From Octopus vulgaris (lineage: Eukaryota), in NCBI GenBank assembly GCA_951406725.2, contig OX597818.1:21886001-21950000 (forward strand): a stretch of 64,000 nt of DNA, written 5' to 3'. Position 1 is the first letter of the stretch. Each line of letters begins with the position of its first letter. Both the position numbers and the translations under genes were made by a program. Of the stretch, positions 1 through 64,000 are shown in pieces. Below the pieces are notes generated by a model. The model had not been told where the DNA came from and searched no databases. It saw only the letters and a program-made list of their open reading frames with translations.

Positions 1-807
1 TAAAAAGAGCTATTGGACATGTGTAAACTCTGGACAAAAGAAAGTGTAGAAGTGATATATCATAAAAGTGAATGATTACTTGTCCAAAGAACTTGTGCAA
101 GAAACATGAAGGGGAAAATTATATGCCTCTGATTCTTTAAAAAGTGGGGTTGGAAGGAGGTTATTCAGACTGGTTGTTGAAGGCAGGCCGCCTAATTGTT
201 TACACCAGGATCTATTGCCCAAAACAAAGAAAATCAGTAAGGGAGATGGATAGTATTAAACAACAGCAGATAACTATGATCACTCTGAGGTTGCAAAGCC
301 ATAATCACAGCTCCAAGAATAGCCAGGGTGAAAGCAAATAGAATCACTTCATTCACAGAACCACTGGCACCTGGAGCCAATGAGACTTGGCTCTAGGATG
401 CTGAGGGATCTTAACTTTCAGCTCAATGCCAACCAGAAGTTACAGACAGCAGTTTCACCTCACAGTCTTGTACTAACAGGAAGATGGAGCTCTGGAAAAG
501 ATAGGAAACCGTCAGGGCACACACAAAAAGATTATGAGCCCAGACTGGAGGCAAATATAAAACTGGAAGTCTTTCATCAAAAATTTCCACTCTAGAGTGC
601 CTAAACTTTATAGTAATTTGAAGGATTAACCAAAGCCTGATCAAGTTGATGATAAACCTACAAGGGATAAAACAAATTTCATGCTGACTGAAGGAAGGAT
701 AAGGGCAAATTTTGGTTAGAGTGGGATATGTGGTGATCCCACCTTCCTTTTACTACAAGTGAAAGGAAAAGTGTATATGCATTTTATTAGCTTGCAATGC
801 TGACTTT

Positions 808-1343
808 GTGCCCCAAGGTTGTTTAGTTCCCTGCTTTCCTTTTTCTATACTTCAATTACCTTTTTTGCCTCTCTGTCCAGCAATGCCCACTCTTATACAG
901 ATGATACAACCTATCATTCCTCCCTAGTCCTCCCCAGTTCTGCATCATCTATATGCAATCTAGAGTACACACATCAAAGCTGTACTTAGATTACATCCAA
1001 AGAAAGGTCACTTGGTTGATTGGCATTAAATCAATAACAGGCATGACCCACAGGTATGCTGTCTCCTCTCTTTGTCTTTAGTATCATTATCACGGCCTCC
1101 ATTCCTTAGAATTGGCTTGTCTCTCCTGTTCAATCTTTTTTCCACATCTTATCACCAACTCCTCTAGCTCTGCACTAATCACCTTCCCACAACATCAGTC
1201 CTCTGGAATCTTCCCCCTACCAATTTCTGCAAGTGTTGATCTGCAACAGTTTTAAACATACAGCTTACTAGTTTTGGGAGGCCTGTGAAAGTCATGGGCA
1301 CTGTCCTTTCTTTCAGACTCACAACTTAAAAAAAACAAAAAAA
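808..1343 (+). mobile_element. Degraded CR1/L2-clade LINE, 3' part of RT ORF plus A-rich tail
   Basis: Translates with frameshifts to VPQG..L.PAFLFLYFNYL..SLSSNAHSYTDDTTYHSS (RT motifs GVPQG and YADD; YTDD at 894-905). After a deletion it reads LDYIQRKVTWLIG..HRYAVSSLCL*YHYHGLHSLELA, typical of CR1 C-termini. Ends in an A-rich tail at ~1326-1343. Confidence 0.8.
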
Positions 1344-2479
1344 CTCAAAAACCCCCTCCAAAAACTGAAAGAAGGGTGTTAGAGACCCACATCCCATACA
1401 CATTTTCTGAAAATCATCAATATTTTCCATCCAGAGATTTACGGGATTCCTCTGTAGTTTGATAGTGGTACTTTAAACTGAGTTTGTACAGTAGTGTTTT
1501 ATGGTTGAATCTGAAGTCATAAATCTGTGTGTAAGGTTTTTTGAATATATCTATACCACTCAAGATCTGTATGTAAGTTTTTTCCCTGTATTTTTAACTT
1601 TGTAAATTGATAACACAGTGCAGCAATAGTATTAATTACCTTTACCTATGTGGCTACCATGGCAAAACAAAGTCTTTTGTGTGCATTCTTTACATATCTT
1701 CATTCACCTTGTGTGCGCTATTGTAGTTAATAGGATAGGAAAATAGTTATATTCATAACTTCTTTCTGGTATACAATTCTAAGTTGGATAGAAGAATTAC
1801 TCATTCTTCTGCCTACATGTTTTTGTTATTTTAGATTCATCCATTTTTAGATATTCGCCATTGATTCATTTAGTCAAGACCTCCCTCATTTGCAATGTTT
1901 TCCACATATTTCTGTAATAAATAAATTTTAAAAGAGTGTAAGAGAAAACTGTCTTTTTTAAATTAAAAAAAAATTTTTATCCCTACAATCCTAACTATAG
2001 TTAAATTCTCAAGGAGAATTATCATATGTTATGACCTGTAATGTAGCACAGGCAAATCTCAAAACCTATTCTTGATTCGCTAATAATGGTCTCAAATTTT
2101 GGCACAAGGCCATTAATTTTAGGAAGAGGTTGGTTGGTACTTATTGTTAAGAACCTAGTATTCTTGTTGAAGCATTTATGAACCAGCAGAAATAGGCATG
2201 TTGTCTTTTTCCTTTCACCAACATGAATTAGTCTACATTTAACATTATTAAAGTAGTCCATGTGCAATCAATGGACAGTTATTTAAGAACTTCTTAAAAT
2301 GAATGTATAAAATGAATTTTTATCTTTTCTTTGTGGGAAGTTTGGCTCTTGCCTAGTCTCAGCTTTGTGTTTATTTTTTTACAATATAAGTGGGATTATT
2401 CTCCCACTAACAAACTACAACTAAGATATTGAGTGAATTAATTGTTTCTCTTGTCTATATTCAATTTTATCTGTGAGGT

Positions 2480-2620
2480 TACGAAACTTATTTTATTGTC
2501 CCCAAAAGCATGAAAGACAAAGCTGACCTCGGCAGAATTTGAACTCAGAATGCAAAATGCCAGAAGAATTGCCACTAACATTTTGTCTGGCACACAATTC
2601 TGCCAGCTTGCCATCTCGCC
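2480..2620 (-). mobile_element. SINE family A fragment (tRNA head, Deu/Nin-like core)
   Basis: Reverse complement of GGCGAGATGGCAAGCTGGCAGAAT...TTCTGAGTTCAAATTCTGCCGAGGTCAGCTTTGTCTTTCATGC matches the copy at 3214-3434. More eroded minus-strand copies lie at ~2080-2150 and 2640-3110. Confidence 0.75.
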
Positions 2621-3213
2621 GCTGCCACCGCCTGCCGCCGCAGCAGTGGCATTTGCTAGCACAGACTCAAGACTATACATTTTGGATGGGAGGGTTAAAT
2701 TTGATCCAAGATGGTTGTATAAAATCATTAAGTTGTTATTGTTGGGAAGTTTATGGTTAATTAAATTGACTACCAGTATTTAACTGGTGCTTATTTTATT
2801 GATTCTGGAAGGAATAAGTTTGAACTCAGAACTTAAAAAGATATAACTAAATGCCACACAAAGCATTTAATAAGCTGTTCTATCAATTCTACTAGCAAAA
2901 CAGTTACAATAATAATATAGATGCGTAGCTTTGGTATAAAGACACAACTTTGTTGTGGGAGGATGTATAGTCAAATGAATTGTGGGTAATTATTTTATCG
3001 GCTCTGGAATAAGGAAAGGCTAAGTCAGACCAAGTAGGGCTTGAATTTATGAATGATAAGGGATATAATTAGATACTGCAAGATATTTAGTGTAGCTTCC
3101 TCCAGTTTCTACTGCTCTTCATAATTTATTGTTATCTGCTTGTCATGACCTAAGTTTGCATGTTATGCTTATAACAATCATATCTACAATATGAAATAAT
3201 ATACACCAACCTG

Positions 3214-3434
3214 GGCAAAAAAGGCAACAAGCTGGCAGAAACATTAGCACACTGGGCAAAATGCTTAGCAGTATTTCATCTGTCTTTACGTTCTGGGTTC
3301 AAATTCTGCTGAGGTTGACTTTGCCTTTTATCCTTTTGGAGTCGACAAATTAAGTACCAGTTGTGTACTGGGGTTGTTCTAATTGACTGGCCCCTTCCCT
3401 AAAAATTTCGGGCCTTGTGCCTAGAATAGAAAAG
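3214..3434 (+). mobile_element. SINE family A, full length, with 16-bp TSD
   Basis: A-box-like AGCTGGCAGAAAC, B-box GGGTTCAAATTC, core GAGGTTGACTTTGCCTTTTATCCTTTTGGAGTCGACAAATTAAGTACC. Direct repeat AATATACACCAACCTG at 3198-3213 and 3435-3450. Confidence 0.9.
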
Positions 3435-5249
3435 AATATACACCAACCTGATTTGTCTTCAGCTCATCCCTAAGATAAAGATATACCTAAATTTGAATTT
3501 ATTACTTTCAAGTTTTATAAAGGCTCCTCTGTTTTCTGTTTTGCACCATCTATTAGAAATAGTAGCTAAATCTGTCTTAAATCACATTAGAAGAGAACAT
3601 CTGATAATGTAATCATAGATACACTGTTAGAATAAATGCTTAACCTGGGTCTAATTAACAATGATAGCTTTATGACTTCTACATACATCTTGAATAAGTG
3701 GAAACTTAAAGTGTAAAGATTCTTTCATTGGCTTGTACTTAGATCTGTTATTAATTCTAGAGTTAACTACAGTATTTAGTTTCATTCATTTGCAATTTTT
3801 GTTCCCATATAACTTGGACATGCTGTGTTTCAATATCTATACAAATGATAAAATAACTACCAGTATATACTAGGTATACCAGTTTAGTTGTCTGTACTTC
3901 TTACCTTACAAAAACAGTTTGATGTATGAACAAGAAATAAAGAAAGAATAAAAGAATAAGAAGTGTCTTTCAAAGCAGCATTGAGTTTCACTGAAGTATA
4001 TGAAATGACTGACAGAAAGAATTACTATTCCTTAAATTATTCACTCCCACACTTCTTAGAATCGTGTAGTTGGTATTTTGGGTGATAATTTTAATGGTAG
4101 GTTCTCCAACTCAATATCATATATTTTCATTTCTTTAAAATGCTGAAAAATCACTTAAGCCATCAACAAATATTTTAGTGTCCATATTTCATTTATATTT
4201 TGTAAGAAGAAAGTCAATAACCATCAAAATTCATAACATGAAGTGGTGTTATATGTGGAAAACATTTTTATAAGAGTTTTTTTAAACACTATTTTAGAAC
4301 AATGCCTTTGTTTTATAAACATTGTTTTATTTTGTTGTTGTTCTTTCATTATATTTCATTAATTTTCTATTCTATCTTTTGTGTAATAGCTTTAGTGAAT
4401 TTGAGAATTTGTGTATTAATGGGGGGAACTGATTTTATTACTGAATATCTGTCTCTTCCTACTTGTCACAAGGAGCAGAAGCTCTTAGTTGAACTGGGAC
4501 ACAGTATAAGTGGCTATTGCAGAAGTTAATACTTAAGACTCATGTAAGCCAGCAAAAGTGATTTTAATCTCAATATTCTTGCTTAAGAAAGATGAATGTT
4601 TTAAATAGATTTTTAACGAATTGAACACTATGAAAATTTTTCTCTGCTTCCAAAGAAAACTCTCTTAGATAAACATAAATAAATATGTAAGTTATTGTTA
4701 TATATTCAATGTATGGCGCATTAAAAGATTAACTAGAAATAAATATATGGTGAGGGATAAAGATGATAAAAGTCAATGATGAGTATTGTTTTCATTTTCT
4801 TGTAAGTACCAAAGAAAATTTTATACAGGTTGGGCCTTATCATTGTAGCATAGCCTTTGTACTTGCTGAAATGGTGCTGAATGAACTGCTTAATGTGTAC
4901 GAGATGATACATTTAATTGTTTAGATGCTAAATAATTTGGTGATCATCAGCATTAATAAAACATTTTGATTGGGAATCAAAGAAGGAGCATACATAATAA
5001 CTCAATCTGCAAAAAGTATTGGCCAAATCTTTTACAAAGCACACCATCAACATCCTATCTTTAATTAGAAAAACAAATAATCAAAGTATGTAGTCAGTCC
5101 AACATTTCCTGAAGAAGATGGATGGTCATGGATTTTTTTTTAATATTTTTGATTTACAAGTCTGCTTGGTCAGGGTTGACCTAAAGTTAAACTACAACAG
5201 TCATAACAACATTGTGATCACCATTACTGGGAAGAAATCAATTTCTGTT

Positions 5250-5640
5250 ATGAAACACACTTTGCAACCATGTGATTTCTTGTTCAGTCTCATTGTGCTA
5301 CACTTTGGGCAAGTGTCTTTTACTATAGCTCCAGGTTAACCAGTGTGTGTTATTTTGGTAGGCAGAAACCCTCTGTGTGTGTGTGTGTGTGTGTGCATGT
5401 TTGTATGTATGTGTTTCTTTGTGTTTGCCCCTCACACACACACAGAGCTTTACTACAGGTGTTGGTTTGTTTACATCCTCATAACATTGTGGCTCAGGAA
5501 ACGAGACTGATAGACTCAGTACCAGACTTTAAAAATAAGTACTGGTGTCAATTTGCTCAACTAAACCCTTCAAGGTAATGCTCCAGCATGGCCACAGTTC
5601 AATGATTAAAGCAATTAAAAGATTAAAAAGATAAAAAACA
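5250..5640 (+). mobile_element. SINE family B, eroded copy
   Basis: CTTTGGGCAAGTGTCTT core, internal (GT)n and tail GGTAATGCTCCAGCATGGCCACAGTTCAATGATTAAAGC-A-rich; colinear with the 40775-41217 copy. Confidence 0.75.
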
Positions 5641-8600
5641 GCATGAAACTAAGATTGTTCCCTTTTCCAGTCTATTTTTCTTTTCTGATAAAAGGTAAAA
5701 TAAAGTTCTGGCAGAGAAGAATATATTTCTCACACAATTTATAACAATTTTTCATCCTTTTTGTTAAGATGGTAGCTAAACTGTGACATCAAAATGACTG
5801 TTTCCATTTATATGAGGAAGTTTCTGCTTTGCTGTTCAATGCTCTGCTGACTCATTATTATGACATTATCATATATTTACTCCTTTTCTCTTAAGTTCTC
5901 TCTCTCTAACACATGTACTAGTCTTACATATCTTAATTTAAACTTTTTAGAACTATATATAGGAAGATGATATCTCTCAATTGCATGTTTAGGTTAACAT
6001 GGCTTTCATTTTTTCCTACTTCATTGTTTTGCTAACTATATACAGCTTACGATATTGTTCACTGTAATGAGACACCTATTTCTCTCACTCTCTCTCTCTC
6101 TCTCACTCACACACACACACACTATTTAGCCAATGTAGGATGTGTATGTTGCCACTTGACCACTTACAAATATGGTAGCCAAATTTTCTCCAATCCGCAC
6201 ATGACCACTTTTGTTTTTTAAAAGGAGACTAGATCATATGTTCTTTGAAAAACTGCATCTGAAAAGCAAAAATTATTGGCTGACTACAACTTTGATCAGA
6301 GGTTTGTTGATCAGAGTGCTGACCTGTGGTTAAATAATAATACATTTACTATACACTCACACACATACATTCACTACATATACATTCACTTCACACTCAC
6401 CTGTATTCATCCACATCACTTATATGCACTAAATACAAGCATTGATTTGATAGTGATGTATTCACTGTGCACTGATACATTCACTACTAACATGTGCATA
6501 TGCATTTACACACACACACACACACACACACACTTGTATTCACTAAATGTTAGGATATGATTGTAGGAAGATTTAAATACTATTTCTAGCATGTCAAGCA
6601 GCCACATAAACATTTTGTAAGTAGATTGCTGCTCAAGCAAATACCTAAAAACCACTTCAGCTGCTATTCCAGGCATGATCCTCATGTCTTTTGGTATATC
6701 AGCAATTACTTATGTCTATAGTTGATCTCTGATGATGATGATATTTGTGTGATTCTCTCTGAATGCTTACATTATTTTCTACTCTCTCTCTCTCTCTCTA
6801 TCATCATCATCAAAAAGAGATTATTTTTCTCAGTTGAGATAAGGAACAAATTTTTGTCTGTTTTAAGGATACAGAGCCTAAAATATACTACAAGTGATTT
6901 TAGGCAAGAGTCAAAATATTTTATTGCAACAATGTACAGGATTTTGCTAAAATCACAGAACTTACAAATATTAATGCAAATTGTGGACTTTAATATTATC
7001 TACCATCATCATTCCTGTGTCTGCTCCCAATGATGGCATGGTTTGAATGGGTTGTCACAGTCCATATTATTAATAATTCCTATCAAGAGCTACTGTTGTC
7101 AAGGCTGGAGGATCATGCATTTAATTTTTGATTTGAATTGTACAGTTAGATACTTTTCCCTTCACTAACTACTTTACAAAGTGTACTAGATGCATTTTAT
7201 TGTGACACCAACACTAAAGAGGTTGTTATGTTCTAAGCAAGACAAAGCTAAAATGTCTTCAAAGCCCTGTTTTCTCTGCATCTTTGTCAACCCCTTTACA
7301 CAGTGTACTGAGTGTCCTAACAGAATTGTTGGGGTTACTAGCACAAGAAGATTTCCTTGCACACATAAGAGCAAAGAGTACTTGCTGTGCTAAGTTGTGT
7401 TCATTCACTCAGGGCAGCAATGATAGGGGGAAAAAAGCCAGGATGGATGAGTGAAGGAAGTAAGTGCATGATAGTAGTAGCAAAGTGACTGAGGTGAGAA
7501 GGAGAGAGAGAGAGATAGAGAGATTAATCACTGGTAGTACAGAAATAGTGAAAGAAGAGTGTATTGGGTACAAACAGATCTGATGCAGTCTCTTGTACAT
7601 AGGTCTCTAGATGGGCAAGAGTGGTAAAATATTATTCTACCTCTCAGGTTCCATCACCACCTTTACTTTATAATGTTCACTTTGTTGTGCTTGCTCAAGT
7701 GGTGGGCCTTCTCCATGGTAATCTTCTCCAGTACTATGTATCACCAATCAACACATACCTTTCTTTGTCACATGCAACATTTTGAGAACAGTTTTTACTG
7801 TTCTCAAATTTAAAAGTCTTTTAAAAGAATATTTGTATAGTATTCAAATACAAGGGGTATTTTCCTTGTTTCTGCCTAAGGAGACTGAGAAAAACTTGAG
7901 ACAATTTAGTAAAAACTGTATTTATAGTCTATGTTCCTTATCATGACGAAATTTTAAATATAAGTTTTTAAAGATAAGAAACAGACTATTTTGTTTCTTA
8001 AGTTTACATTTTGAAATTTTTAAGTCTGAAAATTTTATTTACACGGAAGATTAGATAGGGAAACTAAATCTGCAGGTGTTTGTGCATTCAGTAAGTAATA
8101 CTTGAAAAGGATATATCTACTAACTGCTAATTGCGTATAAGAAACATGCCTGGGTTGTGGTGGTGGTGATAATGGTAGTAGTCATAGTGGCACAGTTGTT
8201 TTTGTTGCTCTTGATGATGACTATGATTATGCTCATTTTGATAATGACCATTGTATTAGTTCTTATAGTAATGATGGTGGTAACAAAGATTTATGATGAT
8301 GATGGTGGTGGTGGTACCAGTGATGTAATCAGAGAACTTGTGTTGAGTCTAGTGTAGGGAATGTGATAGGAAGACAAGGTGGTGATGTTGATAATGACAG
8401 CAAGCAGAGGTGCTAATATCAGTAGTGATGATGATAATGATGGTGTATGGAATGATGAAGTACTGATAGGGATGGGGTAAGGAAATAGAGGAATAGTAAT
8501 TGGTAATAAAGGCATTGACGTTAGTGATGGTGATAACAATTATGATGATGATGATGATTAAATGATGACATCAATGATGACAAGAGTAAAGAGAATTAAT

Positions 8601-10776
8601 TCATTTCAGGATAGAAATGCTTTTATATGCTGGTTAACAGTAACATCTTTATTTTATTTATGTATCTTATCTTTCATTTGAGCACTATTGATTGTGTGTG
8701 TGTGTGTTTAATACATATACATACAAACACACACATACACACAATCATATATATATATATATAAAAATATTTATTTATATGTTAGTACATGTACTATGTG
8801 TATTTGTGTAAAACCCATGCCAGCTTGGGAAGTAGATGTAAAATGGTGATATGCACAAACATACATGCATGCACACAGATTATGTAGTGATTTTACATTA
8901 TGTAAAGTGGTAAACAATATTGCATTGTGCATATGCATATAGTTCACTCTACTCTGAGCAATTATACACTCACATGTACTTCCATTACGGAAGAGAGTGT
9001 AAAGGAACAGGCAAAAACATATTCAATATCAAAATGGTGTGAACTAGTTTATTTAGGCTGATCCCACAGCTTGTTACACTAGGTTTCCCTGATGTATGGT
9101 CAGTTTTCTAGGCTGGAAATATATGGACAATAGGTAAAGTGTATACAAGAGAAGAGCTATCATTTACAAGCCTTACCCTTTTCTTCTTCCCTAGTCTTTT
9201 TTCTTTCCTTTCTTCCTTATTCTTTTCTCTTTCTTCAATGATGTTTGGTAAGTTTGTAAATGTGGATTTTGGTCTTTCTATTATTCACCCATGTTTCTCT
9301 TCAGTACCATCTCTACTCCCACCAATTCTATCAATTGCTGATTTTGTGGCTAACTGCTCTATTTGTATGTGTCCTTGTATGTGTATACCTGCCTGTGTGT
9401 ATATGTGTGTATGAATTTGATTATGGGAGAAAAAATTATACACTTAGTTAACTCATGGATGGGCCAATCCACCTATTTGTAAATAGGTTCCTCAGAACTG
9501 GGACGACTGCCCATTTTAAGCAATGACAGCTCTGTGAAATCAACAAGTGTAGCACTGAGTTCAGCTGTATTCCCATGACCCTGTAGAAGGTAACTGGAAA
9601 TCTCTCCATTACATTATTACCTAGAATCAGTATCTGAAGACTTATTCTCCTGTGTACCTAAACAATGTAATTCTCTGATAATAAATATTATTTCCAATCT
9701 TAAATTATATATCACTCGAGTTTGCTTTGCTTCTCATCTTGCCAGGGTTAATATAAAAAAATATCAGTAAGGTACCAGAGTCAATTCTGTTAACTTTATA
9801 TATCCACTCCCCTATAATATTATGGTCGTATGTCAAGGGTAAAAAAAAAATCAACATTCTGTCAAGCCAATGAGGGAGTCCTACACAGTCAACAAACAAT
9901 AAAAGAAGGTTTCTACATGATTGCTTGACCTACCAGAAATAGCAATCAAATTTCCTGTTAGTCACTTTTTACCATCTTAAAAATGAAAAAGCAGCGTTTA
10001 CATATTGGATGATTATAGCATATCATATGGCATACTTGTAACATCAATAAAAACAACGGTCAAAATTAGATAGTTTATGTTATAATCTCTTTGCATAAAT
10101 GACAATCATTTTGAAATATGATTCCAGTCAGCTTCCTCATTGTTGTCACCATAACTATCAGACCACCACCTCCATTACTCTTGGCACCATTACAAGTCAT
10201 CTGAGTGCACGTAGTGTAATATTTAATTATGATTGTCATGTTTATTATATATATAGCCTACATAATACGGTTCTTTAACCTTCTCACTGAACATAATAAG
10301 TAGAAAAAGAAGAAAGTTTTTTGCCTTTTATTGTGTGTGATAAAGTATTCTTTGATATAGAGCAGCAAAGAAACAGACTTTCTCCACTCTACCATCATGT
10401 AATCAACACTAGGTGATTCCCTCTTGTAGCAACTTTACCTTCACTAACAAAATTTTTGCTCTTGGGGAAAGGATTAATATTCCTGCAACCCTTTATCATT
10501 TTGCTATATGTAGTCCAGGTGTCTCTATAATAAATATAATTAATCAATTTAGTGAAAGCCTAATGATTGAGTAAATTTAGCTGTTAATACATCTTGTTTA
10601 GAAATAATGGTTACAAGTTTAAATCCAGCCTAGAATAATCTATGTACTCAGGGTTGAAGAATATCAGAAACACAAAAGATGAGATTAATAATGTGGAGAA
10701 ACTTTAAAAATACCTTTATCAGTCACATCCACACTTGTTGGTACCCTTAGCATGTGTTAGTTCATGTGTGTGTGTA

Positions 10777-11142
10777 TTATTTATACAATGCAATATCATA
10801 GTCCCATTTCTGCTTATTCTCTATGGGTTTCATTCATGAGAGTTTAGTTTTAAAAAAATAACCAACAAAAAAACACCTAATCTTGGCATTCATCAGAGGG
10901 GCCAGCAGGAAAAGTATGGCTTAGGCACTTTGCCACAGGCAGTCAGAAAGTTTCCCATCCTGTTTGTGGGAGACACCTACAAACAGGATGTGGCATTTTC
11001 TAACCTCTACAAAGAGCCCATACCATACTTTTTCTGTTAGTCCTGCTGATGTGTGCTGAGATTGGTTTTTCCAAATTCTGGTGTAGAAAGCTGATTGGTA
11101 AATCAGCTGAAATGGGACTACAATATTGTATTGTATAAATAA
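10777..11142. mobile_element. Foldback/MITE-like palindromic element
   Basis: ~42-bp terminal inverted repeats (TTATTTATACAATGCAATATCATAGTCCCATTTC.. / ..GAAATGGGACTACAATATTGTATTGTATAAATAA). Further internal inverted blocks and a central hairpin CATCCTGTTTGT..ACAAACAGGATG at ~10956-10990. Confidence 0.75.
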
Positions 11143-11160
11143 TTAATATACCCACTCTAT

Positions 11161-11274
11161 TGTCTGACTATATGTGTATGTGCATATATGTATGTAAGCT
11201 AGTCTCATTCCCAAACATTAATCACCACAATGTTATTTATCAACTCTGTAAATCCTAGCACAAATTTGTGTATG
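11161..11274 (+). repeat. Local dispersed duplication (second copy at 15457-15571)
   Basis: TGTCTGACTATATGTGT..TATGTAAGCT(A/G)GTCTCATTCCC..CTGTAAATCCTAGC..ATTTGTGTATG occurs at both loci. Confidence 0.8.
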
Positions 11275-12530
11275 AGTGATATATATCTGAGGATTGGAAA
11301 TGTAGAAACAGTAGGTGTTACTTGGAAAGTTTCAGCTTCAAAATAAAATGTTGTCTAAAAGTTGTAATCATAACCATGTGGTCATGAATTCTGAGTCTCT
11401 TCTACTATATCCTCTGTTTGATCAATACATCATGCATGTAACTTAGTTGATGGAAACTGTGCAAAAGCTCATCATATGGTAAGTTTGACATAACACTGCT
11501 GATTAAAACTGGTGGGTTGTCAAAAAAGTTTATTTAAGCATTCCATAAATGTAGATTGATAAACTAAGTGCCAGACAGAAATAGTACAAGAATTGGCAGC
11601 AGGAAGGGCATCTGGCTGTAAAAAATTTGCTGTAGCTAATTCCATTTGACTCCTGCAAGCATGGGAAAGTAGACATTAAAATGATAATGATGATGTGGTT
11701 AGTATGATTGACTAAAACCCCAGTATGGGCCCCCAGCATGGCCAAAGTCCAGTGGCTGAAACTAGTAAAATAATAAAAATACATTCACTAAATATGTAAC
11801 AATCTTCATTCTTACTTGAAGATATGTCCTTCAAAACTTCAACATGTTTGCCTCTATATTTACCCTACTTATGATATATTTATTGGGACAAGGTAAATAA
11901 TAGCAGTTTCTTTTTTGTACTTATTTTTCAATTTCTTTCTCTTCTTTTCTCTTTAATCTCAAACCTTAACAACTGAGATTAAAAAGCAATCCTCCACTTA
12001 ACAGGATCTATATTTGAGTGAATCATAAAAACTACTTTTCTTTGAAATAATAATACAGAGATATAATATAAATGATAATAATAAAGGAGATATTGTATTT
12101 GAACCTCAATAAAGTAACATCTTATTGCTCCACTCACTTGTAAAATACAGCTGGGCCATTTTCTATACTTCTCATAAATTAATTGTTTACTGTTATGCTG
12201 TGTATTCTTTTATTGAAGCTTATTCTTTACTCCATCATTTTTTGTGATAATACTAATGATAATAGTAGTATAAGAGATATCACATTTGTATCCTGACAAC
12301 CGATTTGGTGATTATTTTGTTGCTTTAGAACAAAATAAAAAAAATTAAGAAGTATGTATCCCCTCTGTAGTAAAAGATTATGTTTGTCCCTCCCTCTATC
12401 ATACTTTAGCCATCAACTCTTGGCATAGGCTGCCTCCCTTCCTTGAATATGCCCCACACTTAGTAGCAAAAGTTTTTCCTTTTTCTCTGTCCTTTCTTTT
12501 TTTTTTTTTTACTATTTTGCTAGTTACTTA

Positions 12531-12713
12531 GACAACCTTGCTAGTGCTGGTAGCATGAATAAAAGCACCCAGTGCACACTACAATGTGGTTGGCATTAGC
12601 AAGGGCATCCAACCATAGAAACTATGCCAAAGCTGACACTGGAGCTTGGAGTAGACTTATGGCTTGCTGGATCCAGTAGGGAAAATGGATGTTAAATGAT
12701 GATAATAATGATG
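12531..12713 (+). mobile_element. RTE-LINE 3'-tail fragment
   Basis: GGTTGGCATTAGCAAGGGCATCCAACCATAGAAAC..GGATGTTAAATGATGAT matches the 3' end of the RTE at 23216-24755. Similar pieces at ~11590-11695 and 17890-17985. Confidence 0.75.
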
Positions 12714-13086
12714 TTGAAAAACAAACCAGGAAGTGAGAAAAAATGTCATATCTTAATATGGCACGAAACTCAAGTTATAGATTTTTGAAATTATTTTGTT
12801 TTGTAGAATAATAGTTGGGGTTGGAGGAAATAGCAAAGAGTTCATAACAACCATTGCATCACATATACTTGTATCCTATTTGCTTCAGTTTATCCAGCAT
12901 CACCTTTCACATTCTTGTAGTGATTGAGAAAACAAGTATCAGTATTACGCAGTTTCAACTGGAAACTGTATCTGAACTTTCAATTCTATTCATCCAGAAC
13001 TTAATACCACCCACACTGAATGTCATGCTAGATGCTATACTTACATATACTATTTGTCATCCCCTATCTATTCTTAGTTTATATTA

Positions 13087-13508
13087 TTAATCCTTTTGAT
13101 ATCAAATCACCTGAAGCCACCCGTAGATCTCTGATATGAATTTCTTTCTAACTAAAATTCCCTGTACCAAATGCCTGTTTAATAATGGTTTCAAATTTTG
13201 GCACAAGGCCAACAAGTTGGGGGAGGGGTAAGTCAGTTTCACCGACTCCAATACTCAACTGGCACTTATTTTATTGACCCCGATAGTATAAAAGGCAAAG
13301 TCAACTGTGGCAGAATTTGAACTCAGAACATAAAGACAAATGAAAAGCTGCTAAGTATTTCATCTGGTATGCTAACGATTCTGCCAGGTCACCATCTTAA
13401 ATGCCTGTTTAATAATGACAGTTATTTCAATTAATTTTTTATTCTTTTCAAGATGAATTGAAATAAAGGTAGTGCAGTGCAATAAAAATATGGTAACCAA
13501 ATGGTTAA
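13087..13508. mobile_element. Possible TTAA-flanked (piggyBac-like) MITE hosting a SINE
   Basis: TTAA-TCCTTTTGATATC ... GGTAACCAAATGG-TTAA are degenerate inverted ends; the element is interrupted by the SINE at 13188-13398. Confidence 0.4.
13188..13398 (-). mobile_element. SINE family A, full length, with 19-bp TSD
   Basis: Reverse-complement match to 3214-3434. Direct repeat AAATGCCTGTTTAATAATG at 13169-13187 and 13399-13417. Confidence 0.9.
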
Positions 13509-14393
13509 GAACAAATTTTTTTCTTCTCTCTCAGAAATGATTGCAATAAGTGCCCATTGATAACAGAATTGGTGGAATAGTATGTTGCATTTAGTTACCA
13601 TCCGAGTTCAAATCCTACTACTATATTTGACTTTACAGTTCCTCCTTCTGATAACTACTTTCTTATAAAATAATTAACAGAACATCAATTGGTGTTAGTA
13701 TGTGTATATATATATATATATATATATGCAACTATCTCCCTCTTCTACCACAATGTTTAACTTGTGTCTATGTTTCAAAAAAAAATAATTATACTAAAAT
13801 TGATTTGCTCAACTGAACACTTATTCTAAAAGAAAGGAAAAAAAAGAGAAAAAAGTCTATCATATATCTGCTGAAATAGTGTGATTATTAGATGGTTGGT
13901 TTATTTGTTTATCAAAAATTAATTGTTTTTTTAACAAAATATTATTTGTTTAGAGAAAATAATATATTTTAGAGGAATTCTTTTTCTTTTTTTTTTTACT
14001 TATAGAATTTCTATTGGGTTCTCTGCAAAATGTTGGGGTTGTTAGTGGTGGTAGTAGGAACTTTACTTAAAGCAAAATAAAACAAAGAAAAAAAGAACTG
14101 AAGTTAACAGCAAAAGGAAAAAGTGTTTCTACATCCTTCCTAGTTCTTTTCTCATCTCTGGTTGTGAGTAATACACCACTACATAAACTTATTCCTTTCT
14201 TTCAATAGTCTGTGACAGAAAGAAAGAGAGAGAGAGGAGAGAGAAAGAGAGAAAGATAAAAAAAGAAAGTAAGATAGAGAGAAAGTGGTGGTGGGGAACT
14301 GTGGTAGACACAAAAAGTGTTTTATGAGCATGCTGTAATATTTAGCCAGCACACAACACATACTCACACGCATTTACACACAAACACACAAAT

Positions 14394-14515
14394 TTCGCCA
14401 AGTTGGCGCGCACACTATATGTTATGTTAGGAGGTAGTATTTGTGTGAGTATGTGTGTGTGTGTGCCTATCATTGTGATTGTGTGAAATGTTGGAAATAA
14501 ATACTACTGTCAGTC
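14394..14515 (+). promoter_or_regulatory. Candidate core promoter
   Basis: Rare CpG-containing palindrome CGCCAA-G-TTGGCG (14396-14408) overlapping E2F-like TTGGCGCG, a GA-rich tract upstream (14220-14285), and Inr-like TCAGTC at 14510-14515. Confidence 0.3.
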
Positions 14516-14939
14516 GGATCAACAAACCAGAAGATCTCTGTGTTTCTGCAGTTGTTGACTGACCCACTCCACTCTCTGACAGTCCTCTCCCACAAGAACA
14601 AATACAGGGAGCTGCTTTGGTTGAAAGCAACATCACCTCTCTCCCTCATCTCACTCCACCCTCATGCTCCACCCCTATGCTGTAAGGAACTTCTCTGTAC
14701 ACACACTCTTGGGACCTACCAGATTACTGTTTTGTTGTTGCTGCTGCTAGTGCTGTTGTTATTGGTTTGTCTTCTTCTTAACCTTAACTTTTACAACCAG
14801 TTGGAGAGTATATCGTATAGTAGTAGTGGTGGTAATAGTAGTAGTAGTTGTGCTGTTGAATCAGTTATGAAGTTAAAGCAATGGGTATTATCTGTTATTG
14901 ATGATAGACCATGCAACAGTTGATAGAAGCACTATATAG
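14511..14939 (+). other. Candidate first (5'UTR-like) exon
   Basis: Sequence not matching the window's interspersed repeats, ending in a perfect donor AG|GTGAGT (GT at 14940-14941). No convincing protein. Confidence 0.35.
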
Positions 14940-15034
14940 GTGAGTTGTACATTTTTATCTTTTTTTCTCACTTTCACTCATTCTATAAATGTTCTCATTT
15001 AAAATACACACACACTATCCCTCTCTCTCTCTCA

Positions 15035-15084
<50 letters not shown>

Positions 15085-18000
15085 TGTATTCTATCGTACT
15101 TGGTTAAACTAAGAATGGGACCTTTCTCTCAGGAATTACTTACTAATTTATTATTGCTGTCCAATCCATGGAAAATGGACATTAAATTAGGATGATCATT
15201 ATCATCTCATTTACAATGAAAATAATCTTTTTTTCTTCTTTGCTCTATACATAACTGTCTGAAAGTGCGTGTGTGTGTTTATATATAGCATAAATATACA
15301 CCAGCACACGTACACATATCCATACACATTCATTTATATACATACATGTATTAGCTGATCACACGCTTGTACCAAGTTATTGATTCCTTACTCTGTACCA
15401 CTTGTCCTTTCACATATAGATGTGGAGTAAAAAATACAAACATTAATCTTTCTATATGTCTGACTATATGTGTGTACATATATGTATGTAAGCTGGTCTC
15501 ATTCCCAGACATTGATCACCACTATATTTATTTGTTATCAACTGTAAATCCTAGCCACAGATTTGTGTATGTCAGTCTGTCTGTTCTACTTATGTAAGCA
15601 AGTGTATAAATATGTATATCTATATGTGAGTATGTGCAGAGAGAGAGAGAGAAAAGTTCATATGTAAGACACTTATAACTGGCCTGAGAGGAAAATATTC
15701 ACTGGTTATATACTTTCATTATCCTTTTTGGTTATCTCTTTATGTAGTATAGAAGCTTGCATATTCTATCAAACTGCATGACCGTTTGAACTGTCACTTT
15801 CACTATTATCTACTACTACTACTACTACGATTATCAATCATCAGTAGTATTAACATTATCAACACCACTACTACTGTTACTAATAGTAGTAGTGGTGTTG
15901 ATAATTATAGTACTAGTGGTGATTGATTACAGTAGCAGTGATGGTGGTGGTAATGATAGTAGTAGTAATTGTAATGATATTTATTGGTAGGTGTATGTGA
16001 AAGTAGTTGTTAGTATTTGTTAAAACTAAAACTATCTGTACTGACTAAAGTGTAGCTGAACTACTATTAATGTACAACACGTGTGGGACTATTATTGCGT
16101 ATTTTGGATTGAAAGCAACTTAGAACCTAATGTTTTCTTCAGATACACCAATTATTTCTGTGTGTTTGTGAGTGTGTGCACGAGAGAGAGAGAGAGAGAG
16201 AGAGAGAGGAGGAGGAGGAGGGGAGAGAGAATATACTTTCATTTATGTGTGTTTATACATGAGTAATGTGTGTGTTTGTGAGTTTGTATTTGTATGAGTG
16301 AAAGTGGTTTGTATGTATAGCTGGGTAGTGGGCTGGTAGTGAGTTCAGAAAAATTTCTTTTTATTGTTGCTTTTTTTTTTGTTGTTCAATGAAAAATATT
16401 TTTTCAGTAGAAAAATAACAAACTCCTCTACCCATTCCATATCCATTCATAAAGTTACATTAATATGGTCCTTATGGATTTGAGTATACACCTGAGAGAG
16501 TAACAGTACTTAGGTTGTAATTGATGGATCCAGTTATGTTTATACTGTCTCTTATTAGGGTTTCAGAAGAACCAAGTTATAGTAATGAGAGCTTGGTATA
16601 GCTGAATGATTTGTCAGGAGATCAGTTAACCTGTCATGAAATTCATTAATAGCTTCTATCTTATCACTGATATTACATATGTCCTTGGCCTTATACTTAG
16701 TTCTTGGTGGTTGAGTTCACCTGTCGTTTAGCTTTATATCAGATTAGATTGATCAGTCTTCTGATCAAAAATGTACCAGCTGTGATCATCCTAATTTTAT
16801 TCAGACATAATGTATCTAAAGCAAGATTATTGATTGTCTCTTCTTTTCTCTTTTTTTTTTTTAAGATGGTAAGATGTGATTTGAGGGAGACTTGGCAGTT
16901 CTTTCTAGCATGTCTAGTGACTGCTTGGAAACACTCTTATTATTGACTTGTATACTTAGTAATGATTTTTAGATTCTTCTCATTGGTTCATAGATGGTAC
17001 ACTTCATTGCAGTAAGCAACAGTAGCACAGAGGAATTGATGAGTGATTATTGGCCTGCAGTGTCCAATTTCAGTTCCTCCTACAGAGAAAACTGGATGCA
17101 TTAGACCATTTGTCCTATTTAAAAAGAAAATTTATCTCATTTATCTTTGTTTAGTTATAGAAATAATTGTTTACTTTATCAAGTGTGAAGAGATAAAAGG
17201 CTATGTTGATCTCTCAATCATGAAGCAGCTGAAAGAAATATCTTGTCTGATAACCTCAGATTCTGTGTTAACTTATTAATTTATTAGTAAATTAATGAAT
17301 CAGATTTTTTTCTCCTGCCTACAACTGAAATATTGTGTATATCTGGTAATATGAAATATTACCTGAAATTTTCCAGACTTGAATGTCAGAACACAGAAAA
17401 TAAAACTTTTAAAATGTCAGCATAACCTTAGTAGAAATGCAGTAGCAAAACAGCATTAATCCAGGCTAAATACATAATAGTTTTCAGGTTCAAGCTCATC
17501 TAGGGTCAATTTGCCTTGCATTATTTGGCATTCATAAAAATAAGCATCAAGCATGGATTGGAATTTAGCTTACTATGTTCCTCCCCTAAAAATGTATACT
17601 TTCTGGCTAGTCTAAGAAATCACTAAATTCTGAAATGAAAATAGTGGAATGGTAGAAGTTCTGAGTTCAGATACCATCAAGGTTGATTTCACCTTACATT
17701 CTTCTGGGACCAATTCAGTAAACTACCCAGCATACATTGAGGCTGATTAAATCAGTTTGCAACAGGTTTATCACTGTGTGCAAATCTATGAAACTACATT
17801 TAAGTTCTGAATGATAGTAAAAATATCTTGGGTGACTGGTTTAGCGATTAGATGTTTTGTGAAGGCTTCAGATCATGAGGGTCCCTTTCAGGGAGCAGCA
17901 AGAATGGCATCTGGCTCTAGAAAATCTATCTCAACAAATTCTGTTCAACCCATGGAAAAGTAGATGTTAAAATGATGATGATGAATATATACATATAACA

Positions 18001-20689
18001 CATACATATAATATTTATGTGAGGGCACGATTAGGATGTTGGCTTCACAGTGGTTTCAATTTCCACTGGGCAGTTTGTTGTATCTTTGAGCATGACACTT
18101 CATATTGCATATTCCAGTTTCCTCAGCTAAGTGCTGGTGCAGCCCTCTTCCTCTGGCTATCATATCCTCAATGTACTGTTGGGTCACTTATGGGAGAACA
18201 GTGAGGGTACATATATCTATTCATGATGACATTGGTACCTAAAGCAGTTAGTGAAAGTGTAATACTATCAAGTAATATTCACTTGCAAATGATGACTGTG
18301 CTTTTTTTATATTTTTTATTTCTAATAAATATATTCATACATATGTATAAAATATATATACATGTAATCATTTGGATTCTCAAAACTGAAGGTGATTAAC
18401 AACTTCATGTTCTATCAAATCCAACATGTGAAACTTAATTATTTTTTGCTGGAGATATGAGTTTGAAGCAGTGTACTTCAGTTGCTGTATCTGCAGCACT
18501 TAATACATCACTTGAAAGTAAAATAAACATTGATGCCTGTGATGTATGATTCACAATGTGTTAATAAAGCCATGCGGAATTTACTGACATTTCTTTACTC
18601 TTTTACTGTCTTCACTTCAAGGGATTTTTTTTTAGGCTTTCACCCAACCCCACATTTTACAGTTGTATATTTGCATGCTAAAATAAGATTTATCCATTTA
18701 AGCTCTAGTAGGAGACACTTAAGGTGCTGAGCAGTGTGATTGAACATGAATTCCCATGAATGTGAAGTAAACTTCTTAACCACACAGCCATGTCTGCCCT
18801 TACATATATTATATGGGTGGGGGTGGGGAGACAAGCATGACTAGCTGAATGGTTAAGAAGTTCGCTTCACAATGTTACAGTCCCAGGTTCAACCCTGTTG
18901 TGTTATGTTGGGCGAGTGCTTTTGTCATAGCCTTGGATTAACTATAGCCTTCTGAGTAAATTTGGGTTGCTAGAAAGTGTATAGAAGTGTGTTTGATAGA
19001 ATGTACTCATACGTCAACTTCACAGATCCGCAGTACGTCATACTGATTCTATTTGCGATTTTCATGAGATACACATATCTGTGGAATGGTCTGCCACTTT
19101 GCACTTTAATTCAATAAGAAAGTTGTTCAGTTAATCAAACAACTGGACATGTCTATGTTGGAATCAGAGAGAGTTCATCACATACAATACACACACACAC
19201 ACACACAAATTAATCACCAAAATGAAAATCCAATGTCATTGCTAAATTCACCTGTTCACACTAGTGTGTGTGTGTGTGTGTTATATTTGATGATCTGTGA
19301 TTAAATCAGGTCAAAAGGTAAATGTAGATAACACAAAAGATGAAGTTAATTCTCTGACTAATCTATATTATTCATAGAGATAAAATAAGTTCATACCTAG
19401 TTTGTCACAATTTCTATTTTGTTTTCTTTGCTTTTTTTGAAGATGTCTTTTTAAAGTTTGTTTTTTACTGTCTGTAAATTTATATATTATTTTAAATAGC
19501 CCTTTTACCTTTGTCTTGTACTATATACTCAGGGTGGGGGTTCGTGATGTTTTTTTCTTTTCTGTAAAGCAAACAGTATTAGAAGATATCAAATTACTTA
19601 AACAAGCAGGGTATCATATCACCATGCAGCATGACTATTAAACCTGTGTATAAATGTATATATTTTTTTTCTTTTTTTAATTAATTGCTGAACATTTTCA
19701 TATAAAATACAATAAAACATATATTGCCAGTCTTCTTACTGGAAAAAACAACCAATTTTCCCTCAAATCACACTTTACCATGTTAGATCAAGTACATCAG
19801 ATAATGTAATCCTATACACCTTTAAAAAAGAAAAAGCAGGATGTTTATGGCTAGAATTCCTTTGATCATTAGTCTGCTCAATCACTGTCCACTTAACAAC
19901 AACAATAATTATTTAAGAGAAGAATAATGAACAATCATATCACAAGGGCTGAAACCACTTCACATACAATAGTGTACCCTATGTTCTGAAACTGTATACT
20001 TAAAAACACGCACAGACATGTCTATGTTTTTTGTTAATCACAAGGGGCTGGGGAGCCGGTGCTTATCTCAAGTTCCTCAGGGCATAAAGTGAATGAGAGG
20101 TGTATATCTTCCCTTGGATAGGACATGGTACATTGCAGTTAACTTTCCCAGCAGGAGAAATTGAATTCAACACTGTAAGCTAAGTGGCAGTATTACTGTT
20201 TACAGTAGTAAACTAGGCCACCTTGCATGAGAAACTTCTTGGATCTTAAAGGTTTCAACTGTTCTGATTCAGACACAACAGAAATCTGTAAAGGAACATC
20301 CCATTGTTCAATATATTGTTTCAGCCACAAAAAGAAAAAAATTTTTTCCCTTTAACCCAATCACATATTGGATCACTGCTGATCTAGGTTTCTAAACCAC
20401 AATCACAAACACTAATTTTTTTCATTCAGGAAGGCGTTGTTACTTTGTTGTATTATGAATTTTATTTATCTTGTTCTGACAACATAATTTAAGTTAATCT
20501 CTTATCATTTATAATTAATAATAATTAATCAATGATCTGGGTTTCCTTAAAACCACACAAATTTATATAATCATAAAGGAGGAGGTGTAGTTTAAATAAA
20601 TCACTAATCAATTGATGTTTCAGACCTTATATTAAATACAAATACATACATAAAAAGAAAGGTATTAAGAGGATTATTGTTGTCTTTGT

Positions 20690-20890
20690 TGTTATTTAGC
20701 CACAAGTTTACTCTGATCAAACAGTTTTTTGATCCAAGACATTCCAGCCATGACCAATCTGTCTTTAGTTTAAAATAATTCTACATTATTTAATGCATCT
20801 TTGCTTTATTTAAGATGGCTAGATGTAATTTGAGCAAGTTTTAGCTGCTGTTTCTAGCAGGTTAAATGAGTGACTGTATGGAAGCTCCTT
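20690..20890 (+). repeat. Representative of an old, unclassified dispersed repeat family
   Basis: Motifs GATCAA(A)GACATTCCAGCCATGACCA and GTGATTTGAG..GCTGCT(A/G)TTTCTAGCAGGT recur eroded at ~3530-3660, 6140-6330, 9900-10010, 16700-16950, 19730-19900, 29890-30100, 36970-37180, 40170-40330 and 49340-49600. Confidence 0.6.
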
Positions 20891-21544
20891 TGTAACCTCA
20901 GTGAGTAATGGTTGATTCGGATGGTTGATACTGCTTGTCTGTAATGTCTTCTTCATATTCTGATATTTGAAATAAAAAAAAAAAACTGACAAAAAAACAA
21001 ATCTGTTTTTTTACACTACAAGGCTTGCCTAACTGCCATTAAAGGATACCCTAGGGATGAATTAACAGATGTTACTGCTAGGAATGGGGCCATTATTAAA
21101 CAAATCTGAGCACCAGCCTTTGGTGACACACCACTGCTAATAATAAATTTAAAGATATAAAAATGTTAGAAGAAATAAGGGTACACTGCTTGAAGTCAAA
21201 AAATATCTTATTTTCTCTTACTCTTCTATCTTTTTACTGGTATCAGTCATTGTACTGAGGCCATGCTAGAGCAAGTGTTTTTAGTCAAGTATAATCCTTA
21301 TTTCAGTTGGGTATTTATTTTATTGATCTTTATTTGTTGCACTGTTAAGTTATTGGACATAAAGGACACACTATAGACAACAATGGTTTTTAGTTGTAAA
21401 CAAAAATGCACATACTATCTCCCTTTCACATGTCATACATGCATGTGCACACACACATACACCCACACACACACACTCTCTCTCTTTCTCTCTCCCTCTC
21501 TCTCTTTTTCTCACTCTCTCTATTTCTCTCTTTCACATATATAC

Positions 21545-21710
21545 ATGCACACATGATGGGCTTCTTTTAGTTTCTGCCTACCAAATCCACTCACATGGTT
21601 TTGGTCAGCCTAGGGCTATAGTAAAAGGCACTTGCCCAAGGCGCCATACATTGGCACTAAACCCAAACCCATATGGTTTGAAGGCAAGCTCCTTACCACA
21701 CAGCTATGCC
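21545..21710 (-). mobile_element. SINE family B, head and core portion
   Basis: Reverse complement GGCATAGCTGTGTGGTAAGGAGCTTGCC..CCTTGGGCAAGTGCCTTTTACTATAGCCC..GTGGATTTGGTAGGCAGAAACT; tail remnant at ~21210-21400. Confidence 0.8.
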
Positions 21711-21730
21711 TATATATATATATATATATA

Positions 21731-21795
21731 GGGGGCCATCTGACCATGAAGAGGCTACAGACAGACAGACGGACATAATGCCCATTATAATAAGA
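21731..21795 (-). mobile_element. Helitron-like 5' terminus fragment
   Basis: Minus strand reads A|TCTTATTATAATGGGCATTATGTCCGTCTGTCTGTCTG: a TC start after A, followed by (CTGT)n, as in non-autonomous Helitrons. Confidence 0.5.
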
Positions 21796-21811
21796 TATAT
21801 ATATATATTAT

Positions 21812-21905
21812 CCAATCTTGCCAATTGGTTTCGTGCCAGGTATTCAATGGAGCATTAAGTAACAATCCTTTGAATCCCTGGTGCAAAACCAATTGGTAAG
21901 ATTGG
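21812..21905. repeat. 40-bp inverted repeat with 14-nt loop, hammerhead-derived
   Basis: Arms 21812-21851 and 21866-21905 match at 34/40 positions. Each carries a (G)AAAC-CAATTG-G(T/C)A-AGATTGG module. Confidence 0.85.
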
Positions 21906-22014
21906 CTGTAATGGATATATAATACTGTACACTTTGGATAATATACCCGCTCTTCTGACAGTCATACAAGCGAGTCCATATTTTCCTAACTTACAGTCTC
22001 TCAGACGACTCACA

Positions 22015-22016
<2 letters not shown>

Positions 22017-22062
<46 letters not shown>

Positions 22063-22325
22063 ATTATGTATGTATGTATATTATGTATGTATGTATATTA
22101 TATATATATGTATGTATGTATATTATATATATATGTATGTATGTATATTATATATATATATATGTATGTATGTATATTTATATATATATATGTATGTATG
22201 TATATTATATATATATATATGTATGTATGTATATTATATATATATATATGTATGTATGTATATTATATATATATGTATGTATGTATATTATATATATATG
22301 TATGTTTGTATATTATATATGTATG

Positions 22326-22380
<55 letters not shown>
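22017..22380. repeat. Compound (TA)n/(TATG)n minisatellite
   Basis: Higher-order units GTATGTATGTATATT(AT)n between (TA)n tracts, ending in (GATA)n. Explains the YI/MYV ORFs. Confidence 0.95.
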
Positions 22381-22383
<3 letters not shown>

Positions 22384-22702
22384 ATCTCTGTCAGTTTTGA
22401 CAATGACTGTTCCAATTTTCTGATCAAATGAATGGCCTATCCATTGAATTAGAGTGTGAAGGACTGAGTACTTCACAGAGACATTGTACCCATAACATAA
22501 TTTTCTGAGAGAATCAGTGTGAAAATGTAAGAAGGCAGGCCTTTGAATTACGAGTTTAATCCATTAAACAAGCTTTCAAATAGTTTCTGTCTACCTTATT
22601 TCACTTAGAAGGCTTGAGTCAAAGATGTCATGCTGTGGATCAAATCCAAGAAGTCTGTGCTGGTGAAGTGAACTTCTTAATCATTCAGCCATTTCCGTGT
22701 TG

Positions 22703-22705
<3 letters not shown>

Positions 22706-22764
<59 letters not shown>
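22706..22764. repeat. (GT)n microsatellite
   Basis: Long uninterrupted GT run. Confidence 0.95.
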
Positions 22765-22767
<3 letters not shown>

Positions 22768-23215
22768 GGAGAGAGAGGGAAACCGAGAATTGATATATTT
22801 TAAATGTACACAACCACAAATAAATTCTGTAATTTTCTGTGATTTATTCTCTATTGTCAGTAACCTGGGGTACCTAACTACTTTGCTGTATTACAACCAT
22901 CCCCAACTCTCTTAACTATATTAAGTAGAAACTTTTCAATGTATCTTATCACTTGTAAATCTACACTAAGCCCACTTCAGTTTTAACCAGGTTTTCTTGT
23001 TTTTATTAAAGTATTTAATTTTTAAACACACAAAAAAAAAGTTTAAACTAAAAAGTAAATAGGCATTTTACATATAAATTCACACACACACACACCATTT
23101 ATTCCCATGATCCTTTCTCACCTACTGCAAGGTGTGTGAACCACATTTTTACCATCACTTTATTATATTGGTGACATAGTGAAAGTCTTCAGACAATAAT
23201 GGGAAAATCAATATT

Positions 23216-24755
23216 CATCATCATCATCATCATTTAACGTCTGTTGTCCATGCTGGCATAGGTTGGATGGTTTGACTGGGCTGGCACGCTGGAAGGCTGT
23301 GCTAGGATCCAGTCTGATTTGGCATGGTTTTCTATGGCTGGATGCCCTTCCTCACACCAACCACTCTGAGAGTGTAATGGGTGCTTTTACATGCCACCAG
23401 CACAGGTGCCATTTGTGTAACACCACTATCTGCCATGACCACAATTTTGCTCAGTTTGAAGGGTCTTCTCAAGCATGACATAATGCCAAAGGTCTTGGTC
23501 ATTGCCTCCATGAGGCCCAACACTTGAAAGGAGCTCAGCCACTTTGCCTCCATGAGGCCCAATGCTCAAAAGGAACTCAGCCACCTCACCTCCATGAGGC
23601 CCAATGCTCAAAAGGAACTCAGCCACTTTGCCTCTAGGAGGCCCAACATTTGAAAGAAACCCATCACTTTGCCTCCATCATGCCCAACACTTGAAAGGTA
23701 CTCAGCCTCTTTGCCTCCATGAGGCCTGACATTCAAAAGTTGATTTGCTTTTTGCATGCCACCAGCACAGGTGCACTTGGCTTCATGGGTCCTGTTAAGC
23801 TGAGCTCATCACCAAAGGTCTTGGTCCCTAGTCATTGCCTGTGAAGTTCAAAGTTCGAAGTCATGCCTTACCGCCTCATCCCATGTCTTCTTGTGTCTAC
23901 TTCTACCACAGGTCCCCTCCACAGTTAGAGGTCAGCACTTCTTTACATGACTGTCCTCGTCCATACACATCACATGACCATACCAGTGCCTCTTATACCT
24001 AACTTTTCTCTCAAAATGCTTACACTCTGTCAAACATACACACTGACATTGCACATCCAGTGAAGCATACTGGCTTCATTTCTCTCAAGTCTATGCATGT
24101 GCTCAGCTGTTATAGCCCATGTTTCATTGCCATGCAGTAAAGCTGTTCACCTACAGGCATCAAACAATCTGCCTTTCACTCTGAGGGAGAAGCCCTTTGT
24201 TGCCAGCTGAGGTAGGAGCTCTCTGAACTTTGCCCAGCCTAATCTCATTCTCACAGCTACGCTCTCAGAACAACCAACTCCACTACTAACCTGGTCACCT
24301 AAATACCGGAAGTTATCTACTACTTCTAGCTTGCCACCCTGGTAGTTGAGGGAGTCTATTTTCCACACATGTTCACCATTTATTATACCTGTGCACCTTC
24401 CACATACAAAAGTTAGTTTCTCTGTTAACCTTCCTTTGTTGCTGCACGTTTTGTGTGTCCAAAGCTTACACTGAATGCATCTTTTGGAGTTTCTGCCTAC
24501 ACCTTTTCTACAGATTGAGCAGGACCATCTACCCGAGTGGATTTGTGATATGTTTGCCTTTCTACTTACTATGACTTTGGTTTTTGCTAGGTTAACTCTA
24601 AGGCCCTTTGATTCTAGACTTTGTTTCCATATCTGGAATTTTGTCTCTAACTTAGGTAGTGATTAAGCTATAAGAGCAAGGTCATCGGCATAGAGGAGCT
24701 CCCAGGGGCATCCTGCCTTGAATTCCTCCGTTATTGACTGGAGGACTATGATAAA
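23216..24755 (-). mobile_element. 5'-truncated RTE-clade LINE (RT C-terminal half, 3'UTR, (GAT)n tail)
   Basis: Minus strand reads FIIVLQSITEEFKAGCPWELLYADDLALIA* (YADD at 24681-24692), GLRVNLAKTKV, VVDNFRYLG, WAKFRELLP, WYGHVMCM, GRSRHKKTW. It has in-frame stops and ends ..GACGTTAAATGATGATGATG. Confidence 0.93.
23504..23738. repeat. 42-bp minisatellite (~5.5 copies) in the RTE 3'UTR
   Basis: Unit GCCTCCATGAGGCCCAACACTTGAAAGGAGCTCAGCCACTTT with drifting copies and no spacers. Confidence 0.9.
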
Positions 24756-24889
24756 ACTCCAGGTTCCAAACTAAACAAATAAACTTATAAGGAAGTAAAT
24801 ATAAAAACTCCTTAACAAAAAGAAAAGATCAAATTTAAGCATAGTTATATCTTTAGTATAACATATACACATGCACATGTATATATGTC

Positions 24890-25216
24890 ATGAAGGCATG
24901 TGACTTAGAAGTTAGGGCATTTAGCTCACGATCGTCACGTTGTGAGTTCAATTCCCAACAGGGCATCGTGTCCTTGAGCAAGACACTTTATTTCAAGTGG
25001 TTCCAGGTCACCCAGCTGGCAGAAATGAGTTGCTCTTGTAATTCAAAGGGCCAGCATTGTCACATTCTGTCGTGCTAGATCTCCCTGAGAGCTTCGTTAA
25101 GGGTATACATATTTGTGGAGTATTCAGCCACTTCCATGTTAATTTCAAGAGTAAGCTAGCTGTTCTGTTGATCAGATCAACTGGAACACTCATTGTCATA
25201 TCCAACAGAGAGCCAG
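24890..25216 (+). mobile_element. SINE family C (tRNA head, CORE-like domain), older full-length copy
   Basis: B-box GAGTTCAATTCC, GTGTCCTTGAGCAAGACACTTTA core, and a tail matching 38496-38705. Confidence 0.85.
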
Positions 25217-26095
25217 TATAATATAATATATGCACATATTAATTTGATCCTAGTACAAGCATGCTTCAACTTATGTTTGTCACTGGTTCCAAGACATGCA
25301 GCATAATTCAAAAATGAAGTAATATGAGAAACATTTATCAGCTCATATCTGTTTTAATAAATGCTTTATGCATATTCTAACATGTATTGTATTTGATTTT
25401 CCTCTTCACTATTAGTTTTTAGTTGCTTTTTTTATTCTTTTAAATATTTTTGCTGTGCTTGACGTAAAGTCAGACAAATTGACTGAAGCTGCAGTTTCGT
25501 TTTTCCATTAAATTCATTGAAAATGATGTAAAATTAGAAATGACATCACTCAAAAAAAAGGCAAACTGGGGTATGCCTGCACTTGTTTGGTACAAGGCCT
25601 GATTTTCTTTTTCTTTTATCAGTCCTGGAAGGATAGGAAAGCAAATTTGACCTTCATGAGATTTGAATTTTGAGTGTAAAGAATATGTACAAAATACTTA
25701 GCTGTATGTGTTCCAACTATCTGAGTTTTGCATTTAAACCCCACTAAGTCTGCTTTGATTTTTACCACTAATTATATTTTACTGTGGTCTATCTATGTGA
25801 CTATAAATCAAAAGCTAGAGTTCCTGAGCTAGTCTCATATTGTCAACTTTGTTTTGACATCTCTTGTAATGACACCAATACCAAACTGTATTGGTACTTG
25901 TCTTCCCTTGATGAAAATCATCAGTAGCATGGAGAAGGGAGACCTGTTGAATTGGCAGTTATTGGTCTTTCATACAGTCCACTATCATTTTACCTTGCTC
26001 TAGCAACACAGATCAATGCAAACCTTTCCAGGTGCAGATCCATAGCCCCACATATAGATGCCAAAGATAGACAAAGGGTGTACGCACGCGCGCGC

Positions 26096-26096
<1 letters not shown>

Positions 26097-26145
<49 letters not shown>
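26097..26145. repeat. (CA)n microsatellite
   Basis: Long CA run preceded by a short (CG)n. Confidence 0.95.
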
Positions 26146-26147
<2 letters not shown>

Positions 26148-26698
26148 GCCTACCTACCTAATTTTCTTTGGGAACAAAATTACTTGTTTAATGTTGATCA
26201 TATTCACCACCTGCAGGAGCAGCCCAAACACTGCCAGACTACCATGGGACAGATGCCCTGTTAACAGCACCCATTGACTATCTTAGTATACTATGTATTT
26301 CTATTTGTATATATGTATGCGGATATGTGTTTGTTAGAGTATAAGAAGGGAAAAAGAAGAAACCTTAAGAAATAAGATACCCCATTAATTTGTGTAAATA
26401 AAGGTAAAATTTGCCCTTTTAACAACCTTTTTTTACCAAACGGTGAATTTTATTGATTCATTTATTTATTTACTTTATTTTTATTTACTTATTTTTTTAT
26501 TCATGTTACATGAGGCAAAACTGGGTTAGAATGTATCTGAATACCTCCTGTGGGAATCTGATATTAATTATTCAATACTGGATGAAATTTCATTTAAATA
26601 TTCAACCAAACTCTTGGCCTTTTTGTGAGTGTGTTTAAGTGCACTCTCTTTTTGGTCCAATGTGAACACATATTAGTTGTTAGTATTTTATATTATTT

Positions 26699-27140
26699 AA
26701 GGCAGCGAGCTGGCAGAATCATTAGAGCACCAGACAAAATGCTTAGTAGCATTTCTCCCATTTTTTATTTATTTATTTATCTTTTATTGGTTTCGGCCTG
26801 TTGCTACATTCTGAGTTCAAATCCCACCAAGGTCAATTTTGCCTTTCATCCTTTCAGAGTCAATAAAATAATGTACCAATGAAGTAATGAGATTGATGTT
26901 ATCAACTTGCTACCTCCTCTTAAAATTTCTGGCCTTCTAAAGTTAGAAGAAATTATTATTCTATAGTATTTTGTTATGTCTCTTTATGTTCTGAGGTCAA
27001 ATCCCTCTGAGAACAACTTGGCTTTTCATTTCTTTGGGGTCAGTAAAATAAAGTACTAATCAAATACTCAGGCTGATTTGATTGATTTACCATCACCACC
27101 ACCACCTTAATTTCAAAACTTGTACCAATGTTAGAAACAT
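26699..27140 (+). mobile_element. Two tandem SINE family A copies
   Basis: AAGGCAGCGAGCTGGCAGAATCATTAG head and two successive CTGAG(T/G)TCAAATCCC..GCCTTTCAT cores. Opposite-strand eroded copies lie at ~27690-28120. Confidence 0.75.
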
Positions 27141-28183
27141 TTCTTTTTCCAATTTGATGGTATTTGTATAACATGGAAAGAGAAATTACTTCTTACATAT
27201 TTTCTTGTTTTCTTTGATACCCTATGCTCTTTACCATCACATCAATGAGAGAAAACATGTTCAATTAATACATTGTTAATCAATGTTCTCCGACATATAG
27301 ATTGTTATTTGTTCATTAAGATCGAATGAGAGAAGCAAGTAGACAGGTAAAGAGAAAATAACTAAATAGTTATTTTTTTTCTACTATTGAACTGTTTCTA
27401 ATGCTATTGTTTTCACTGTTCCAGCAAGGTTGACTCCCATTCAACTGAAATTGAAGCCAGATCATTTGCATGCACATAGCTGTATCTTTATAACCACACC
27501 TAACAATAAACAATGATTAGAGTTACTAGCTTTATATATGATGGCTACTCCTTTAGGTTGATGTACTGTAAACTTTCAATATTTGATCACCAATTTCAAA
27601 GTTGCAAAGCTGTTTTTGAACACTTTCAGTAAATGCTGAAAGAAAGTGTAACTGTGATGTTTTCTCTCAATTAGAGAGGAAAAAAGTTTCTAATTGAAAC
27701 ACAAGGCCAACAATTTCAAAATGATGGGTGAGTCAATACCATTGACTAATCCATCCACTTATCAACACTAGAATAATGAAAAGTGAAATTTATCTTAGAA
27801 GGATTTGAACACAGAATTTAATGAACTAGAACATATACCATTTAGTATTTTGTCCAACTTTTTAATGACTCTGCCATTACATCAATCAATCAATCAATCA
27901 ATCATTATTATTTCTAGCAATGATTTCTAACAGGTACAATGTTTCACTTTTCTTGGGGGGAGGGTTATGGGCAGTTATATCAATCTTAACTGGCACATTA
28001 TTTTATCAACCCTGGAAAGATAAGTAAAGTTGACCTGGGTATGTTTCGATCTCAGAATGCAGTTACGTGGCTAAGTACCACAAAGTATTTTCTTCATCAC
28101 ACTGTCAATTCTGCAAATGCAGTGCAATTTAGCCAAATAATTATAATCTTTAATTTGTTTATTCATTTTGTTATTTTATCATC

Positions 28184-28411
28184 TTAGCCCTTTAGCATCC
28201 AGATTATTCTGTCAAATGTAATAAATATTTGTTCGCATTCTTTTGAGTTCATCATACATTATCTCACAGCTTCGAGATTTTAATGATGTGATTGTTTATT
28301 TTAATAACGACATTGTCAGATAGGTGTGAGAGGCTAGATTTAACCACTAAGAACATAAAGAGGGTAGAATATTTGGGCCAGATATGGCCATTTTAAATGC
28401 TAAAGAGTTAA
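28184..28411. mobile_element. piggyBac-type MITE
   Basis: TTAG-CCCTTTAGCAT ... ATGCTAAAGAG-TTAA termini; second copy at 44392-44571. Confidence 0.7.
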
Positions 28412-31400
28412 ATGGTAGCAGCAGTTCTTGGTACTTTTAGAATCTTTCAAAGACATTGAAGAACTAAAGTTTATTTACAAGAGACAGGCACTTTTGGTGT
28501 CTGATATGAGTAACTACTTTCCTTGGTTAACCTTTTTATTTTTCACATAATGCTATGTATGTGTGTGTGTGTGCGTGCATGTGTGTGTGCATATATATAT
28601 CTTCAGTCTTGTCACTTGTGTTGTCACACCACATAAGACACTTTTCTTAAACATTTCCAGCTGTTTTCTGTACCTGCTCAACACTACTCCCTGCTTCTTC
28701 TTCCCATCTTTATTGTTTATTGTTTCGTCCATTTCTTTTTCTTATCGGGTGGGGCTCTGTTCCCTCTCAAACATTCTACATACTACCTACCAGGCAGCAA
28801 AAAATTTTGCCATCTATTTTTTCTCTTTTATTTGTGTCCTGCTTTCAGTCATTGGACTGCGGCTATGCTGGAGCACCTAGCTTTAAGAGTATATAGTGTC
28901 AAGATGTAAAAAGGACATAACCAAAGATCACTATGTACTTTGTCCTAACACTCTACCAACTGTCTCTCTCTTTCACACACTACCATTTGTTCCCAAATGA
29001 AATTAACTTTTCAAGAATTCATATTTTCTCTCAGACTCTCACTCCCCCTCCCACTCATTTTCACCTCTTTTTAAAATAGGAAACTTCTGTTTATAACAAT
29101 AATAACTCATTTCTCACACAGTACAAAATAAAGTAAAAAAATCCAACTAATATGGGCGAGAGAAGGTTTAGGGGTGGGATGCCTCAAAATGAAATGATAC
29201 TTGACATTTCTTTAAAATACACTACCCACTCATCACATAGACAGATGTTCTAATCTTCAGGTTATATATTGCAAAATATTGCCTCCTCCCATTTTCTGAG
29301 AGGGGACTTTCCAGTGCAAACTGTTTAGGTGTGACACTTATCAAATACACAAGCAAATATATAATGATGGAAACATTTTTGATACTCCAGCAAATATTGT
29401 GTGTGTGTGTGTGTGTGTGTGGTGTTTACATACAGAGATACACAATTTACATATACACACATAAAACAATTATCTAGAATATCTCTGGCTCAGCCAAGTG
29501 TAGTTGACTGGAAGGACCCTCTGGCAATTTAGGGTCTAACATATTATCTTCCATCCATAGTTTGGTTATCATGCTTATCCATTTAACTAACCCCTCCCCC
29601 TTTAAAAATGTGTAGAAACCATCTTCTCTTTCCATCTTGTCTCATTTTGGAGGTTGCTAAATGCTTTTTGTATCAGATAAGGGCCCTGCAAGGTATGATT
29701 TATCTATTCAACCAATACTCTAAAAAGGAGTTTCACACACCTTAAAGAGAAAGGATACAATTATTATTATCAGGTGGATGGCAAAGTTAGTAGGGCATTA
29801 GACAAACAAAAAAAATTCTCAACAGACTGTCATGTTATGCTTTTTGATTCCAAGTTCTATTGTTATCAATTTTATCTTTAATGCTTCTGGTGTTATTGTT
29901 GTTTACCCCCAAATTAATCCTGATTGAGCATTTCAGTTACAACCATCCTGTCTTTTCTCTAAGTACTGGGCAACCAGCTCCACAATATCCAATAGGTTGT
30001 TTTTTTAATTTAGAAAAAAAGTACTATGGTGTGATTTGAAGAATCTTTAGGTTGCTGCTATTTCTCACAGGTCAGTTGCCTTGTAGAGGATCTCTAATAC
30101 TAGTTAAGTACTGAGTTTGGGAGCTTCTGCTAATGCTAGAAAATATCTGTACTGGCGAATCTTGATCCCAAATGAGGATCTTTAGATTTATTAGGGTACT
30201 ATCCCTTGAAAAGAAACCCTTTTAGTTCTTTTCTATGCCTTTTCCAAAGCAACTGGTGCATGTACACCAAAAATAGTGTTTTCTCCTGCCAAAAATTTAA
30301 AGACAGCAAATAAGAAGCATTTCTATATAAGGAATTTAAATATATATAATTTCAATTCTGCTAGTAGATTAAAACTCCAAGAGAAAACTTACATGTTTAA
30401 CAATCAAAGGAATAGAATTTCACCTAACCCAGTTGCATTTCATATAGTTTTTGGTGTAGTAAGCAGTGAAAAGCAGATATTTATTTAACTCACTTATTCA
30501 GCATGCAAAGTTCAGTACAGTATAAGCCATCACTCAAGAGCAAGTGTGACTCCTATAACACATACTATGTTCTCACTAATTTAGGTACCTCTGTAGGTGT
30601 AAGCAGACATAGACACCTTCTCAGTCCCCTCACATTTGGCCCAGCAGCACATCCAGAATGTGAGAGTTGAAGGTGGAGGGAGGGGTAGATGGATGACTGA
30701 ATGGACAGATGGAGGGAGAAAGGGGGGAAGAGAGAGAGAGATACATCAACACCTAGTTAGTGCTCATTTACTGCTGAGTAGGCTAAAAATATTTGAAATA
30801 AGTGCTTTGCTTAAGGACAGAACATGCTGCCTGGTTCAAGAATCAAACCCATGGCATTGTGATTGTTAGCCAAACACCCAAACTACATGCAAATTTAAAT
30901 AAAGACAGATTATTCAAGTTAAAATTCTGCAATTCTGGGATTCATATCTTGACCTTTCTAATTTCAAAAAAAATTTCATAAAATGTATTTAGATATTTGG
31001 CATTTGAGCTGAAAGGGGTTTGATTGGTTTACTACAGTTACAAGAGAGAAAGTCACAGATGTTTGTGGAAGTTTGTATTTCATTAACTAAAATGATTATA
31101 ATTGCAACTTCCATATGTTTGCTCCATATGTTAATAACCAAGTGCAGGAATATCCTGTCTATGTAGGGGGTCTGTGTAAAATATTGAGAGGGATTGTGTA
31201 GGTGAGATCAGAAGATATGGATCAGACTATCTTTCATATTGTAGTAATAGGTCCAATAGGCTGTTGGTTGTATGCACAAATACCACTAAAGTCAACTTTG
31301 CCTTTCATCCTTCTGTGATCAGTGAAGTACTAGAGTCTATTTCATCCACTGTACCTTCCATCTAAATTTGTGGCGTTGCACCTAAGTTAAAAATTGTTGT

Positions 31401-31699
31401 TACAGAAACTTGTCTCCTGTAGTGTAAGCTGCTGGTAGTGACATTTTTGTCTGCTTTTAGCTCTGTCAACTGCAGTGACCCTGAGAACTTACTCTTGAGT
31501 TAAGTTGATAGGATGCACTATGTGAAAGTGTTCATCCAACCACGTAGAAACTTCAAAACCAATTCACTTCATTTTTGCTACTCTTGTTTTATAATTTAGT
31601 CAAAGGAGAGGGGAGTAATGTCCATTTCTTGTGAAGGCTTTCCCATACCACTGAGGTTGATACAGCTTCTGTTTGGCTTAAATTCCTGCATGATGTGAT

Positions 31700-32100
31700 A
31701 TATATATAGGGAGGGGAATCATGAGCAGAGTAGGGAGTTTTATGAGATCAAAGCTCCAGGAATAACATTTGAGTGAAGGGTTTGGTGTAAGCTTTTGAGA
31801 ATGGGATAAAAGGAGGAAAAGTAAGTGCATGACATAGTATGCAGCTTGCTTGTTCATATGAACAGAAACTGTAGTAGTAGTAGTAGTAGTAGTAGTAGCA
31901 GTAGCAGTAGTTATAGCACAGCAATAGATTCATGTTTGTAGCAAGTTGTTGAATGGCTTATAATTGGGATGCAATCTAAGATGTGTTGCATCATTGATAT
32001 CAAGTTATGTGAGGAGTACTTAACAATAGTGTCAGCCAGTGTTCAGAGCTGAAATAGTTTCTGATCTTGAAGAGAGAACCTAATCTTTGAGAGACACTTT
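31700..32100 (-). mobile_element. Degraded CR1/L2 LINE 3' fragment, interrupted by (TAG)n
   Basis: Minus strand reads SVSQRLGSLFKIRNYFSSEHWLTLL..ILDCI, resembling the CR1 C-terminal segment ASQRLG.L.R.RKYFS.EQLLTLY..ILDRIQ. Confidence 0.55.
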
Positions 32101-32651
32101 TGGTTAGGTTACAAATATATGTCTGCCAACAAACATATGGACATCATACTAATTCTATTTTTCTCCACTATAATTTATGATCTTATGACTGGGTAAAGAA
32201 TCAATATTTACACTCCACTTCTCAAAAGACTAATTAGTTGTTATCAGCTGTCAAAAAGCTAACAGTTATAGATTCCTCTTTTTTTACTTTATAGAATTTC
32301 TAACATTGTAATGAGCTGCATTGAATGATGACATTTAGTTTTCTTTTTATGACAAACTGTTAAAACATTGGTGCTTCTGGAGTACCATAAAACACCATTT
32401 CTAAATATTGTTTTTATTTTTATATTGCATTTTAGTTATGAATAGCTTCCAGTAGGGCAGTCACTGGTTCATTGCATCTCTGATTGTGGAGAGTGATGAG
32501 GGAACAACTGTAAATTTGGTGGACATTCAAGAGCACTAGTTTTACAGCCTTTGCCAGTATAAAACAAAAGACACACACATGTGTGCACACAATGGGCTGC
32601 AACACAATGTTTGTCTACCAAACTATACTAACAAAATGTTAGTGAACCCTG

Positions 32652-32872
32652 GCATGACTTCTGTGTCTGGATGTTAACCACTTTACAGAATATGTGAGAT
32701 TTTCCCATTCAAAACTGAAAAGTCCCGTCTTCTCTGTATGTTCTTACATAGAGTTATTTCTCTGCTAAATGGTGTGGCTTGTGCAGTCTATCTTGCTCAT
32801 ACATTCTGTTTTTAATAGCATGACTTCTGTGTCTGGATGTTAACCACTTTACAGAATATGTTGTGAGATTTT
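32652..32872 (+). repeat. ~50-bp direct repeat (32652-32703 and 32818-32872)
   Basis: GCATGACTTCTGTGTCTGGATGTTAACCACTTTACAGAATATG is identical at both positions. Confidence 0.9.
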
Positions 32873-34103
32873 ATCATGATACTGTCACTATAGAAGTTGT
32901 TCTCTGCAGGAGACCCTTCTGTTCTGTATCAGTTCTTATTAAGTTACTACTCTCTTAGATTTGTCACCTACACTATATACTATGGCTTCTCATCTTGCTG
33001 TGCTACCTGTTCCTGTTCTTCTTCTGACCAGACCTCTCTCCAAAGTCCTTTATCTCCATCTCCCCAAAGTCTTTTGTCTCTATCTTTGTCAGTATCCCTT
33101 CATCTCAGAAAGAAAGTAGCTAACTATGCTGTGTATGTCTTATGGTACCTTTTATTGCATGAATGATAATACAAGAGGGTCTTAAGGTTTTTTGCAAACA
33201 CACACCATAGCTAAGGAATTATTTAATGTATATATTTTTGACTCCATTACTGTTTTACTGTTTGAGGTGAATCTCAAGATGTATTTGGTGAAAATTTTGT
33301 TGGTAGGTAAAACTATGTGCGTAACTTGAGTCGCACTGAAAATTTATCTTAAAGGGAGCAGGGGACAATCTTTAGTTGGTCAAGACTGGTGGGTAGAGGT
33401 TGTGTGATTTTGTGTAAACAGATCTGTAACTTGAATCCTGATGAACTTGGTTGATCTCTCTCTCCCCTCCCATCCCCCCTCTCTCTCACACACAAGTGTG
33501 GGGTGGAGGAAGGAAATCTGTTTGCTTTTTTTCTCATTGATATTGATGTATTTTCCATATGACCTTTCTTCTGTCATTCAGCCTTTCTTGCTCTCTCTCT
33601 CTCTCTCCCATGTGCACATACACATACAAACACAGGCATTTAGATAGAAACACACACACACGAGCACTAAATACATGCATATACACACATATATACACTC
33701 AAACATACACATTTTTTATCCATAGGTGTATATATATGTGTGTGTGTATGTATGTATGTATGTATGTATGTATGTATATATGTATATATATATATATATA
33801 ATTAATCTAAATATATTGCCGTAATTATATATTCCACACAGGACCTGCTTACTCTCACACCAATAGTCATATATACATCTAATTATCTTCCTCTTTCTTA
33901 TCTTTCATTAAGAAATTGCATGCAGTACCCTACTCCATACACAATGTTTGGGGGAAAATGGGTCTTTGTACTTCATTACTATTAACCAGCTAGGTTTTTG
34001 AACCTGACTAGGCAATAGAGGAGCTATTTAAATATTGGAATAAATCATTTTTACTCTTTTTTTTTTCTTTTTTATTTTTGTATATATTATTACTATTATA
34101 TAG

Positions 34104-34169
34104 CATGAAGAAAAGGAGAATAGTTATGGTGGTTTCCCTGATCTTTACAGCACCACCTCTACTGATAAG
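34104..34169 (+). CDS. Weak candidate internal exon (HEEKENSYGGFPDLYSTTSTDK)
   Basis: T-rich tract followed by TAG at 34101-34103, an open protein-like frame, and a weak donor AAG|GTCACG. Confidence 0.2.
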
Positions 34170-34313
34170 GTCACGCGTAATTGGAGCTCTAGCCAAAACC
34201 AGCTCTGTTGTGGTCCATATTCTTTTTTTGTCTCAACTTCCTAACTCCCATTCATTTTTTAGTAAATACCCCTATCCAAAAATGTTAGATGTTTCTTCTT
34301 ATGGCACATCAAC

Positions 34314-34358
<45 letters not shown>

Positions 34359-35632
34359 GTGTTTTTTTATTATTATTATTATACTTCACTCAGTAGAAAT
34401 ACTTCTCAGTCTTCAAAGTACTTGCAACAGCTATAGCACTGGTTTCATGGCTTAAACTGATAGAAATTAGATCTTCCTTTAGGCTGGGTCCTATGTCTAT
34501 CAACAATGATATTTCTAGAGAATTTTTCTGGTACCTGTTTCTACTGTAATACCAAGTGGACAGATCAGTGTAGAATTAACTGTTTTTCCTAAAAACTCAA
34601 AGAAATGCTTGAAATGGATTTGAGGGTGTACCTTAAGATTCATTAGTGAAAGTAGGTATGTCATTCTATATACTATTATTGCTACATGAAGTTGAAGTGA
34701 TAAGAAAGCAACACCTGTCTAGTCTGGAGCACGTTACATCACTTGAGTTTCATTTGTTGTCAGTTGTACTAGATATCATTGACATACTTAGATATTTCAA
34801 CAATATCTCATTTGGAACTTCAGATGTCCGAGTTTGGACATGTTAGGCCTGGAGAATTTATAAATTGTTTGGTGGAAGTCAACTTGTGTCCAGATATAAC
34901 CACTTCTTAGACTCTAATGTTTATAACTAAAATGCTTTTGGTCATAGGGCTGCTGGATCAAATCTGGCTTGGAGCTTAAACATCTTCAATCATATTTTAA
35001 TTTAGGTCTGTTGTAAACCAAACAGCTGCTGGTCTATGGTAGGTGCAAGGTTCAGTTCCCAAGGATGAATTTGTCCATTATTTTTTTCTATGCAAGAGAT
35101 TTTTTACTTCATTAGCTACATTTATAGCAATATTTACATTTGAGCTTATTTGCAAATTTCACATTGCTTCAAAATATGATTAAAAAGCACAGGAACCTCT
35201 TCAATATTCAGAGTTAAAAGCATAAAGAAAAGTGGAAAATTGGTAAAACAATATTTTAATGAGCTGGATTTGAATGTGTTCATACAAGAACAATCTTTTG
35301 TGAGCCAGATGGAGATAGTGTGTAAATGTGGATTATTGAAAATGAGTGAGAATGTAAAATTTTAAAAATGTAATGTACTTAGTTAGCATTATCATGGAAA
35401 AACAAAACAGGTGGTATTTTTCAAGGATCTGTTGGCATTTCATTAGGGATTGAATCATATGAGAATGCTCATAAAAACTGATTGTTTCATGTGCTATCTT
35501 ATAAATAATTGTTTTCATTTATCATAATTATGAAAATATCATCTTTATCAATGTCATTTATCAATCTAAATATTTCTCATATTATTGTTGTATTTGAGTA
35601 GTTATTTCCATTGAGGAAACATGTATCACAAC

Positions 35633-35840
35633 TGGGGTCTGTGAAGCTGGAAGGCTTCATCAGGCGGCCCAGTCAGATCTGGCAGTGTTTCTACGGCTGG
35701 ATGCCCTTCCTAACGCCAACCACTCCGCGAGTGTAGTGGGTGTTTTTTACGTGCCACCTGCACAGGTGCCAGACAGAGCTGACGAACGGATGGTGCTTTT
35801 ACATGTCACCGGCACGGGGCCAGGCGATGCTGGCAACGGA
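35633..35840 (-). mobile_element. RTE 3'-tail-related element fragment
   Basis: CpG-rich match to 37786-38218 (TTTCTACGGCTGGATGCCCTTCCTAACGCCAACCACTCCG). Confidence 0.85.
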
Positions 35841-35879
35841 CCGTTAAAATCTTATTGTGTCTATATCATCATATTGACT

Positions 35880-36150
35880 AGACTATTGGATATTGTTATA
35901 CACTGCTGGTCACAATGCACTTCCTCATATTGCTGTAGCTTTTGAATGCTGCCATCACCTCTGGCTACGTGGAAAGGCCTACATTCCCTGTGAATGGAAT
36001 GCTAGTCCAACACTGGATTACCATTTACAGCTGAGTGGACTGGAGTAATGTGAAAGGAAATGTTTTGCTCAAGAATACAATGCATCACTGGTTTGAGAAC
36101 CAAAACCATGATTTTGTGATTGTGAATGCATCACTCTAAACACTAGGTCT
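35880..36150 (-). mobile_element. Eroded tRNA-SINE with CORE/Meta-like central domain
   Basis: Minus strand TGTATTCTTGAGCAAAACATTTC..CAGTCCACTCAGCTGTAAATGG..TGGACTAGCATTCCATTCACAGGG. Related remnants at ~18020-18250, 20040-20225 and 30760-30890. Confidence 0.55.
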
Positions 36151-37199
36151 GGTATCTTCAAGTGTGTGTGTGTGTGTGTGTGTAATGTATGTATGCTTTT
36201 GAGTCTGTGTTTGTTGCCTGCCACTACTTGACAACTGGTTTTTATGTGTTTGTGTTCCTGTAACTTTGTAGTTCATCAAAAGAGACCAACAGAATAGGTA
36301 CCAAGCTTAGAATAATATAGGTACTGGGGTTGTTTCATCCAACTAAAATTCTACAAGGTAGTGTCCCAGCACAGCTGCAGGCCCATGACTGAAATGAGTA
36401 AAAGACAAAAGATGTGTGTGCATCTATGTACTTATGTGCATACACAATAATTGAAAGTATACAGTGAGGTCCATAATGAACAACCACAGGCTGGTATTTG
36501 TGTAGTATGTATATATGTGTGTGTCTATGTGTGTGTGTGTGTGCGCACACGTGTGCATTTCAAGACTGACTTTATTCTCTTGATTGTAAAGTGCTAACTT
36601 CATTCCTTTCCTGTCTTATTAAGGGACTGGCTTGTTAGCTGGTTTATGGGGTTGAATGTCATCTAGATAAACAAAATGTTCCATCACTTGAAAAAGCCCA
36701 TCCTTCAAGTCTTGTAAACAGTTATTCTTCATTGATAAACTATGAAACATTTATCTCAAACTCTTCATGACAGCAGACCTCTCTGTGAACTTTTAACTCT
36801 TGCCACTACAACCAATGGCATGTTGAATGTGTTGGGTCTTCAAGTTACATACATACCACTCTCTCAGCAAATAGAATTCTTCTTGATATCAGACCTGAGA
36901 TCCTGTTTCAACCCTGTTTTCTTCCAGCCTCCTCCTCCTCCAACTACTACTATTACTACTACCACTACTTGTTTAGTCCTGAGTCAGTTCTATTTGCACA
37001 GGCTTATGACTAAGTTATTCCAGTTGGAAACGTCCCATCTTCTATTAAGGTGCAATGTATCTAGGACCACATTGTCCAGTGTGTCCTTCTGTTTTGTAAA
37101 ACTGTTGGGGGAGGGGCTTGATCTGAGAGATATTTGGCTGCCATTTCTAACATTTTGAATAACTACACAGAGAGTCTCTTGTTACTGCAGTAACTATTT

Positions 37200-37398
37200 A
37201 ATGGTTTTCAGGTGATTCCTGTACACTGATCTTTTACTTACTTCCCAGAAAAAAAATGTCTGGCGGTGTTAAATCGGGTGATCTTGGTAGCCAAAGTCCC
37301 TTCAAAATAATCTGTTTACTGAAAAACTCTTGAAGTAGCACCATGGTGATGCACAAGATGAAAAACATCCCCTGCAGAGGGACTTTTTGAACACCCTG
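37200..37398 (-). mobile_element. Internally deleted Tc1/mariner-superfamily transposon
   Basis: Terminus TA|CAGGGTGTTCAAAAAGTC at 37381-37400 (minus). Peptide LQEFFSKQIILKGLWLPRSPDLTPPDIFF corresponds to the transposase WPPRSPDLTP.D motif. Confidence 0.8.
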
Positions 37399-37785
37399 TA
37401 TTACTTGTTTATTTTCCTACCTACTTGTTTGTGAATGCCCCTCTCTGAATTTTGCAGTATATAAACACTGCAATATTTCTGACTTTAGAATTGAAATCAG
37501 GTTTTAGGATCATCTCAGTAGGTTTTGACATTGACTTCAGTGTTAACTTATCAAAACAATTTGAAGGTTTTTGCCTTCTAAATTAGCCTTATTTTTTCTA
37601 GAATCAATTAAATTTAAAGTATGAAAACCATACTTCAAATGGTTGTTTGGTCCTTGAAAGTTATGAAAAACTATTGGTGCTTCTAGTGTCAATTGACATT
37701 TTGAAAAGATTTAAGTATAAATGTGTATATATGCAAGTATGTTTGTATGTCTAACCCATGCCAGCTTGGAAATCAGACACTAAAT

Positions 37786-38218
37786 CATCATCATCATCAT
37801 CGTTTAACGTCCGTTCTCCTTGCTAGCATGGGTTGGACGGTTCGACCGGGGATCTGGGAAGCCAGAAGGCTGCACCAGGCTCCAGTCTGATCTGGCAGTG
37901 TTTCTACAGCTGGATGCCCTTCCTAACGCCAACCACTCCGTGAGTGTAGTGGGTGCTTTTTACGTGCCACCTGCACAGGTGCCAGGCGAGGCTGGCAGCG
38001 GCCACGATCGGATTGGTGCATTTTACGTGCCACCAGCATGGAAGCCAGTCAAGGCAGCGCTGGCATCGGCCACGATTCAGATGGTGCTTTTTACATGCCA
38101 CCAGCACAGAAGCCAGTCAAGGCAGCACTGGCATCGGCCAAGATTCGGATAGTGCTTTCTACGTGCCACCGGCACGGAAGCCAGCCTAGGCAGCACTGGC
38201 ATCTGCCACGTTCAGATG
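37786..38218 (-). mobile_element. Young RTE-tail element with four 63-68-bp tandem units
   Basis: Shares the 3' end of the RTE at 23216 (..GGAAGGGCATCCAGCTGTAGAAAC..GGACGTTAAACGATGATG). Units start at 37953, 38016, 38084 and 38152; CpGs are retained. Confidence 0.88.
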
Positions 38219-38495
38219 ATGACAAACAGAGTAGAACAGTGTGGCCAAATACTTAAGTTTGCTTCATAATCAAAGTCTCAGGTTTGATCCCACTGTGTGT
38301 CGTTTTGGGCAAATGTCACTTTCTATAGCCTTGATTAACATTTATCTTGTGAGCAAAAATGTACTAGTAATTCAAAATCTACAGCTTTGTCACAGTTTCA
38401 CATGGATTTTGACAGAGATTTCTGTTAAATGATACACATGTTAGTGGAATGCTCAGCTATTTACAAGTTAATTCAGGAGTAAGTAACTCAACTGA

Positions 38496-38705
38496 GTGAG
38501 GGCGCATGGCTTAGTGGTTAGGGCATTCGGCTCATGATCGTAAGGTTGTGAGTTCGATTCCCGGCGACGTGTTGTGTCCTTGAGCAAGACACTTTATTTC
38601 ACGTTGCTCCAATGCTCAGCCATTTGCACGTTAATTTCACGAGCAAGCTGTTCCGTTGATCGTATCAGCTGGGACCCTCGTCGTCGTAACCGGCGGAGTC
38701 TTTTA
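38496..38705 (+). mobile_element. Young SINE family C with 11-bp TSD and internal deletion
   Basis: A box TGGCTTAGTGG, B box GAGTTCGATTCC, core GTGTCCTTGAGCAAGACACTT. TSD AACTCAACTGA at 38485-38495 and 38706-38716. Confidence 0.92.
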
Positions 38706-39396
38706 AACTCAACTGAACAACCGAATCCACATTCTTGAAGAACAATAATCCACTGGATTAAGTAACTCAATTAAACAACTGAATCCAACTTCTTGAAGAA
38801 CAATGATCCACTACCATATATGTATACACACATACAAACTCACACATGACCCTTTATGAGCAATGGTTTTTTATTTCTGCTGCTGCTAAGTCGTAACTCT
38901 AGCATCAGAAATACAGACATAGTGATTGGAATATTTTTCATTTTTTTCTTTCTTTTTTTTTTGCTTTCTTTTCCCTTTGATAATTAATTCTTATTATATC
39001 AATATTCTTTGGTTATGTATTTTCTGACAGTTATTTTGCAAATTTAGCTCTCTGATGAAGTGGCCACTCTTATTGCTGCAGAAACAGTTTTAATGACAAA
39101 ATTTTGTAATGAATTTTATTACAATCTGTCTATGGTAGACAATGCACTATGTCACTTTCTCTTTATGTAGGATCATTTTAAGACACTTCAGTATTCTCTC
39201 TCTCTCTCTCTCTCACTTGCTCACTTTTTCTTTCTCTCTCTTTCTCACACTTAAATCGCTGGCGCCAGTTGTCCCTTTCTTATTGGAAGCGCCATTATTA
39301 TTTTTGCCTTTAGATTCTTCTTTAGTTTGAGCTGTAGCTCTTATGTTATTGTTTGTATTTCCTACTGTCTATCATTATTATTATTATTATTATTAT

Positions 39397-39541
39397 TAAG
39401 ACAGCAAGCTGGTAGAATCATCAGCACGCTGGATGAAATTCATCCTTTTAGGGTCAATTAAATAAGTTACACACTGGGGTCGATATAATCGACTTAATCC
39501 CTTCCCCAAAATTTGAGGCCTTGTACTTCCAGTAGAAAGAA
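39397..39541 (+). mobile_element. SINE family A, internally deleted
   Basis: Head joined directly to TTCATCCTTTTAGGGTCAAT and the tail; inserted after (ATT)n. Confidence 0.8.
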
Positions 39542-40774
39542 TTATCATCGTCATCATCATTTTTATTGATAGATTTTGCATTGTACAGTTAATTGAATCA
39601 ACCCTTCTGTGTTTCACTGGTTCTTATTTTGTCAGCATTGTATTTGGTGATAATGATGATAATAAATCAATGTAGTATTAAATGATAGTGTATGGTCTTT
39701 CTGGCTTGCAGATGTGCAAAAGCTGTACGCATTGCAGTCATACTGATTGTGTTCAGACATTTCTTCTGCTATCCATGCATCAATATTCAGAATGTCTATC
39801 TAATCTGTGCATCACTGTTCCCAAAGTCTATTTGATTCATCCATAAAGACCAAAAAGCGCCAGCCTTACCAGAATTATTGAATGTAACCAATCTATTTGA
39901 TGTTGGTTGGAAAATTTCTCTCAATTATTTAAGCCACATAATCAATATTTCTGTTGTTTTCACTGATTATATTACGTATAGATTGGAATTTGCAATGGTT
40001 TCACAGTGGTAGATTGGTAGGATGGTATCATTTCTATGTTGCCATTTTTTTCTGTGTATTCATTTTCATCTTCATTGCTTTCTCCTAGAATATTAACCTG
40101 TTTGAAATTTTGACATCGGCTGTCAATATTTCTTATTAGGAAAAGTTTATATACCTATAGTTAAATTTATATAATCAAAGGCATTTCAACTGTAACCAAT
40201 CCCATTTTTTGCTTGCATATTCAAGACTACAAACAATATTTAATGAGTCCTTCCTTTTATACAATAGTAAGCTATAATTTCAAGGAGATTTGACTGATAT
40301 TTTTTAAATGGTTGATGAACTACATAGAGAGGTTATCTGTTTCCATGCTGGTATGGATTGAAAATACAAAATTCTTAGCCAGTGAACATCAGTATTATCA
40401 CTTTGATGTCTAAGCCTTTAGATATTATCATAATTATTTATGACAAAATTATTTTTCTATATTTCTACATGAAACATCATATATGATGTATGATAAATAT
40501 GGGTTTTTTTTGCATCAATATGTCAAGATTCCTTGGAGTTTGGGAAAAGAGAAGTTAAGGTATTCTAATTTTTCACTTAGTCAGAGGATGTGTTGCATAA
40601 TGTTGTTCTTCTCCAGTTAGAATATATGGCTCCTTCATATGATATAAAAACTCTAAGAATATCTTAACAGATTATAACAAAAATAATTATGTGCCAATAC
40701 AGTCTTATGTAATGTAATTTGTTTTTAAAGAATGCCAAAGGAAAAAGTATTATGTTTATATACATATATATATA

Positions 40775-40937
40775 GGCGCAGGAGTGGCTGTGTGGTAAGT
40801 AGCTTGCTAACCAACCACATGGTTGCGGGTTCAGTACCACTGCGTGGCATCTTGGGCAAGTGTCTTCTGCTATAGCCTCGGGCCGACCAATGCCTTGTGA
40901 GTGGATTTGGTAGACGGAAACTGAAAGAAAGCCTGTC

Positions 40938-40995
<58 letters not shown>

Positions 40996-41217
40996 TTGTG
41001 TGTCTGTGTTTGTACCCTAGCATTGCTTGACAACCGATGCTGGTGTGTTTACGTCCTCGTCACTTAGCAGTTCGGCAAAAGAGACTGATAGAATAAGTAC
41101 TGGGCTTACAAAGAATAAGTCCCGGGGTCGATTTGCTCGACTAAAGGCGGTGCTCCAGCGTGGCTGCAGTCAAATGACTGAAACAACTAAAAGAGAGTAA
41201 AAGAAAAAGAGAGAATA
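40775..41217 (+). mobile_element. SINE family B, young full-length copy with internal (TA)n(TG)n and TSD
   Basis: Head GGCGCAGGAGTGGCTGTGTGGTAAG, B-box-like GGGTTCAGTACC, CORE-like CTTGGGCAAGTGTCTT, A/G-rich tail. TSD TATTATGTTTATATA at 40748 and 41218. Other copies at ~45080-45265 (+), 52140-52260 (-), 36165-36410, 18835-18990 and 22565-22695. Confidence 0.93.
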
Positions 41218-41223
41218 TATTAT

Positions 41224-41275
<52 letters not shown>

Positions 41276-42805
41276 GGTAATATTTTAATTAGTAAACAAT
41301 CTCCTCAAACACATGACCTAATACTTTTGGTGCCTCTTAGAGATAGTTAAAAGAGGGGAAATATACTTTATATTTCAATTTTTTAATTTTTTCTAATATT
41401 TTAATTTGTAAACAATACAGTCATTGTCATCATCATCATCATCATCATTGGTTAAATGAGTGGTTGATTGAGCAGGCTCTATAATCAAAGAGATACTAGC
41501 CTGAGCATTCCATAGTTTTGTATGTTAATTGAAGCATATTACTTCTGGTCTACCTTTAAAGAAGGAAGGTAACCAAGTCATTTTGGAGAGTGTAAAACCA
41601 GAGGGCAGTTGTTCATCTCCTATCACCAGCACTGTTTGTAGTCAAGACACTTAACTATTAACAGTTGACTTCACCTAATTTTAAACTAGCACAAAAGATA
41701 GTGTAGAAAATATAGTTAATTACTGCAGGCAGCAATAGCAACAACAATACTGTAGAATTCATGAGTGATTTGTTCCCTTGCAATCCTGAATTTAGAAAGA
41801 TACCTAGACTAAACTCTTATCCAGGAGGAGACTTATCTTTCATCTTCTTAATGCTGAAGAAAATATATATTCTTATAAGCTCCAACTTGTTGATTATTTT
41901 TGTGTACTTTGAAAAAGATTAACATGGGATTTCTGGAATTCTAAAGTCTTATTATGTCCTTTCATCAATTCCTCTGGGGTTGATGAAATAAAAACACTGA
42001 TTTATTGATTTCATTAACTATATCACCCTCATCCTAACAAAATTGCTCAAAGAAATAAGTAACTGTATCAGTAATAGATTTATCAATAAGTATTAATAAT
42101 TGGTTGATTCTATTTCCAATACTATTCTCACCCCTCAAACACAGCCTTAGCTTTAATTAAAAAAATCAATAAAGTGCAACACTGGTTGAGAGTCTGATAA
42201 CTCTTTTGTGACTATATCTAAATTATCATCCCAACCAATTGTTCACTAAGAATTCCTATATCTCTCCATCATGTGATTGATCTTTGGTTGTACAAGTAAA
42301 GGATATACTTCACTGAGGAGTTCTAATAAGACTGACATGTGAACATATCTAGCTATGTTACTGTACATCCAAAATTAGATTAACTTCCCAAAGTATACAT
42401 CCATACCATTCTGTTTCTAAATAATTTTAACTAAAATTTTGTGTTGTCTCCTTTTTTCATGACCAGGATTAATAATTAAGCTGATGATCCTTTGTTTCTT
42501 ACCATGGCTGTAATTTTTTTCCATTTAAAATTTCTTACTTAACCATTATATTTCCAATACATAGATTACCAAAGTGTTTCAATTTTTTTTTAATTGTAAT
42601 CAAAGTTTGTGAAAATTTGTGTAACTTTATATATTCATTCATTATGGCTGTTGTTGACTAACATATTATTATTCATGTTATTATACAATTTTGATTGAGA
42701 TTTTAATTTAAGTATAAACACTTGATTGTAGGTTGTTTTGGCTGGGTTGGTATTAAAAATAGGTAAACCAACATTAGTAAGTTTCTTTTTTATCTTCAAT
42801 TTTAG

Positions 42806-42969
42806 CACAACTGGAGGAAGAGGGAAATCTTTGAATCTCCACGCAACAAAGAACGGCACAAATGATGACAATGAAATCTGTGATAATAGCGTCTTGTACA
42901 AGAAAGTACAAAGTGGAGGAGACATACCTATTTGGGGTTTGCAGAAACCAGCTCCGGAGAAACCAACGA
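42806..42969 (+). CDS. Candidate internal exon (164 nt) of an unidentified host gene
   Basis: Acceptor TTTCTTTTTTATCTTCAATTTTAG and donor A|GTAAGA. Purine-rich and CpG-containing, unlike the flanks. One fully open frame: TTGGRGKSLNLHATKNGTNDDNEICDNSVLYKKVQSGGDIPIWGLQKPAPEKPT. Confidence 0.55.
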
Positions 42970-44391
42970 GTAAGATTCCTTTAGAATTTCAACTTTATTT
43001 TTGTTTTTAAGGGGAGATGCTTATATTATTGTTTGTATTTATTTTGTGATGATAGTTTAATTAGTAAACAGTAATCTACTATTATTTTTGATAACCTATA
43101 GTTTTTTTATGTTAATGAATATTGATATATCCCATAATGCTATTGTAAGTTTTATGTGAACTGATCCAACAACCCTATTTGAATCTCTTCTAATTGGAAT
43201 CATTTCATATACATTGTTATATCAAAAGTTGTTAATGTTTTATTCCAAATGCCCTACTTATTTATTTCTGATTTGATTGATAAGCAATAATAAGCAGTCA
43301 GCTCCCAGTAAGATGAGTTTCAATTTCTGGTTTAAGCCATTCAGCATCATTTATGTCAGTAATAACCTTGACAAAGAGCTGCTGTTAGCCAACTGTAAGA
43401 GACAATCATTCATAAACTCTTAAATTTCAAATGGCCCTGAAGCATCTCATTGTGAACTGGTACCATATGGGCATGGTAGTACTATAATTCACAACTTGAG
43501 ATTAGCTTGAAGGGAGATGTGTTATACAAAGTTGACTTTCTCGATGCACTACTTGAAAAGTCTTCAAATTTTGCCCTAACAATATTTGGTATTCTTATAC
43601 TTGTCACTTCAGATTTTGCCCTAACAATATTTTGTTTTCATATACTTGTCACTCTCCTAACTCTTACTGTTCTCTAGTTAGTTCTACATTAGTTTGGTTA
43701 TTCCTAAGATCTCATATAGTTGAGGTAGCTAAAACAATAGAGCACCATATAAAATGCACCCCTTTTTTTGGGTGTTTTGTTTTAGTTTTTCCCAATTTGG
43801 AATTCAAAAATCGCCAGGTTTATTTTGTGTTGAACAAAATAACTATTAGTAATATTTTGGTATCCATGTAACCATTTTATTGACTATGTGCTTTTGTTAA
43901 TTAGCAAAAAGGAAAAAAATAATTGCACTTATGAATATATATTAATAATTCCCTCAAAAACGTTTTTCATTATTCATCTATCCAATCTCTTGTTGATAAA
44001 TATTTGAATGAATTACATCAGTGAATTAACAGATAAGGTGTCAAGGGAAAAGACTGCAATCACTCCGAGTTCAAATCCTGCTACATTCAACTTTGCCTTT
44101 CATCCCTTATGAGCCTATAACATAAGCACAAATACTATACAAAGGTCAATATGACTGCACCTTAGTCTAGAGAAATTAATAAGGAAAAATTAACTATTCA
44201 AAAATAATTCCAGATTTTAAATAATGTGCAGATTTTGCTTGGTACAGCAAATTACTTTATTAACACAAATAATTTTTCAGTATTACTTTCCAAGATGCTC
44301 TTTGTACAATCCAAATGTTTTTCAATATTACTCTTAAAATTTCGTTATTAGAATATCCTTCAATTTTCAGTAGTTTTTTTTTTTTTAATGT

Positions 44392-44571
44392 TCAACTCTT
44401 TAGTTTTCAGATTACTCTATCAAATGTAATGCCTATTTATCCACATGGTTTTCAATTAAGCCTTATCTCTTAGCTTTGAAATTTCAATAATGTGATTGTA
44501 TATTTTTAGAATGACATTGTAGGGTAGGTGTTAGAGGCCAGATCTGGCCGGTTTGAATACTAAAGAGTTAA
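44392..44571. mobile_element. piggyBac-type MITE, second copy
   Basis: Colinear with 28184-28411; ends ATACTAAAGAG-TTAA. Confidence 0.65.
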
Positions 44572-45808
44572 ACATTTACCTGTGTTGAGATGAAAATATA
44601 TTATATACTGTATTTGCAAGTTCTCAACTTTATTTGAAACAAAGAAATCTTTTTCTTTTTTTTTTTTCTTGTTCAAGTCACTTATTTTAAATAAAGAACA
44701 CAGACTACTAAATTAGCAAATATATATATATAAGTTGTACATCTTGATAGCAAATATTCCTTCTGATTTGTAATACAAAAATGTCATGCTATGCAAATTT
44801 TTACTAAGCCAGTGATGAAAACAATGCTGGCACTAAATTCTTAAGTGCCTATAAAGCCAAAAAGATATTTTAAACTACTTAAAACAAAAAATTTAAAAGC
44901 AAAAGGTGGTTGTGACTGTATCGTATGAAGTAGCTTTGTATACAGATACTTGGGTCCGAGGAATTTTCCACTAAATAAAGATTACAATTTTGGGAGCTAA
45001 TGCACTTAATCTTTGGTGATAAAAGATTTTTTCAATATAAAGTACATTTTGTTTAGTTTTATATTGTTGACTGTGGGAATAGGTGTAGATGTTGTGTGGT
45101 AAGAAGTTTGCTTTACAACCACTTGGTTTCAGGTTCAGTCTCTGCACTATGAGACATCTTGGACAAGTGTCTTCTAGTATAGCTACAGACTGACCAAAAC
45201 CTTGTAAGTGGATTTGGTTGATGAAACTGAAAGAAGCCTATTGTGTGTGTGTGTGTGTGTGTGTGGTGGGGCTGTTTTGCCTTGATATACCATATGAGTT
45301 GTAAACAAATATGTATGTATGCATGTGTGTGTATGCATATGTATGTATGTATGTATGTATGTGCATCTGTATGTTTGTATTCTGCATATTCATGTGCTTG
45401 CATGTCCATGTTTGTGTATTTTTTATGTATGTATGTGTGCGTGTGTTTGTATATATATATATATGCACCTCTGTCTCCTTGTGTGTGTGTGTGTGTGTTT
45501 TGCAACTGTGTACCATGTTTGTATGTATGGATGTGCATCTCCATATGTGTGGTCACATGTCTCCATATGTGTCCTTGTGTGAAGTAGTGTGTGTATATAT
45601 GGTCATGTGTTTCAGTCTCCATTTGTGTATGTGTTCTTGTCTGTTCATATTAACCTATGTACTTATCCGTCTGTATGTTGATCTGTTTATTTTCATATCC
45701 ATATGCTTACATACATGTGCATACACACACACACACCTATCTACATAACAGCCCATTAACTATTCTACTCTACCTGTGTAAACTGTGGGTATGGGGGTAT
45801 GATATCTA

Positions 45809-46676
45809 CTAAGCATATTTCCCATTTAGTATTGGAGAAGTTTCATTTATAAGGACATACTCCCGTATTTGTCTGAGTGTTGGGTCTTTTGGGTGCTTGG
45901 ATAAGATGTGGATGTCAAGTTGACCCAAATTGCCTCCATGGTGGTCTTTGGCAGTAGAGTATGGAGTACTGTTTTTTGTTGTCATATTGTCTCAGATGTT
46001 CATTTAGTCGTTCTGCAATGCTCTTAGATGTCTCCCCTATGTATGTCATGTTCATGTCTTTACAAGTGCCTTCTATGCATCTTATGCTGTAAACTACATT
46101 TCGAGTTCTACAGTTAATACTAAGGCTAATCCTACATAGCATGCAGTTATCATTGGTGCATATGGTATTTTCAAAGAGGTATGTCCTACATAGTTGCGAT
46201 CTGATGGAGGTCCCTGGCTTTTCAACAATCTTAATGTTGAGTTTGGTCTTCTTCAGTGCTTTTCTAAATCTACGAGCTAATTCCCCATGGGCTGTGGCCT
46301 CTACAAACATCACTCCTTGATATATGTCAGTTTTATACCACGTGTTCACCCTGTCTGCTTTGTCACAAATTCTTTGTATCCTATTCCATTCTTTGTTTCT
46401 ATATCTGGTATCATTACGTATAATGTTGTCTAATTTCTTTCTAGACCCTGTATACTTGAACCCTATCTTTCTGATCATATCCAGAGAACGGCATGTGGTG
46501 CATGAAGTTCTGTATATGTTTTTTCGTTTCATGAGATGGGCAATTCTTTCTTGTCTTGGGATTCACGGTCAAGCAGCTGGGTGGAATTGTGTGAAAAATG
46601 ACACAGATATGTAGAATGATCTGGTGGTGTTGCTGGGCTTTGTTTTTTTTCATAGCTCCCATGGTTACCGAGATAA
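45809..46676 (-). mobile_element. Penelope-like element fragment: RT thumb, Cys linker and GIY-YIG endonuclease (pseudogenised)
   Basis: FMHHMPFSGYDQKDR (RT C-terminus), CTNDNCMLC..NC linker, VVYSIRC..TYIGETSKSIAERLNEH (GIY-YIG). After a frameshift it reads LRQIREYVLINETSPILNGKYA*. The Cys-rich linker suggests a Neptune-type PLE. Confidence 0.9.
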
Positions 46677-47126
46677 TCTACTATAATAATACTCTTGTGT
46701 TTATGAATGAGAAAGGAAGGGGTGATAGATGAATAAGGAAGGAAGGGGTGATGTCATACTTGGAAGTGGGATGATGAAAATTGTATGCTGAAGAAAATAA
46801 ATCAAACAGCCTTTCAGCTCTGAGTGAATATGTGTGTGTATGTAAAAGGTGGTTCTGTGAATGTGTGTGTGTGCGCACGCAATGGAAGCAGGATGGTTCA
46901 TCTTTGTTCGCTTAGTATTTGGATTTATTTTTTGATTTGGTTGAATCTTGGTTGGTTTTTTTTCTTTTTTGTTGGTCAGTTAATTTTAGTGTTTTGATGG
47001 AAAAAAAGTCATTCTAAAATTGTTTTTTTAACATAATTGTGCCCAAAGAAGTCGAATGCTTACACAGAGCAGGTTTTACAGGCACATCATCCAAACCAAC
47101 CGGGTGAAACCGGGCTTAGCTGCTAG
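46677..47126 (+). mobile_element. Non-autonomous Helitron (450 bp)
   Basis: 5' A|TCTACTATAATAATA; 3' hairpin CCGG-GTGAAA-CCGG (47100-47113) lies 9 nt upstream of CTAG (47123-47126). Confidence 0.75.
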
Positions 47127-48046
47127 CATATATATATATATGCATATTATTTTGATTGTTTTTAAGTTCCCTTCCTTTTTCTGAAACCTTAATGCTAACT
47201 TATTAGCCTAGATATGTCTGTCTTACTCTTATGCGAACAATAAAATGCTGTAATAATTACCTGATTCCCTGCACCGTGATTATCTGATATATTTCCCTCT
47301 TCCGTCTGTAATTAATACTAATGTTAGAACATCTTCACTATTAAACCCCATCATTTGTTAATACTTACAATATGTGAGTATGTGTGGATCAGAAGCAATT
47401 TAATCAATGAGCAGGTGATCCTAAATTAATGTCTATCAACATCATCATCATTATCATCATCGTTTAACGTCTGTTTTGTCCCAAACATACACTTTAATAT
47501 CCCTTTGCACATATAAAGAAACACGTGTTCACAAACATGTACTGATGCATCTATATAGTAATATATTTCTGAATATATAAACACACATATATATATATAT
47601 GCAAACACACATATACACATGCATACACATATAACTGAATACATACATGCATGCACACACATACACTCACACGTGCATGTTCATGCACATGCACACCCAT
47701 ATGAATAGCTACATCTATTTATGTACACGTACACACATATTCTTGGTTGAAGTATTATATGACAAACAGGATATTTTTGCTGCCCTTATAACTGCTTCAC
47801 ATACACATAAGCAATCACACACACACACACACACACACACATGCATGCACACACACACACAATCAATCAACTTCTTTGTGTAATTGATCTGGTTGTACAA
47901 TTACATTGTATTCTCATCAATGTTGCTACTGTTCGTTATTAAATACTACCATCCAATGATATTTTAACCTGTTAGTTGAATATATATAACTTGTATCTTG
48001 ATCATACATGCGTGAACACTTAGATTACTCTGTGTACGTGTGTCGT

Positions 48047-48081
<35 letters not shown>

Positions 48082-48937
48082 CTAGATTGAATTCTCTTTG
48101 TGTATTGTTTATTTGCTACACTGTTATTTATATTTGCTCTCAACCTACAAGTCATGATCTCTGAAGGTTTGTAAATAAGATATGTATAAAGAGATAAAAA
48201 AAAAAGGTTAATAGAAATTAGGATACGAGGCAATATCATTCAATTGTCACTTGATACTTGCACAAAAGACGAAAGTAAAAAAAAAATAAGAGTTATGTCC
48301 CTTCGTGATCTGAGACAAATCATGGTCACTGATGCCTGGCTTACTCTTTTCTATGATAATGAAACAAATATCAGTCATGTACTTGAACGGTCCGAGTACA
48401 GGTTCCGTCAGGCTCACCTTTGCTTTTCGATTCCTCCATGGTTGATAAAATAAGTAACAGTCATATACTGTGAGTTAACCCAATCAACTGTAACCATTGC
48501 CAATAAATTACTTGTAACTCAAAAAACCAAAGGCTTTTATAAACATGATTAATAAGTAAAAATTTTGTAAACTTTGTAAGTAAACATCTGTCTTTCTTTT
48601 CCATTCCCTCACCGAAGTTTCTGTTGTAGCAGAAAGTAATATTTTGAACAAACTGTTTTATAGATGTTTTATATTTTGTCTTTTTTTTTTTCTTTCAAAT
48701 ATTAGTCTTAGTTTATGGATGGGATGATGACTTGTTGAATATTGTTAGAGTAGAGGAGGCAAAAATAACCAAATGAATGAAGTACTGAACTGCATGCTCA
48801 TAGGTGATGGTTTTGAATCTACTGTAAGCATTTTGTTCTGAGTAGACCAGTAATGAAAGATGTTACATTATCTTTCCATCTCTATTTTATTTTTTTCCTC
48901 CAACTTATTATTTAGTATTATGTCCAGAACTATATTC

Positions 48938-49335
48938 AGACCTATCGAAGTCCTAAGCACTTAAAAATATTTTGGTGCCCCCATTAAAGACTATGTAATC
49001 CAAAATATAAACAATAACAAGCCATAAAAGAAATTTTTATTTTTCAAAACAAAACAAAACAGTAAGTGGGGAAAATAATGTTTATTTTTGTATACTTCCA
49101 CTTTATTTACATTTGAAAAGTTTCCTCCTACTTTTTTGAATTGCAAAGTCTTTAATCAAAATTAAACACATCTTCATCTATACTTAGTAGAGATAAAGGC
49201 ATCCTGAAAATTATTTTAGCAAGTTTAAAGTGATTTCTTTTGTGCTGTAAACTATTTACCATTTCTGTGGTTCTCCCTCCTTCCCTTGTTGCCCTAAACA
49301 CATGCTTATTTTACTTAATGGTTAATCTAGCACTG
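48938..49335. mobile_element. Possible hAT-type non-autonomous element
   Basis: The right end read on the minus strand is CAGTGCTAGATTAACCATTAAGTAAAATAAGCATGTGTTTAGGGC, resembling hAT termini. The left end CAGACC..CCTAAGCAC..GGTGCCCC is eroded. Confidence 0.4.
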
Positions 49336-51474
49336 ATTAAATCATATAATGTCTCCTTTCCTTAGAGTGAGATTTTAAAAAGATTTAGCTACCATTTATA
49401 GTGGGCCAAATCACCACATAAGGACAAACCAATGAGGAAACTTCTTAAAGGTTATTTAGCCTGCTAGAAATAGCTACCAAAATTTTCTCATGTCACACTT
49501 TATATCTAAAATGGAAAGAAGTAAAACGCTGGTTAACCACTATGTCCTGCCCATCACACACATGCCCTACCATAAAAGAAAGATAAGCTGATCATATGTA
49601 GAAAGTCGGTAATAAGTCTTGCAGAATCAACGAAGGCCTTGGGTTAAACAACCACAGAGATACTCCTTTCTCCTCCTCCCTACTTTGGCTGGAGGATTTA
49701 GGTTATGTTTAAGTGCACATTTGAGGATGAGGAAACAAAAGAGGTGGGGAAAAGATGGCGTGGGGGGGAAATATTGTGTGGGTGGATTGGTGAAAAGGGT
49801 GAGGAGGAGTAGAACTTGGTACAGATTGGTCTCTAAGACTGGGACTAACAGAAAAGTAAATGTGTTTCTCATCTTCTGGTTACTTGAAATAATAAAGGAT
49901 TGATAATGTGGTGGTTGTGGTTAGTATGATGTGTGTCCTCCTTTTTTTTTTCTCTCTTCTCCACCTTCTATTGTGATAAGAAGTTTACATACAGGCAACA
50001 TTGCAAGGTCAGTGGGTGGGGATCTCAGCTGTTTAGATTGTAAGAAAGAACATTGTTGCTAATGATGCTAGATTTGTTGAAATAAAAAAAGCTATTGGTT
50101 ACTCATATATATCTACACACATACATTATGTGTATATATATATTTATATATATTCACAGATATTAACACATATATTTACTTGTATACATATATAAATGGA
50201 TGCAGGCACTAGTGTGCATAAATATGTGTATGCATGAGTATATTTACACAAGCACATATGATACACATACATTTACACATATGCATGTATATGCATATAT
50301 AGTTGCTCAGTTGCAAACTACATTGAGAGGAAAATGCTTACTTAAATTTGAGTTTAGGTTAAAGTGAATCTTGTTGAAAGTGAAAATAGTATTGTTGTTG
50401 TTTCAGCTGGAATAGGTAAATCAAGTGGATTCATGATATTTAAGGTTGTAATTGAATCAAGTGGGTATAAATAATTCTGAACAGTTAACAACTACTATCT
50501 ATTGCATTTTGTCAGTGATTCAGGCCAGATGTAACCTAACTAACTTAAAACTCTTGTAGATACTGTTTGTTGTAAAAGATGAAAGTTTATACTTAGAAAC
50601 ATTCAGCTTTGTATGTACTGCCATGTGTCTCCTATCAACGAACTAGTTAGTGCAGACTTAGAATCTCTCTCATCATTAATCAAGTAAATAGCATATTGTT
50701 TTGTTTCACTCAAGGATTATGGACAAGAGAAGCATGTAGAATTTTAATATTAGAATGTGTTTGAAGAAGAACAGTTCTTAGCTGTTATGTTTTGAAGTTT
50801 CCATGAATATGTTGGACAATGGGTGTGTGTGAAATTCTTACTCAGATACATCTGTGACCTGGCTTGGTTTTCTTTCTCAATAGAACAATTCCACTTCAAA
50901 GACCTGCAACTTCTTTTCAGAGGAAAATATCAAATAAATTATCTAGTTAATAAACTAATTGGTCATTTACTAAACTCTACTGATAATTAAATATTAGAAT
51001 CGAAGGAGCCTTGGAATGGTCTCTATCATCAAAAATCACTTCCTTCAAGAGTAAAAAAGATGAGATGGAAATTCTAATGTTTCAAATGAGAATAAGGTTT
51101 TCAATTCTCTTTTGGGTAGAAAAAAGATTTTTATAGAAAAAGTAGCCTTAAAATAGTGTTGTTACAAAGAGAATAGGTAAATATAGTGATTTACTTGACC
51201 TCTCTGTGGTTTGCCATGGTTAAGAAGACTGGTTTAAACCTGCCTCACTCCATCTTTTTGGGCTTGATAAATTACTAGTCCTGTGCTCAAATCAGTTCTC
51301 TTTCCTCTACTTTACTTTCTGTCTGTTTGTCTGCTTCTCTTTCTGGATCAAATCAGCTGTTGGTAGACTTGGGGGATTCCATCTCCTGTGACTCCATTCA
51401 AAGAGATGAAGTTGCTTGGCAAGACTAGGTGACAGCAATATTTCTCTCTGTGACAGCAATATTTCTAACTATTT

Positions 51475-51520
<46 letters not shown>

Positions 51521-52044
51521 CAATAATAAATCTCTGAGACAGTGCTTAACAGACTGGATTGTGAGACTGTGGAGGAGATAGTTTATGGTGTCTGGGAGTG
51601 TTCCAGCTTATATGGCTGGTGCAACATCACTATAAATTACTAAACTGATAACACATCAAAGGATTATATTGAAACTGATATTGTATAGAACTGTTTTGAA
51701 GCAGGAAGAAAGATAAAATAAATGATCACTTGCTATTTATTTAGTGTAGTGTTATATATGTATGTGTGTGTGTGTGTGTTTTAAGTATTTAAAATTTTTA
51801 GTTTGTTTTAGTGATCATGCCGATGGCCATGCTGGAGCACTGTCTTCATGTGCTTTACAGGTTTCAGTCATTGAGCTGTTTTTTTGTTAATCATACTAAC
51901 CCTAATACTTAATTCAGTTTGGTATTTATTTTATCATTATCTATTTTTCAAATCATTAAGAGGATGTGAGAAATAACACTGATTTCATTTTGATTGATGT
52001 AAAATGTAAACCCATAAAAGACGGACAGACACACACATACATAC

Positions 52045-52110
<66 letters not shown>

Positions 52111-53941
52111 GCAGTTACCATCATGTACCAAATTACATTCGTAAAGTATTTGCTTAACCTGACATTGTAGTAAAAAGCAGTTGCTCAGTGTGCCATGCCG
52201 TGGTATTGAACCTGAAACAACATGGTTAAGAAGTGAAATTCTCAACTGCACAGCCATGCTTGCAACTATGTTTATATTATGTTCTTTTATTTTCCTTTTG
52301 TGTGTGTGCTTGTGTGTGTGTTTATACATACACACATACATATTTTGGTAGTAATAGTAGTAGTATTAGTATGCTAGTGTGGCACTCTAATACACACACA
52401 CACACTGTGTGTGTGTGTATGTGTATATATATATATATATATATTGAGAGAGAGAGAGACCCTTCTAGCATAGTAGATAGAGTATAAAAGTGCTGTATTT
52501 AATGAACAGGTTGTAATGATGGTGGTTATGGTGATGAAGATATAATGGTAATGAAGATGAATTAGCTGAATATGAATTGGTGATGGTAGTGCAACTGCTA
52601 TAGTTGTGGCTGCTGCCATAGGGCACACAAAGTGAGATGAGGAGATCCCTTTTGTCTACAATAGTACTTTCATTATTAAAAACAATTAGCATTTGTGATG
52701 AGAGAGGTGTCAACCATATCAAAGCTCTTGGTCAGTCCACTGTGGGTAGGGTGGGGCTGGGGGCTGGATGGTAAGTGGGGGAAGGCATTAGTCTCAAACA
52801 AAAGCCATATATTTATCTAGGGAATTGGAGAATGAAATAAAATCATACCATCCCCACTACTAGCCCCCTTATTTCCACACTGTGGAATGTTCTCTTTATT
52901 AAAGAGATTGGTATTACAATAGATTTTGGGTACTTGTCAAAAAAAAATATAGAAAAGGACAATCCCCTTTACCTAGTCATATATGACACTGGAAGTAGTA
53001 AGTATCATAAATCATTAAACAGAGATGACTTACTCCCTCCCTGCCTGCCTAAGTCTGGCTGTGATATGAGAAGATATATATTAACCTGGTCTGTATTAGA
53101 GAGTATGGGACAGTTCTGCTTCAGATTTCTCCTCTTAATTATAGCATAGGTGAAAGAATATTTAGTATCTAGGACTTCCAAAAACCCAAACAAAATCATG
53201 ATATAAGTTTTTTTTTAAAATTAGTGTAAAAAAAAAAAAACCTATTTCTTGGTGACCTATATTGTTTCCACTCTGACAAGTTCATCAAGATAACTCCAGA
53301 CACAAGGGTTATCTTCAGTGAAGGTACATTCTCTTTCTAACTTACCAAATATTAGTGATTGAATCATTATGTCAACATACACAGAGAGAGGCATGTTTGT
53401 TGATTTGATATTGGTTTGTTTTTTACTCTTTTCTGTTTGTTTATACTTATTTTTATTTTATTACTTCTTATACTGAATTTACTAACTTTGTAAAATAAGG
53501 TATATATAAAAAATAAGATCCAATATTTTAGGCTTGATATAGACCCTTAGAAAATTTTTGCCAACAGAGAGACCATCATAATTTTTTCAAGATTCTAGTT
53601 CTTTCCTTATAAGTACAACATTGCTGGTTTTGTTTTTTGCTTTTGTTTTTCTGTGCATTTATTTAATTTTGTTTTCATACCATACTTGGACACTGGGGAG
53701 ACTTGGTAAAATATTTGTAAAGTGAACCTTTGATACAATCCAGTATCATCTTCCAATTACGGAGGGAGATAAGAATTTAGGGTTCCATGCTTTTCCAATT
53801 AATATATATGATTATACTAATTATATAGGTAAAGTCTGAAGAAAAGTAATATATTTATTTCTTAAAATGTGGTTTTACTTCAGCTGTTTGCATTATTAAT
53901 ACTCTCTTGTCATTAACTTTACATGCATTTCCCCTTTTCAG

Positions 53942-54039
53942 CCATCCTTAATTTGGCTGGACAGCAATACAATGCTAACTGAATGCCCTCCTTGCTAGCA
54001 AACACTTTATGCTTTATTATAAACATGAGCACTAGGACA
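53942..54039 (+). other. Weak candidate exon
   Basis: Branch-like ATTAAC, then TTTCCCCTTTTCAG acceptor (G at 53941); possible donor A|GTAACC at 54040. Confidence 0.3.
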
Positions 54040-55499
54040 GTAACCTTTTCAAAATGAAAATTTTATCTTCCACATTTAATAGGAAGGATATTCACTTATT
54101 TCATCATTTGCATGGAGAAAAAATGTATAAACCATAATAGAAACTGATTTTACAATGTGTAAACTAACTACAGGTGTGTTCTGTAAATGATTTCATAGGA
54201 TACTTGAGAAACTCTTTCTGCATATGTATTGTGTATCTATTTTCCTTTTTTATCCTCATCACTGACTGTGAGAAGCTATGGAACAGTATTCTATATGCAC
54301 AGATCATTATAATTACATGCAGTGAGAGCAGTTATGTGTTTATTTCTATATCATATTTCTAACAAGAATAGACTGGTTGTGTTTTCGCTTATATAATAAT
54401 CAAAAAGGATAGTGAAATATTAGTAACATTCTTTTTAGAATACTGAGCTTATTTTTGGAATATGTTTAAGTAATAAGTTATTATTAATGAAAAAATGAAA
54501 TGTAAGCTGATGGAATGTTTTGTAGTTGGTACATAAGAGCTTGAGAAATGATTCCTTAAAAAATATGAATAACTAATGTAGAGAAGATAGCCAATACAAA
54601 GAAGAGACATCAGAAATGATGGTCAAAATTTAAAGTGTTAGGCCTCAGGATATAATCCACATATTGTCATAGAAAAGGTGAGCCATCCAACCCCCTACCA
54701 GCTCACTAGAAGAATATCCTGTGAAACAATAATGTTGATAACAACAATGATGATGATGATTTGCATACCTTACTGTTTTTCTGAACTCCTTTAAATTGAT
54801 TTTCTCCTACGGTGATCCTGGATCAATAACACTTGACCCAATAAAATACTGATCTTCACCAAGTAAATTCATACTTTTGTCATTACATAAATTGGTTTAC
54901 AACTCTAGGAAAGATGGTAACTACATGTACAAGATGAAATCAAATTGTTCTTTAGTGTTTAGAACGGAAAAACTGGGAATATGAAATATAAATGACTGTT
55001 CTTTGTAAAAAGTTCAATACAAAATTTGTATTATATTTAATGTCTCAATAACATGAGTGGTTTTATGCACAGTAGAGCTGCTTAGGTTTAATCAGTACAT
55101 TGTCAAATTATCAAATTGCATTTACCGTTACTGTTTGATGTCTGTCCACAAACGAACAAGACGTTCTCAGTTACTAAGTAGTTATTACAGTTTAGTATGA
55201 TTGGTGTGATTCATCAATGCAAACTGTAGAAAACTGTAAAATATCAATGTGTTGTATTTGTTTGTAGAGCTGAGTTCAAATCTTTACCTCATGTATGTAA
55301 AGTCTGAAGAGAAGTCTCAGCTAAGCTGACTTATTCTAAATATGCTATGTGAAACTGAAGTCTTCATTGATACTTCTATAAGACTTACTATTGCCAAATT
55401 GATTTAAAACTTCAAGTTTGTTAGTGATTACAAATGGGATGTGGTGATGCATGTTTCTTTCCCATGGATAATAATATCAATTACCTGACTGAAATCACA

Positions 55500-55850
55500 T
55501 TAAGCCAAGGACAATGATTCTAGCTGTTTTACTAAAATTATATTGAGTCAACTTTGACATTGTGGTTAGAGAGGACTGCAGAGTGAATGCTTCTAACATG
55601 ACTTGAGCTGAAGGTATGATTTTTAACTTAGGGCTGTGTAAGAAGTTGCTTATACCAAAGAAAATAGCCTGATAGAGCCCGCCCCTTTCCAAAATATGCC
55701 CATAGGATGAATTGAGCTCTCTATACTGAAAGCTAACAAAACACTTGACACATTTTACAGCATTGTTCCTATTTACAGCAGTGAATCATCCCTTTTCTGC
55801 AATACTTATTTTCAGTTAGATGGTCTGAGCTATTTAAGATTTAAGTTGCT
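55500..55850 (-). pseudogene. Possible DIRS-type tyrosine recombinase relic
   Basis: Broken frames give LK*LRPSN, WYKQLLTQP*VKNHTFSSSHVRSIHSAVLSNHNVKVDSI and SKTA, reminiscent of the DIRS YR segments LKQSRPG, WIKQ.L..AG....F.AHSTRS and DSILKTAGW. Confidence 0.3.
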
Positions 55851-57744
55851 TAACTATGGCATAAGTGCTGATGGTAGGAGATGGACTTTCAATTTCTTGA
55901 CTGGAAGTAATAGTTTGTCCTGTACTTTTACAGGTGTAATAACTTGTCCTGTACTTTTCCAGGTTCATAATCTTAAGAATATGACTTTCCATGCTCATAT
56001 TTTTCCATGTAATAAAGATCAGGGCTTGATGTAATCAACTAATCTCCTCCTCTGAAAATTACTAACCTTGAGCCTATTAGAAACCATTTTTTTTCCACAC
56101 CATAGTTGACCCATTTTCAATCTACTAAGAAGTGTTATTAACAATATTTGCATTCTGTTTGATATAATGAGCATCTCTAGGTGTGGCTTTATTAACTTTC
56201 TGTTTGTTTGTTTTTTAGTTTATGCGTACTTAGGAAATAAAGAGCAAACTAGTTTATTTGAAAGTGATGCTTTTACAGAAAGTTGTTGGATTGTAATATC
56301 AAAAAAAACCCAAAAAAAACGCTTTCCTTTGTCAACAAACTCTGGCATTTTAAATCTGTTATGACAGTCAGTAGAGGGTTATTGTTGTCAAGTAGTTCTG
56401 ATCAGCTCTCTTCAACAGACCTGTAATTTGGAGGACAAACCAAAGAACTTGTGTGTGTGTTTTACTCCAAGTAATGTCTTTAACTTTGACAGACTCTTCA
56501 GGCTGGTGAGATTGATTTGTTGAGATATATTGATCTTATGCCTTGTCTAAGTTCATGCTCGACATTCTATCAGGAAGTGTTTATGGAAATTGGTTCATGT
56601 AAAAGAAGTTTGGACAACAAAAAATATGAGCTGGTATGTGCAAGACTGACATCTGCTCGAATATGGACATAATGTGAATGGGCAATATGAGCGCTAAGTG
56701 AAAAAGTACTATTGCCTGAAAGTACTCACAGGAAAACCAACAAAGAATCAGGCAGTGACGAAGTCAAATCTTGACATTTTAGCTCCCAGATGAGATGATC
56801 GGTGATATTCTATGCAACAGACCCACCTGTTGCATGTTAATATGAGAAAAGAAATGACACTAAAACATTGATGCTGATGACATGAATGATGCCGAAAGCC
56901 ATTAAGGCTTTCTTTAAAGCTGATGAGGATGTTTTGTAGGATAGGAAGGATAGGATAGATAGTAGAGATTAGCTTGAAGTATTACAAATTTTTACTGCAA
57001 AAAAATATTAATAATCTTCTTGAAGCATAGTGGATGGGCGGTTGAGTTTAATTTGGTTTATGATAAGTGTTACAGGTCATCATTATTAGTTGGTGTAAAT
57101 TTAAAGACAGGAAGGGTGTCTTTGAGGGTTGCAATTCTAGGAAGGAAAAACTTGTCTTGTATTTAGTGTAACATAAAACTTTCTTTCTCCTTCTCTCTCT
57201 CTCTCAAATATATTTATAATATATGTGTTACACTGGTGTGTGCGTGTGTTTTCAGTGGGTGCAATTTTACATTGTCAAGTTGTCCATCTTAATGTTATAT
57301 GTTAACTTGTCTGTAAATTCATAATCCTTACAAATAAAAGCTTATTCGATTCAAGTTTGTTCATATCATTTGAATAGAAAACAGACATCATTATTAACAA
57401 CTAGCCTCCTCATCATGATGTTTTCAGATTATGAAAATTATAGCTATGTATATAAGAGACCATCATAACTCTGGACAAAGACTAGGATTTTAGTTGCTCA
57501 GCTGCTGTACTAATGCTTGCTGTTCCTCATATGGAAAATTTAATACAAGGTTCAGATAAAGATATCTTCCATTTATGTACAAAGTCAGCTTTTGTTGAAA
57601 AGCTGGTTGCAGTATATTGCTGGTACATAATTTTTATTGACTCTAATGATGAAAGGCAAGGTCAATCTCTGAAGTACTTTAACCCATAACAGTTAAACAC
57701 TGAATTCTGAAATTTTGATGATGGTTGATTATCTGGTGCAGATT

Positions 57745-57965
57745 TTTTTCTTACTTTTTTCTTTTTGAATTTTTTTACCTGTTAAGTCTGAAGAGAGGGA
57801 ATACTTAAGGTTCTTTCTTAAGTCTGGGAGACAGAGATACTGAATGTGTTGAATATGTTTAGCTTGATCTTCTGGAGATTTGAGGTTGGGAGGGAAACAT
57901 GGGTAGCAGGAGGTTGTAAAAGTATGTAGTTCTGGGAAGAGGAGAGATGTTGGGTAACTGGTCAT
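57745..57965 (-). mobile_element. CR1/L2 LINE extreme 3' end
   Basis: Minus strand ..LFPRTT..NLL..VFP..NLQKIK.. followed by CTTCAGACT and an A-rich tail, like the end of the 808-1343 copy. Confidence 0.55.
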
Positions 57966-59573
57966 ACTATCCTCATTGACCTTAGTTGGGTTTAAGTAAT
58001 GTGATTAAGCAGTGAAACCAATTATACTTAAAATCCATATTCCATTTCCTTTCCTTTCATCGTCAGTGTTGTGTAACTTTACACACACACCCCTCTGGGT
58101 TATCTCTGATGTGTGTGTGTGTATGTGTGTATATTGTGTTTGTCAACTATAGTCAGTGTTTGAATTGAATCTGGTCTTGCCAAATGTCAAAGTATAAATC
58201 CCATGCTACTAGAAAATAACAATATTAAATATATATTCTTGACTATCCTATTCTAAATAAAATTCTAAAGAATTCAGGAATGAATGTGGAACGCGCGTCC
58301 ACGCACACACACACACTCTATTTCTCTTAGAAAAATTAAGTAATTATGATACAATAGGAAATAAAATCTTTTGTATGGAAAGGAAAAATTTTTTCTTTCC
58401 TTTTCTTCAACATCCCACTAGTACTATACTGTACCTCAATATTTGGGTTCTGTCAAATTATACTTTAGAAGTCAAAACTTATTTGATTAGTTATATTTTA
58501 GTCTTGTTATCAGAAAACTAGTGGTGTGTGAGGGAAATAGTTATGGTCTACATTGGCAAAATTAAGTTCCGAAACTTCCATAAATTCAAATATTTTTTCC
58601 TTTCAAGAATAATCTTGTCTCAAAACATTTGAGAACCCTTGTTTCTCTACAACATATAATCACATTCAGATATCCATGTTTATGCATTATTCACACTTCT
58701 CTTAACATTTATTAACACCTTTAACTTGTTTTGTATTGTATTTTTTTAATAATATTTCTTGTTTATATGTTTAGTTATACCTGGTTTTTGGGGTTTTCTT
58801 TTTCACATGAAGGGCAACCAATTAAATTGTGCAATGTATAATAACCAAAATAACCCAAATAGTGCTGACCACAGGACCAGGTTACATATATCATTTTGCT
58901 CAAGTTACATATATCAGAGTTTAAAAATATGACATTTTAAAATAGTTAATAGAAAAGCTTTATTTTTCTCATTCAATGTAGATGTTTTTACTTGTTGGGT
59001 TCTTTTTTAAAGTTCTGTATGCGTGTACACATTCATGGATTCATCCTTGTATATATTTGACTAAAACTGTATACTCCTTTAAAATGAAAGGGTAAAAATC
59101 AAATATTTGACTCTGGGACTTGCCTGAAATTAAAAGAAGCCATAAAAAGGATTTGTCTGAAATATGGCACAAGCGATTTTTATTCCTTTGTGGTATTTAT
59201 GAGAATTTTAACTGTGTTTAGTGGTGAGTGACTTTGAAGTAAAGGATAATTTTTCTCTTGGCAAGCTAAGACATCAATGTATTTTCTATTCTTAGTTGAA
59301 GCCATTTAATTTTACTTATATTTACTTCAGTTGACTTTAGGAAATGCATGACTGTTACACTTCTTATTTACAGTTAATCTAAAATATAAGGCTTTTGTTC
59401 CACACCAAAAAGAAACCAATATTTTATTGTTATGAGAAAACTACATCATCATCATCATCATCATAATCACCATCACTACTATCATCATCATCATCAAATC
59501 ACAAACAGCACAAGGTATACACCATGTCCCTGAAGAGACATGCGAGCAGTAGTGTCTGTTGGGGGTGTAGAAT

Positions 59574-59715
59574 TGTACATTATTTACATTTGACAGATAT
59601 TTGTCCTCATCTTGTTTGTTGTTAACATAACATTTTGGGTGATACACCCTCCAGCCTTCATCAGGTGACTTGGGGAAATTTCGAACCTGGGTTCTCATTC
59701 CTAGGGTATTTTCGA

Positions 59716-59759
<44 letters not shown>

Positions 59760-59830
59760 TCACTGCCTAGGATCGAACTCAGAATCTTGGGTTTAGTATC
59801 CTGCGCTCTTAACCACTACGCCATATGCCC
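59574..59830 (-). mobile_element. tRNA-headed element with (AAT)n and hammerhead motif, left copy
   Basis: Minus strand: GGGCATATGGCGTAGTGGTTAAGAGCGC (A box), GAGTTCGATCC (B box), (AAT)n, a second B-box-like GGTTCGAAAT, then a hammerhead at 59624-59669. Confidence 0.85.
59624..59669 (-). ncRNA. Minimal hammerhead motif, more degenerate copy
   Basis: Minus strand GTCAC-CTGATGA-A-GGCTG-GAGGGTGTAT-CACCC-AAAATGTT-ATGTT. Confidence 0.55.
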
Positions 59831-59888
59831 GTGGTTAAGAGCGCAGGCGACTGACCCCAAGATTCTGAGTTTGATTCCAGGCAGTGGA

Positions 59889-59924
<36 letters not shown>

Positions 59925-60102
59925 TAACATCGAAAACTACCTTAGGAATGAGAACCCAGGTTCAAAATTTCCCCAAGACACCTGATGAAAGCTGGTGGGT
60001 ATGTCAGCTGAAACATTGTGTTAACAACAAACAAGATGAGGACAAATATCCGTCAAATGTAAATAATATACATAATACCTCATCTCTTAAATAGAGAACT
60101 GT
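59831..60102 (+). mobile_element. tRNA-headed element with (AAT)n and hammerhead motif, right copy (first 14 nt missing)
   Basis: Inverted copy of 59574-59816 that extends ~30 nt further at its 3' end. Confidence 0.85.
59977..60022 (+). ncRNA. Minimal type I hammerhead ribozyme motif (probably mutated)
   Basis: Stem I GACAC/GTGTT, core CTGATGA (59982-59988), stem II AGCTG/CAGCT, then GAAAC-ATT (60010-60017; reconstructed consensus GAAACGTT). Confidence 0.75.
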
Positions 60103-63100
60103 GCTACATCTGTTATTTCTTGTTTTTTTATTATTATTTGTTTTTTTTTGTGGGGGGGACTTTAGTGTTTTTCATCTGTTGTTGTGTGTTATATAAATAA
60201 TGTAAGTGTTGATAATTTCTTCAGTAGCGAATGTTTTATTTGTGTTGTGTGGGTTATGTGTTTTAATGTTGGATAGTGTATGTGCTGTGTGGTTGTGTTA
60301 TATTATTTGATGGTAGTTGTGCAGAATGCATGTTGGTGTTTTTTTTTTTTTTTATTCTTATTGAGTGAATTGGGTGGCTAGGTTGGCAGTGCTGCATACA
60401 GCCATCTCTTCAGTCCTCTATCATCTATAAGATGTCCAACATCTTGTCATTCCACTTCTTTCCATATTGTTCTTGGTATTCTTTTACCTTTGGGAAAATT
60501 CGTTGTCTATATATATTTGGCATCCAGCAGACTATTTACAATACATATTGAGCAAGACGAGTACAATTGTTTCCCTTGCATACATTGACTGAGGCTTTTA
60601 ATAGCAACCTGCTCTCTCATTTACAATCATGCACATCACTCAATATTCCAGAATTTTATAAAGATATATTGAATCTATTTTATAAAATTTTTCTTAACAT
60701 TCAAATATTTCAATTAAAGTACCAATATAGATTTGAAGGAAAACTTAAATGAGTTTCTGCTTGAATAGTTTACTTCAACGTTAAATCAGTTAATTAGTTT
60801 GCTTTTCATTTTCTAGAAATGATAAATGAGGTATTGGTCATGTATAAAAATAGGGGTCTTTCTTAGAAATTTATGACCTTGAATAAAGGAGACTTATATT
60901 ACAGTAAGATCATGGGAGGTAAAGTTTATTTTTTAACCCTGACTCTTGGGTTAATCTGAGACTTACAACTTCATTTGAATGCTTATAACAGAGTAGATTC
61001 CACTAAAGGGTCAGATGGTGGTGTTAAACTGAGCAATGGATTAAGTCTACTGCTCAAGAATTAGTTAATGACAGACAAAATGCTTTGTGGTGTTTGCTTC
61101 AGTCCCTTTGCATTCTGAGTTCACTCACCCTCCCAAGTTGACTTTACCTTTCATCCATCCCAGTTCCAAAACACTTGTGCTAGTGTTAAAAATAGCCGTT
61201 ATTATTGATAGAGAATAGTGATAAAGAATAGATGGTAAGTTTGGCAGGATGTTGGACATTTAACTCATTGCTCTAACAAACCTGCCATCTATTCTTTATC
61301 ACCATAACAATTGTTATTGTGAGGATTATAGTAATACTGTGCATAGACAGTAGCAAGAAGAGATTTTTATCTTTCTGAAGTAAAATAAAATAAATACTGG
61401 GTTGTATATTTGGTTTCATTTAATGGTCATTTGTCCTAGCTACACAATTGGCTTCAAATCTCATTTTTATCTATTTATTAATTTTAGCTGTAATTTCCCA
61501 GAAAATTAATACTTCCAGCTAAAATCACTTCATTACTTCTCTTACAACTTTGAGAAAGGCAGGTTTGTCTCACAATGCACATTGCACTTTATAAATGCAA
61601 TAAAAATATCAATAATAAAATTCATTTGACTAGATTAAGAACATTTTAACAAGAGAGTATGTATAACCTATTGAACTATCTTCAATTTATTGATTGATGT
61701 TTGTGTTATGATATCAAGAAGAATAACAGGAAATGTTGACTTGAGCATGTAATTAAATTTTTAAAAAATCAAAGAAGCAGTATAAAGACGATAATAATAA
61801 AGATTTATAGAGGAGAGGCATAATATCACAGATTTTTAATGGGGCGGAGTTTAGTATATACATAGTGTATTACTGATACTTATTGATCCCATGTGGAGAA
61901 AAAGCAAAACTTTTTTACAGGGATAATTTTTGTAGGATAAATATATAGTTTATTGATTCAGGTACTATTTTACCATTTATCCCACACCACCACAGAAGTG
62001 TGAAAGGCAAAATCAATCACAACAGGATTTGAACTCACAGCAGCAAAGAGTGAAACTGAATACTACAATGCATTTTGTCTGGTACTCTACAGTTTAGTAT
62101 CTCTACTATGTTCTTAATGATATTTATAACGATTTTTATTTCATTTTACTTTTGTATATTCATTTTTCCATGCATGGGTAGGAGGATTTATTTGTTACAG
62201 CTGGATACCTATCCAACCACTAACCATTGGGCCCTGAAGCAGGGAGTGAGTGGTGCCTGTTTTTGCTGCTGGGTCAGCCAAAATGAAGCAATGTTGAGGC
62301 TCTTACCCAGGAAAAGTAGCACAATAACAGTAATAAGATCTAAATTTAGGGCCATGTGAACCATAACCTGCAGTTTAATCTTACGGCCATTACCCTTCTG
62401 AATAATAATGTTAATGGTGGTGTTAATGATTAATATTCTAAAAGCAATGACGCTATTATTTGGTACAGGTGAATTGAGTGGGATGAAAACCAACATACAT
62501 TCCTGTTATCAAAATACTTCTTGTATTTTTATGATTTATCACAATAAATGTCTTTGGATAGCGTCTCCACCCTGTTAGTGACCATCACCATTTGGGTGTC
62601 AGCTAAGTACATTTATTAAAGAATGTTAGCTTAGGTCTAGAGCAGTGGACTGGAAGAATTAGTATAGAACAAAATAAAAACACGTCATAGTACTTAGTCA
62701 CATTTCTTTGCATTCTGAGTTCAAATCTCACTAAGATCAACTTTGCCTTTCATTCTTCTGTGCATTAACTTTGCTTTTCGTTTTTCAAAAATCAATGCTG
62801 CTTTTCATTGTCTTCAAATTGATGAACTTATTACTGTATTCTTCTCCAAAATTTGCAGCTTTATACCTATGTTAGAAATTATCATTATTAGTAGAATTTT
62901 TAATTAGGTTACTAGCCAAAATACTTCTGAGACTGATACAGTTGATGTTCAGCTGGAGTATCTGTAAATCAAGTATTGAGTTATATCCATTCAAATTTTG
63001 ATTTCTAATAGCCAATGAGTTCACTTTGCTTTTCATTTTCCTAGGATCAATATAATACAGGGGTTAATTTAATTTATATCACCTCTCACCACAAAATTCA

Positions 63101-63121
63101 TGGTCTTGTGCCTGCATTAAA

Positions 63122-63266
<145 letters not shown>

Positions 63267-64000
63267 ATTTTCATTAGCATCTTCTTACAATTCTGTTTCC
63301 ATTTCTTGCCAAGTGACACCTAGGGCAGAGAAATGTACTGTATACATTGGTAGGCCATTAAAGCAAACACACCAGATTGTTCATTTATAGAGTAATGTGA
63401 AGGAGGAAGACAGAGAAAAAGGAAAAAATAAAAAATAGAAAAGTAAACAAATAAATGGGGGAAAGAAAAGAAAATTCACAGCGACAATGCTCTTCTCAAT
63501 ATGTGTGATGTACCAGTTAAGGCAATCTTTTACACTTCCTGCATGCATGGTAAACCAGGAATCATTCTTAAATAATTTTCAATTCCTTTTTTGATCATTC
63601 CAAGTGCTCCTACAATCACTGGTATTGTAACTGTCTTGAGATGCCACATCTTTTTGATTTCAATTAGCAAATCTTTATATTTTCTGAGCTTATCAAATTC
63701 TTTTGCTGAGATATTATGGTCACAGGGTATGCCCATGTCAATCAATAAACAGACTTTATTACTTTTGTCTTTCACATCAATATCTGGTTTATTTGCCTTG
63801 ATGGTCCAGTCTGTACATACTTGGAAGTCCCAAAGAATAGTTACATTTTCTCCCTCAGTTACAGCCTTAGGTTGGTGCTTGTACCGTTTGTCAGTAGTTT
63901 TGATTTAATAATGCCGACACATCCAATGTAGATATTGGCCAACTCTGTCATGTCTTGATTTGTACTCTACAAGTGCTAAAACCTTACATCCAGAGATTAG
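63267..64000 (-). mobile_element. R4/Dong-type non-LTR retrotransposon 3' end with restriction-like endonuclease (continues beyond window)
   Basis: Minus strand RHDRVGQYLHW..ILWDFQV.TD.TIKANKPDI.VKDK..CLLIDMGIP..KLRKYKDL..IPVIVGALG..HILRRALSL* (PD..D and K..KY RLE motifs) with stops. The 3'UTR abuts the GAT/AAT microsatellite. Confidence 0.9.

Follow-up and report, generated by a model that had tools for sequence, protein, structure and literature searches.

The palindrome at positions 59574 to 60102 of the window (the whole 64-kb stretch of DNA analysed here) is built from a repeat unit that is almost certainly the pseudo-LTR of an autonomous EN+ Penelope-like element (PLE), inserted with an inversion. 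The feature itself probably represents one decayed insertion of the pseudo-LTR end of this element, for which a short Pol III RNA is the likely template. The palindrome and its hammerhead are explained by known PLE biology, and the unusual part is the tRNA-derived head with its putative promoter.

Results

Organization of the window palindrome

As the first-pass annotation had described, two copies of ~245 bp lie head to head, their inverted arms (59574-59816 on the minus strand and 59831-60072 on the plus strand) being 88% alike over 245 columns. The 14 nt between the arms (59817-59830) correspond to family positions 0-13 and belong to the left copy, of which they had rightly been called the 5' end, and the next four bases (59831-59834) are common to the end of the left copy (59834) and the start of the right copy. 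The right copy is actually ~30 nt longer on its 3' side and reaches 60102. The A and B boxes, the (AAT)n run, the CTGATGA core, stem I and stem II noticed at the outset are all present in the pair. No target duplication was detected at this insertion, and no further family copy was found elsewhere within the 64-kb window. The parts of the feature are as follows.

59574..59834, minus strand: inverted, 5'-truncated PLE pseudo-LTR copy, from family position -4, ending ~30 nt before the tail end
59624..59669, minus strand: decayed minimal type I hammerhead of the left copy, with stem II, G12 and C15.2 altered
59716..59755, minus strand: (AAT)n run of the left copy, between head and ATG, of a length that varies between copies
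59756..59830, minus strand: tRNA-derived head of the left copy, with A box (59813-59823) and B box (59770-59780) both full
59831..59834, no strand: microhomology junction, a 4-nt overlap of both copies, from the sequence set against family positions
59831..60102, plus strand: tail-bearing PLE pseudo-LTR copy, beginning at family position +14
59831..59892, plus strand: tRNA-derived head of the right copy, with the A box mostly gone and a CpG change in the B box (59867-59877)
59893..59925, plus strand: (AAT)n run of the right copy, as read in the sequence
59948..60102, plus strand: first ~51 codons of the PLE frame, from ATG 59948, spanning hammerhead and tail, with one stop here
59977..60022, plus strand: minimal type I hammerhead of the right copy, with a predicted cut after 60017 and G16.2 lost
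60073..60102, plus strand: ~30-nt PLE tail, on one side only, from alignment to the family

In the right hammerhead, stem I comprises 59977-59981 and 60018-60022, the core occupies 59982-59988, an extra A stands at 59989 and stem II comprises 59990-59994 and 60005-60009; the G10.1-C11.1 pair is also changed. Judged by their sequence, both ribozyme copies in the window are most likely dead. Moreover, one copy is antisense in any single transcript, so that the window pair cannot form a double hammerhead. If read through, the pair is predicted to fold into a long hairpin of 232 pairs.

The window also holds an unrelated inverted repeat at 61215-61305, whose 29-nt arms match at 90% across a 33-nt gap and are flanked by more complementary sequence and which could be a small hairpin or a transposon remnant, and three open stretches on the minus strand (63533-63904, 24150-24662 and 45918-46562) that we take to resemble fragments of non-LTR retrotransposon proteins.

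The repeat unit is contiguous with a PLE reading frame on both sides

At L029, L011 and L024, the C-terminus of a GIY-YIG frame lies directly before the tRNA-like head, and the head comes right after the stop codon in 36 of 37 distinct loci selected by their GIY-YIG protein (39 of 40 rows, with 3 duplicates; the rows were the 20 best matches plus 20 with long open frames, of 150 scored). RT motifs were found upstream of the GIY-YIG end by stepwise extension. On the other side, body and tail run uninterrupted into the N-terminus of an RT-GIY-YIG frame at L110 and L118, and continuity of the tail with the ORF was observed at 32 loci (30 of 70 pattern matches, plus L110 and L118). The full element reads head, (AAT)n, ATG, hammerhead, tail, RT, GIY-YIG, stop, ~30 nt and head again, with a repeat unit of ~2.66 kb and ~833 codons, and its frame starts at the ATG equivalent to window position 59948 and reads through the hammerhead.

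Protein homologues at 54-68% identity (P0001-P0005) carry RVT_1, and the Atlas neighbours of the protein indicated PF26215/GIY-YIG at 0.97; a Pfam scan of a 290-aa piece alone returned 0 families, and a PDB sequence search gave no real match. The single ORF with RT and C-terminal GIY-YIG is present in linked family copies and absent from the window itself, and stops or frameshifts occur in all sampled family copies. The same sequence both precedes the ORF and forms the 3' end of the element, the hallmark of a pseudo-LTR, together with the features of EN+ PLEs, namely an inverted 5'-truncated neighbour copy, a one-sided tail and a sense-strand hammerhead within the pseudo-LTR. From its motifs and its likeness to the PAc layout, we tentatively assign the element to the Penelope/Poseidon clade.

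The Penelope link drawn by the first-pass annotation is thus upheld, since the unit adjoins the PLE ORF at either end without a break and its tail, in linked copies, continues into the RT-GIY-YIG frame. Its proposal of a separate non-autonomous family borrowing PLE proteins is not sustained: the unit is best placed as the pseudo-LTR of the autonomous PLE itself, with a fixed PLE tail and a contiguous ORF instead of the LINE-type 3' end (poly(A) or simple repeat) of a separate SINE family. Two parts named earlier, a "second B-box-like motif" at 59959-59968 and an "AT-rich tail", turned out to consist of codons of the frame that starts at ATG 59948; the former, being coding sequence, was set aside as a promoter part.

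Family size and form of insertion

A 24-mer from the tail gave 4478 exact matches in the genome searched (G000; 2.8 Gb in 227 contigs), in agreement with the large family that had been anticipated, and its reversed control gave 0. Given that exact matches were found in 10 of 41 tails of independently chosen loci, we estimate ~18,000 tail-bearing copies (11,000-36,000). Copies diverge from the family majority by 4.4% outside CpG and by 21% at CpG sites, and decay neutrally. With regard to editing before insertion, A>G changes are not in excess on the sense strand (1.3% vs 1.8% for T>C). Short copies outnumber ORF-linked copies by about 6 to 1. The family is also present in runs X1-X20 under five organism codes and is hence common to relatives. 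The (AAT)n run drifts to AAC, GAT, AAG or CAG triplets in many copies, and at L005:1860-2210, L300, L308 and L065 other repeats have inserted into it or expanded it.

Insertion architecture was scored in 170 tail-selected insertions, comprising 90 of the first 100 listed among the 4478 matches (all located in the initial 53 Mb of a single contig) and 80 of the 124 matches to a variant differing by one base (spread over 12 contigs), a sample that leans to young, tail-bearing copies through its exact-tail selection. An upstream inverted copy was present in 110 of the 170 and adjacent in 101, whereas a second copy on the same strand (head-to-tail) was found in 5 and a tail-to-tail arrangement in 2. 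Inverted copies ended 25-36 nt short of the tail end in 95 of the 110 cases. Target duplications of at least 10 nt (one mismatch allowed, mode 12) flanked 68 of the 110 inverted insertions, compared to 1.2% of shuffled pairs. Head-to-head inversion is the family's normal insertion form, and the inverted dimer, once viewed as a functional unit, is a routine insertion scar. Furthermore, the points of 5' truncation in the two copies that make up a dimer are independent of each other, indicating that the dimer is not copied as a unit.

The tRNA-like head and the edge of 5' ends

The head was best matched by host tRNA-Arg genes (46 of 76 positions identical, z=8.3, for the best; z=7.6 for another), which confirms its tRNA derivation without fixing the source tRNA, as 11 host tRNA genes of 6 amino acids were compared. 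In the family, the A and B boxes are intact at tRNA spacing, with no cloverleaf and an unpaired acceptor stem, and ARAGORN found no tRNA in the window nor in any of 5 family loci. Substitutions in the A box are not below expectation (ratio 1.12), and the ratio for the B box is 0.69. The body lies downstream in 24 of 30 head-selected loci, and none has a different body, so that the head was rejected as part of another SINE. The junction between ORF end and head (family positions -14 to +9, window 59821-59834) is a near-palindrome resembling a head-to-head junction, and the head may have been captured through an event of that type.

We mapped 280 5' ends of copies, of which 115 reach the head and 98 of those stop within -20 to +19, as against stop rates of 17 of 132 in +20 to +59 and 4 of 17 in -60 to -21 (Fisher 2e-32 and 5e-7 vs the head, respectively). 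While 27 ends fall at -7 to -4, none falls at -13 to -8, which gives the profile an abrupt edge, 13-14 nt ahead of the A box, that is present in both samples and in both orientations. The ends at the head include 50 junctions with one partner only ending there and 14 solo copies. Genome-wide, exact 20-mers number 5148 in the head vs 896 just upstream, and among 30 head-selected loci 1 extends far into the ORF end and 2 slightly. The step in 5' ends is also found in reads of a related organism. None of the 32 tail-into-ORF loci extends beyond -17 at the 5' side, and only 4 reach +29 or further. Two additional end peaks, at 70-79 and 230-239, were discarded as artefacts of pooling caused by the (AAT)n run and a 9-nt repeat.

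On balance, we read this edge as the mark of a Pol III start within the pseudo-LTR, in which case the Pol III transcription claimed by the first-pass annotation is probably right; this reading rests on where the copies end. The RNA 5' end would lie ~6 nt upstream of the tRNA-like sequence and 13 nt before the A box, and the start-to-A-box distance of type 2 Pol III promoters, as in SINEs, fits a 5' end near -6. A Pol III start at the head would also explain why copies are mostly short and SINE-like. TTTT occurs 0 times on the sense strand of the majority unit vs 2.9 expected (p=0.03, synonymous shuffle; p=0.007 by base shuffle, 0.07 and 0.24 under Markov orders 1 and 2), which is weakly consistent with Pol III read-through. 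In two poly(A) runs of a related organism, reads run in both directions and 83-86% extend into unlike flanks; no pile of read starts or ends was seen in these runs, such libraries being poorly suited to Pol III RNA.

The same pile of ends could be caused on a long Pol II RNA by a hairpin or palindrome at -14 to +9, through RT stalling, fold-back or cDNA annealing, with the tRNA-like piece as a passenger derived from an old SINE head that became fixed in the 3' UTR. The start region is indeed predicted to form a hairpin of -11.6 kcal/mol, which leaves the position of ends called at -7 to -17 ambiguous and might by itself halt or divert RT. Moreover, 8 of 10 solo or one-sided ends called at -7 are preceded by A, as fold-back predicts, and the poly(A) reads reveal passenger transcription only. 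However, 85% of the copies stop at the head, yet the hammerhead stems are crossed easily, most junctions are one-sided or solo (64 of the 81 loci that have an end at the head), and the sharp edge is found beyond the hairpin, 13-14 nt ahead of the A box. We consider this explanation unlikely. Still less probable is that Pol II initiates at the head from the usual internal Penelope promoter, or that the RNA is processed there, with the tRNA-derived segment lying at the same place by coincidence. The known promoter in the Penelope pseudo-LTR is LINE-like, TATA-less and internal, according to the available text of PMC2377424, and translation would be easier from a capped RNA; against this, the edge and the intact A box are spaced as in SINEs, and the B box follows at the correct interval. 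As for processing, an RNase P-type cut at 0 is made unlikely by the many copies that keep native bases at -4 to -6, and the acceptor stem is unpaired. A Pol III start remains our preferred reading of the edge.

The hammerhead motif within the frame

The family motif combines CUGAUGA and an additional A with a stem II of 5 bp whose first pair is G-C, GAAAC-GUU and a stem I of 5 bp, matching the traits of minimal PLE hammerheads given in the available text of Cervera and de la Pena 2014 (PMC4209133). The full set of minimal type I features is present in the family majority, and the set is incomplete in both window copies. Two CpG-type changes in the window pair had been taken to point to GAAACGTT, and the family majority concurs (C at 74% and G at 70%, ~229 rows), so that the minimal hammerhead with a palindromic ACGT had been correctly deduced. 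The AGCTG/CAGCT pair of stem II, taken as compensatory, reflects chance and not covariation: the C>T change is found in 1 of 8 copies with the G>A change vs 40 of 192 copies without it (Fisher p=1), and no covariation was detected within the family. The motif is intact in 70 of 207 spanning copies, and its only common core variant is the free position N7 (47 of 222), also a third codon position. Stems I and II have a predicted pairing probability >0.9 when the motif is folded in isolation; stem I drops to 0.02 within the whole short RNA and is predicted not to form there. Rfam returned no hammerhead or tRNA match for window positions 54000-64000 or for two better-kept copies, and, given no Rfam or ARAGORN call, the evidence for hammerhead and tRNA consists of alignment and folding.

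Among the 60 primary ends at positions 110-229, 12 lie within 8 nt downstream of the predicted cut (p=0.0005), or 9 of 57 after dropping three microhomology jumps (p=0.013). This excess suggests cleavage in vivo and could also stem from a stall at stem II or at a local palindrome. In vivo hammerhead cleavage of PAc went undetected in RNA-seq, as stated in the available text of PMC11167929. Ribozyme processing of the element RNA, as first proposed, is a weakly supported claim. Deletions begin at family positions 190-199 (window 60014-60023) 45 times, vs at most 12 in other 10-nt bins, and 25 of these 45 are 3-nt, in-frame deletions at 190-193 across the predicted cut site; they may be due to GTT/GTG-repeat slippage or be the scar of copying across a cut.

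An independent non-autonomous retrozyme-SINE with its own master genes, ribozyme processing and a functional dimer, for which the 6 to 1 ratio of short to ORF-linked copies and the 12 of 60 mid-body ends after the predicted cut might speak, is highly improbable, and as a separate family largely refuted, in view of the contiguity with the PLE ORF on both sides, the absence of a SINE-specific body and of poly(A), the rarity of head-to-tail repeats (5 of 170), a ribozyme cut that would strip the promoter, and dimer copies 5'-truncated at independent points.

Hammerheads were also seen in other PLEs. A distant PLE on a metagenome contig (L351:2380-2430), with 30% protein identity to P0001, carries a near-identical hammerhead core with a different, fully paired stem II. 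Among nine loci of metagenome relatives, one has a hammerhead and none fits the A/B-box pattern. A second, younger PLE family in G000 (L321-L350, 27 of 30 loci) has a C/T-rich sense strand, frames of up to ~1,200 codons and neighbours ~4.5 kb apart, and ends at (TA)n runs. This unrelated family carries its own minimal hammerhead, of the same fold and with other stem letters (19 of 27 loci), and is mildly depleted in TTTT (69 vs 94 expected, a hand sum over 27 non-independent loci), which further weakens the absence of TTTT in the first family as a sign of Pol III read-through. No A/B-box head was found by pattern search in its 27 loci, indicating that the head is not generic.

Discussion

The comparisons made here draw on the available text of the papers cited. 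EN+ PLEs such as PAc share with this element an RT with C-terminal GIY-YIG, a pseudo-LTR, and an adjacent inverted 5'-truncated copy by the 5' end with a one-sided tail of 30-40 nt (PMC11167929, PMC8557442). The hammerhead of PAc overlaps the ORF start, the ORF beginning in stem II, and is likewise in frame here, although the AUG lies ~70 nt upstream of the cut in our element and 26 nt in PAc (PMC11167929). What distinguishes our element from EN+ PLEs is the A/B-box head and (AAT)n run in its pseudo-LTR, with 5' ends piled there. At the motif level, the hammerhead appears to share with minimal PLE hammerheads a type I core, an extra nucleotide 9/10.1, G10.1-C11.1, a palindromic 15.2-16.2 and the lack of a loop 3 (PMC4209133).

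The RT of PAc, a Poseidon element of Anolis, uses two start sites in vitro, with both strands nicked and extended (PMC11167929), and the one-sided tail of our family corresponds to these two sites. By analogy, the element protein would bind the tail region and nick both target strands, and two cDNAs would be primed from sites ~30 nt from each other and both extended in the direction of the RNA 5' end, before being joined via the 4-nt microhomology into a head-to-head pair with the tail on one side. In this scheme, the double nick and dual priming are modelled on published PLE biochemistry, and the joining of two cDNAs by microhomology on the junctions observed.

Several other systems resemble the unit in part. 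In schistosome Sm-alpha and Sj-alpha, a Pol III-type promoter also lies upstream of a hammerhead whose cut splits promoter and body, but these are described as non-coding tandem repeats, whereas here we find the terminal repeat of a protein-coding element in inverted copies (PMC6765202). Animal non-LTR retrozymes are, as here, short hammerhead repeats related to PLE pseudo-LTRs (PMC7229834; bioRxiv 10.64898/2026.07.22.740005), but they form head-to-tail arrays and circular RNAs (PMC7229834), whereas head-to-tail copies occur in only 5 of 170 insertions here. The Cassandra, Helenus and Ajax TRIMs also contain small-RNA-gene sequence in a terminal repeat, which in Helenus is a tRNA piece, but are non-autonomous LTR elements, in contrast to an autonomous PLE (PMC10886601). 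The available text of the retrozyme preprint (10.64898/2026.07.22.740005) makes no mention of tRNA or Pol III, and that of the octopus repeat papers PMC13282606 and PMC8967140 makes no mention of such a promoter in a PLE. In the articles searched, outside Repbase/Dfam and supplements, no autonomous PLE is described with a tRNA or Pol III promoter, and a SINEBase search gave reference-list matches only. Supplements of repeat-annotation papers may list this family. Octopus SINEs reportedly include one named "Twin" and tRNA-Arg/Lys types.

With a Pol III start at the head, an intact downstream pseudo-LTR would yield a SINE-like RNA of ~285 nt or more, ending at the next T run and copied in trans, while the upstream pseudo-LTR would yield the coding RNA, possibly also from Pol III. 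A ribozyme cut would remove the promoter and AUG. As the hammerhead is located inside the frame, downstream of the AUG, it is predicted to act as a brake or switch and to be unneeded for copying. More tentatively, and with less confidence than in the start itself, we propose that Pol III may make an uncapped coding RNA from a captured tRNA-type promoter, with avoidance of T runs, a hammerhead serving as a translation switch, and the element acting as a SINE factory.

The family offers a large natural record for testing how PLE inversions form and whether hammerheads cut in vivo, and some two thirds of the insertions sampled are inverted repeats, which could give rise to dsRNA if read through. 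If the element is Pol III-driven, it would be a protein-coding retrotransposon using a polymerase that normally makes short non-coding RNAs, providing a direct path from an autonomous PLE to SINE-like progeny with no separate SINE birth, and thousands of repeats likely labelled "tRNA-SINE" in such genomes would be PLE ends. If the wider proposal is true, the element would generate its own SINEs and would capture, in progress, the way in which ribozyme SINEs of the Sm-alpha kind originate.
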